A DNA stretch of 64,000 nt, taken from assembly GCF_020745735.1 (NCBI RefSeq), contig NW_026867463.1, positions 1-64,000 on the forward strand, given 5' to 3'. This stretch comes from Hemiscyllium ocellatum (lineage: Eukaryota). Positions 1 through 64,000 of the stretch are shown here, one piece after another. Both the position numbers and the translations under genes were made by a program. A model generated the notes under the pieces. It was not told where the DNA came from, made no database searches, and saw only the letters and a program-made list of their open reading frames with translations. Numbering within the stretch: the first letter of the stretch is position 1; the number at the start of each line of letters is the position of its first letter.

Positions 1-1972
1 TACTGGGGGACTATTACAATTGCATCAAAGTAAAATGCCCTTCTTACTTTTATGAGTTCCATCCACATAGCTTCAGTGGACCATCCCTCAGAAATACCTT
101 GTGTTAGAACAGCAGTAATGTATCACCACAAGAAAAAATGACTCCAATCTCTCCTTCTAGCTATTCCTACTTCTGCCGTATCTTTGATGGTGGGAGGGGC
201 TTTGAACATAAATTATTCAATTTACTGGTGATGGTTAGTAGCAGAAAATAAAGAGACTGTGGGGGACTTGGGTGATGGGAAATAAAAGGTTACATTGTGT
301 GGAAAGAAAAATTCTGGATATAAACAAGAATTTTAAAAACGAACTCCACTCTGTCTGCCCAGCTCTTGCCTTCACCTCTGTACCTCCAGAGTACTTTCCT
401 TTTATTTTGATGAGTTCAAGTTAGTCTCACCCGCTATTTGTACTTGCCAACCATTTGTTAAGGGTGTTTGCTGTTACAGAATGTAGGCTGCCTTACTGTG
501 TACGTTCTCAGAGTTCAGTGTTTGGAGTCCTTGTTGTTTCAACCTGTGCTTTGGTCCATCATGCAAAATTACAGAAAAATATTAACAGCAATTTAAGGTA
601 AAATGTTAGGATATTGGAAGAACAGCTAAGAGCATCAAGTTTGACAGAGGGGTTGTGGGAAAGGACATGGAAAGCAGCTGGGTTTCCAGAACTTCTGATC
701 TTTGTCTTCTCTGATCGAAATCAACCTGTGATTTATCATTTTTGAGGATTGTTATTCATTAATATCGGTGTGTCAGATAGATCTCCGTCTCAGGGAGGGG
801 TGACGTGCTTCTTTGTTTTGTGATGAACTCAGAGGAACATACAATAGTAAGGGGGTAAACCCAAAGGGGGTGAAGGAGCAGAGGATCCTCCATGTGTATG
901 TGCACAAATCAGGGAATGTACCATGATACGTGGACAGAAGAGCAACTAAACCCTACTTCATCAATAACACCGTAGAGAACAAACACAAAGCAATTATGTT
1001 AAACTGAAATCAAACAGTCTCTTGTCTCACCTGGAATGTTGCATCTAGTTTCAGGGGCCACGTTTTTGACAAAAGGCAAAATTATGAGATTGGGTGCGTG
1101 ACTGATTCACAACACTATTCCCGGGATGATGCACCTCACCAACTCTGAGAAATTGAGAATGTTCCCCTCTGCTGATAGTTTCCAGACTCTGTGAACAGTT
1201 GCTATGATTGGTTCCCAACTCTGTCTTGCATCATATAGATCCCAATGGCTGAAATTTTCAGGGACTCATGAGCTCTGACTTGCCTGATCAACATCGACCT
1301 CTGATTTATTATTTTTTGAGGGTTGCTGTTCAGTAATATCCCTGTATCAGATAGATCCCAGTCTCATTCCCTGGGATTTGACAGGTGTGGTGTGTCAAAT
1401 AGATCCCAGGAATAGTGCTCCATGAGATTTATGTGTGAGGAAAAACTCCAGTTCTGAGAATCCGCCCTTGGATTGTGCACGTGTTGTGTCTGACTACCTG
1501 ACTGAACGTTGACATTTTTGGCTGATGAATGCTTCGTTGGGCGCTTTAGGTGGCGATTTATGCATTACTAACCCAGGCTGTCCGGACATTGGGAGTACAT
1601 GTAGTTTAGACGGTGTAGAGTAAACTTTCAAACTCCTTTGCCTGCCTTTTATAGGCTTCTGGTGGAGCAAAGCTCCTCATTTGTATCATTACGTGACCCG
1701 AGGCCGTGACCTTTGGTGCATAAGAGGAAATGTTCTCTAATCATTCTGCCTCTGGAGTGTTCCATCAGGCATATCGTGTGAAAGATGCATTTACATTAGT
1801 GGGCGGCATGGCAGCGCAACATTAAACTAAATGACTGGATGAAACACAACCAAACAGAACAAGTGAAAGTATTTGGCTGGGAAAGGAGTAGGATGTGGGA
1901 AAATGTTTGATTACTGGCTGGCCTTGAAGAAAGAATTAAGCAAACTCAAGGTTAGTGCATATTCATTCGAGA

Positions 1973-1978
1973 TTTATT
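1973..1978 (-). terminator. Candidate polyadenylation signal for membrane-form mRNA
   Basis: AATAAA on the minus strand ~430 nt downstream of the TM2 stop. Position is plausible but there is no transcript evidence. Confidence 0.4.
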
Positions 1979-2407
1979 AACCATTTCAGAAAGCATTTTT
2001 ATCCAAAAAGTTGATGTAAAAGCTAACAGAAGTGAATATAATGGTTGGGTGCCACATTGAGACGAGAACACATGCGCTGTGAGGTGGGAATTTTCTGTAC
2101 ATCAGTAACAGTCACAAGAAAGGGAATACAAAGGCTCATCAGAAAGGGTAGGCAACCATTCTGAGTAAGGAACAAATAAAAACAAAACAAATGGGCTTCA
2201 AACAACAGGGAAGCTACAAATTCTTCCAACCACAACCATTTCAAAGATATCAAAGTAAAAACGAAAATCCATCAATTATTGTCTCAGTTACACACTGATA
2301 AACTGAAGTGATCTCACTGTGAGAGTCAGCAACAGGACAGATTGTAGATTGGGAATTCAGAGACCTTGATAAGCAGATCAGGAAAATCAAAGGGGTCCAC
2401 AACTCAT

Positions 2408-2416
2408 TCACTTAAC
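2408..2416 (-). CDS. IGHM: IgM membrane exon TM2 (V-K-stop)
   Basis: Minus strand reads tctctcttttccag|GTT AAG TGA, 139 nt after the TM1 donor. It completes the ...TLVK-VK* cytoplasmic tail typical of membrane IgM. Confidence 0.85.
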   Translation of the reverse strand, partial: VK

Positions 2417-2555
2417 CTGGAAAAGAGAGATAAAGCAATGACACAGATATTTATGATCAGGGACTTTCAGATTTAATGTTTATTCAATGGCACACTTAGA
2501 GATTTCACAAAACATATTGGGCTGTTTGGCATGAGAAAGATGTGATTATTCTCAC

Positions 2556-2683
2556 CTTCACCAGAGTGACGGCAGCGCTGTAGAAAATACTCAGGAAGAA
2601 CAAGGTGATGAACGTGGAAGCAGTTGTCCAGATGTTGCTGTTATCATCCTCATAGTCTTCAATCCAAGTGCGATCTATTGAAT
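2556..2683 (-). CDS. IGHM: IgM membrane exon TM1
   Basis: Encodes (D)SIDRTWIEDYEDDNSNIWTTASTFITLFFLSIFYSAAVTLVK, an acidic spacer plus an antigen-receptor TM motif. Acceptor ttcatag| (phase 1, matching the CH4 internal donor); donor AAG|gtgaga. Confidence 0.93.
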
Positions 2684-3189
2684 CTATGAATATAAAGCCG
2701 AGAGAACGCATTTAGATCGTTTATTGATCCAGATCGATCTATGTGTATCCAAGTCATGTAATTAGAGACCATTACATCTTCATAAAGCAGTCAGGTATTT
2801 CTCAAGTGTGACTCTTATCTGTATCCATCAGTGCATTATTGACTCTCAGCAAGAAATTACAAATACTGACTGCACATGTTCTTTCTTCATTGTCCATGTC
2901 AGAATGTTTTAAATTAATTTTCTTTTAATCTATTATTTAAGGATATTATTATTTGAGGAATGCTTATTACGAATGATTATTTTAATTATATCATTATATT
3001 TTAAATATAGGCTGTGACAGCACTTTAGTTGAAAATTGTGGCCATCACTGAATAAAAGTTCAAATGTGATTCTCACCTTTATGTATTGATGACCAATTGC
3101 TTGGCAAATCGTGAATATAAGTGACATCACAGTCAGGACATTGCTTCATATTTTTGTTTGTAGGATCTGTATATTTAGGAATAAGTTTT

Positions 3190-4330
3190 TGTACATGTGT
3201 CCCTTAATTTATTTGACCTACTGCTTGGTGTGTTTGGTTTCCCTTTAATGGTTGTGTATGTGGTTGAGTGCCTCTTACTTCACTCTTGCCCATGTTGGAG
3301 TCTGTGCATGAATAAACATATTCCTGTTCCTTTACTGCTAGTGTTCTCATGTGTTTGTGCACCGAAATTTTGGTCTTTTCACATTGTGTAAGCATCATTA
3401 TGCGAATATGCCACTTCATTGTTGCCTATGCTTATCTTGTAATGTCTTTGTGAGTGTTCACTTTTCATTAGTGCTATCTAAAATGTGTGCTTATGTGTCT
3501 GTTTCAGGTCCTACCTAAACTAGGTTATTTTCATGTTATGCTTAATAAATGTTAGCATGCAACGTCATGTTTTGATGGATGTTTATATTTATATGATGAT
3601 GTCTGCTTGTGTGGCAATCTTTCCCAAACCATCTCCTGAGAAGCTTGTTTGTGTTAGTGTTTGTGGATGCTTGCTGATGCTTGTGCTCATTATCCTTATT
3701 TAATAAACGCCCCTCTATTTATTGATCTATGCACTTGTGTGTCTGCATGTGAGACTCGGAATTTGTGTGTACGTGTGACATTGTATACATGCTGATCAAT
3801 GTGGTTTAAAAATAACTAATTAAGCTGCCTCTGTCATCGTATGTTTGTGATTCTGAAAATGGGAAAATAATTATATTAATGTTTATCTCTGTGCACTTAC
3901 GTGCCTGTATGAGTTGACATGTGGGAGGACATTTTTTGGAATTTGTATCTGTGTGTTCATGCGTGTATGTCTGTACGCATTGTGCTGTATGAATGTATAT
4001 GTATTCATGCCCATTTGTGTGTTACCGTGTGTCTATATTTCTCATGGTTATGTGTGAGTACCCTGATCATTTGTTCAAATAATTTTCTTTCGGTGTATGT
4101 GAGTTTTTGTATGAGCTTAGGTGAGTGTTCAAGTACCACTTGCATGTGTGGCTCTGTGCGAGTATGCATGTGTGACATCTTATCTGTATGCACATTTGAG
4201 TGTGCACATCAATATGTGTCTTTAGGTGAGAGCCCATATATGTGTCATTCCGTGTGTATTTGCGATCATCTCTCTGTATCTGTTCTTATACCAGACTGCA
4301 ATTTTTATTATTCTAATTTATTGTTCTAAT
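3190..4330. repeat. Degenerate TG-rich low-complexity tract in the CH4-TM1 intron
   Basis: Dense interspersed (TG)n/TGTA runs; gives spurious Cys/Val-rich ORFs. Confidence 0.7.
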
Positions 4331-5409
4331 TTTAATGGATTGCCTATAATTAGATTTGACCTTGGTGTTGTAGGAAACATTTCCCATCGTCGTGAAGAGA
4401 TAAGCGTTTTATGAGCAACTCTTCTGTTGCAGTGATAGAATTTCTGTCTCTGAGAGAAATAGCGTGAGTTCAAATCCCCACTGCCCCAGAGATAACATTT
4501 CTGAATATGTTTATTAGAAAATGTCTACTTGTGTTCTGTATGTGAAACAAAATGATATCAGGTATTCGAATACCAGAATTGATCCCATGTGCTCCAGAAA
4601 ACTGAGACAAAACTACAGAATTCAAACCGGGACAATGCAAACACCAGTTTTGGATTAGGGGAATCAATGTTAATCATTTGTTAACAGAGCCCAAGCATGT
4701 CCAACATGTTTCAAAGGTATTATTTTGCATGGAAATGTTAAATCTTTGGACAGTAAGCAAGAAGCTGACTGTTCCTGTTAGTAACGGGGTTACATTACAG
4801 AGGACATCTACCATGAAAACTCTGCACAGGGAGCAAGAGGACAGACCATTCATCGTTCCCCTCCCCTCTGCTCCACGACAACTTATCTGTCGATTCTCTT
4901 TGGTGTGAAAGTGAAGCTACATTCTGTCAACTCATGCACTGGTGCAAGATCCCTGGCAGTTCCCCAGAAACAACGGTTACATTCAAACTGTTCTGCACTC
5001 TTTACGATTGGTATGTTCCAATCAAATTTAATTTTAAAGTGTCTTAAATTTACATTTCCAATTGGTGCAATGTGGCAGTTTAAAACTGACATGAATTTTA
5101 TAAGAATGTCCAATCAGGGGAATCAAGAACACCAAGTTCAAAACTCGTGCTCTACCCTGGACATAAAATGGACATTGTCAGATTTTGTCACAGAGGGATT
5201 TAGGATGGATAAGGTACTTGGCGGAATCCTGCAATGAGTGAGCTTTACTCTGTCTCTGACCCAGGGTGTATCTGAGCAGAGAACATTAACTGCACAAGAC
5301 ACTTGTCCTAGACCTGTTAATAACCCACTTTAACTACACAGATGGAATGTAAGTCAGAGTGAGAAACAACTCATTCAGTATTTAACTCACAACTGGAGGA
5401 AAAAGAAAC

Positions 5410-5415
5410 TTTATT
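5410..5415 (-). terminator. Polyadenylation signal for secreted-form mRNA
   Basis: AATAAA on the minus strand ~37 nt after the secretory stop. A second AATAAA overlaps the stop codon (5451-5456). Confidence 0.65.
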
Positions 5416-5451
5416 ACTTCTGTTGAATTATTAAATGCAACTTTGAGATTT

Positions 5452-5843
5452 TTATTGACATGAATTAACAGTGTCCATCAGTGCAAGTGAAATGTTTACG
5501 AAACTCGGTTTACCGCTGGATTTATCGACTGTTCTGTTGATGATCTTCAATGGAATCGCTTCATGTCCCACCACACAGGAGTAAGAAGCACCGCTGGCCC
5601 ACTCCTCCGCTGTAATGGATAACAGGCTGTAGATGAAGAAGGAAGTGTTGGCACTCTCTGCCATCACCTCGGTGTTCTTGTAGTTACTGGGATTCACCGG
5701 CTTGTCATTGTTTGTCCACTTGACGAAGATCTCTCGGGGGGAGAAACCTCTCACTAAACAGGTGAGGGAGAGAAACCTCTGTGCGGAGATTTCTTCTGTT
5801 GGTGGCAGGAGGACTGACACTGATGGCTCCAGCGGATTAATCA
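5452..5843 (-). CDS. IGHM: IgM CH4 exon plus secretory tailpiece
   Basis: (V)[14 protein letters not shown]...[17 protein letters not shown]...[43 protein letters not shown], a C1-set domain with a shark mu tailpiece (N-glycan site, penultimate Cys). Acceptor ctgcag|; internal donor AGC G|gtaaac after 5514 for splicing to TM1. Confidence 0.96.
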
Positions 5844-6290
5844 CTGCAGAATATTTGAGACAAATATAAATCAATCAAAAACATCCTGAACCAATATCAC
5901 AATTTCACTCAATATTAAAATACGCCATTTTTAATTTGGGATTTATTCACTTTTGTTTTCTAAAAGAGTACACATTCTGTTCAGTAAAAAAAGTAAAGTT
6001 TAATGTGAAAGTTGCCTCCATGTTTCCAGCCCACAACAAGGGCATTCTGTCCAATTGTCATTGCTGATGGTGACATCACAACCCAGGTTTCTTCCCACCT
6101 TATCTGATTTAATCAGAATACAATATCCTTTGGTCCATCTTTTTCTTAATCAGCTACTTAGTTATCCTGCCTTCAGATGCATCATAAATGCTCCCAACGG
6201 TGTTTGTTCATTACCAATCAAAGCCTGCCATTGATGTAACTGGATCTGGATTACACATGGGATGCTTTGTGTTTTAATCTCACCGCTCAC

Positions 6291-6599
6291 CTTTCTCCTT
6301 GTGGATGGAGTCTCTCAGCGGAGTCGGTAGATTTTGATGGTTCACCACACATTCAAAAGTAACACCACTCAGCCAGGCTTCAGTAGAAATGTCTAATTTG
6401 CTGATCACGCTGTCGGGAGTCTGTCCAGGCTGGTCAGCAATCTCTGAGCTCAGAGGCTTCTTATCTTGTTTCCAGGTCACGCTGACTCCAGGAAGAAAAT
6501 TGGACACAACGCAGGTTAACGTCACCGTCGCTTCCAGTAAGACTTGTTCGATTGGCGGTGGGAGGATTTTAACGGTGTGAGGGTGGCACTCGGTATCTT
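6291..6599 (-). CDS. IGHM: IgM CH3 exon
   Basis: (E)[32 protein letters not shown]...W...[22 protein letters not shown]. 309 nt, phase 1-1, catag| and G|gtgag boundaries. Confidence 0.95.
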
Positions 6600-8579
6600 C
6601 TATGAAACAAAAATCAAAGTCAATGAAAAATGCCCCTTTATGATACAAACACCTAATCTTCAGATTACTTCTTCACAGGGTGAAGACACCACCTTCGAAA
6701 TGGCAACTCCAACCATTGCTGAAACAATGCTTACTCTTGTTGATGTATTTTGATTTGTGAAAGCATTTGTGATTACCTGTGACATACCCTGTGTAATTAT
6801 TCCAAAAGAACACTGGCTTTGTAACAAGTGAAAGCTGTGAAAAAAGTAAAATCATCGAAGATACCATGATGTAACCCATGGAATTACCTTTCTTTCAGAG
6901 TTTGTCTCTCACTTAAGACCATCTATTGATACTTGTGACAAGAGTAATCTGAATATAATGTGTTCATTTCCATGTTCATAACCCTTAGGTGCAAGTGCTG
7001 CTGGTCACGCTGACTGCCAAATCACATCCCAAATTTTGGACAAATTATAAGAAATAATAATTATTCTCTTTGCAGAGTTCTAAAGTGCTACAGGAGCAGT
7101 GAATATCCATGGAAATTCTGTTCATTATATTTAACGTGATCAAAAATACTTTGCGTTATTGGTGTGATGTCATTCTCTAATTTATGTCATTGTTCCTCGT
7201 GGGCTGAGTTTGGAGTAGATCTGAAAACAAGGCACTGAGTACAGCATTGGATATCGAGAAGGACACCCATCTCCTTAAGTCTTTCCCTCCATTCAGTTAG
7301 TTCATGACTGGTCTGTACTTTCACTTTATTTACCAAGCTACATTTTTTAATTTCTTCATAGAGCAGGGGAGAAAAAAAAACAAACAAAAGTGTCTTAAAT
7401 TAATCTACAAACGTGATGGAAATGTACACTAATTTTATAGACATCCACTACCCACTGTGTAAACATCGCCACCCCAAACCAGGCTAAATCAGCTTGTCTC
7501 GAGTTCCTCGTTCATTCATCCCTATTGTAGCATTCTTACCAGAATTTATTCTCCTGCCTCATCCACTAATTACAGAGAGCATCTTAAAGAGGCTCAGTGA
7601 GATCACGTTTATCCCAGTTCATCAAATGTGATACCCACTTGGTCTGTGGTCTGATCCCATAAATGAAATTAAAGAACTCAGTACCAGATAAAAATCGATG
7701 TCGTACAATGTCCAAGGCCAACAGGTCATTCCTGAGCAGGGAGTGAAGCATTGAACGCATTTTGATTTATTTTCAAGTTAGGGTCACTGCATATTTTAAC
7801 CACGTCATTTTGAGACCACAACATCATAAGATAGAGGATCAGAATAAGGCTGTTCGGCCAATCCAGAGTTTAGATCAGAATGATGCTGGAAAAGCACAGC
7901 AGGTCAGGCAGCATCCGACGAGCAGGAAAATCGACATTTGGGCTAAAGCCATTCTATGGTCTTCTCCCCACAATAAACAAGAACCGATCCATCTCTGGCT
8001 TGAATATACACAATGGCCTGGTCTCCACAGCCCTCTGCAGCAACAAGTTCCACAGATTCATCACCCTCTGGCTGAAGAAATTCCTCCCCATCTCAGTTCT
8101 AAACAGTGCCCCTTTGACCCTGAGACTGTGCCCTTGGATCCTAGTCTCGCCTACCAGTCAAAACATCTATTTACATTCACTCGACCTCAGTCTCTCAGTA
8201 TTTTCTATGTTTCAATTAGATATCTCTCCAATATCCCCCCTCCACCCCCAAACTTATCCTTGAAGCCACTACCAGGCAAGGATTCATCACTCTGAATGCC
8301 TCTCCCAGCATGGTCAGGCAACAAACTATTTAACAAACTATTTAACAAAGCTCACTGTCTATATATCTACCTTCAACAGAGAGGAAACATGCTTTTCTGA
8401 CTTGCCAAAATGTTGAATTATGAGCAATGCTAATGTAACATTCAAACTGAAATGAGATACGTGACATGCTGGGAAATGAGAAGCTGTACCGTGCTGTTTA
8501 CTACGCCTGATAAATTAGTGTGTTTGATTCACATCAGAGTTCAGAGTGATTTGTAGCTCTCCCAGTATGTGTCTCTTAC

Positions 8580-8891
8580 CCTGGAGTGCGGTGATGTTTT
8601 TACTTTGAATGTTCTCTTCGTGAGTGACCTGGCAGGTATAGACTGCGCTGTTGTACCATTCACCATAAGGGACCATCAGCCGACTCGTCACCGAGAAGTT
8701 CCCGTTCGCCTCACACACGGGAGACGTGAAGAAGCCAGAATCCAAGCGTCGGCCATTTTTCAACCAAGTCACGTTGATTGCCTTCGGATGGAAATCGATG
8801 ATTGAACAAACGACAGTTGCAAACTTGCTGCTTGCGATTTCTTCACTGGAGCTCACAGTTAGGAGAAGAGTTGGTGGGAGAGGACCTGTAC
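8580..8891 (-). CDS. IGHM: IgM CH2 exon
   Basis: (G)[46 protein letters not shown]...[20 protein letters not shown]. 312 nt, phase 1-1, cctaaag| and G|gtaag boundaries. Confidence 0.95.
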
Positions 8892-9049
8892 CTTTAGGAA
8901 ACACATCGCATAAATTATCTGATGAATTTCATAACAAATACAATCAGTTCTCATATATCAAGGTTTCTTGTGATTAATGGATACAAGAATCATAATTGTG
9001 CAGAGTGCTGGAGAAGCTGGGATCCACACAGAAAGATCATCAGGACAAT

Positions 9050-11910
9050 GTGAAAGGCTAAAATTATTGGACACAGCAAGGGAGTCAAGGAGGCATAGAA
9101 ACTATAGGCCGGTAACATCAGAAGGGAGATAGCAACATTGGATGGTATTCGTTTTAATGACAGAGTCTGATGATCAAGGCAGATGAATTACCGGCATAAA
9201 TGAGGAAATGATGCTGTTGCGATCACGGAGACATATTGAGAGCGGGGCAGGAGTGGCTATTCAATTTTCCAGGATTTAGTGCCTTCAGGCGAGACAGGGA
9301 AAGATGGAAAAGGATGGGGGCAGGGGTTTGCGGCACGGAATGTTGCTTCTGTCACAATTCTGACAAGAGTATTTTAGGCTGTAAAGAGAAATGAAATCAT
9401 AGATACCTCCTCGAACAAAGGCAAATGGACAGTACTTCAAAACCAAAATACAGCAAACATAACTACTGGGAGAGCACGATAGGCCTTACTATAGGTCCAA
9501 AAGACCAAGTGCAAATACATGGATAAATTTCAGAGATATGTAAATTAAATAGGGGAATGAGAAGAGAGGTTTTTAACTTCCTCAGCATAGGCTTGGATAT
9601 TCATTTTGTCTAACGTTTAGAGGGAGCACAATTCTGAAAATGCCCCCAGGAGAATATTTAAACAAAGTATGTGTTAATACAGAGAATTTTAATCCAGACC
9701 TTGCAAGAGAGGGGTGAACCTGAACTTAACTTTTGGGAATGAAGTCGACCCAGTGGGTAAAACATCAATGGTGGTGCACTTTGCAGACAGCGATCGTAAA
9801 TCAGTTGGATTTCAGATTGTACTGCAAAGGAATAGAAATTGGCCCAAAGTTCTGAAAAGGGGAAGGACAATTTTAGTAAGATCAGGTAATGACTTAACCA
9901 GAGTGGACTGGAAGCTGACACTTATTGGTAAATCTGAGTCAGAGCAGTGTGAAACATTTAAGAAAGAGACAGGAAAATCATAGGGAGGACATTTCTCAGG
10001 AAGCCACTGAATGGGACCAAGAATGTAGCGTGCTCTGGATACCAAAGGGCATGGAGGGTGAGATAAGGAGAAACAAGGGAGGCTTCCTGTCTATACTGAA
10101 ATCTCAAAACAATAGAAATTAGTATGGAGTACAGAACGCGCAAGGGGGAGTTTGAAAGACAAAGGAATTAGAAGAGCAAAAGGGACCATGAGAAAATAAT
10201 AGGAGTCAAAATAAAGGAAAATATTTTTAAAAGTTACAGGCTCATTCATAATAAAAGAATTATTCGGGAAACAGTAATGCCCATTAAGTGTTATTATTGG
10301 AGTGGAGCCGGAGGATTAGGTTGTGGTCAAAACGAATGTGTTGTGTCAGTGTTCACTAGTAAGAGGGACAATGTGGGGACAGAAATCATGGAGGAGTGTT
10401 GTGATGTACTTTCAGAAATTAGGGCACATGACGTGATGTTCTGTGTTGTCTTGCTAAATGAAAAGTGGTTATATTTCCAGGGCAGATGAAAAGTATACCA
10501 AGCGGTTGAGCGATGCAAGGGATGAAATAGTTGGGTCGCTAACAATAATTTAGAATTACTGTCTGGCCACAGCAGTTGTGCCAAGTGAGTGTAGATCAGC
10601 CAACGTTGCACTGTTACGCAGGACAAAGGAAGGGATAAATAATGAAAACACAGATCTGTCAGGCTAGTCTCAGTGGTAGGGAAACTATTGAAAAGTGAAA
10701 TTAGTCTTCATTTGGAAGATAAATCAACAATTTTCAGCATAGTTTTATTGAGAGAAAGTCATGTGTAACAATTTGATAGTAGTTTTCAGAGAGATAACTC
10801 GATGTCCAGATGATAGCAATAATCAGAGCCAATGGGATCCGAGTTAATTTGACAGATTGGATCGAGAACTGGCTGAGTGATGGGAGCAGGGGATAATAGT
10901 CATCGGGTGTCTGGGTGACTGGGAATCTATGTCTCCTGGTGTTCTGTAGGGATTGGGGTTGATTTCCACGTTATTTCTCTTACATACCAATGATTGAGAC
11001 TCAAATTTAGGAGGATTAACCAGTGAATTCACAGATGAAATGAAAACTGTCATGTTGGTAAGTCATGAGCATTATGGCTTTAGATTGTAGGAGGATATAA
11101 AAGGGTTGGTTGTATGTGAAGAGAAGTTGCAAATGGAAATTATTCTGGATAAATGTAAGGTAATGTAATTCGGCAGAAGAATCTGTGAGGTATGACATTT
11201 TGAATGGTGGAACCCTGGAAAGGCCTGAGGATCTTTGGTGCATGTACCCACCGATCCCCTATAGTACTGTGTCGTCTGGATAAAGAGACTAAGGAGGTGG
11301 GAGGATATTTGCTTTTATTAGCCTAGACATTGACAATGAAGAATCGGGAGATGATACTGGAACTTGATAGAACACTGGTTAGGCCATACTGAAGCGTTGT
11401 GTGCATGTTATCGAAAGAATGTGATTACACTGAAGGCATTATTGATGAGATTTGCCAGGATCTTGCCTGGGTTGGAGGGTTTTAGTTATGAAACTAGATG
11501 AGATAGACAGGGGTTTTCCTTGGAGCAGAGGAGAATTAGGGAGAAGATTATCATGATGTCTAGAATTATTTTAGGCATAGACTGGGTAAACTGGATGAAA
11601 CCTTTCCCCTTGATGGAGAGATCAATGCCTCAGGGGCACAGGGTGAAGGTAAGGCCAGGAGGTTCCAAGTGGATCTCAGGGGAAAACAAAATCAAACAGA
11701 GGGTGGTGTTAGCCTGGAGCTCAGCACCTATAAGTCATGTAGAGACTGAGCCCCTCATAATAAGTATGAAGTATTGAGATGCATCCTTGCAAGGGCAAGT
11801 CACACAAGGCAATGGATCATGTGCTGGCACATGAGACTGGAATAGTTAGGTGGCTGTTATTGATAGGCGTAAACTGGATGGATCAAAGGGCCTTTTTCCT
11901 GTACTGTATA
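9050..11910 (+). mobile_element. Degraded CR1-type LINE (endonuclease through RT and 3' end) filling most of the CH1-CH2 intron
   Basis: Nucleotide blocks resemble the CR1 ORF2 copies elsewhere in the window (e.g. 58917-61200). Many stops and frameshifts; antisense to IgM. Boundaries approximate. Confidence 0.7.
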
Positions 11911-11997
11911 AGGTGATTCTGTGAAAATGGTTATAAATAATGCCTTATTCATATTAATGCCAGATGCTCTGTTTATCTCAGTTCCCACAATACGTAC

Positions 11998-12303
11998 CAC
12001 ATGGCATTTCTTTGCTCTTGTGAGACCCGCTGTGTTGAACCTCACAGTAGATTTTGCTGGGGCAATCTACCGCTGACCCGGGCAGGGTTAACTGGCTGCT
12101 CAGGGTGTAGGTTCCCTTCTTGTTTCTCACTGATGGGTAAGTCTTCAATCCACCATTCGTGATTAGCACCCCACCTTTCTTCCAGGTTACCTTGGTGACG
12201 TCTGGGGAATAGTCCATCACCAAACAACCAAAGATTGTCGAACCGGTGCTGTGCTCCTCACAGGAGGAGACCAGGCCATAAAGCGTGGGGGGAGATGGTG
12301 TCT
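11998..12303 (-). CDS. IGHM: IgM CH1 exon
   Basis: (E)[44 protein letters not shown]...[17 protein letters not shown]...[18 protein letters not shown]. 306 nt, attgtag| acceptor and G|gtacgt donor; the N-terminal extra Cys (light-chain link, by inference) is retained. Confidence 0.95.
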
Positions 12304-12649
12304 CTACAATAGAATGACCAATTGAGCATGTTAGTTTCTGTTAATTTGACCTTATCAGTTACTCAAATGTATCCTCAGCTGTAACCGTTTGCCAGTATGC
12401 TCCCGCTGAAGTCTGCAGCATAACTGGAGTTTATTTTTGTTTCCTACCAGTTGCTGATCATGATCATTGGTTCCCTCTTGAGAAACATGCCCTCGACCTT
12501 GACCATTGCCATATCATTTAGGAAGAAGAACATCCTGATCCCACCCCAGTAACTGTTTGAAGATCTCACCAATTGACACTTTCATTGGATTGCTGTGAAG
12601 AGCAGAGAAGTTTCACAAAATACAAACCAAGGAAATGCAGATTCATCGA

Positions 12650-12966
12650 AATTCTACAGTGTGTGCAATTAGGCCATTTGGCCCAACAAGTCCACACCCA
12701 CCCTCTGAAAAGAAACGCATCCAGACCCATTCCTCTACCCTATTATGCTACGGTTAACCCTGACTAATGCATCTAACCTCCCAATCACTGAACACAACAT
12801 TTGCAATTTCCCCAGCTTGTACAGATTTGGACTGTGGGAGGAAATGCACACAGATATGGGGAGAAAGTGCCAACTCCACACAGACAGTCACCCGAGGCTG
12901 GAATGGAGCCAGAGTCCCTAGCACTGTGAGGCAGCAGCGCTAACCATGGAACCAGCGTGCCGCCCC
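12650..12966 (-). mobile_element. tRNA-derived SINE, V-SINE/HE1-like
   Basis: Minus strand reads gggcggcacgctggttccatggttagcgctgctgcctcacag...gggtgactgtctgtgtggagttggcac, a tRNA head plus V-domain-like core. Confidence 0.75.
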
Positions 12967-13029
12967 ACTAGGTACCGTGCTGCTGGAAATACCCAACAGC
13001 TGGCAGTACCCCCGGAGAGAAATCAGAGT

Positions 13030-13330
13030 GAATCATAGAACATAGAACATCACAGTGCAGTGCAGGCCCTTCGGCCCTCGATGTTGCGCTGCCCTGACAT
13101 ACTAATATGAAGCCCATCCCACCTACACTATTCCATGTACATGCATAGGCCTGTCCAATGACAACTTAAATGTACTTAAACTTGGCGAATCTACCACCAT
13201 TGCAGGCAAAGCACTCCATACCCTTACTACTCAATGAGTAAAGAAACTACCTCTGCTATCTGTCTTATACCTATCTCTCCTCACTTTAAAGTTGTGTCCC
13301 CTCGTGTTTGCCATCCCCATACTTGGAAAT
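13030..13330 (-). mobile_element. CR1-type LINE 3' fragment
   Basis: catagaacatagaacat tail followed by ggccct-tcggcc stem and sequence matching other CR1 3' ends in the window. Confidence 0.6.
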
Positions 13331-13799
13331 CAGGTCCAGTGAGCCTTCCTCACTTATCAATGCAAGACAGAATGTTCTCTCTGGGAGGAAGGTCACTGCA
13401 GCAGCAGCAGCACAGGCAGGAGCTGTGCACTGGGACGGGGAGGATGGCTGCCACGGCTGAACTCAGGCCAATTGTCTGGAAGTTGAAACATCTAATTTAC
13501 AATGATCTGAATTCTGGAGGCCTCTGAAAAATGGAGGACCATTAAAGTTCAGAGACTTTGGAGTGTTACAGCTGAGTATTTATGTAAATATGATTTGAGA
13601 AATGAACAAGTAATCTTTAACTTTAATAACTATCAAACTGATACGCAGTTCACCACCAAACCTCATCTCTCAGACTAACCACTGCACTTACTCTGCCTAG
13701 ACCTAAATTTCCACTCACATTGACAAACCCCACCCTGCTATACACCCATTCATGCCCGGAACACACAACCCCCTATCACACAAAACACATCCAAGGCAA

Positions 13800-14470
13800 T
13801 CCATATTGACAGTGTAGCTGAGCAGAGAGATCTTGGTGCCCATGTACACAGATCCCTAAAAGTTGCCAGCCAGTTTGATAGAGTTGTTAAGAAGGCATAC
13901 TTTGTGCTGGCTTTCATCGATAGAGGGACTGAGTTTCAGAACCACTAGGTAAGGTTGCAGCTGTACAAAACTCTGGTGTGGCTGCACTTGGAGTATTGTG
14001 TACTGTTCTGGTCGCCACATTATAGAGAGAATGTGGAAGCTTTGGAAGAGTTCAGAGGAGGTTTACCAGGATGTTGTTTGGTATGGCGGGAAGGTTTAAT
14101 GAGGAAAGGATGAGGGTCTTGAGGCTGTTTTTGTTTGAGAGAAGAAGGTTGACTTAATTGAGACATAAAAGATAAACAGAGGGTGGACAGTGAAAGTCTT
14201 TTTCCTTGAATAGTGATGGCTAGCAGGAGAGGACATAGATGACAGATGTCAGAGGTTGTTTCTTAACTCAGAGAGTGGTAGGGGCATGGAACGCACTGCC
14301 TGCAACAATAGTACACTCGCCCACTTTAAGGGCATTTAAAAGGTCATTGGATAAACATATGGATGAAAATGGAATAGTGTAGGATAGATAGGCTTCAGAT
14401 TTTTACACTGACCTGTGGAATCATCGAGGGCTGAAGGGCCTGTACTGCACAGTAATGTTCTATATTCTAT
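13800..14470 (+). mobile_element. CR1-type LINE 3' fragment (RT C-terminal region)
   Basis: Similar to the reverse complement of 58917-59400 (gatcttggtgcccatgtacacagatccctaaaagttgcc...). Confidence 0.7.
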
Positions 14471-15959
14471 ATTCCAGATGGACATATGATCTCAATTCCT
14501 TTCAGTCATTTACACTCCTGCCGCCCTGTACCTGGTCCATGGTGAACGTGGCCCTTACCGGACCTGACACCATCATTTCCACAACAGCCCACTACCCAAG
14601 ACATGACCTCAGCCCTTGATCACTGACCTCTCACCTTACCCAAGACAACCTGTGCACATTGCATCCTAGCTCCTTTGGCATCTGTGCTTTACAACCTACC
14701 ATTTTGCCAGACTCTGAGCTTTGTATTTTGACAACACGTCCACCTGTCACTTCATTACAGTGACCTTCCACCCCCTGAAACATCCTGGCACCCTGCCCAT
14801 CTCTACACTAACCAGCCTGGCATCCTGCCCACCTCTCCATAAACCAGCCTGGCAAAGACAGACCTCCTGCATTTCAGCTCAAACTACCCCTCACCTACCA
14901 AGCACAATTCGACCAAATTATCCTGTGACCATTACCATTTCCCTTGATGCCACCTTGCCAGACAGAGTGCACGCAAGCTTACCCAGCAGCCAGCCTACCA
15001 GCCCAAACTTTCCCACATGCCCAATCTAGCCCCTCACTTGCTCACCACCTTCCAACTTTGAGCCTATCCACCATAAAGTCAGTGAGACATAAAGTCGTAC
15101 AGCACCGAAACAGTTCCCTTGGTCCAGCCCATCCATGCTGACCGGAGTTCCCAAATTAAACTCATTCCACTTGCCTGCCTTTGGCCCATATCCATCCAGA
15201 CCTATCCAGTTCCTGTAGCTGTTCAAATGGCTTCTCAATGTGGGACCTAGCTCTGCATTTACCACTTCCTCTGGCAGTTCATTCCAATGTTTTGGACAAT
15301 TACAACATGAAGCCCTAACTCCTGCACTCAGTGCTCTGACCAATGAAGGTATGTGCGCCAAACACCTTCAACACACTAGGTACTTGAGACAACGCTTTCA
15401 AGAATCTATGAGTCTTGAATCTATGAATTTCTGTGGTGGAGAATTCCAAACGAATTCACCATTCTTGTGTTGAACAGTAAACAATCAGGTTCAATGTTAT
15501 CAGTGTGTTGGGAAGATTGATGAGCAGCAAGATTAATGATGATCCCATGAATGGAATAGCCTTCTAGAGAGGCCGAGATGCCTTCTTCAGCTTCCATTTT
15601 GCATGCTGACATGTCCGTTCGGCAGCATATTCCAAAATTGTGATCCTTGAGGATAAGGGCACACATGCATGTGAAGCTTTCCTCCATATCAGACTTCAAC
15701 TTAACTCTCAACTATTTCCCTGCCCGTTTCCTCTTCCTCAATCACAGCCATGGGACTTACTTCCAAACAGCGCTGTGAATATGCTAATACCACACAAACT
15801 TCAGCAATTCAAATAGACTGATGACAACTTGTTTCTCAAGGCGATATAAAAAGTCTGACACTTCCACACCTGTCTCGAGATTCAAACAACCACTAGAAGA
15901 ATTGAAAATTATTTGAGGCACTTGTGTGTCTACACAAGATGACATGATTTCCTTTTTTT

Positions 15960-16136
15960 AAAAATCACACAACACCAAGAAAACTAGCTTTCGGAGTGAC
16001 GCTCCACTATCACCTGATAAAGGAGCGTCACTCCAAAAGCTAGTGTGCTTCCAATTAAACCTGTTGGACTATAACCTGGGGTTGTGTGATTTTTAACTTT
16101 GTACACCCCAGTCCAACACCAGCATCTCCAAATCAT
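15960..16136 (+). mobile_element. Penelope-LTR-like foldback insertion, family 2
   Basis: Left part (aaaatcacacaacacca; ctagctttcggagtgacgctcc) is the reverse complement of the right part. Flanked by catgatttcctttt (15943-15956) and catggtttcctttt (16134-16147), a 13/14 TSD-like match. Family assignment is inferred from the shared hammerhead-like core architecture. Confidence 0.6.
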
Positions 16137-16232
16137 GGTTTCCTTTTGAGTGATTTGACTGTGTTTTCACTGAATGAACAGAGCTATTTCTTAATCATAT
16201 AATAGGAATGAAGCTTCCCTCATTTTTAGCAA

Positions 16233-16433
16233 CTGCTGAAAATGTATTGCTGGAAAAGCGCAGCAGGTCAGGCAGCATCCAAGGAGCAGGCAGCATCCAA
16301 GGAGCCCTTCCTGAAGAAGGGCTCATGCCCGAAACGTCGATTCTCCTGCTCCTTGGATGCTGCCTGACCTGCTGTGCTTTTCCAGCAACACATTTTCAGC
16401 TCTGATCTCCAGCATCTGCAGTCCTCACTTTCT
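16233..16433 (+). mobile_element. Penelope-LTR-like foldback insertion, family 1, with hammerhead-like core
   Basis: Arms 16235-16290 and ~16345-16400 are inverted copies of the terminal repeat of the Penelope element at 48122-48250. 15-bp direct repeat cctcatttttagcaa at 16218-16232 and 16434-16448. Confidence 0.8.
16311..16338 (+). ncRNA. Minimal hammerhead ribozyme-like motif
   Basis: CTGAAGA-A-GGGC-tcat-GCCC-GAAAC-GTC: CUGANGA box, 4-bp stem II, GAAA box, palindromic ACGU in place of stem III, GUC triplet. Stem I is very short, so activity is unproven. Confidence 0.55.
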
Positions 16434-19151
16434 CCTCATTTTTAGCAAGGCAATCACACATTATATTTCTTGATTCCAGGGAAGTATAGTGTTAAATTAA
16501 TGAAATATGATGATTGGGATGTTTCAATTGGAAATTGTCAGATATTTAAAGTTTACTTTCATGAGCAATTAATCCCAGCCTCATTGTGTCACAGTACTCA
16601 CAGGAATGTCTTTCAGAAATGGTGTCTCCCTTTGTTATGGGCAGTCAAATCAGTAAATCTGGGATAGCTTTTGCTTGTTAAACAAAGGTGTTAAAGAGCT
16701 TTAGCCAAAGGGAGATCTGTGGATTGAGCTCACAGATGCACCATGATCTAAGTAAGTGGGGGAACAACTAGAGGGGCTGAGTGCCCTCCTCTTGTTCCTA
16801 CCTTCCTATCATTGTGTCATTCATTAAGCTAGCACTGGCCGTGAATACTTTTGATTAAAATATTTCGATAAATTAATTGTTTCACACATGCTTTAAAAAA
16901 AACTTCTGTTGATTATTTTGAACGGGATCACTGACATTCTCTATTTGAGTGATCAAAATAACTTCCACCCAATTACAGCAGCCACTGCACTCTGCAGTGT
17001 GTTGTTACTTCATAATAGTTTCTTGTGAAACTACAGCTCGAGATCAGGGCACTCAAATTCAATAATATCTCTGAACATTTGCAATTTGTTCAAATGCATC
17101 CTTTCTCTGAAGAACGTGTTTAATCGAACAGAACGTTTTTCAATGAAACAACAAACTTTAAATGCTAGAAAACCAAAATAAAGACAGAAACGTCTGAAGA
17201 AACTCAGCAGGTCTAGCAGCTCCTGTGGAGAGAAGGCAAGTTTAACCTTTCCCATCCAGAGACCCCCTCTTCACCAAATTGTTTTCATGTTTTTGGCACA
17301 AGAGCTCACACCCGTTGAGATAAACAGTGATTCCGTTGGCTTGACTCCTGTTGAAAAAAGGATTCTTAGCAGAGGTACTGGATGGTCTGAGATAGCAATG
17401 GAAGACCAACTGAAAAGCTATCACCATCTGCTGCAAGTGTTGGATTCAACAGAAACCCCCACAGTACTGAACAATCAAATTCAGCTACAGCACTGGTTTA
17501 ATATAAAGTAAAACAGCTTAAGCAAAATCTCATCAAATATACTTTGAAAATGTTTCATTCGGGATTATTTATAAATGATATTGTTAGGACAGCAAGTCAA
17601 AAGCTGGGATTTCTTTGAGCACTTACTCCATTAACCCCATCTAGCGATGCCCAAAAGCTTGTGAACAAATATTGATCTGGAAAAAGCTGCTAACCACCAA
17701 AATTCTGTTTAATGTCTAAGAGACACAAGTCAGGACAGCGATTGAATAGATTTCAGTGGCCTCTGTGAGTGGAATTCCAACAAACACCCAAACATCTCAA
17801 TCTGCTTTCTTGTACTGAAGTAACCTGATAAGAGATGGTGTTACATACCTCTCTAATAGGTTGTAAGTGAACACAGGCCACCTGGCACAGAATCAGGGAC
17901 CCTACCACAACATCACAACAGACCTGAACACAATGAGCTCGACACTATCACGGAGAACACAGCTCACCTGTTTTGACAGTTTATAAACCATGTTAGTTAT
18001 TAACACCTTCCAACAACCAGGGATTGTTCCAGAATGTTTGTACAATGAAAGTAACATTTCAACATTTATCCAAGAATACTTTGACAGCTGCTCCAAATTG
18101 TTCAAACTCAATGGGAACTACAGAGCAATAAAACTAGGAATTGCATTGCCATCAATTCACTGTCACTAGATTCCAACCTCGAACTCCCTTCCTCTTTCCC
18201 CTGTGAATGTTGCTGCACCAGACGGTCTACTTAGTTTGAAAAAGATTAAAATATTTTGAAGTGTAATAAGACCATCGCCAGTAACATTAAAAGCTGATAA
18301 TAAGTTTTCAAATAATAAGATGCAAAAAAAATTCTGATTTTACATTGTGCCATGAAACATCTCCTGCATAACTGAGGCACAAAGAAAATATGCAGCATAT
18401 TTCCCTCTGCCTCGCTCAATCAAATATCTCTTGTTGTCAACAACCAATTTCAAAACTCTTGCTATCTGCCTTTTGTTCCTGAAACATTCGTTCTGATTGG
18501 AACAACTTAGTCAGGGCTCTCAATTCTGAGGCACCTAATCAAATATTGTATTTCTGGCAGATAAAAGTGGTTTTGAAGCGCGAGATAAAATTGAACTGTC
18601 TGAGATTCAGGTATCCGAACTGGACAATTTATAAATGGTCAGGACCGTGGACAAGTTAGTCAGAGATAACACTGAAACAAACTGTACAACAGACTTAATC
18701 CCAGAGGATACATTGCTCAACTCCTCACGTCAAATATATTCACTGTAATTGAATATTCATCAGAGGAACTAACCAGTGGATTAATGTGAACGAGAATGTG
18801 TTCACAATGAACATAAATAACCACTGAGTTCATAAACTTAATAAGTCATTGTATTTAACAAAATTATTGAGGTGGGAAATATCGCCAATTAAAGCACAGA
18901 TCTGGAGGAAATGGATTATTCTCTAAATTATTTTTACATATTCTTAAAACGTTCCTCGAATTGTGGAGATTTTGCATGCACTGCATAAATAATACTGCAT
19001 TCCAGTGTGGAAAGCATTTCTGTTGAAGGAATTAGGGCAAGGTTATTTTCTTGTTAACTGCTTGTAATGAACTAAAATGTTGAAAAAGGTATGAATTGAA
19101 AACATGCTTCTGTCTGGAGTTGCCCACTTTAACGGATGTCTAAGTAAATGT

Positions 19152-19420
19152 GGGCACTGCTGCCTCACAGATCCAGGTACCCAGGCTCGGTTCCAGCCTC
19201 GGGTGACGGCCTATGTGGAGTTTACACAATCTCCCCTGTGTCTGTGTGGATTTCCTCCCAAAATCCAAAGATGTGCAAGTCAGGTGAACTGGTCATGCTA
19301 TATTGTCTATAGTGTTAGGTGCATCAGTCAGGGGTAAATATAGGGTAGGGGAATGGGTCTGGATGGGTTCCTCTTCAGAGGGTCGGTGTGGACTTGTTGG
19401 GCCAAATGGCCTGATACATA
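19152..19420 (+). mobile_element. tRNA-derived SINE, V-SINE/HE1-like
   Basis: gcactgctgcctcacag...cgggtgacggcctatgtggagtttacacaatctcccctgtgtctgtgtggatttcctccc...gggccaaatggcctg; same family as 12650-12966. Confidence 0.75.
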
Positions 19421-19674
19421 CTGCAGGAAATCTAATCTAAATGATTGTTACACTGAACTAAAGTGAGCAGATTCCTTCAGATCGCTACATTGCAATAAAT
19501 CGATCAAGTATATTAATTAAAATAAATATTACTCTATTTTCAGTGTTTGAATAAACAATGTGCTCTGTTATCCTCTAGTTCATGTCTTCTGCAAATTTGT
19601 GAACTCTGCATACGCCTGAACACATCGATGTAAAATGAATTTTCTGCGTTTGCAGCAAGTACTCCCATGGTTTT

Positions 19675-20028
19675 AAGAGGAGAGTTCCTACAGTATGGAA
19701 ACAGGCCATTTGGCCCAACAATTCCACACTGACCCTCTGAACAGTAAGTAGCCCACCCAGACCCATTCCCCCTAATTTATATTTGTCCTTGACTAATGCA
19801 CCCTAACCTAGACATCCCTGAACACTAGGGCTGTGCTAAACTGCACAATCACCTGACCTGCACATCTTTTGGACTGTGGTAGGAAACCACAGCGCCCGAA
19901 GGAAACCCACACAGACACAGGGAGAATGTGCAAACTCCACACAGGCAGTCACCCGAGGGTGGAATCAAATTTGGGACCCTGGCGCTGTGAGGCAGCAATG
20001 CCAATCACTGAGCCACCATGCTGCCCTG
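19675..20028 (-). mobile_element. tRNA-derived SINE, V-SINE/HE1-like
   Basis: Reverse-complement copy of the same SINE, ~250 bp from the plus-strand copy. Confidence 0.75.
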
Positions 20029-21637
20029 GAGTTCATGAGTGGATTACTTTAATTAATTCGAAATTTGGTTGGTCACATAATTCACTAGAGCAGTTGTTTC
20101 CTGAAGAATGACTCTTCAGTTGATATTTTGTTGTAAAATGTAACTATTTATTTAAAATGCACAGATTGGGAACACCTAAAGCACTGTGCAGGTTAAATAA
20201 TTCAGTTAATGTTTTATTTTTATCCTGCAAATCCAGTTTAATCAGGGACATAACAATTAATTAACTCAAGTTATATGTGAAACTGATCAAAGCAGTGAAA
20301 CTGATCTGTTCTTCATAGAATTGAGCAGAATTTCCAAATGGTCTTTGCCAATGATCTTTTCCAGCCAGAAAAATATGTATGTAGTGTACAGCGGAATTGA
20401 AAGGTGTTTCTTGATCAATTATAGCACAGTCATGGTATTTTTGCTCAAGAGCAAGAACAATTAGAACATTCGACTTTTGAAATTCTATTTATATTTCTCT
20501 ATGACTTGTAAACTGTTTAAAGACAGACCTTGTGATTGAACTAGATAGTTGAGTTTCGAATTTGGATTGTAAAGCATGGATTAGATTAATCCTTAATTAT
20601 TTATTTTAAGTAAAAATAGCACCTGAAGGTATCTGTTTTCCCTTCATTTCTAAAACCTGTGCGATTTGCCTTTCACTTTATCATAGACTTTATGAAATTT
20701 TAACTCGCATGCTGATTGCATTGAATGAGGAAAGAGCAGTTCACTGTCACCAACCGTGTTAACATTGCAAAAACAATGTAGAAACCAGAAACGGTTTCCC
20801 AAATATAACACATTTAATGTTACCCAAGCACAGTCCCTCCTCAACAGATCAACGATCACCAGATCACAACACGGTATGTTTGCAGCAGAACTAGCTCTGC
20901 AAACATTTTCGACAGAACCAAGGACATGATGTCACCTCACAAATAAAACCAAATTGAAGTCTAACAAAGCTGCTCAGAATCAAGCAAACTAATGATTAAA
21001 TTGAATAGAAATAACAGGTCATAATAGCAACCTTGTTTTGAGGGGACTTAACACTTAAAGCTGTAACGTTTCTGGCAATAGTTCAATTTATTTCTAACCT
21101 GCACACCCTTCCTGATCATGACAATCTTGTGCAGCGCACAGTAGAGTGGGGTTGAAGGCATATATTGATTAATCACCTCATGGTCAAAACAAAATTACTG
21201 AATGGACAAATATTACCACATTATAATTTTAAGTTAGTTTCAATTACGTGATCTGATCAATTCTGCAGTTTCAGATTTAGGTCCCAAATTTTATTTTGAA
21301 TGAGGCTACTCAAACAAAATTCAGTTCGTTTACAATTAGAACGGAGTTTTTTTTTAAAAGTCAATCCATTAAAAACTCGTTTTTTTTTCATTTCTCACAC
21401 ATCTGGGTTTCTGCCTTAAGTTGTTTTTCAGACCGTTACAAATGGATGTAATGTTTTCAATCAAGCAGAGAAAAATATGTCATATAAGTTTAACAAATGC
21501 AGAAATGATTCATGAAAAACAAAAGAACTTCACAAATATTGGTAATGAAAAGTATTCCAGAGAGTCAATCTCCTCACCAGAAAGAAAACTTCGATTCAGA
21601 AAGCATGAAAACGCAGATCAATTTCACAAACTGAATA

Positions 21638-21920
21638 AGAATCCAATCAACTCAATTCAACAGAATCAAGGAAAATAAAATCAGAATCCAATCAACTCAA
21701 AACAACAGATTTGAATGAAACATAATCAGAATCCAACCAATTCAATTCAACAGAATCAAATAAAACAATTTCAAAAGTCAATCAACACAATTCAACAAAA
21801 CCAAGTAAAAACAAAGTCAGAATCCAATCAACACAGTTCAACCCGAATCAACTAAAACAAAGCCAAAATCCAATCAACTCAATTCAACAGTAAAACAAAC
21901 TCCGAATCTAATCAACAGAA
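21638..21920. repeat. Degenerate ~45-bp tandem repeat in the J-C intron
   Basis: About 7 copies of agaatccaatcaactcaattcaacagaatcaa..aaaa..aaatc, strongly A/C-rich on the plus strand. Confidence 0.8.
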
Positions 21921-22434
21921 TGCAATATAGCACCGCAAGAAACTTTGATGACAGTTTCTAACCTGCTTGTCATCAACAAAATTAACAAAATAAATGAGAA
22001 AATATAATCATGGTAAGAACATATATTCAAGAAATGAATAATGATATTTTAGCATATTTTAGTCATGTTTGGTAATATCTTGAACATCTATGAATTCGTA
22101 GCATTTGTTGTTGATAATAAAACTCACAGTCAGGGTGTCACTGACATTAAACATTATTTATAGCTGACTGATTAAGAGACATTAGGTGTTTCAAGTAACC
22201 CAGCCACATAGAATGTCCATCTGATCAAAAAAAAGAGATACACTGAGCAAATGACTCCATCATCACCATTTTAACTATTTGCTGAGCCTTAACTGAAGTC
22301 TATAATCAGTCTGAACAAAAATCAATCCGAACCAAACCAAACTCAGCACAGAATCTGAGTTTCATTTAATTCAGAAATTAGTCACATGAATGGAAAGTTT
22401 TTAAAAAGTCACTAAGAATGTTCAAAGTTCTTAC

Positions 22435-22493
22435 CTGAAGTCACTGTCACCATGGTCCCTTGGCCCCAGTAATCAAGATAGTACCAGCTATAT
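22435..22493 (-). CDS. IGHJ: JH segment with a 5' D-like extension (probable pre-joined D-JH)
   Basis: A TAT AGC TGG TAC TAT CTT GAT TAC TGG GGC CAA GGG ACC ATG GTG ACA GTG ACT TCA G|gtaag = YSWYYLDYWGQGTMVTVTS. WGQG motif and phase-1 donor match CH1. Confidence 0.9.
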
Positions 22494-22521
22494 CACTGTG
22501 AGACACGTTGTGTCAAATACT
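22494..22521 (+). promoter_or_regulatory. Recombination signal sequence with 12-bp spacer abutting D-JH
   Basis: Reading away from the coding end: CACTGTG (22494-22500), agacacgttgtg (12 nt), TCAAATACT (6/9 to ACAAAAACC). No nonamer-like sequence at a 22/23-nt spacing. Confidence 0.65.
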
Positions 22522-22824
22522 ATGACAGACTGTAAACTGTAAAATGCAAATAATTTCTTCACTTCCTAGAAAGCAGTGATTCAGACTCCTCTAAAAATGA
22601 TTTGGTGCATTATTTCAGCTTTTACTATTCATTGTATTTTGAAAGCTTGGAATACTTTTCCAGGTTTGGTCTGCATTTAACTTGACAATCAACACGAAGA
22701 AGGTAGAAAACAATTATACATTTGTACAAACTAGCACGACTGGATTGTGTTTAAATTGCATCTCACATTATTTCTCGCTCCTGCCACGGTAGAAATCACC
22801 AATTTGAGATAAATCCTTGTCAGT

Positions 22825-22862
22825 GGTTATTGTATGAGGATGTCGCTGTGCACAGCATTGTG
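22825..22862 (-). promoter_or_regulatory. Recombination signal sequence with 22-bp spacer 3' of VH(D)
   Basis: CACAATG (22862-22856), 22-nt spacer, ACAATAACC (22833-22825); one mismatch each to the consensus heptamer and nonamer. Confidence 0.85.
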
Positions 22863-23168
22863 ACCCACTTGCACAGTAATAGATGGCGGTGTCTTCGATC
22901 TTCAGGTTAGTCATCTCCAACGCGAAAATGTTCTTTGAAGTGTCTTTGGACGCACTAAATCGACCCTTAATCGCTGGTGCATAGTTATTGCTGGATGAAC
23001 TATAGTAGCTAACCAGCCACTCCAGACCCTGGCCGGGAACCTGGCGGACCCAGCTCATGTAGCTGCTGCTGAGATCGAACCCGCTGGTTTTACAGGTCAG
23101 TTTCAGGCTGCCTGAGGGACGGCCAGTCTCTGCCTCTGGCTGGGTCAAAACAACCTCCGACTGGACAC
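22863..23168 (-). CDS. IGHV: IgM-type VH exon (end of leader plus V domain, possibly with a joined D1 remnant)
   Basis: (C)[101 protein letters not shown]. Conserved Cys, WVRQ and YYC; open frame; tttaaag| acceptor. Confidence 0.95.
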
Positions 23169-23273
23169 CTTTAAAAAAGACAAGAAATAAACCATGAGCA
23201 TTACTTTTACATTCCTGAGGTAGACTAACATTGAGACAGCAACAAAGACAGACTTAAACAAAAAAACACTCAC

Positions 23274-23322
23274 ATGATAAGAAAGTCAGTAATAAACTGA
23301 GAAAAATTGTCGACACAATCAT
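23274..23322 (-). CDS. IGHV: VH leader exon
   Basis: ATG...MIVSTIFLSLLLTFLS + T|gtgag. 49 nt; 105-nt intron to the V exon; phase 1 gives Cys-Val-Gln-Ser. Confidence 0.92.
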
Positions 23323-23408
23323 TCTGATAACTTCTGGGAAGCGGTTCTGTCAAGATCTTTCTAAACAAAGCCGACCCAGGAGTGTTGAATTACGGTCCAG
23401 TGCCTAGG

Positions 23409-23415
23409 ATTTATA
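23409..23415 (-). promoter_or_regulatory. TATA box of the VH promoter
   Basis: TATAAAT on the minus strand ~90 nt upstream of the leader ATG. I saw no octamer within ~350 nt, consistent with octamer-less shark IgH promoters. Confidence 0.6.
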
Positions 23416-23691
23416 TGGCTATCGGAAAGGGCAGGCTCACAGCTTCCGCCTGTTGGTTTCCTGCTGGAGACTGAGACTGGATCCTGGTCTCAGCTTGCAC
23501 AGCCCCAACACATGGGCGCATGTCTTTACGAGGTTATGCTTAAACATGGATATATACACATCTTGGGATATTTATTTTGCTGAATAGCTTCTTTGGGAGT
23601 TTTTTTTTAAATGGTGGAAGTAAAATTGAGTACCTTCAGGTCTATTTCACATGATAGTTGCAAGTATTTTGTTTTAAAATAAATTCATTCG

Positions 23692-24136
23692 GAAGTTAGC
23701 TCCCTTTATTTCTACATTCATTCACAAACAGATAAAACTAAAATCGAAGTTCAAACGTATTACTAGCTAGGAAAACAATTGAGTTTTTTTTTCCAGGACA
23801 CTGCCAGTCTCTGTCCCACTACAAAATAACATGTAATTCATACTAAACATTTCAAAATTCAATTTAGGCAACTGAATACAGAGCGTGTCCAAAGTGATTA
23901 TATTCAGAATATTCAATTAGAAGTTAACTCCCTTTAATTCTACATTCCACCACAAGCAGATAAAGCTAAAAAGAACTTCAATCATATTATTAACCAACAA
24001 AATGAGTGACTTTATTTTTGCTGTCACTCAACGTCTCTCTCACTTTACAAAATAACATCCCATGTCTAATCTGCGTTTCTAAATTCCATTTAGGCAACCT
24101 AATATGGAGCAGGACTAAAGTGATTATGTTCAGAAT
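23692..24136. repeat. Old tandem duplication of ~220 bp upstream of the VH promoter
   Basis: 23692-23910 and 23920-24136 align colinearly (gaagtta.ctccctt.a.ttctacatt...caaaataacat...tttaggcaac...aaagtgatta..ttcagaat). Confidence 0.75.
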
Positions 24137-25602
24137 GTGAGTGGATATCACGAACCAGTTTGGACCCGGAGATTAGAAGCACCTCCTGACATTGCAGAAT
24201 GTCTCTCCTTGCATCTTTTTTTTCAAATTTTTTAAAATGCATAGTAAAGGAAAGCTGTGTGCCTGAGAAACAAAAAGTGAGTTGGCAGTGATACATAACA
24301 CCTAGGTAAACTTTTGAAAGAGCATCTAATGAACTAGAACAGGACAGTCCATACTTTTTTTTAAAAAAATCCTCAACATCTAAACCATTGCAGGTAACTG
24401 TCTGGGTACATCAGGAGTGTTTGGTTAAATTAGAGAGTATTACAATAATCATTACCACGAATGTAGGTTATAAACAGTACATTTCTCTGCTCACTGATAG
24501 CTCTGACAGGGGTAGTTAACTCGTAAAAATAAGCAGAAATTCGCTGTTACACGACACCAGTGTTAACCATGTATAAAGGGCCCACTCAGTTTTAATGAGA
24601 TAAATGAATCAGAGAATGGTGTACCAAGTGATGTGAGTTTGAACCAATTCAAGTTTGTTAATTTACTTTGAGATGATAACAAATGTTACTGCAATGTGGG
24701 ATTTTGGATCCATTAACTTCATATTCAGGAGCTTTAAAGATACTCAATAAACAGGCTGAACTAACCAGAATGTCACTGCATTCAATGTCCTGTTTCTGAT
24801 AGTCATACAGTGAATGCTGTATTCAGTGACTTTCCTTTTTAAAGAAGAAATGCCAAGTGAAATGTATCCATTGTGAGTAAATGGGAAAATATAGTTTGTT
24901 TGGTATGATTTTACTTTAGTTGATTCATTTTCCCTTTAATCGGCCAGATACAATAGTTGGCAGCAATTAAGCTGACTGCAGAAAAGGTCCTTGAGTTTCC
25001 AGGTTCATTTACTGGAAGCAGGTGGAGTTTCTGCAGGGGATCAAAGATATTTTGTCTCAGTGTTGACCAGTTGGTGGAAAGCAAACTGCAGACCATAACC
25101 ACTGCCTCTGCAGAAACAAATCTACTCAGCAACAATACTGGAGAAAAGTTTATTTTTCAGTTTTGAAACTTGGAGAACTAGTCACTCCTCTCATTGAAGG
25201 AAATATTCGCAGAGTCTCAGACACAACCTAAACATCAACAGTTCATTCGAGGATCACTACAGCACTGTTTAATATTGAGAAAAATTGATAAATAGTCATA
25301 GAGTCATGGAGTGATACAGCATGGAAACAGACACTTCAGTCCAACCAGTCCATGCCAGTCATAATCCCAAACTAAACTAATCCCACCTGTGTGTACTTGG
25401 CCCATATCCTTCCAAACATTTGATATTCATTTACTTATCCAAATGTCTTCTATAGGTTGTAAGTATCCACCACCAGATCATCCCACACACAAACCATTCT
25501 CTGTGTAAAAAGTTGTCTCTGATATCATTTTAAAAATTTTTCTCCTCTCGTTTTAAAACATGTTCCCTATTGTTGAAATTCCCCACCATAGGGAAAATAC
25601 AA

Positions 25603-26101
25603 CAATGTCTGGGTCAAAAATTGAAAACAATCCCAGCTCCAAACATTTACAAAATATTACTATGTATCTTCCTTGAGTCCAAAAAAGATTGTCCCCTGTG
25701 ATTAATGATTTGTAAAATTTATTCACGTATCTAATGTGATGGACGTTTTCAAATAACTTCTGAAATGCAAGTGGTTCACATCAATCGTATTAAAGTGACA
25801 TTTCGTGTGTGACCCCACACACATAAAAAACAAGTTTGTTGACATGAGTTGCTCTGAGGAAGTCTACGATGAATTCTTTTATCAAACAAAATCATTTCCA
25901 GTGTTGTGAGGGCTTGTCTATCTTCTGTGCAATGGTCTGAATTTTAAGTTGTATCTGACTGCAGATGAAACTGGCTGCTCTGGGTAAAAGTACAGTTTGT
26001 GCCTTTCATATTGTTAATGTATATTGCTGACTTTAGTTGAATAAAGGGATGTTGCCCCAGGCATCGTCTGGCACCATTAATTAGACCATTAATTTCCACA
26101 T
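25603..26101 (+). repeat. Left arm of a ~500-bp inverted repeat
   Basis: Reverse complement aligns with 27914-28405 over its whole length, with long exact blocks. Confidence 0.85.
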
Positions 26102-27913
26102 CACTCGCCAGAGGATCAGGTGGAGTTTATTGATATGTGATATTTTTGAAACGAAAGCTTCGCACATTTCCAGGATGAATCATGTAAATTAGAGTCATTC
26201 ACCTTTCCACTCATGGCTTTATAAACTTATATGAGGTCACCCCCCGAACTCTCACCCTCCAGTGAAACAAGTTCCAGTCTATCTGGATTTCCAACGGTAA
26301 CTTTGTTCCCTCACATTCTGCTGTTAAAGATCCTCCTGCCACCCCAGGCCCACAGAGAGTGTCCCTTGATACTAGTTCAATGAAATGAAAGGAACTTGTC
26401 CCACCATATTGTTCAATTTTATTTGGCTTCAAACACCATAAAAAATAAATGTTCATGTCATTGCTGATATATGGGAGAATTCCGTTTACACAGTATCTGC
26501 TGAAATACCTGCAGTACCATCCTGAATCTGGTTCGCAGGTTCATCTGTTGCTCACAAATGCAACCAGACATCAGGGAACAGTGTGTGGGATATAGGTAAA
26601 GTAGTGTTACTTCTGCAATTATAATTACTTATACAAAGTAAATGAACTCACACCAGTGTGTAATTGTTTCAGCCAAGAGCTGAGTCAACAAGAATGGAAA
26701 CGATGTGGAGGAAATACATAATTGTTTTTGTATTCACTAAAATTGTATGCAAGAATGAAACGTGACTGCAAAACAATGGTAGATATTACAGACGAATAGA
26801 TAAGATGCTGTGAGGGGAGGGAGTTAAGCTAGATACGCCTGTACAAACAATAGGTATAAACATCTGTTTCCCACTTTTACTGAAACACAGGAACAAACCC
26901 CAATTAAAAGGGTCATAAGGATCAGTATGGTAGGGGAAGGCACAGATGGAGGGAATAGATAATAGTGAAGAAAGGATATGCCTAACAATGGGCCACAGCG
27001 GGATGAGGTCAAACAGCCTTGTGAGGCCAGAAATAAGCATTTTGTCACAGACAAGGCTGGATAAGGCAAGAGATAAACAGGAGTAATGGGTACCGGTCTT
27101 AGGGAAGTGGAAGATGTAAACAGGGGAGGAGCAATGAAATAAAAAAATAGAAACCAAATTACATAAATATCGTGTATTAGTTGAATTCAGTGTGTGTGTC
27201 CCTGCCTTGTTGACATGGACATCACACCATCTTGCAAGAGTAAAGTAAAGGGCACCACTGATTCAGATTTTGTCTCGGACTGAAATTATTGAAGTGTGTG
27301 AGCTTTGTGTCCACACCCACCCCTCCACCCTTCCCTTCTGTACGTTTCACTTTGTGAAATCCGTGTTGTCAATAATCAGTTAAAAGAAAGATTTTTAAAA
27401 ACTTTCTTAATTCATCTTGCTGATCTTGACTGAGTAAAGGTATGTTGCTGTCAGCGTTTCTGGGGAACATGTCTGCATTTTTTTCATGTCAGTTTACAAT
27501 GATATTAAGTCAAGAATTGTCAAAACGTCCTGAGAAACAACGTTTAGAAATGGGCGTTCTGCCCCTACTTTTTTCCCCATAAGCCAGGATTTACAGCATT
27601 GGAGATCATATCTATGTTGATAATGGATTAGACCCTACACAATGTTCCCGAATGTTTACTTCAAGTGCTATCACCTGCAGGGTTATGGACAACATGCTAT
27701 AAAGTGGGTGTTAGCTGGAAGGTTCTGTTTTCACATGATACAAGTGTGATGAGCGAAGTGATCTCTCTCTGTCGTGAAAACTTCATCTTTCCTCAATTCA
27801 TCTTTCCTACTTTGTCTCGTTCAGAGGCTCTAATTCACATGAATCATACCGGAAATATTCCAAGCCTTCGGTTCAATGATATTAATAAACTCCACCTGAC
27901 TCTCCAGCTAGCA

Positions 27914-28405
27914 ATGTGGAAATTAATGGTCTAATTAATGGTGCCAGACGATGCCTGGGACAACATCACTTTATTCAACTAAAGTCAGCAATATACATTA
28001 ACAATGTGAAAGGCACAAACTGTACTTTTACCCAGAGCAGCCAGTTACATCTGCATTCAGATACAAAATTCAGACCATTGCACAGAAGATAGACGAGCCC
28101 TCACAACATTGGAAATGATTTTGTTTGATAAAACAGTCCATCCTAGACTTGCTTAGAACAACTCGTGATAACAAAATTGCTTGATTTTTTTTGTGTGGGG
28201 TAACACATGAAATGTTACTGTATTCCGACTGATGTGAACCATTTGCACTTCAAGTTATTTGAAAACGTCCTTCAAAAAAAGATATGGGAACAAATTTTAG
28301 AAATCATTGATCAAAGGGATTTTTTTTGGACTCAAGGAAGATCCATAGTGATATTTTGTAAATGTTTGGAGCTGTGATTGCTTCAAATTTTTAACTAAGA
28401 CATTG
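27914..28405 (-). repeat. Right arm of a ~500-bp inverted repeat
   Basis: e.g. atgtggaaattaatggtctaattaatggtgccagacgatgcctggg is the exact reverse complement of 26056-26101. Confidence 0.85.
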
Positions 28406-28934
28406 GCATACAGTGGACAACATCACAATTTGCTGTAACATGAAACTCGCAACCACTGTGAACCATCGCCTGATGGTTCAGAATTTAACAAGGACCTAGC
28501 AAGGTTCGTGGAATGGACCGACGAGTGATACATGAAAATTAACAAAGGCATTTCTGAAATGATTAATTTAGCTAGGAAGAATGTAGAGACTTCACATCTC
28601 TGTTTGCATTTCAATATACTATAAATTACTTTTCTATTATATCCTAAAATACTCGAGTCTTTGTTCATATTTAATACACTCTATCTTGTTCCGGGGTTAA
28701 GATAGTTTCTTTATTTATTTCACTCAAGACTGGATGCTGTACTTTTGCCTCAGTATTGACCAAACTCGGTTTGGTGCCAGCTTATATCACTTGAGCTGCT
28801 TTTTCAGGAAGTGAATCTCTCCACCTGTTAAGTCAAAATAATCTGTTCATGCTTAGATTGAAATAAATCCTATTAATATCATCCCAAATTCAGACTCGGT
28901 TATTTTGTATTTATTCATTGGAATTGAACAGGAA

Positions 28935-30060
28935 TATGACCGGCTGTTCTTGGTGGAGTGGGAGGGGGAGTTAAAGTGTTCAGCCACGGGGCCGTGGGGT
29001 TGGTTGGCACGGGTGTCCCAGAGATGTTCTCTGAAATGATCCGCAAGTTAGTGTCCTGTCTCCCTGATGCAGAGGAGACCACATCAGGTGGAACAGACAC
29101 AGTGGATGACATTTGTGGAAGTATAGATAAGTTTCTGTGGGATGTGGAAGGATCATTTGGGGCCTTGTTGGAGGTGAGGGGGAGGTGTGGGCGCAGGTTT
29201 TGCACTTCCTGTGGTGACAGGGGAAGGTGACAGGGGTGGGGAGTGGGCTGGTGGGGGGCATGGACCTGACGAGGGAGTCGTGGAGGGAATGGTGTCTCCG
29301 GAATGCAGATAGGTGTAGGGAGGGAAATATACCCCGAGTGATGGGGTCTGTTTACAGTGGTGGAAGCAGCAGAGGATGATATGATGTATGCAAGGTTGGT
29401 GCGGTGGAAGATGAGGACCAGGAGGGGTCCCTGTTGCGATTGGAGGGATGGGGTTCAAGGGCATCATCGACCACGTGGGAGGGGAAATTGCATTCTTTGA
29501 TAAAGGATCTGGGATGTTTAATGGTGGAACTGGTCCTCCTGGGAGCAGATGCGGTGGAGGCAGAGGAATTGAGAATAAAGGATGGCATTTTTACCTGAGG
29601 TCGGGTGGGAGGAGGTGTAGTCCAGGTAGCTGTGGGAGTCAGTGGGCTTGTAGTAAATGTTTAGTTGGTCACTGGAGATAGAGATGGAGAGGTCTAGGAA
29701 AGGGAGGGAGGTGTCCGAGATGGTCCCTGTAAAGTTTAGGTCAGGGTGGAAGGTTTTAGTAAAGTTGATGAACTGTTCAACCTCCTAGTGGTTGCATGAG
29801 GTGGCATTGATACAGTCATCAATGTAGCGGTGGTAAAGGTGGGCAATGATACCGGTGTAGCTGTGGAAGATTGACTGTTCCACATATCTGACGAAGAGGC
29901 AGGCATAGCTGGGGTCCATGGCTACCCCTTTGGTTTGGAGGAAGTGGGAGGATTGAAAGGAAATGTAGTTGAGGTTGAGCATGTACTGCTTGGGTTGGCG
30001 TGACAGGAAGAAACTGAGGGCTTCGAGGCCTCCATCATGGCGTTTGGATGTGTACAGGGC
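28935..30060 (-). mobile_element. Penelope-like element fragment (RT C-terminus to GIY-YIG region)
   Basis: Nucleotide-similar to 48600-49780; translated remnants such as LNYISFQSSHFLQTKGVAMDPSYACLFVRYVEQSIF. Confidence 0.8.
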
Positions 30061-32530
30061 CTGGACATTCTGTTCATTCTGGGGCTTATCAATAGCTTGC
30101 AGTTATTATGGAACTGCAAGGGCAGTGGCTGGGAACTCGGAGAAACCAATGGTTCAGTCTTCTGCTTGAAGCAAATTTTGACCAGAACATTTAAACACCA
30201 CAACGCTCACTGTAGGAAATGCCAGTGCTGCAACTTGTAATAATATTTGAAACTTGGTTAAAAATAGGAATTTTTAGTTATAGTTTCTGAAATAATCAAG
30301 ACAAGAATTAACTGTTAGAACAAGCTCTATCAAAGAGAGAAGATTTGCAAGGTTTGAAACCACACAGTGCTGTGGTTTATTTGAATTCAATGTTGGTCAG
30401 ATTTAGATACAGCCAAGGTGATCTCTCCATAAATTGATTCTGTTAATCGGACACACCAACATACCTGTCTGTACTAAACTGTATTATTTGTTTAGTTGAT
30501 CAAAATTTAGGAAATAGATCAAACAGAATGTATTTGGGTGGGAAGGTGATGGATACAGAAGACAGAATCAAAAGCTGGGAACATTAAATCTGAAGAGAGA
30601 GTAACAAGTAGTACAAGATCAAAGACATGGAAAGGTGCATGTCAATGTGTTCCAGACGTTAGTGAATCGAATGAGCTTGTTAGATAGTTGAGAGACTCGT
30701 CCAACAACATCCTGGAATCAGACCGTGAAATAGAGATCGAAAGGTCGATTTGCAAATGTCACTTCAATGTGATCACTTCACACTCTGTGTCCTGATCTAG
30801 GCCACATTGGCAGATGTTTCTGCCAGATTGTATCCCCTGGGTTTATTTTCTGATCAGAAGTGAGATGTGTGGCTTGCTGCTGGCACATAGAAACAGGAAG
30901 TTGCGCGCCAGCTGAGAATGATACATCAGGCGCTACTTTCCGTATTATCAGCACAAACAGTCTTCCTACCTCTGAGGGTGAACACACTGACAGTGTCAAG
31001 AACAAACGGACAGTTTGCTGTTGGTCTCAACATTGTATTCAATTCCATTCCCATTTTCCAGAATGAAGCAGAAGAGATTATTTCAGCTAGAGTAAATTAT
31101 CTGTCAGAGAGATAAGAAGAGTTATCATCGGGTGAAAGGAGCGAAATGACAATATGTAGTTTCGCTCATAAACCTATGTTTAAAAGTAGAAAGCTTGAGG
31201 GAAGGTAATAAATAAATCTAAGAGACAGCATTCATTAAAAGTTGGAATTGTAACATTTAAGCAATAAAATTCAGCAGGGCTTTGGTGGAAGTGAGACCAT
31301 CTGGGAAGTGGTTGATTCTGTTTTCCGCAGAGGCAATGAGATGTGCCATCGGGTGTAAAAAGTGGATGTGATGCTTCTTGACTTCAATCAGGTTTTTGAC
31401 CAGATCTTGCATCTTCACTATACTAAGGGTTCATGGGATCTGGTGCAGTTTGGCAAATGCATCGAAGGTTTATTTGTTGGCAGAAGGTAATGGTCGAAGG
31501 TAGTCATTGTGAAGACATCTTGTGTCCAGTGGCTTACTATACGACTTGGTGCTGGATCCTTTGCTGTTTGCAGCGTATATGAACGATCTAGTCAAGAATG
31601 TAGCAATTTTGATCAGTAAGTTCAAAGATGAGGTGAAAAACGTTTGGTTTTGCAATTAATGAGGAGGAAAGCCAGTGTGACATCGATGACCTTGCCTGTT
31701 GGAGAGAAGAATTGAAAACAGAACACTTTATCCTAAAGTCTGTGAAGTAAAGCATTTTCAAGACTAACAAATGAAGTGAATATACGATGCATTGTTGGAA
31801 TCTACAAATACAAAGGATAAGCGATCTTCTGTTGTGCATATCCACATCATGGAGTGTGGGTTGGAGTTATAGTCTGGAGATATTGTGGCTCGACCATTAC
31901 TTTAGGAAACTGGGGTCTGAGCCTGCAGTGCTGCCACATCAAGTCATGAACTAAAGTTGATAATTAAACAACTCATTGAAGGAATAAGCTCCACAGATAT
32001 CCCCTTGCTCTGCTTTGGAGAGCACAACACATCAGCGCAAAAGTTAAGGTTGAAGCATTCACAGCAATCGTCAGCCAGAAGTGCCAATTGTCTGATCCAT
32101 CTCGGCATCTTCTATAGATCACCAATATTACAGATACCTGTCTTCAGGGAATTCGCTTCTCTCCATGTGAAATCAAGGCACTGTTGGGCGGGGGGCACTG
32201 GTTACTGCAAATGCTATGGAGCCTGACAAAATTCTGGCAATAATACTGCTGACTTGTGCTAGCCAAGCACTCCGAGTACAGCTACAATACTGGCATGGAC
32301 AATGTGGAAAATAGGCCAGGCATGTCCTGTGCACAGAAAATAGGTCAAACCACCGTGGCGAATTACTGCTCCATCAGTCCATGCTCAATCATGAGTTAGG
32401 TGTAGGAAGGTGCTTTCAACAGTGCTATCAAGCAGCACTAGCTCAGTAATAACCTGCTCAGTGACATAAAATGTGGGTTACGCAAGGCCTACTCAGCTCA
32501 TGACTGAATTACAGACTTGATTTAAACATG

Positions 32531-32755
32531 GCTTAAAAATGTGTTGCTGGAAAAGCGCAGCAGGTCAGGCAGCATCAAAGGAGCAGGAGAATCGACGTTT
32601 TGTGCATAAGCTCTTCTGAAGCCTGATTCCTGAAGAAGGGCTTATGCCCGAAACTTTGATTCTCCTGCTCCTTTGATGCTGCCTGACCTGCTGCGCTTTT
32701 CCAGCAACACATTTTTAAGCTCTGATCTCCAGCATCTGCGGTCCTCACTTTCTCC
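32531..32755 (+). mobile_element. Penelope-LTR-like foldback insertion, family 1
   Basis: Inverted arms 32531-32593 and 32658-32720; 15-bp direct repeat ttgatttaaacatgg at 32517-32531 and 32759-32773. Confidence 0.8.
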
Positions 32756-33592
32756 GAGTTGATTTAAACATGGACAAAGAACTGAATTCCAGAAATGAGG
32801 GAAGAGTGACAGCCCTTCACATTAAGGTCACATTTGACAGAGTGTGATATTATGGAGTCCTAGCAAAACTGGATTCAATGGGTATCAGGTGACAACCTCC
32901 CTGCTGCCTGCAGTCAGACCTCACACATTGGAAGGTGGCTCTGCTTGTTAGAGGGCAGTCGTCTCAGCCAAAGCAAATCTCTGTTGGAGTTCCTAAAGAA
33001 AGTGTCCTTGGCCCAATCATGTTCAGCTGCTTCAGCAATGCCTTTCCCTCCCTCAGAAGGTCAGAAGTGAAATCTGCATTGATCTAGCATTTTTTTTGTG
33101 ACTGCTCAGTCCACATTCAAATGCAACAAAATCTGGACAATTTCCAGACTTGAGCTGACAAGTGGCAAATAGCATTCACACCACAAACCTGCGAGACAAT
33201 GACCATTGACAATAAGAGACAATCTAACCAAAACCCCTTGACATTCAATAGTGTTACCATCACGGAATCCCTCACCATCGACATCCTGGGTTTTATTGTT
33301 CATTAGAAATTGAGCTGGACACTCCATATAAATACAGTGGTTGTAAGAGCAGGCCAGAGGCTAGGAATACTGCAGCGAGTAACTCACCCTCCTGACTTGC
33401 AAAGCCAACTGACTGTCTAAGAGACAGAAGTCAGGAGGGTAATAGCACAGCTCGCCCTTTGACTGGACAGGAGCACCTTCAACTGCACTCAAGAAGCCAG
33501 ACATTGTCCAGGACAAAGCATCCCACTTGATCAGCAGCACATCCACAAGCGTCCATTGCCTCCAAATCTGATGCTTAGTACCTGCCATATGC

Positions 33593-33682
33593 TGAAAAAT
33601 GTGTTGCTAGAAAAGCGCAGCAGGTCAGGCAGCATCCAAGGAGCAGGAGAATCGATGTTTCGGGCATAAGCCCTTCTTCAGG
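33593..33682 (-). mobile_element. Penelope-LTR-like solo fragment, family 1
   Basis: Single arm plus hammerhead-like core with GAAACATC instead of GAAACGTC. Confidence 0.65.
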
Positions 33683-34901
33683 CATACCAGCCGTATGCAC
33701 TATCTAAAATACTGCACTGCAGTAACTTAGCCACTTCCTTACACAGTACCTTCCCACTACCACTTGCATCTCGATGGATAAGAACAGCAGATACATGGGA
33801 ACAGCACCACTGTAAGCTCCTCTCTAAACTACTCAGCATCCTGACATGGAAATATATCATCGATCTTTTACTGTAACTGGGTCAAAATATGGAATTCCCT
33901 TCCTCAGGTCTATCTCAAATCATAGTCACATCTACATCACAGTTGGATCCATAAAGGATGTGAGTCAGACATAACATAAAGCACACATTGTCACTCACAT
34001 TAGTTCAAGGATATTAACACCTGACATTGTCAAGACTCTTATAAGCTCATGGAGTATGACATATAATAGTAACCATAGGCTAATACTTCGGAATAGGAAG
34101 CTGGCTAGGAGACAGAAATGATTAATCAGCAGACATTACCCAAATCCATTGCCTGATCAAACTTAGCTAGCAGTTTGCTGACACATCTAATGTATTAGAA
34201 GCAGAGCTCAAATGGTGTACTAAGCGTTCACTAGAATTATGATGGATTAGATACTACTTCAACGTCTATGTCATCTCATGCCACTAGTGCTGTAACATAC
34301 TGCAGAAGAGTCCTGATCACATGTATCTAGATTCATCATGCAGTGTACTATGGAAGCCCTGCGTACCAGTGGAAAACTAAACAGCTTAATGAGATGAAGT
34401 GTAAAGATAGGATTTAAACAATTGAGTCAGTTAGACATAGTAACAAGCAAGATCGAGTTCAATCCTGACTCGCTGATCATTCAGTTATCTATAGGTCTAT
34501 TTCAAATCAGCTTACTGCCTCTTCTGAATGTTCTACTACCAACAACTAAAAGCAATCACCGTGTTCCATGAGTCAATAAAAAAATCATTGAAGCTAACAT
34601 GACAGTTTGAGAAAGTGGTTAAGGAGGCATTATGAGCATGTAATAAGCAATCGAAAGGTTTGGAGTAAAGTTCCAGAATCAAACTATACCATAGTAGCTT
34701 CAATTAATGAAAGAGTATGAAATGAAACTGCTGAAGTAACGAATGATAATCACAGACCTACCAAAGTTTTGAAGCATGTTACATGGTTCAGTATTGCCCT
34801 TCAGAGGAGGATGTGTGACCTTCCTACCTGGCCTGCCCTCCCTGTTCAACAAAAAGGCGATGGTTCCTTTCCTGTGCCGAACCTGACTAAGAAACCCATC
34901 A

Positions 34902-35118
34902 GGAGAAAGTGAGGACTGCAGGTGCTGGAGATCTGAGTTGAGAGTGTAGTGCTGGAAAAGCACAGCAGGTCAGGCAGCATCCAAGGAGCAGGAGAATCAA
35001 TGTTCCAGGCATAACAACTACATCAGGTATCTTAATAAAGGCCTTATGCCCAAAATGTCGATTCTCCTGCTCCTCGGACGCTGCCTGACCTGCTGTACTT
35101 TTCCAGCAACACAGTCTC
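34902..35118 (-). mobile_element. Penelope-LTR-like foldback insertion, family 1 (older, opposite orientation)
   Basis: gctggaaaagcacagcaggtcaggcagcatccaaggagcaggagaatc followed by its inverted copy. Flanks gactaagaaacccat / gactgagaagccat look like a decayed TSD. Confidence 0.7.
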
Positions 35119-37984
35119 GACTGAGAAGCCATTTGGTTGTAATAAAGCTTCTTAAGAAAGATCAACCATAATTAGCCGAGCAAGATGGCAGGCCTCAAAA
35201 AGGGAGCTGATGACCACCTTCTTGGGATATGTGACTAACGCTTTCATAATTCAGTGAAGAATTCAACAAATGCAAATGACGGTGAGTCAGGCTCTTCAGA
35301 CAGATTTTAGATTGGTGATTGGATGCAAAGTCTCCTGAGATGTTGCTGTGAACAGCAAGAGAGTTCTTGCCAGTATTCCACTCCAATATTTGTTCATGAT
35401 GTAAAGTGTCAGATTCATTGCATTTCTGTGCTTTCTGTGCATTTCCAACATTCGGATCACAGTGATGATATCATGAGACCAGTATTCTCGAACTCCAGTT
35501 TGATGTTGAATGGACAGGGTTTGGATCATCGTTTGCCCAGAGTGAAATTTGAATTTAAAGAAATCCTGGAATCAGAAAGGAAGGCAAATGATGACCATGT
35601 AACCCGAGTCAATGGAAAAATACAAAAACAGCTGGTTCACGAATGACAAGGCATCTGTCACATCTACATGGTCTGGCCGACATGAGATTCCAGACCCACT
35701 GGGAAGTAATTGACTGTGTTCTGAAGTGGCTTTAGCAAGCTATTCAATGGGCAGTTGGGGATAGGGACTCATTGCTGACCCTTACCATTAAGTAATACGT
35801 GTAACGAAACCTCGTAACAACTATATCAATTAAATGTAATTGTTGCGGCAGTTCCTGTATTTCACGTGAATATTCTAAATTTGCAGAATTTTCAGCACTG
35901 AATTGTTAACCTAAATAAAAGTTTTAAATTATTTATCTTTCAGAAATAAATAAAATCTGTTGCAATTCGGCTTCATAAATTTTTATTCACTTCTGCAAAT
36001 GGTCAACATTCTTAAAATAAACTTGTTTCGATTTGAAACTTACCAACAAATCACTTCATTCACCTGGCTTTGCTGCCATCATCACTTCCTTGAAGCCAAT
36101 TAAGCATTTATGTAAATAGACACAGAAATAGAATTCTCAGAATAGATTACAGAACCACAAAACCCTCATTTATATTTCCCCACAAGCACAGCACACGAAT
36201 TGTGGAAAAAAATGCAAATAACTCAATGGATTCCAATACTAATTGATGTTAGGACTTTTTAATACATAAGTTGTATGATTGTTGAATGACAGAGGTATCA
36301 ATTGTCATGTTTAGTCAAAAAACTATAATTAAGAGATACATTGGCACAGCTAATATTTCTGTGTCTCTTTTTCTCTCTTCCCCTCCTGCCTTCCCCCTTT
36401 TTTCTTTATCTCTGATGCCTTGTTTTGTCTCTCCACAATCGGACAATGTTTTCCCCCATAACATGAAGCCAACACCTCACCAACATTGCCTCTCAGCCAA
36501 ATTCATCCATTTCTTTCAAGAGATTTGAGTCAGGACAGCAAGATTTTCTCATAAATCTGTCTGAGCATTGAGTGATCTGGAAATGCTTGATAGGAATGAG
36601 GCTGCAAGACTTTACTGTGTTAGTGTTTTCATTGTATCTCTGCACTATTATTCTTGTCTGAGGAATGTTTAATGGTTCAATGTAATGCATATTTATAATT
36701 AACCTTATGCTGCACATCTCATGGAAGGTTTAATATTATAGAGGTCAATTTATTCTGTATCACTCTGGGAGGATTTTTTTTAGGGAATCCTGGATGCAGC
36801 TCTACTCTGTGTCTAAACCAAAATATATTTGACATGATTGCATTGGACAACACAATATAGAGGGAGACTTACCCAGCACATTACATGAGCTGTACAATCA
36901 CAGAAAACATTTGATGTAGCCGTGTAAAGGGGTTTGAACTCCTACCCACTGTCTTTCTGATTTTGAAATGCTTGACACCAGAATAAAAAGGGAACAACAC
37001 TATGCATCGAAACTTTGTTATACAAGTAGACTATCATTTACAGGCACAGACATACGCACACACATAAGCAAATCATCTCTGAACAACCCTTGCAGTGTTT
37101 AATGGATGAGTACTGAGAGAGCTTTAATATGCAATGTGTGTGTATTCAATGCAACACATGCTGACAGTGTGCTTGATATGGTAGTTTAAATGTAGTTTTG
37201 ATCTGTCTTTAACCTTTTCTGTGACAGCCGTGGTTGTGTTTGACAAATATTTAACAGAACTGAAGGACTATAAATGTAGTCACTGCATTAGAGGCAGAAT
37301 GCAATGCCACCAAACAGTGAGAAAGATGATCCCTGTCTTTTTTCATGATGAGGAGGGATTGAAGCAGCTGGGCTTCAAACATGGAGGTTAATTTAGATGA
37401 GACCTATATAATTCTGAAAAGACTAACTTAGAGCAAAGGTCAATGAGAGGGAACCAGAAGCGGTCTGTTCAGCCAATGGGGTTTGGGCTTCCAAACAATG
37501 ACATCATAGCTGAGCTGATAATCCTCACCTCCATTTTTACAGCGTTTAACTGTAAGCATTGATTCAATTCCCAAATCAAAACCTGCCCATTTCAGCCTTC
37601 AGTGTTCTATGGAAACAAATTCCACAGATTCACTACATTCTGGGAGACAAAATTCTGTTCTGCCTGACATTTGTGACCTCTAATTCAGAGAGTTTACTCA
37701 CTGGCCCGAACCTCTCCCACAAGGGGAAACAACATTTCTGCATTTACACCATCAAGTTTCCTGAAAATAATAGATGTTTCAGAATGTCACCACTGAATCT
37801 TCTATGTTCTAATGAGTATAGGCCCAAACGACTCAGTCTCTACTCTCAAGACAGTCCCTCCATCCTCAGGATCAGTCGACTAAACCTCGTGTGGATTGTC
37901 TCACAGTCCAGTGTACCTTTTCTTTGTGAGATGAGTCCCAAGAACAGTCCATCGTATTTCAGCTGTGGTAAAAATAGAGCTTCT

Positions 37985-38810
37985 TTTCAGTTTTAACAAA
38001 CATTATAGTCATACAGATATCAGGCACAGAAACAGACCCTTCGGTCCAACTGCACTGCCCAGATATCCCAACCTGACTGAGTACCATTTGCCAAACATTT
38101 GGCCTATCTTTCTCTAAATGTTCCCTGTTCATACACCCATCCAGGTGCCTTTTAAATGCAGTAATTGAACCCATCTCCACCACTATCACTGGCAACTGTT
38201 TCCAGTCACACACGTGAAAAGGTTACCCCTCAGGTTCTTTTCAAATGTTTCTCCTCTCACCTTAATCTGCTGTCCTCTAGTTTTGGACTCTCCCACTCGA
38301 GGAAAAAGGCCTTGGCTATTCACCATATCAATGCCCTGCATGGTTTTATAGGGTCTTGTTCAGGCCACTCCTCAGCCTCCTTTCCTCTCACTGTAGGGAA
38401 AAGAAAAGCCCCAGCCTATTCAGCTTCACCTGAAACCTTAAGCACTCCAGTTCCAGCATCATTCTTGGAAATCTTTTCTACATCCCCTCAAGTTTCACAA
38501 AATCCTTCACAGAAATGGTCAGCCAGATTTGTCTGTAATAATTCTAAACGTGGCCTCACAAATGTTCTGTACAGCTGAGAGATGACATCTCGACTCCTAC
38601 ACTTAATGTTATGACCAATGAAGGAAAGCATGCCAAACACCTTCTTCCCCACCCTGTCTACCTGCAACTCCACTTTCAAAGAATGATGCATCTGCTCCCT
38701 TTGGTTTCTTTGCTCAGCAACACTCCCCAAGGCCCAGCCATTAATTGTATAAGTCTTGCCCTGGTTTGCCTTACAAAAATGCAGCACCTCACATTTATTT
38801 AATAAAGCTT
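37985..38810 (-). mobile_element. CR1-type LINE 3' portion
   Basis: Minus-strand ORF remnant ...LKVELQVDRVGKKVFGMLSFIGHNIKCRSRDVISQLYRTFVRPRLE, typical of the CR1 ORF2 C-terminus. Confidence 0.75.
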
Positions 38811-38811
38811 G

Positions 38812-39990
38812 GGTTCATGAAAGGCAGGTCATGTTGAACTGATTAATTGGAATTCTTTGAGGTCATAATGAGCGTGGTAGACAATGGGGAACTGGTGAAC
38901 GTGGTGTATCTGGATTTCCAAATGGCATTCAGCAAGGTGCTGCACAAAAGGCTGCTGCATAAGATAAAGATGCACAGTGTTACAGGCAATGCATTAGCAT
39001 GGACAGAAAACTGGCTAACTAACAGAATGCAAAACATGGGGATAAATGGGTGTTTTTCTGGTTGGCAATCAGTGGCGAGTGGTGTGTCTCAGGGATGAGT
39101 GTTGGGACTGCAATTGTTTACAATTCAGGTCGATTGCTTCGAGTTAGAGATCCAAGTGTAGTGTGTTGTAGTTCGCAGAAGGCACTTAAATGAGTGATAG
39201 AGCAAAGAGTGCAGGAGGATATAGACAGGTTAAGTGAGTGGGCAAGAGTCTGGCAGATGGAGTACAATGTTAGTAAACGTGAGGTCATCCATTTTGGTAG
39301 GAATAATAACAAACAGAATGCTGCTGTGCAGGGGGACTTGGCTGTTCTTGTGCATGAAACACAAAAGTATAGTTTGCAAGTACAGTAGCTAATTAGGAAG
39401 ACAAATGGAATAGTGTCCTTCATTGGCAGTGGATAGAGTTTAAAATTAGGACTTTCTGCTGCAGCTGTATAGGGCGCTGGTGTGACCATGCCTGGAGTAC
39501 TCTGTACACTTTTCATCACCTTACATGAGATGGCACTGGGGTGGGGTTTGCTGAGGAGGTTGATTATGTTGATTCTGGAAATGAGGGGGTTGGCTTGTGA
39601 GGAGAGATTGAGCAGACTGGGATTATACTCATTGGAATTCAGAACAATGTGGGAGGGGGGTTGTAAAATTATAAATGGGATAGATAAGACAGAAGCAGGG
39701 AGGCTATTTCCACTGGTGGGTGAAATTAGAACGACGGGGCATAACCTCAAAATAAGGGCAACAGATTTAGGACTGAGTTGAGGATCAACATCTTCACCCA
39801 AAGGGTTGTGAAGCTGTGGAATCCCCTGCCTAGTGAAGCAGCTGAGGCCAACCTGTTGAATGTTTTAAAGGTAAAATAGATTTTTTAACAGTAAAGGAAT
39901 GGAGGGTTATAGTGAGCGGGTGGGTAAGTGGAATCTTAGTCCATTGAAAGATGATCCATGATGATATTGAAAGGCAGAGCAGACTCGTGG
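38812..39990 (+). mobile_element. CR1-type LINE, RT to 3' end
   Basis: VYLDFQMAFSKVLHKRLLHK...W..NWL...SGWQSVASGVSQG; later IDRLSEWARVWQMEYNVSK and RLGLYSLEFR. Confidence 0.8.
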
Positions 39991-40199
39991 GGTCAGATGG
40001 CCTACTCCTGATCGTATTTCTAATGTTTGGATGTTGTTATGTTCTAACAGGCCTCCAATCCAAAATGTAATGCTCTCTGACTACTAAGTAAAAACTGAAA
40101 GAGCAGTGGATGCTGTGTATCAGAAACAAAAACGGAAACTGCTGGAAATGTTCAGAAGGTCTGGCAGCATCTCTGGCGTGAAAGGCTCACCAGTTTATG

Positions 40200-41500
40200 G
40201 TTCCCTGGCTTTTCCATACAACTTTCTTCAATAATGCTGCCACATTAGTCACTCTCCAGTCTTCTGGCATCTCATCTATGATTATCGATGATACAAATAT
40301 CTCAGCAAGGGGTCCACGAATCTCTTCCCTCGCTTCCCACAAAGTTCTGAGAAATACCTAATCAGCTCTCCAGGATTTATTTCCATTTTTTACTTTAAGA
40401 CCCCCAACACCTCCTTTTCTGTAAGATGAACTCATTTGATCTTTAAGGGCTGTATTCTCTTCTTAGTTATTCTTTTAACCTTAAAATAATTTTAGAATCT
40501 TTTCGGATTCTCCTTAATTCTATTTGCCATGCAATTTCATGCCCCCTTTTTTCCCTCATGATTTCCTGGTGAAGTATACTCCGACTGCCCTTATACCCTT
40601 CTCAGGATTCACTCAATCCCAGCTGTCTATATCTGATGAATGCCCCCTTCGTTTTCTGGACAGGAGTTGCAATTTCCCTCATCATTGAGCTTTTCCCATG
40701 CCTTGCCCTTCACACAAACAGAAACATACCATCACTGAACTCTCATTGTCTCATTCTTAAAGGCCTCCCACTTGTCAGTCGTCCCTTTACCTGTGAATAA
40801 CCTCCCCCAACCAACATCTCAAAGTCTAATACCATCAAAACTGGCCACACTCCAATTTGAAACTTTCATTTTTAAATCAATTCTATCCTTTCTCATCATT
40901 ATTATTAAACAATAGAATTATGATCACTTTCCCTGAAGCGTGCCCCTACAGACACCTCAGTCACTTGTCCTGCCTTGATTCCCAACAGAAGGTCAAGTAT
41001 TGCGAACTGTCCAGTAGGTCCATCCACATATTGAATAACAATGTTTTCTTGTACAGACTTAACCAATTTCTCCACATTCCAAGATCTTAACACTACCCCA
41101 AACTCTGGTTGGAAAGTTAAAATTCCCTACCATTATCCTCTTTCCTTACAGATAGCATAATCGCTTGTAATTTTCCCACTGACTATTAGGAGGCCCATTT
41201 TACAATCCCAGCAAGGTCATCACCTCTTTCTTATTTTTAAGTTTCATCCATATAACTTCACTGGGCAGTCTCCAAGAAATATCCTCTCTACATCCAGCTG
41301 TAATGTTCTTTCTAACCAAGAACACTCCTCCATCTCCTCTCTTGCTCCTCTGTCTATCCATTCTATAACATCTGTATCCTGGAACATTAAGTTGTCAGTC
41401 CTGTTCATCCCTGAGCCACATTTCTGTAATGGTAATGTTATCCTTGTCCCACATTCCCATCTATGCCCTATGTTCATCTGTCTCACATGTCAGGCCTCTT
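40200..41500 (-). mobile_element. CR1-type LINE fragment (endonuclease/tether region)
   Basis: VQENIVIQYVDGPTGQFAILDLLLG...SDHNSIV remnant. Confidence 0.65.
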
Positions 41501-41879
41501 CCATCGAAGTAAATGCAGTTTAATGTTCTTGCTTTGCTCTTGCCAAACTGTTGTCTGCCTTGACCCCGAGAATTGCTCACAGCATCTCACCTCAAACACT
41601 TCTCTTTTCTCACTATCTTGTTAGTTCCCACCATCCACCTTACTAATTTAAAACCTTCAGCATACTGCTAGCAAATTTCCCCACAAGAATATCGGTCCCC
41701 TTCCAAGTCAGGTCCCTCTTATATAGGTCATTTCTATCCCTGAAGAGATCCCAATGATTGAAAAATGGGAATCCTAACCCCTGCAGCAGTTCCTCAGCTA
41801 CACATTCGCTGCTCTATCTGACTGTTCCTAATCTCAATATTCCATTAGTTTTTAAACAAACCCCAACATGACATTTGCC

Positions 41880-42560
41880 ATCTTTATTGACAGTTGAAAT
41901 TAAAAGCTAACTTTTTGTGGTTCGGAGATGCAGACTCCCTGTAGATTTCTGAATTCAATCTCTACCTTGCCTGTTAAAATGCACAAGTTCACTGTTTATG
42001 TCTGTTCTCATTTATTTAATCCACATTATATTAATGTGCAAAACTCCTTGTTCACTCCCATCCTATCTGTATCGCTCCGCAAACTTCTTTTTGTGTCATA
42101 CTCACCACTTGTCTCCGCTCCAATTTTTGTGTCATTCGCAAACTTGCCTACAATATACTCATTTTCCTCATCTAAGTCATCAAAATACTTTGTAAATTTT
42201 TTTGCCCCCCAGAACAGATTTATGTGGTCCTCTACACTTTGACATCCTGTAAAATAAAACACTTAATCAAACTTTTCGGATTGGGATTTCAAAAATCCTC
42301 TCTCCACGTTAATACAGTACCTCCAAAGCCAAGGCTCCTTTCTTATTCAGTAATCTTATGCATGGGTGCTATCAAACACCTTCAGAAAATCAAAACATAT
42401 TACAATCACCGTTTCCTCCATTTTCTCCAAGAATTCCAATACATTTATCAGGCAAGATTTCCATTTTGTAAAGCCATTCCCAGTTTTCTGCTGGAACATC
42501 CTTTTTTAAAGACTCCACCATTTTTTTCAATAAATGATGTTAAACTAAGTAGCCTCAGTC
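41880..42560 (-). mobile_element. CR1-type LINE RT fragment
   Basis: YFDDLDEENEYIVGKFANDTKIG resembles the RT (Y/F)ADD region. Confidence 0.55.
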
Positions 42561-42869
42561 AATCTTTTGTGTGCCTTAACTTTTTATGAGTGAAGGTGTT
42601 GGTTGAAGGATCTACTATCAGCCGTCACTTCCACCTGCTGGAGAAGCACTGTCATCTACTGTGAAAAACTCAACAAATTGTGTCTATGTTCATTTACTGA
42701 GAAAGCAATTCCACAAATGTTCTAGCTCATCACCTTCTGCTGGCGGTCCCAGATTTTACGAAGCTATTCATTGAAAGTCGACAAGGCTAATTAACATCAA
42801 ATCAAGATCAATAATTGAGCAGAAATATCTCAATTCCTGGTCACGTATTTTTGTTCATCTCTTTTTAGG

Positions 42870-44050
42870 ACATTAGCTTTGACAATGTGGAGACTGTATG
42901 GGTGGAGCTGTGAAATACCAAGGGACAAAAAACATTAGTGGGTGTCATAGACAGACCCCTAGACTGCAGTGGTCGTATCGGAATAGTATTAAACAGGAAA
43001 TTAGACAAGCATGTGATATGGAGACATCTGTGACCATGGGTGATTTTAATCTGCATCTAGATTGGACAAATCAAATTAGCCACAATGTCTTAGAGGAAAA
43101 ATTCCTGGAGTACATACAGGATGGTTTTCTTAACCAATATGTGGATGAACCAACTAGAGAGCAGGCCATCTTAGACTGGGTACTGTGTAATGAGAAGGGA
43201 ATCATTGCCAATCTAGCTGCGTGAGACTCCTTGGGGATGAGTGACCATGACATGATACAACTTTTTTTATCAAGATGGAGAGTGAGCCAGCTGATTTGGA
43301 GACTAGGGTGCTGAATTTTAATAAAGGAAACTATGAAGATATATAAGGCATGAGTTGGCGTTGATAGATCAGTGAAAGTTGCTTAAAGGTGTGCCAGTAG
43401 ATAGGCATTGGCAAATATTCAAGGAAATCATGGGGGAACTGCAACAACTATTTATTCCTGTCTGGTACAAAAGCAAAATGGGTAACAGGGCCAATCCATG
43501 GCTTATAAAGGAAATTAGATAGCATCCAATTGAAGGAAATAGCATAGAAATGGGCCAAGAAAAATAACAGGTCTGATATTTGAGAGCAGTTTCGAATTCA
43601 GCAAAGAAGGACCAAGGGATTGATTAAGATGGGGAAAACACAGTACAAAAGAAAGTAAGCTTGCAGGGAACATGAAGACTGACGCTATAAGGTTCTACAG
43701 TACATGAAGAGAAAGAGATTGATGAAGACAAATGTTAGGTCCCTATAGATGGAAATTGGGGAAATGTATAACAAAGGACAACGAACAGCTGAGCAATTGT
43801 ATACATCCTTTAGTTCTGTCTTCACAAAAACTGACAGTTATACAGGAGGTGGGTGAGGCTGCAGTTGGAGCATGTGTTCTGTTTTGGTCACCTTGCTCGG
43901 GGAAGGATGTTATTAAACTGGAAAGAGTGCAGAAGAAATTTATAAGGATGTTGCTCGCACTCAGTGTTATAAGGAGAGGCTGAACAAGCTTTTTCTTTTC
44001 TTGGCAGTCTAGGAGACTGAGAGGGGATCTTATAGAACTGTACAAAATTA
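42870..44050 (+). mobile_element. CR1-type LINE fragments
   Basis: MGDFNLHLDW...FLEYIQDGFLNQYVDEPTREQAILDWVLCN endonuclease remnant, later KLERVQKKFIRML. Confidence 0.7.
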
Positions 44051-44124
44051 TGAGAGGCAGACACTCAGTTTTTTTTGTCTTGAAGAAGTTTTCCTCCTCT
44101 GTCTTTCCAATCTGCAGGCTCCCT

Positions 44125-44252
44125 GCCTCTATTCCTGATGAAGGGTTTTTGCCCGACACGTCGATTTTCCTGCTCCTCGGATGCTGCCTGACCTGCTGTG
44201 CTTTTCCAGCACCACTCTCATCTAGACTCTGGTCTCCAGCATCTGCAGTCCT
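44125..44252 (+). mobile_element. Penelope-LTR-like solo fragment (CTGATGA hammerhead-like variant)
   Basis: ctgatgaagggtttttgcccgacacgtcgattttcctgctcctcggatgctgcctgacctgctg; the GAAA box is mutated to GACA. Confidence 0.65.
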
Positions 44253-44261
44253 TTTAACTAG

Positions 44262-44560
44262 TTGGTTTATATCAGACAGGCAGAGATTAGTGTCAGTGAC
44301 TGTGGGGCTGGTTTATATCAGACGCGGGAGATTGGTATTAGTGACTGTGAGGCTGGTTTATATCAGACGCGGGAGATTGGTATTAGTGACTGTGAGGCTG
44401 GTTTATATCAGACTGGAAGAAACTGTTGTCACTGTCTGTGGGGCAGGGTGAAATCAGACATGGGGAGACTTGTGTCTGTGGGGTGGTTTATATTCGACAG
44501 GGGGTGATTGGTGTCAGTGAGTGAGGGGCTGGTTTATATCTGACAGGAGGAGTTTGGTGA
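44262..44560. repeat. 45-bp minisatellite
   Basis: Unit ggtttatatcagacgcgggagattggtattagtgactgtgaggct; about 3-4 clear copies followed by degenerate ones. Confidence 0.8.
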
Positions 44561-45904
44561 GGATGTTATAAAGCCAGAAAAGGATCACTTCATGTTTTAA
44601 TTCTCTTTCAAGGCATACTGGGCACTCAAGGGTTAAACACTCCACTGTGAACAGACTCACTCCAGGATCAATTACAGAATAGACGGAACATCTCAGTAGG
44701 ATAACTGAATCTTCGAGAAGGAATCCATTGCAGCCACACATGTGGATTCCTCTGCAGCCTCAAGCAACGGTATTTGTCCTCCCCAGCCAAGACTGATAGC
44801 CTTGGCTGCAACCCTGTTCAACTGCCTCCTGCTCCTATTATCTTGCTTCTCTCCGTATGAGCATAGGGATGTGAATTCCCCATTGAAAACAGGCAAGACC
44901 CTTCAGTTTTAATCTCTTCCCATTGACACATGATCATGAAGAATACGATAATCAGTTGTTATCGCAGGACATCAACATTTACCGAACCTTGTAAAATTAT
45001 AATTGCCCATCTTAAACAATGTAACGACAGTCAACCATGTGGATTATAGACCTTTTGTATCACCACAAGTAGATACACAACTACTTTCAGGGACATGGAG
45101 AATCTCACGCTGCACTCCAATAATAAAGCATCTGCTGTTGTACTCAAACTTGTGTCGTCTGGATTTGTGGAACAAAATATAGATTAACAGCCTCACAATT
45201 CTATGTTTGATTTTTCATTTTCAATCAGGAAGTGTCTGCTTCACCTTCCCATATCTAACAAACCATCAGATTTCATCTCTGCAGCCTCAGATCCTCTCTG
45301 TAACCACAAATAAACTCTGAGTGCCGAAGATATTTAGCAGGTGCAGAAGCATCTGCAGAGAGCGAGAACAGAGTTCAAATCCAGGTCTGACAGTGTGTCA
45401 GAATAAAGCTCAATCTTGTGGTACTGCCACACTGACAATTGTTAGTGCCAACACCTCAGTCAAAGTCTCTTCATTGTCCTGTTTTTTATCGAATGGCAGT
45501 GGTCTACAGTGTAGAACAAGTCCCTTCAGCCCATTGATTCTGTGCCAGTCAAAAACAACCATCAAACTATGGTAACCTCATTTCTCAGCCCTCGGCCCAT
45601 CACCTTGTATCAGGTAAAAACAATGACTGCAGATGCTGGAAACCAGAGTCTAGATTAGAGTGGTGCTGGAAAAGCCCAGCAAGTCAGGCAGCATTCAAGG
45701 AGCAGGAAAATTGACGTTTCGGGCAAACAGTACAGACTACAGATTCAAAAACAACAGCAACGGTTCTCCTTCAAGACCCATCACCTTGTATGTCTTGGCA
45801 TTGCAAGTGCACATCTGAATACTTCTTCAATGATTTGAGAGCTTCTGTCTGTAATGCCTTCCGGCAGTGAATTCAGTTTCTCACCACCCTCTGGGTGAAA
45901 GCCT

Positions 45905-47560
45905 TTTTCCTTCATTACACAGATCATGAGTATAGGAGTTAGGACATCATGTTGAGGTTGTACAGGCCTCTTTTAGAATACTGTGTCCAATTCTGGTCTC
46001 CCTGTTATAGGAGGGGTATTGTTAAACTGTTCAGAAAATATTTACAAGGATGTTGCCAGGACTGGATGGTTTGAGTTCGATGGAAAGGAGCTTGAAGGTT
46101 GAGGGGTGACCTTACAGAGGTGTATAATATAATAAGGAGCATATATAAGGTGAATGTCAGATGTCTTTTCCCTCGGGTGATAGACTTCAGGGTTTGTATA
46201 TGAAGAGGAAGTGATTAGAGAGATATGGAACAAGTACAGGTAAATGGGACTAGGGTAAATTAGGATATCTGGTCAGCATGGATAAGTTGGGCCGAAGGAT
46301 CCGTTTCTGTGCTGAAAGTCTCTATTACTCAATGACATGGTTGAGATGTATAAAATAATGAGGGGTGTTCATAAGGGAGACAGTGAGGAAATTTTCCCCT
46401 TGGACTAGGGAGCTTATTCCCCCCTAGACTTCAGCACTAGGGGACATACTTTTAAAGTGAGAGGAGAAAGATTTAAAAGGGAAATGAGGGTCAGCTTTTT
46501 CTACACAGAGAGTGGTTCGTGAGGAATTAATGGATGCGGGTACAGTTCCAATGTTTAAAAGGTATTTGGACAAACAGGAAAGTATTGAAGGGATATGGGC
46601 CAGGAGCAGGTGGTGGGACTAGTTTTGTTTGGGATTATGGGTAGCATGGACTTTGGGGGGAACCAAAAGGTCTGTTTCCATGCTGTATGACTTTATCACT
46701 GACATTCCCCTTAAGTCTCCTGTCCCTTACCTTAAATATCTGCACTGCCTTCCAGTCTTCACAACACTTGTCTTTATTGGTTCCTCCATCAAGGGGAATA
46801 TTTCCTTACTGTCTACCCAATCAACACCGCTCATTATTTTGTACATCTCAGTGATCTCATAGAGTCAAACAGATGTACAACACAGAAACAGATCCTTCAG
46901 CCCAACTCGTCCATGCCAACCTGATATCCAAAATTAACCTCGTCCCATTTACCAGCACTTGGCCCTCTAATCCCTTCCAGTTCAAATTAAAAATCACCCA
47001 ACACCAGGTTATAATCCAACTGGTTTATTTGGAACCACTAGCTTTCCAAACACTGCTCCTTCATCAGGTGGTTGTGGAGTTTTCTTCTACCCCTCCCGAT
47101 GCCTTTTATATGTTACTAGCCTTGTACTGGCCTGCACTTCCTCTTGCATACATGCACCGCCTGTTGCATGAAAACATTGTCCCTTAAGACCCTTGTAAGT
47201 CTTTCCCCTCTCACCCTAAACCTATGCCCTCTAGTTCTGGACTCCCCCACCCCAGGGAAAAGACCTTGTCTATTTACCCTATCCATGCATCCATGACTTT
47301 ATAAACCTCTAGAAGGTCACTCCTCAACCTTCGACACTCCAGGGAAACCAGTTCCAGCCTATTCAGCCTTTCCTGTAGTTCAAACCCTCCAACCCTGGCA
47401 ACATCCTTGGAAATCTTTTCTGAACTCTTTCAAATTTCACAACATCCTTTCTATAGGAATCAGAGCAGAATTGCACACAATACTCCAAAGGTGGCCTAAC
47501 CAATGTCCTGTACCGCCACAACATGACCTCCAAACTCCTTTACTCAATGCTCTGACTAAT
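45905..47560. mobile_element. Cluster of CR1-type 3' fragments (plus strand then minus strand) with a family-2 Penelope-LTR fragment at 46985-47070
   Basis: Matches other CR1 3' ends. The minus strand of 47037-47070 reads cacctgatgaaggagcagtgtttggaaagctag. Confidence 0.6.
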
Positions 47561-48121
47561 AAGGGAAAGTATATCAAATGCCTTCTTCACTATCCTATCT
47601 ACCTGTGACTCCCCTCTCAATCTCTCTGGTCCAAGGAAAACGAACCAATCTTTCCAGTTGCTCTTCATAACTGAAACTCTCCAGCTCAGAGAATATCTTT
47701 CCAAGTCTTGAGTGCTAACACATCCCTCCTTAAATGGGGATTCCAGAAATGCAGACAACAAGCTAGCTGTCCCCTAGCCAATGTTTTCGATAGTTCTAAC
47801 AGAACTTCCCAGCTCAAACTCGGTGCTTAACAAGGAAAGGCGAGTTTATCACCTGTGCTGGTGTTTAAGTGACTGGGGGACATGCACAACAAGGTCCCTC
47901 TGATCTTCAGTGCTTCCCAGGGCCCTATAGTTCATCACGTATTCCCTTACCATGATTGCCCTCCTATGATCTAAGCCCATCTTCCTCACTGTTTGCCACC
48001 ACACTGGTTTTCATATCATCCGTGAACTCACTGATCAATCCTCCAACTTTCAAGTGAAAGTTATTTCAATAAACCTAGAAACTGCGAGGTCCCAATACTG
48101 GCCTCTGCAAGATCCAACTGG

Positions 48122-50556
48122 GAGAAAATGAGGACTGCAGGTGCTGGAGATCAGAGCTGAAAATCTGTTGCTGGAAAAGCGCAGTAGGTCAGGCAGCATC
48201 CAAGGAGCAGGAGAGTCGACGTTTTGGGCATGAGCCCTTCTTCAGGAATGAGGAAATGTGTCCATCAGGCTAAGATAAAAGGTAGGGAGGAGGGACTTGG
48301 GGGAGGTGCGTTGGAAATGCGATAGATGGAAGGAGGTCAAGGTGAGGGTGTTAGGCCAGAGTGGGGGTGGGGGCGGAGAGGTCAGGAAGAAGATTGCAGA
48401 TTAGGAGGCGGTGCTGAGTTCGAGGGATTTGACTGAGACAAGGTGGGGGGAGGGGAAATGAGGCAACTGGAGAAATCTAAGTTCATCCCTTGTGGTTGGA
48501 GGGTTCCTAGGAGGAAGATTAGGCGCTCTTCCTCCAGCTGTCGTGTTGCTATGGTCTGGCGACAGAGGAGTCCAAGGACCTGCATGTCCTTGGTGGAGTG
48601 GGAGGGAGAGTTGAAGCGTTGAGCCACGGGGTGGTTGGGTTGGTTGGTTCGGGTGTCGCAGAGGTGTTCTCTGAAACGTTCCGCAAGTAGGCAGCCTGTC
48701 TTCCTAATATAGAGGAGGCCCCATCGGGTGCAGTGGATGCAGTAAATGATGTGTGTGGAGGTGCAGGTGAATTTGTGGTGGATATGGAAGGATCCCTTGG
48801 GCCTTGGAAGGAAGTAAGGGGGGAGGCAATTTTGCATCTCTTGCAGTTGCAGGGGAAGGTGCCGGGAGTGGAGGTTGGGTTGGTGGGGGGTGTGGACCTG
48901 ATGAGGGAGTCACGGAGGGAATGGTCTTTTTAGAATGCTGATAGGGGAGGGGAGGGAAATATATCTCTGGTGGTGGGGTCTGTTTGGAGGTGGTGGAAAT
49001 GACAACGGATGATACGATGTATATGGAGGTTAGTGGGTGGTAGGTGAGGACCAGTGGGGTTCTGTCCTGATGGCGATTGGAGGGGTGGGGCTCAAGGGCA
49101 GAGGAGCGGGAAGTGGAGGAGATGGGGTGGAGGTCATATTCGATCACGTCTGGGGAGATATTGCAGTCTTTGAAGAAGGAGGCCATCTGGGCTGTACGGT
49201 ATTGGAACTGGTCCTCCTGGGAACAGATGCGGCGGAGACGAAGGAATTGGGAATATGGGATGGCGTTTTTACAGGGGGCAGGGTGGGAGGAGGCGTAGTC
49301 TAGGTAGTTGTGGGAGTCGGTCGGTTTATAGTAAATGTCCGCATTGATTCGGTTGCCTGAGATAGAAGGGGAAAGGTCTAGGAAGGGGAGGGAGGTGTCT
49401 GAGATGGTCCAGGTAAATTTGAGGTCGGTTGGTAAAGTGGATGAACTGTTCAACCTGCCTCCACGAGGCAGCGCCGATACAGTAATCAATGTAGCGGAGG
49501 AAAAGGTGGGGGGTGGTGCCAGTGTAGTTGCGGAAGATGGACTGTTCCACATATCCTACGAAGAGGCAGGCTTGGCTGGGGCCCATTCGGGTGCCCATGG
49601 CAACTCCTTTGTTTGGAGGAAGTGGGAGTGTTGGAAAGAGAAGTTGTTCAGGGTGAGGACCAGTTCAGTCAGTCGAAGGAGGGTGTCAGTGGAAGGGTAC
49701 TGGTTGGTACGGCGGGAAAGGAAGAAGCGGAGGGCTTTGAGTCCTTCATGATGGAGGATGGGGGTGTACAGGGACTGGATGTCCATGGTGAAGATAAGGC
49801 GTTGGGGACCGGGGAAGCGAAAATCATAGAGGAGGTGGAGGGCGTGGGTGGTGTCCCAAACGTAGGTGCGGAGTTCTTGGACTAAGGGGGACAGGACCAT
49901 GTCGAGGTATGCAGAGATGAGTTCGGTGGGGCAGGAGCAGGCTGAGACAATGGGTCGGCCGGGGCAGTCAGGTTTGTGGATTTTGGGCAGGAGGTAGAAA
50001 CGGGCAGTGCGGGGTTGTGGGACTCTGAGTTTGGAGACGGTGGATGGGAGATTCCCTGAGGTGATGAGGTTATGGATGGTCTGGGAGATGATGGTTTGGT
50101 GGTTGGAGGTGGGGTCATGGTCAAGGGGGCAGTAAGAGGAGGTGTCCACAAGCTGGCGTTTAGCCTCAGCGGTGTAAAGGTCGGTGCGCCAAACTACTAC
50201 CGCGCCTCCCTTGTCTGCCGGTTTGATGGTGAGGTTGGGGTTGGAGTGAAGGGAGTGGAGGGCTGCACGTTCTGAGGGTGAGAGGTTGGAGTGGGTGAGA
50301 GGGATGGAGAGGTTGAGGCGGTTAATGTCGCGGCGGCAGTTGGCTATGAAGTGATTGAGGGCAGGTAAGAGGCCAGCACAGGGTGTCCAGGTGGATGGGG
50401 TGTGTTGGAGGCGGGAGAAGGGGTCGTCAGAGGGTGGGCGAGAATCCTGGTTGAAGAAGTAGGCACGGAGGCGAAGGCGGCGGAAGAATTGTTCGATGTC
50501 TCGCCGCGTGTTGAACTCGTTAATCCGAGAGCGTAGGGGAATGAAGGTGAGGCCTT
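48122..50556 (-). mobile_element. Penelope-like retroelement (RT + GIY-YIG endonuclease + terminal repeat), frameshifted
   Basis: RTARFYLLPKIHKPDCPGRPIVSACSCPTE...FTMDIQSLYT; MGTRMGPSQACLFVGYVE...FLRYIDYC; LPFLDL...IYYKPTDSHNYLDYASSHP; FTCTSTHIIYCIHCTRWGLLYIRKT...ERFREH (GIY-YIG). Split over four ORFs. Confidence 0.92.
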
Positions 50557-50901
50557 GTACAGCTTGGGGAAGGTAGAAAGGGACAGTGGTAGCGTCTTTA
50601 CCTCTGAGCTAGGAGATTCAGTTTCAAGTCCCACCTGGTCTAGAGGAATACCGTACCATCACTGAACAGGTTGGTTGAGAAACTATCTCCAAGGTGTTTT
50701 CTCCTCTCCTGAAATCCTGAATAGACATTCCAGCAACACCTCTGCACCTGAATGGCACTGTCTCTTCTCAATCTAATCTTTCTTCCTTCCATCCGAACCT
50801 CTTTTGGGAGATTTACAGCATTCACTTTACCCCAGGGAAGTGAGTTTTGCAGCTTTTAAAAACTTTTATGTTTGTGTCTTCGCTGAAACAGCAGCAGGAA
50901 T

Positions 50902-51046
50902 NNNNNNNNNNNNNNNNNNNNNNNNNNNNNNNNNNNNNNNNNNNNNNNNNNNNNNNNNNNNNNNNNNNNNNNNNNNNNNNNNNNNNNNNNNNNNNNNNNN
51001 NNNNNNNNNNNNNNNNNNNNNNNNNNNNNNNNNNNNNNNNNNNNNN
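50902..51046. other. Assembly gap (145 N)
   Basis: Run of N. Confidence 1.
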
Positions 51047-51569
51047 ATGATGACCTCTGCAGGGAGACAGACATCAACTGTAAATAACCTCTTGGATCTT
51101 CCTGTACATCGACAGCATTGGTCTGTTTGGGTGCCTGCTTTTCTAAACCATGTCTAAGCAACAAATGATGATAGATTCATAACAGTTTTCCTCCAATCCA
51201 TGTTTAAGGCATGTGTTTGTGTTATTTTTCACTGAGTGTTGATATAATCTTCTAAAATGGGGAGTGGCTTCCATCTCAGATGACCACACCAGCGTGCCTT
51301 GGGGACCCTGAGGAAATGATTAGGGAAGTGTATCTGTACCATTCCACCTTCTGCACCCTGTACTGCCAGATAGTGCTCCCTCAGTATCTCAGAAAGCACC
51401 TCCTCTGTATGTTTATCGACAGAACATTCATGCCCTCAACACCTCAGAAAACAAACCTGTTCCCCCCTTGGACCGTGTTCATCCCCAAACCTGTTCTCGC
51501 TGTGGGGACCCACAGCCACCCCCAAGATTGGAGCCCAGGGCCCAGAACATTATTTGGGTCTCTGGATTG

Positions 51570-51830
51570 GTTATAGAATGTGGAAGCAGGCCATTCGGCC
51601 TATCAGGTTCACACTGACCTTCGGCAGAGCATCCCATCCCCCCACTCTATCCCTGGATCCCTTCATTTCCTCTGGCTAATCCACCGAGCCTGCACATCTT
51701 TGGACAGTGGGAGGGAACTGAAGCACCCGGAGGCTGACACGGGGAGAATGTGCAAACTCCACACAGACAGTCGCCCGAGGCTGGAATTGAACCCGGGTGG
51801 GGTGAGGCAACAGAGCTAACCACAGAGCCC
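51570..51830 (-). mobile_element. tRNA-derived SINE, V-SINE/HE1-like
   Basis: gcacccggaggctgacacggggagaatgtgcaaactccacacagacagtcgcccgagg, the reverse complement of the V-domain core. Confidence 0.75.
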
Positions 51831-52260
51831 CTGTGACAATCCCACTATCTCCTCCCTGTTGATGACCGTTTGATGTGTATACCCGGGGAGTATCTAACTT
51901 GTCTAGCGTTTATTTAAGAAAGATTAGGGAAAAGGACAATGCCTCCACAAGCTCAAGATGCTTGGTCCCCCTCTAAAAAATATTTATATGAGTTTCAAAC
52001 AGAGACTTTATTCACAAAAAAAATGATGGACAAACATAGTAACTAAAGTTAGGTTCTGTACAGTCTTTACAACAAGTCTTTATGATGACATATATACTTC
52101 TCTTGGCTGATTAACTGAAATGTTAGATCTGAGCTGTTCCTTCTTAATTAACATCATAAAGTTACATTGATAAGGATCTTTGTGAAGTGCCGTAAATCTT
52201 TATCTGTTCCCCCATGCACCCGCGCCCTCCAAATACAATGCCTTACAAAGGCTTAAACCT

Positions 52261-52433
52261 GAGCTGAAAATGTGTTGCTGGAAAAGTGCAGCAGGTCAGG
52301 CAGCATCCAAGGAGCAGGAGAATTGACGGAAACATCGATTCTCCTGCTCCTTGGATGCTGCCTGACCTGCTGCGCTTTTCCAGCAACACATTTTCAGCTC
52401 TGATCTCCAACACTTGCAGTCCTCATTTTCTCC
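52261..52433 (+). mobile_element. Penelope-LTR-like foldback insertion, family 1, near-perfect hairpin
   Basis: Arms 52261-52326 and 52335-52400 are 64/66 complementary around an 8-nt loop. Flanks aaaggcttaaacctg (52247-52261) and aaagccttaaacctg (52436-52450). Confidence 0.85.
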
Positions 52434-53721
52434 TAAAAGCCTTAAACCTGTTTGTCAACTTTCAACAGAAGCAACCTCAGGGCATGAACACAGACTGAGT
52501 TGCTCAGTCACAAATGATTGATTGGGTCAGATCAAATTCTCAAGCAAACACCCGCACAGATTGCTGGGGAAATTCAGCAGATCAGACAGCAACGGTGAAG
52601 AGAGAGAGAGGAACAATTCACATTTCAAGTGACCCTTCCTCAAAACGGTCTGTTCTGAAGGAACTTTTCCGCAGAAATGACTGGATTGAAAGGTGAACTC
52701 TCTCTCTCTCTCCCTTCACAGATGCTGCCGGACATGCTTAGCTTCTTCAGCAATCTCTGTATTGATGGTTCAGGTTTCCAGCGCGTCTGTACAAGTTGAT
52801 TTTAGTGTCGAATTCCCAAGCTTGCTCTATTATAGGGATTGGATTCCTCTGATACAGAGTTGGGGGGGGGGGTCTCAGTTCCCTCAGCTAACTGGTTCGT
52901 GATGCCAACATTGTTGGCTCAATTTCTATCATGTCTGAAATTACCATCAAGGCCCCAACTTCTCCACCTCGCCCCTCCCCTGAGGTGTGTAACCCACCAG
53001 TCCTCTCTCTCTGACAAGAAAGCAGCTCTCGGGTCCTCCTGGTCTACAATAACTTCCCAACTTTAAAAAGGCACTCCAGTAAGAGAGCTCTTTACATGGT
53101 TCAGGTCAAAATCCTGGAGTTCACTCCCTAACATCAACGTGGGACACCAAGGGCTATAGCAGGAGAATACAGCTCACCCCCACCCTCCAGGCAACTGGAT
53201 GGTGTGGTAATCTCATGCAAGTGAAATTTGCAAGTAACCTTTATTACAAGGTGACGGTGGATGGTCACTAAGACTGTTTCTTTCCCTCTGTTCAAATCAG
53301 CGTAACGGAGAACCAAAGGATGGGGTGAAAATGACAGTGATAGCATTTCGTAGGTTGGTGTTTGTTTGAGGTTGCATCATCTCTATGAATGTTTGAACAC
53401 TTATTCAAGGGCATGCAGTTAGCTGCCAGAGGATATGGTGGGGGCTGGTACAATTGCGACATTTAAAAGGCATCAGGATGAGTATGTGAATAGGAAGGGT
53501 TTAGAGGGATATCAGCCAAGTGTTAGCAAATGGAACTAAATTAAGTTGGATATCTGGTTGGCATGAATAAGTTGGGCCGAAGGGCCTGTTTCCATGCTGT
53601 GCATCTCTCTGAATAGACTGTTGCAGAGTTTCAGACAGGGCTTGGATTGTGTGTCTCTCTCATACTTTCTCAGAATCTGCAAACACAATGTCTCCATATT
53701 TCCACAAAACATTAAGAAAGA

Positions 53722-56700
53722 GAAAAAAAAGGTCAGTACTGAGGGAGTGCCACACTGTTGGAGGGTCAGTGATACGTTAGTGTTGCACTATCAGAGGATC
53801 TGTACTGAAGAAAAGCTGCACTGTCAGATTGTCAATACTGAAGGATTGCTGGACTGTCAGAGGGTCAGTTAGGATGGAGTGCTGCACTGTCAGAGGGTCA
53901 GTACTGAGGGAGTGCTGCACTGTCAGAGAATCAGTATTGAGGGAGTGCTGCACTGTCTGAGTGTCAGTCCCAAGGAAAGGCCACACTGTCAGAGGTCAGT
54001 AACGAGGGAGGACCGCACTGTCAGTGGGTCATTACTGAGTGAGTGCTGTACTGTCAGAGGGTCAGTACTGAGTGAGTGCTGTACTGTCAGAGGGTCTGTA
54101 CTGATGGAGTGCCGCACTGTCAGAGGATCAGTCCTGAGGGTGCGCTACACTGTCAGAGGGTCAGTACAAAACGAGCACTGCACTGTCAGAGGGTCAGTAC
54201 TGAGGGAGTGCTTCACTGTCAGAGATTCAGCATAGATGGAGTGCTGCACTGTCAGAGGGTCAGTACTGAGGGAGTGCTGCACTGTCAGAGGGTCAGTACT
54301 GAGGGAAAGTTGCACTGTCAGAGGGTCAGTACTGAGGGAAAGTTGCACTGTCAGAATGTCAGTACCGAGGGAGTGCTGTACTGTCAGGGAGTGAGTGCTT
54401 AGGCAGTGCTGCACTGTGAGAGGGTCTGTAATGAGGGAGTGTTGCACTGGCAGAAGGTCATCATGCAGTGAGCACTCCACTGTCAGAGGGTCATTGCTGA
54501 GGGAGTGCCACTCTGTGGAGAGTGAGTACTAAGTTAATGTTGCAGTCGGAGGATCAGTAAATAGGCAAACCTGCACTATCAGAGGATCAGTACTGGGGGG
54601 CGCAACACTGCCGGACCTTCAGTACTGAGGGAGTGCTGCACTGTCAACGGGTCAGAGCAAAATGAGCGCTGCACTGTTGCAAGGTCATTACTGTGGGAGC
54701 ACAACATTATCGGAGCATAAGTACTAAGGGAGCACTAAATTGTCAGAAGAACAGTATTGAGAGAATTCCACCCTGTCAGAGGTGCTGTAGTGAGGAAGTG
54801 CTGCATTATCAGAGGGTCAGTATTGAGGGAGCACTATTGAGGGAATGCCACCCTGTCAGAGGTTCTGTAGTGAGGGAGTGCGACACTGTCAAAGGGTCAG
54901 TACTGAGGGAGTGCAATACTGTCAAGGGTCAGTGCTGAGGAGGCGCTGCACTGTCAGAGGGTCAGTACTGAGTGAGTGCTGCACTGTTAGAGGGTCAGTA
55001 CTGTGGGTCCATTGGAATGTCAGAGGGTGAGAATAGATGGAATACCGCACTGTCAGAGTTTCATTACAGTGCAGTGCCACACTGTCAGAGAGTCACTACT
55101 GGGGGAGTGCTTCACTGTCAGAGGGGCAGTACCGAGAGAGTGTCACACTGTTGGAAGGTCAGTACTGAGGGAGTGGCACACTGTCAGGGAGTGAGTAATG
55201 AGGGAGTGCCACACTGTTGGTTGGTCAGTACTGTGGGTGTATCGGAATGTCGGAGGGTCAGAAGGGAGGGAATACCGCACTGTCAGAGTTTCATTACAGT
55301 GCAGTGCCAAACTGTCAGAGTGTCACTACAGGGGGAGTGCTTCTCTGACAGAGGGGCAGTACTGAGAGAGTGTCACACTGTCAGAGGGTCAGTACGAATG
55401 GAGTGCTGCACTCTCGGAGTGTCAGAAGTGAGGGAACTCCACGCTGTCAGAGTGTCAGCATAGACAGAGTGCTGCACTGTCAGAGGATCAGTACTGAGTG
55501 TGTGCTGCACTGTTAGAAGGTCAGTACTGGGGGAGTGCAGCACTGTCAGAGGTTCAGTATGTGGGAGTGCAACACAATTAAAGTGTCAGTACTGAGGGAG
55601 TGCTGCATTGGCAGAGGGTCAGAACTGACAAAACACCGCACTGTCAGAGGGTCAGTACTGAGGGACTGCTGCACTGTCAGAGGGTCAGTACTGAGGGCGT
55701 TCTGCACTGTCAGAATGTCAGTACTAAGGGAATGCCGCACTGTCGGAAGGTCAGCACCGAGGGAGGTCCACATTGTCTGAGGGTCTTCACTGAATGAGTA
55801 CTGCAATGTCAGTGGGTCAGTACTCAGGAAAAGCTGCACTGTCAGAGGTTCTTTAATGGAAGAGTGCTGCACTGTCAGAGGGTCAATACCAAGGGAGTGT
55901 TGCAATGTCAGAGGGTCAGTACTGATGGAGTGCTGCAACATGAGAGGATCAGTACTGAGGAGCACTCCACTGTCAGAGGGTCTGTACTGAGGGAGCACTA
56001 TACTGTGAAAGAGTCAGTACCGAGGGAATGCTGCACTGTCAAAGGGTCAGTACCGAGGGAGTGCTGCACTGTCAGAGGGTCAGTACTGAGGGAGTGCTGC
56101 ACTGTCAGAGAATCAGTATTGAGGGAGTGCTGCACTGTCTGAGTGTCAGTCCCAAGGAAAGGCCACACTGTCAGAGGTCAGTAACGAGGGAGGACCGCAC
56201 TGTCAGTGGGTCAGTACTGAGTGAGTGCTGTACTGTCAGAGGGTCTGTACTGATGGAGTGCCGCACTGTCAGAGGATCAGTCCTGAGGGTACGCTACACT
56301 GTCAGAGGGTCAGTACAAAACGAGCACTGCACTGTCAGAGGGTCAGTACTGAGGGAGTGCTTCACTGTCAGAGATTCAGCATAGATGGAGTGCTGCACTG
56401 TCAGAGGGTCAGTACTGAGTGTGTGCTGCACTGTCAAAGGGTCAGTGCCAAGGGAGTGCTGCAGTGTCAGAGCGTTAGTACTGAGGGAGTGCTGCACTGT
56501 CAGAGGGTCAGTACTGAGGGAGTGCTGCATTGCCAGAGGGTCAGTGTCAAAGGCACACCGCACTGTCAGAGGTTCAGTACTGAGGGAGTGCTTCACTGTC
56601 AGGGATTCAGCATAGATAGAGTGCTGCACTATCAGAGGGTCAGTACTGAGTGTGTGCTGCACTGTTGAAGGGTCAGTACTGAGGGAGTGCTGCACTGTCA

Positions 56701-58916
56701 GAGGGTCAGTGCCAAAGACACACCGCATTGTCGGAGGTTCAGAACTGAGGGAGTGCTCACTCTGCGAGAGCAATGATGAGGGAGGGCCACATTGTCAGCC
56801 GGTCAGTACTGAGGGAGTTCTGCACTGTCAGAGGGTCAGTACTGAGGGAGTTCTGCACTATCAGAGGGTCAGTACTGAGGTAACGTCGCACTGTCCGAAG
56901 TTCAGTCTGGAGGGAGTGCCGCACTGTCAGAGGCTCAGTGCTGAGGGACTGTTGCACTGTCAGAGGGTCGGTATGGAGTGAGTGCTATGCTGTCAGAGGG
57001 TCTGTACCAAAGGAGTGTCACAATGTCACAGGATCAGTCCTGGGGGAGTGCCACACTGTCGGAGGGTCTGTACTGATGGAGCACTGTACTGTCAGAACAT
57101 CAGTACTGAGTGTGCACGATATTGTCAGAGGGTCAGGACTGAGGGAAAGCTGCACTGTCAGAGGAGCAGTACTAATAGATTGCTACACTGTCAGCGGGTC
57201 AGCACCAAGTGAGCGCTGCATCGTAAGAGGGTCTGTATTGAGAGAGTGCTGCGCTGTCAGAGGGTCTGGACAGAGGGAGCGCTATACTGTCAGAGGGTCG
57301 GTACTGAGGGAGTGCTGCACTGTCTGAGTGTCAGTCCAGGGGAAGGCCACACTGTCAGAGCGTCAGTAATGTGGGAGAACCGCGCAGTCGGTAGGTCGGT
57401 AATGAGGGAGTATCGCATCGTCAGAAGATCAGTCCTGAGGGCATGCTACACTGAGAGAGAGTCAGCACAAAACGAGCACTGCACTTTTGGAGGGTCATTA
57501 CTCAGGGAGAAAACACTGTCAGAGAGTCAGTGCAGAAGGAGTGCTGCACTGTCAGAGGGTCAGTACTGAGGGAGCACTGCACCGTCAAAGGTCAGTACTG
57601 AGGATGTGCTGCATTGTCAGAGGGTCAGTACTGAGGGAGTGCTGCACTGTCAGAGGGTCAGTACTGAGGGAGCGCTGCACCGTCAAAGGTCAGTACTGAG
57701 GGAGTGCTGTACTGTCAGAGGGTCAGTACTGAGGGAGCACTGCACCGTCAAAGGTCAGTACTGAGGATGTGCTGCACTGTCAGAGGGTCAGTACTGAGGG
57801 AGTGCTGCACTGTCAGAGGGTCAGTACTGAGGGAGCGCTGCACCGTCAAAGGTCAGTACTGAGGGAGTGCTGCACTGTCAGAGGGTCAGTACTAAGGGAG
57901 TGTTGCACTGTCAGAGGTTCAGTACTGAGGGAGCGGTGCACTGTCAGAGGGTCAGTACTGAGGGAGTGCTGCACTGTCAGAGGTTAAGTCCTCAATGAAT
58001 GCCACCTTGCCAGAGGGTCAGTACTGAGGGAGCATTGCACCATCAGAGGGTCAGTACTGAGGGACCGCTACATTGCCAGAGTGATAGTACTGAGGGAGTA
58101 CTGTACTGTCAAAGGTTCAGGACTGAGGGAGTGCTGCACTGTCAGAGGTGCAGGACAGAGGGTGTTGTCGCACTGTCGGTGTCAGTACTGATAGAATGCC
58201 GCACTGTTGGAGTGTCATCACTGACGAAGGGCCTCACTGTCAGGAGTTTAGTACTGAGGGAGGGCCGCACTGTCAGGAGTTTAGTTCTGAGGGAGGGCCG
58301 CACTGTCAGGAGTTTAGTACTGAGGGAGGGCTGCACTGTCAGGAGTTTAGTTCTGAGGGAAGGCCGCACTGTCAGGAGTTTAGTTCTGAGGGAGGGCCGC
58401 ACTGTCAGGAGTTTAGTACTGAGGGAGGGCCGCACTGTCAGGAGTTTAGTACTGAGGGAGGGCTGCACTGTCGGAAGGACAGCACTCAGGTAGTGCAGCA
58501 CTATCAAAGGGTCAGTACTGAGTGAGTGGTGCACTATCAGAGGGTCAGTACTGTAGGTGTGTTGCAATGTCAGCAGTTTATTACTGTGGGAGTTCCACAC
58601 TGTCAGAGGATCAATGGTGACGGAGCTCCGTACTGTCAGTGGGTCAGTACTGAGGGAGTGCTGCACTGTCATAGGGTCAGTACTGAGTGAGCACTACTGT
58701 TTCAATTAGTCAGTACTGAGAGAGTGTCAGTACTGAGGGAGTGCCTCACTGTTGGAGGGTCAGTACTGCTGGAGCACTGCACTGTCAGAAGATCAGGACT
58801 GAATGTGCGCTCCATTGTCAGAGGATCAGTATTGAGGGAGCATTGCACTGCCAGAGGTTAGGACTGACAGAATGCACCAATGCCAGAGGGTCAGTACTGA
58901 GGGAACGCTGCAATGT
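53722..58916. repeat. 33-bp tandem satellite, ~5.2 kb
   Basis: Consensus agggtcagtactgagggagtgctgcactgtcag; accounts for all the 11-aa periodic ORFs (VLHCQRVSTEG, RECCTVRGSVL, STDPLTVQHSL). Confidence 0.95.
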
Positions 58917-61200
58917 CATCTGACATCTGTCCTATATCTATCATCCCTAAAGTTAAAGCTATGCCCCCTCATACTCGCCATCACCATACTTGGATAAAGG
59001 TTCTCCCTTCCACTCTGCCTAACCCTCTGATTATCTTATATGTCTCTATTAAGTCACCTCTCAACCTTCTTCTCTCTAACGAAAACAGCATCACGTCCCT
59101 CAGCCTTTCCTCGAAAGACCTTCCCTCCATACTAGGCAACACCCTCGTGAATCCCCTCTGCACCCTTTCCAAAGCTTCCACATCCGTCTTATAATGTGGT
59201 GACCAGAACTGTACACAATATTCCAAGTGCAGCCGCACCAGAGCTTTGTACAGCTGTAGCATAACCTCATGGTTCCGGAACTCGATCCCTCTATTAATAA
59301 AAGCTAAAACACTGTATGCCTCCTTAACAACCCTGTCAACCTGGGTGGCAACTTTCAAGGACCTGTGTACCTGGACACCGAGGTGTCTCTGCTCATCTAC
59401 ACTGCCAAGAATCTTACCATAAGTCCAGTACTTTGCATTCCGGTTACTCTGACCAAAGTGAATCACCTCAGACTTGTCCGCAATAAACTCCACTTGCCAC
59501 CTCTCTGCCCAGCTCTGCAGCTTATCTATGTCTCTCTGTAACAACAACATCCTTCGTCCCTATCCACAACTCCACCGACCTTAGTGTCATCTGCAAATTT
59601 ACTAACCCACCCTTCTACACCCTCATCCAGGTCGTTTATAAAAAAGACGAACAGCAGTGGACCCAACACCGACCCTTGCAGTACATGACTGGTAACTGGA
59701 CTCTAGGATGAACATTTCCCATCAACCATCACCCTCTGTCTTCTTTCAGCAAGCCAATTACTGATCCAAACTGCTAAATCTCCCACAATCCCATTCCTCT
59801 GCATTTTGTACAATAGCCTACAGTGGGGAACCTTATCAAACGCCTTGCTGAAATCAATATACGCCACGTCAACCAATTTAATCTCATCTACCTGTTTGGT
59901 CACCTTCTCAAAGAACTCAATAATGTTTGTGAGGCACGACCTACCCTTCACAAAACCGTGCAGACTATCCGTAATCAAATTATTCTTTTCTAGATGATTA
60001 TACATCTTATCTCTTATAACCTTTTCCAACAACTGAAGTAAGACTCACTGGTCTATAATTACCAGGGTTGACTCTACTCCCTTTCTTGAACAGGGGAACC
60101 ACATTTGCTATCCTCCAGTCCTCAGGCACTATTCCTATAGACAATGATGATTTGAAGATCAATGCCAAAGGCTCAACAATCTCCTCCCTGGCTTCCCAGA
60201 GAATCCTAGGATAAATCCCATCATCAGGCCCAGTAGACTTATCTATTTTCACATTCTGCAGGATTTCCAATACCTCTTCCTTGTGAACCTCAATCTCACC
60301 TAGTCAAGTAGCCTGTATCTCAGTAATCTCCTCGATAACACTGTCTTTTTCTAGAGTGAATACTGTCGAAAAATATTCATTTAGTGCTTCCCCTATCTCC
60401 TCTGACTCCACACACAACTTCCCACTCCTATCCTTGATTGGCCCTAATCTTACTCTTGTCATTCTTTTATTCCTTAAATACCTATAGAAAGCCTTAGGGT
60501 TTACCGTGATCCTATCCTCCAACAACTTCTCATGTCTCCACCTGGCTCTGCCGAGCTCTCTCTTTAGGTCTTCCCTGTCTACCATGTAACCCTCAAGTGC
60601 CCTGCCTGAGCGTTCACATCTCATCCTAACTTAAGCCTTCTCCTTCCTCTTGACCAGAGATTCCACTTCCTTCGTAAACCACGGCTCTTGCGCTCTACAG
60701 CTTCCTCCCTGCCTGACAGGTACATACTTATCTAGGACACACAGGAGCCTTTCCTTGAACAAGCTCCACATTTCTAATGTGCCCATCCCCTGCAGTTTCC
60801 TTCCCCATCCTATGCTTCCTAAACCTTGCCTAATCGCATTGTAATTGCCTTTCCCCCAGCTGTAACTCTTGCCCAGTGGTATACACCTATCCCTTTCTAT
60901 CACTAAAATAAACACAACAGAATTGTGATCGCTATCACCAAAGTGCTCACCTCCTTCCAAGTCTAACACCTGGCCGGGCTCAATACCCAGTACCAAATCT
61001 AATATGGCTTCGCCCCTTACTGGCCTGTCTACTGTGTCAGGAAGCCCTCCTGCACACACTGGACAAAAACTGACCCATCTATAGGACTGGTACTGTAGTG
61101 TTTCCAGCCAATATTTGGAAAGTTGAAGTCCCCCGTGACAACTACCCTGTCTCTCTCACTCCTATCGAGAATCATCTTTGCTATCCTTTCCTCTACAACT
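58917..61200 (-). mobile_element. CR1-type LINE ORF2 (endonuclease C-terminus + RT), frameshifted, 3'-truncated at the satellite
   Basis: PTREAILDLVLG..GDSDHNSV; GPDDGIYPRILWE...DWRIANVVPLFKKG...NYRPVSLTS; HGFVKGRSCLTN...YIDFSKAFDKVPH; [19 protein letters not shown]...LERVQRGFTR. Confidence 0.92.
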
Positions 61201-62239
61201 CTGGAACTATTCAGAGGGATGGGCTATCAAAGCTGGCCAAGCCAGTGACACTCACATCACAGAAAATGAATATTAAAAAAAAGAATGCCTGCAAGATTAA
61301 AACAGCTCCACACTGTCCGAACTGCCATCTCTGCCTCTTCTTATTGAGGAAGACAAAAGAATCTCACCTTGCCTTTCCCATGCTCACCTTTCTCACCAAA
61401 GCCCAGTATTCACCCCGGCCCTCACTTATACCAACCAGCAGCACTGCCACCACCAACACAGCAGCCCCTCTCAAAATGTCTTGTCAGTAAATTTTTATTA
61501 ACTGGTTACTTCAATTACAATGCAATCTCTACAATCAGACTCAGTACCATTTAGGTGACAACCAATTTTCTAACAGATTTTCTCGATCTCTCTCCTTTTT
61601 TGGTTAGAGGGAGGGAGGGAGGGAGGGAGGTGGAAACACGACAGTGATGTAAGATATATGTACAACAGTGAGACAGGAAAGCTAGTATGGCTCATGTTGA
61701 CTCTCAGACACCGCAGAGTGAAGCAACACATTTACTGCATAATAAACATAACATTTCATCCCAATCACATCCAGTGTGACAGAAATAAAATGCGGATCGG
61801 TTGGACAGGCTGGGTTTGTTTCAGCTGGAGTTTGGGAGAGTGAGGGGTGACATCACTGTCTAAGATCCTGAATGGTTTGATAAGGAGGATGTGGAAAGGA
61901 AGTTCCCTCTTGTGGGCCATTCCTGAACGAGAGGGAACTGCTTTAAAATTGTGTTCACCCTCTCAGGACAGAGATGAGGAGACTTGTTTCCAATCAGAGG
62001 GCAGTGCAACTTTGGAACTCTCTGCCCCAGAAGGTGGGCTCACTGAGTATTTTAAGACACAGGTTGATAGATTCTTGTTCAGGGATGTTGGGGGGAGATG
62101 GAATACAAATCACAAACAGATCAGGCCTGGTCGTATTGAACGATGGAGCAGGCTCGAGGGGCCGAATGGTCACCGTCTGCTTCTTTCCCACATGATCCAA
62201 GGACTGAGCGCTTTGTTCAAAATTCATTCACTGGGATGT

Positions 62240-62545
62240 AGGTGCCACTGGCTGTGGGCAGCATTTATTACCCAGAGGGCAGGTAAGAGCCAACCACATT
62301 GGTGTGGGTCAGGAGTCACATGTAGGCCAGATCAAGTAAGGATGGCAGCTTCCTTCCCTAAAGGGCATCAGTGACTCTGATGGGTTTTTCCTGACAATTA
62401 AGAATAATTTCATCAATAGGCTTATAATTCTAGATTTGTATTGAATTCGAATTCCACATCTGTCGTGATGGGATTCGAATCAGGGTCCCCAGAATATTAC
62501 CTGGAGCTCTGGATTAACAGTTCAGCAATGATACCACGGGACAGT
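62240..62545 (-). mobile_element. tRNA-derived SINE of a second family
   Basis: Minus-strand tRNA-like head (gtggtatcattgctgaactgttaatccagagctcc...gattcgaatccc) followed by a conserved-looking body. Family not identified. Confidence 0.55.
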
Positions 62546-64000
62546 TACCGATCTACAAAGAGACAGTTTTAATGGTGGAAACCAAAACCTTGATCAAACA
62601 GGTAGAAATTAAGGAGAGCCTATAGAATGGAGGAGAATTGAAGGGAATGGGGGAAGAGAATGACCAAGTTTAGGTTCAAGGCAGCTGAAACTAAAGCCAT
62701 CAACAGGGAGGAGAATAAAATAAGAAACTGTCATGCAGCTGGAATTGGATAAGTGCAGATCCCTCAGGGAGGTGTGGAACTACGCAGGGAAGACGGGGTG
62801 AAGGCACGGGTAGGTTTAAAAGCAGTGAACCAAATTTTGAAATTTTCTTCATGAACATAATATAGATCAGGATAAAACTGAAATAGGTGTCTAACACAAC
62901 TTGCTGCAAGGACACAGTGAATAGAATCTGAGGTGATCATGAGAATATGGAGGTAGAATGTGGGAGACAAGCTGGGACTGTATTGGATTCGTCATGGTGA
63001 GAGGGAACAAATGCTGGATACAGGGTTTCAGCAGCTGATGGACTGACACTGAGGTGAGTCATCGGAAACTGAGCAAGTGACCACCATCTAATAGGACAGA
63101 GAAACTGATCCATCAGCCTGAAGCTAACTGACCACGTGGCTGTCAGTGACTCCAACACAAGTGAATGGAAACATTGCTCAGAGCCTGTTTCTGTAACATT
63201 CAACACAACCAGGAAAAAAAAGTGAATAATTAGCTGCAAACAAGGCCAGTGCTCTGTTAGAGTCAAAATCACTCAATGTTCAGTTAGTGACCATTATTGA
63301 CTCACAGAATATTCTAACCCGCAGAATCACAGTAAAAGGTGAAAGTAAACAACATTCTTGGCAAAGACATAATGAACCAACTGCTTGTATAAAAACAGCT
63401 CAGAACAAAGGGGCTGAATCCTCCACAAACTGACAAACACAGATACCATCAGATTTATAGATAGAGATTGGAATTCTTTAGAAAAACCCTTCCCTGTTGA
63501 TGGTGTGTGGGAGAAACCATTCTCAGTGAGAACTGCCACTTAATTTCCTTTGAAAGGAATCTCTGTTTCCCCTCAGAAAGGCAGGTGTGTCGCTCACTTA
63601 CAGACTGACTTACAGACAAAGGAAACCTGAACTGAGACTCGGAGGTTAATTAAGCTATCAGTGACAGTCCATTGCACACAACAAGAGCTTAGACCACAAC
63701 AGATTCTAGTGAAACCCACAATGCAACGAAAAAGGTGAATTAGTCTCTATAATCATGCAGCCTCTCTCAATCAAATAATATCAGTCAACTTCCAAACATT
63801 TCAAAACTATTAATACCAATGTATACATATTTATTTCCATTCCTAATTTACTCCAAAAAATATACCTGGTTATTCTCTTTAAAATATATTTTAAATGGTC
63901 AGTTCATAATCACAATTCATTTCCAATTATTCTTAGTGCAAAGAAATTTGCAAACTAAAATAGTTCTCAAGTCAATAATGACACTGGAAACATTGTTATG

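Follow-up and report, generated by a model that had tools for sequence, protein, structure and literature searches.

A shark IgM cluster that is very probably VD–DJ joined in the germ line, with a single D1–D2 rearrangement step left

An IgM heavy-chain cluster in which only one interval separates V from J raises the question of which gene segments have already been joined, what joined them, and what is left for a lymphocyte to rearrange. We analysed such a cluster within a 64-kb stretch of shark DNA (hereafter the window) and compared it with related clusters in other shark assemblies. We found that it is very probably a part-joined germline VD–DJ cluster of a hemiscylliid-type shark, in which RAG has joined V to D1 and D2 to J and has left one D1–D2 step to be made.

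On its minus strand the window holds a single complete IgM cluster, made up of a leader, V, a J-side block, Cmu1–4, a secretory tail and TM1. From leader to TM1 the cluster spans about 20 kb on a single strand, the organisation of a cartilaginous-fish IgM cluster, and no second Ig cluster was found anywhere in the window. The leader exon (23274–23322), read directly, starts with an ATG at 23322, ends in phase 1 and is followed by a gt donor at 23273–23272. The next exon (22863–23168), in which V is fused to the 3′ end of D1, matches the Pfam V-set domain (E = 3e-17) and was assigned by comparison with two clusters of the brownbanded bamboo shark (Chiloscyllium punctatum), L001 and L004; it ends TAT TAC TGT GCA AGT GGG T, with the last base at 22863. 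CDR1 of this V reads SSSYMS and CDR2 reads SYYSSSSNN. The exon in which D2 is fused to J (22435–22493) is 59 nt long, with a gt donor at 22434. Cmu1 (11998–12303), Cmu2 (8580–8891) and Cmu3 (6291–6599) each have an open frame between in-phase ag/gt boundaries and match the C1-set domain (E = 1e-14, 9e-19 and 7e-14, respectively). Cmu4 (5452–5843; C1-set E = 5e-22) runs into the secretory tail, a stop codon and an overlapping AATAAA. The TM1 exon of the membrane form (2556–2683) is open between ag/gt boundaries and encodes a hydrophobic stretch (...WTTASTFITLFFLSIFYSAAVTLVKV). All exons of the cluster are therefore open, with splice sites that match in phase, and the claim of the first-pass annotation to this effect is borne out by the frames, the boundaries and the V-set and four C1-set matches. 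Upstream of the leader, the window cluster and C. punctatum clusters share a conserved TATA region and promoter block, and a canonical octamer upstream of V is absent both from the window cluster and from the relatives compared.

Two recombination signal sequences (RSSs) remain between V and J. The one behind the V-side exon (22825–22862, minus strand) consists of the heptamer CACAATG (22862–22856), a 22-nt spacer (22855–22834) and the nonamer ACAATAACC (22833–22825), and the one ahead of the J-side exon (22494–22521, minus strand) consists of the nonamer AGTATTTGA (22521–22513), a 12-nt spacer (22512–22501) and the heptamer CACAGTG (22500–22494). The heptamer-to-heptamer distance is 355 bp (22501–22855), and the excisable piece is 369 bp (22494–22862). 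When both strands of the whole 64 kb were scanned for RSSs, only the V-side signal had an 8/9 nonamer; the nonamer of the J-side signal matches at six of nine positions. No hidden D segment was found within the 355-bp interval, and no CACNGTG or CACAGT-type heptamer on either strand; the sole near-match is one weak CACAATC. No 22/23-spacer RSS adjoins J in the window cluster. The first-pass annotation had described just this arrangement: a single V–J interval of 355 bp without internal heptamers, a 22-spacer signal on the V side, a 12-spacer signal with a weak nonamer on the J side, and a J without a 22/23 RSS of its own. Every one of these details was confirmed at the locus.

To which segments do the two signals belong? 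Relatives were sought by a protein search with the V domain, which returned 27 matches, and the genomic loci of six matches were fetched. The closest relatives are from C. punctatum, the best at 88% identity. Our comparators, the C. punctatum clusters L001 (BEZZ01001580.1) and L004 (BEZZ01002017.1), belong to another assembly and probably another species, and both have the conventional V–D1–D2–J layout. Their V ends in TGTGCAAGAGAC, rather than AGTGGGT, and is followed by its own 23-spacer RSS. D1 reads ATACTACAGTGGGT in L001 and ATGCGACAGCGGGT in L004, and is flanked by CATTGTG on its 5′ side and by CACAGTG, a 22-nt spacer and ACAA(A/T)AACC on its 3′ side. D2 starts with ATATA(G/A)CTG behind AGTATTTGA-CACAACGTGTCT-CACAGTG, and J starts with ACTATCTTGA behind its own 23-spacer RSS.

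By BLAST and three-way alignment, the window is colinear with L001 and L004 at 89–94% identity save for two deletions; the colinear stretch reaches some 3 kb ahead of the leader in L004 and beyond 8 kb into the J–C intron in L001. As far as TGTGCA, V is 92% identical to L001 and 90% identical to L004, and L001 and L004 are themselves 91.8% identical. The three clusters are thus roughly equidistant, which makes the window cluster another member of the same IgM subfamily. Both conventional comparators are damaged, L001 lacking the D2 3′ RSS and L004 carrying a frameshift in V along with a mutated V heptamer. Compared with L004, L001 is missing, at L001:11295–11320, the 3′ half of D2 along with its 12-spacer RSS and some 190 bp of the D2–J interval, so that D2-to-J joining is no longer possible there under the 12/23 rule. 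The frameshifted V exon of L004 (L004:10176–10490), with its V heptamer of CGCAGCG, is probably a pseudogene.

The two deletions correspond to exactly the pieces that V-to-D1 and D2-to-J joining would remove. The first comprises the V–D1 interval together with the V 23-RSS and the D1 5′ 12-RSS, and corresponds to L001 10480–10918; the second comprises the D2–J interval together with the D2 3′ 12-RSS and the J 23-RSS, and corresponds to L001 11305–11504. What the window has kept is the 22-spacer RSS on the 3′ side of D1 and the 12-spacer RSS on the 5′ side of D2, which face each other across the D1–D2 interval. The body of that interval (22522–22824) was assigned by its similarity to its counterparts in L001 and L004, and BLAST pairs the interval with that between D1 and D2 in a related shark cluster (E = 3e-166); the whole 369-bp piece is 93.2% identical to L001 and 94.7% identical to L004. 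The spacer of the D1 3′ RSS shares 20 of its 22 bases with L001 and L004, and its nonamer is identical to that of L004. On the coding side, AGTGGGT is the 3′ end of the L001 D1 (ATACTACAGTGGGT), which is followed by a 22-spacer RSS like that in the window, and ATATAGCTG is the 5′ end of D2, which lies behind an identical 12-spacer RSS in the comparators.

These alignments bear directly on the assignments made in the first-pass annotation. Its suggestion that AGTGGGT is a D1 3′ end is upheld by the L001 D1 and the 22-spacer signal behind it, and its assignment of the remaining signals to D1-3′ and D2-5′ agrees with the alignment to L001 and L004. It had also proposed a check against unrearranged clusters, and this favours VD1–D2J, since V in those clusters does not end AGTGGGT and J opens with ACTATCTTGA, preceded by a 23-spacer RSS. 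The alternative that it had entertained, an unjoined V facing a pre-joined D–D–J or D–J block, is refuted by the same comparison. A 22/23-spacer signal after V would be expected of an unjoined V as well, but the V-side spacer and nonamer, together with all of the 355 bp that follow, belong to the D1 3′ side and do not resemble the V 23-RSS of L001 and L004; moreover, the 7 nt before the heptamer are the D1 3′ end, and the V end has lost the AGAC found at conventional V ends. As the V-side signal belongs to D1, we consider this alternative excluded and give it virtually no probability. We also rejected the idea of a lineage that normally has a single D per cluster, as the closest relatives carry the full V–D1–D2–J set. 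By alignment with its relatives, then, the window cluster is VD1–D2J, with V–D1 and D2–J joined and D1 and D2 still split.

In the three-way alignment both breaks coincide exactly with coding ends, and neither joint retains any part of an RSS. At the V–D1 junction, V retains TGTGCAAG and has lost about 4 nt, D1 retains AGTGGGT and has lost about 7 nt, and the two overlap by 2 nt (AG), with no N bases. At the D2–J junction, D2 retains ATATAGCTG(G), a remnant of 9–10 nt from which about 5 nt have been lost, and J is untrimmed and of full length. The (G)T before J forms a GT|AC palindrome, as 1–2 P nucleotides would, and here too N bases are absent. The coding block from 22493 to 22435 accordingly reads ATATAGCTGGT followed by ACTATCTTGATTACTGG...TCAG, that is, ATATAGCTG(G), (G)T as P nucleotides and the untrimmed J ACTATCTTGATTAC TGG GGC CAA GGG ... 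TCA G, and its translation in the J frame is YSWYYLDYWGQGTMVTVTS.

With their trimmed ends, a P-type palindrome at the untrimmed J and a lack of both RSS remnants and N bases, the two junctions look RAG-made. A different origin would be an assembly artefact, in which read collapse or mis-joining had stripped two intervals from a conventional cluster. IgM clusters are multicopy and about 90% alike, and are hard for assemblers; nevertheless, both deletions begin and end exactly at coding ends and each removes precisely two RSSs, the flanks share no repeat beyond 2 nt, and the D2–J joint carries a P-type palindrome. Read collapse does not make RAG-type coding joints twice within 430 bp, and we regard an artefact as extremely improbable.

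If RAG made the joins, it could have acted in lymphocytes or in germ cells. VD–DJ is known as a true intermediate of somatic rearrangement in nurse shark B cells and thymocytes (PMC2435157), and the assembled copy might derive from lymphocyte or thymocyte DNA that had undergone two rearrangements (2R), with V–D1 and D2–J joined and D1–D2 not yet joined. For such a copy to form the consensus of a contig of at least 64 kb, however, the cells would need to be clonally dominant. N additions are usual in somatic shark joins and scarce in germ-cell joins, and the germ-cell joins of the nurse shark have trimmed ends, P nucleotides and no N bases (Lee et al., PMC2193156); neither window junction has any N addition. 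Part-joined and fully joined clusters are present in other shark assemblies too. A somatic origin is accordingly very unlikely in our judgement, and we infer that RAG acting in the germ line made both joins.

In the germline reading, the history of the cluster would have started from a conventional V–D1–D2–J cluster of the subfamily to which L001 and L004 belong. Two RAG-type deletional joins, V to D1 and D2 to J, would each have removed one interval and two RSSs. The partners that are left, the D1 22-spacer RSS and the D2 12-spacer RSS, face each other in deletional orientation and would support the normal D1–D2 step. A single RAG cut-and-join in a lymphocyte would then excise the 369 bp from 22494 to 22862 and yield a VDDJ exon in which only the central junction is variable, flanked by a hard-wired CASG and a hard-wired YSWYYLDYW. 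Each of the two coding ends contributes one surplus base, so that a precise join is out of frame and a net change of +1 or −2 nt is required. After a +1 join the product is C-ASG-X-YSWYYLDY-W, in which 12 residues separate C from W, and the arithmetic of the earlier prediction on both points is correct.

Both of the remaining signals are below consensus. The D1-side heptamer is CACAATG in the window and CACAGTG in the comparators, differing at position 5; it is the first three heptamer bases that matter most for RSS function. The D2 5′ RSS is identical in the window, L001 and L004 at all 28 bases, with the surrounding DNA differing by 5–8%. The weakness of its 6/9 nonamer is therefore the norm for this family rather than a sign of decay, since the whole 28-nt signal is the same in both conventional comparators, and the signal may be under constraint, as it is invariant in three clusters while its flanks vary.

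These observations also bear on the possibility that the cluster is a silent relic, an inherited germline VD–DJ locus that is rarely or never rearranged or expressed and whose semi-hard-wired antibody has no role. The sub-consensus signals would fit such a relic, and the damage in both of the closest C. punctatum relatives indicates that the subfamily tolerates decay. On the other hand, every coding part has an open frame and good splice sites, the three clusters share an unchanged D2 12-RSS, the promoter block is conserved, and joined nurse shark genes are expressed early in life (PMC2193156; PMC4279169). We consider a silent relic possible but doubtful. In the reading that we favour, the DNA would be germline, and the cluster would rearrange and be expressed.

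An additional feature of the D1–D2 interval is a perfect octamer, ATTTGCAT, at 22551–22544 on the minus strand, about 22 bp upstream of the nonamer of the D2 12-RSS. It probably arose by chance, as L001 and L004 have ATCTGCAT at this place.

How does the window cluster relate to joined clusters known from other sharks? The horned shark (Heterodontus francisci) reportedly has germline-joined VH loci of the VD–J and VDJ types (Kokubu et al. 1988, as cited in PMC2193156). As in the window, coding joints without RSSs are found in the horned shark, whose genome mixes split and joined heavy-chain clusters; the forms cited for it are VD–J and VDJ, whereas in the window both outer joins have been made and the inner one is left. 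More generally, the review 'Fish Immunoglobulins' names VD–DJ among the germline part-joined forms of shark IgM (PMC5192425). The forms that it lists (VD–J, VD–DJ and VDJ) share with the window cluster the isotype, the cluster organisation, the VD–DJ layout and the explanation by RAG in germ cells, and there is no difference in kind: the window provides a specific cluster in a hemiscylliid-type genome. The somatic 2R VD–DJ of the nurse shark (Malecek et al. 2008, PMC2435157) has the identical configuration, with the same D1–D2 step left, but it occurs in B cells and thymocytes and is not inherited, whereas the window configuration lies in an assembled genome and lacks N bases. Germline VD–J and VDJ forms have been described with a proposed role in early life (PMC4279169). 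The fully joined neonatal IgM1gj of the nurse shark is likewise germline-joined with a hard-wired CDR3 and a proposed early-life role (PMC4279169, PMC5192425); it needs no rearrangement and is without Cmu2, whereas the window cluster has still to make one join and carries Cmu1 to Cmu4.

Further pre-joined clusters were found in public assemblies of related orectolobiform sharks. Four C. punctatum clusters are VDD–J (L002:11640–12130; L002:1690–2320, reverse strand; L003:10420–10920; and L005:10420–10920), and the two on L002 lie head to head on one contig. Each of the four has a fused V–D1–D2 block, behind which come CACTGCA or CACGGCA, a 12-nt spacer and a nonamer; J, with a 23-spacer RSS, lies about 350–400 bp beyond this 12-spacer signal. 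Like the window VD–DJ, the VDD–J clusters have one step left, but they keep the D2 3′ 12-RSS and the J 23-RSS, which places the variable junction beside J, whereas in the window it falls in the middle of CDR3. In the chromosome assembly of the whale shark (Rhincodon typus NC_063338.1), a cluster at L006:10465–10540 is fully joined VDJ (TGTGCAAGAGACTGGGGTGGCTCACTCCATTACTGGGGACAAGAAACC...). No orthologous VD–DJ cluster was found in other species, the loci of the six V-domain matches being conventional, VDD–J or VDJ.

The window cluster is a clean example of a pre-joined class already described in sharks, and on its own it adds an example rather than a principle. Part-joined clusters preserve a natural record of RAG activity in germ cells and serve as natural experiments on how much junctional diversity a heavy chain needs. 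The present case is unusually clean, as the conventional relatives show exactly which bases each join lost. Thirty-seven IgM clusters have been counted in C. plagiosum, with join states not given (PMC8692893), and we found no genome-wide catalogue of join states, for a hemiscylliid-type or any other shark genome, in the searchable literature. Much of the value of the present cluster would lie in such an inventory (V–D–D–J, VD–D–J, V–DD–J, VD–DJ, VDD–J, V–DDJ and VDJ) for one chromosome-level shark genome.

A more speculative reading is that VD–DJ in this species represents an expanded and selectively kept subfamily of 'one-step' heavy-chain genes, as opposed to a sporadic accident. We think this unlikely. 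If it were true, these genes would rearrange in the manner of light chains, with diversity confined to the centre of CDR3, and perhaps provide a fast, semi-innate IgM repertoire early in life. Junctions shared among the copies would point to one ancient join followed by duplication, and different junctions to repeated RAG activity in germ cells.

In the J–Cmu1 intron of the window, a 45-bp tandem repeat (21634–21890; unit AATCAGAATCCAATCAACTCAATTCAACAGAATCAAATAAAACAA) is present in about 5.7 copies, and the intron around it aligns colinearly with the C. punctatum clusters. A run of 145 N bases occupies 50902–51046. Retroelement debris lies at 42898–43224, 48382–50149 and 58981–61059; the site at 42.9 kb has a weak Pfam match to an endonuclease-reverse transcriptase, below the curated cut-off, and the other sites have RT-like ORFs with no Pfam match at 1e-3. 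Finally, a 33-bp satellite array (53731–58691) of about 150 copies, with 71% matches, gives rise to long spurious ORFs on both strands.
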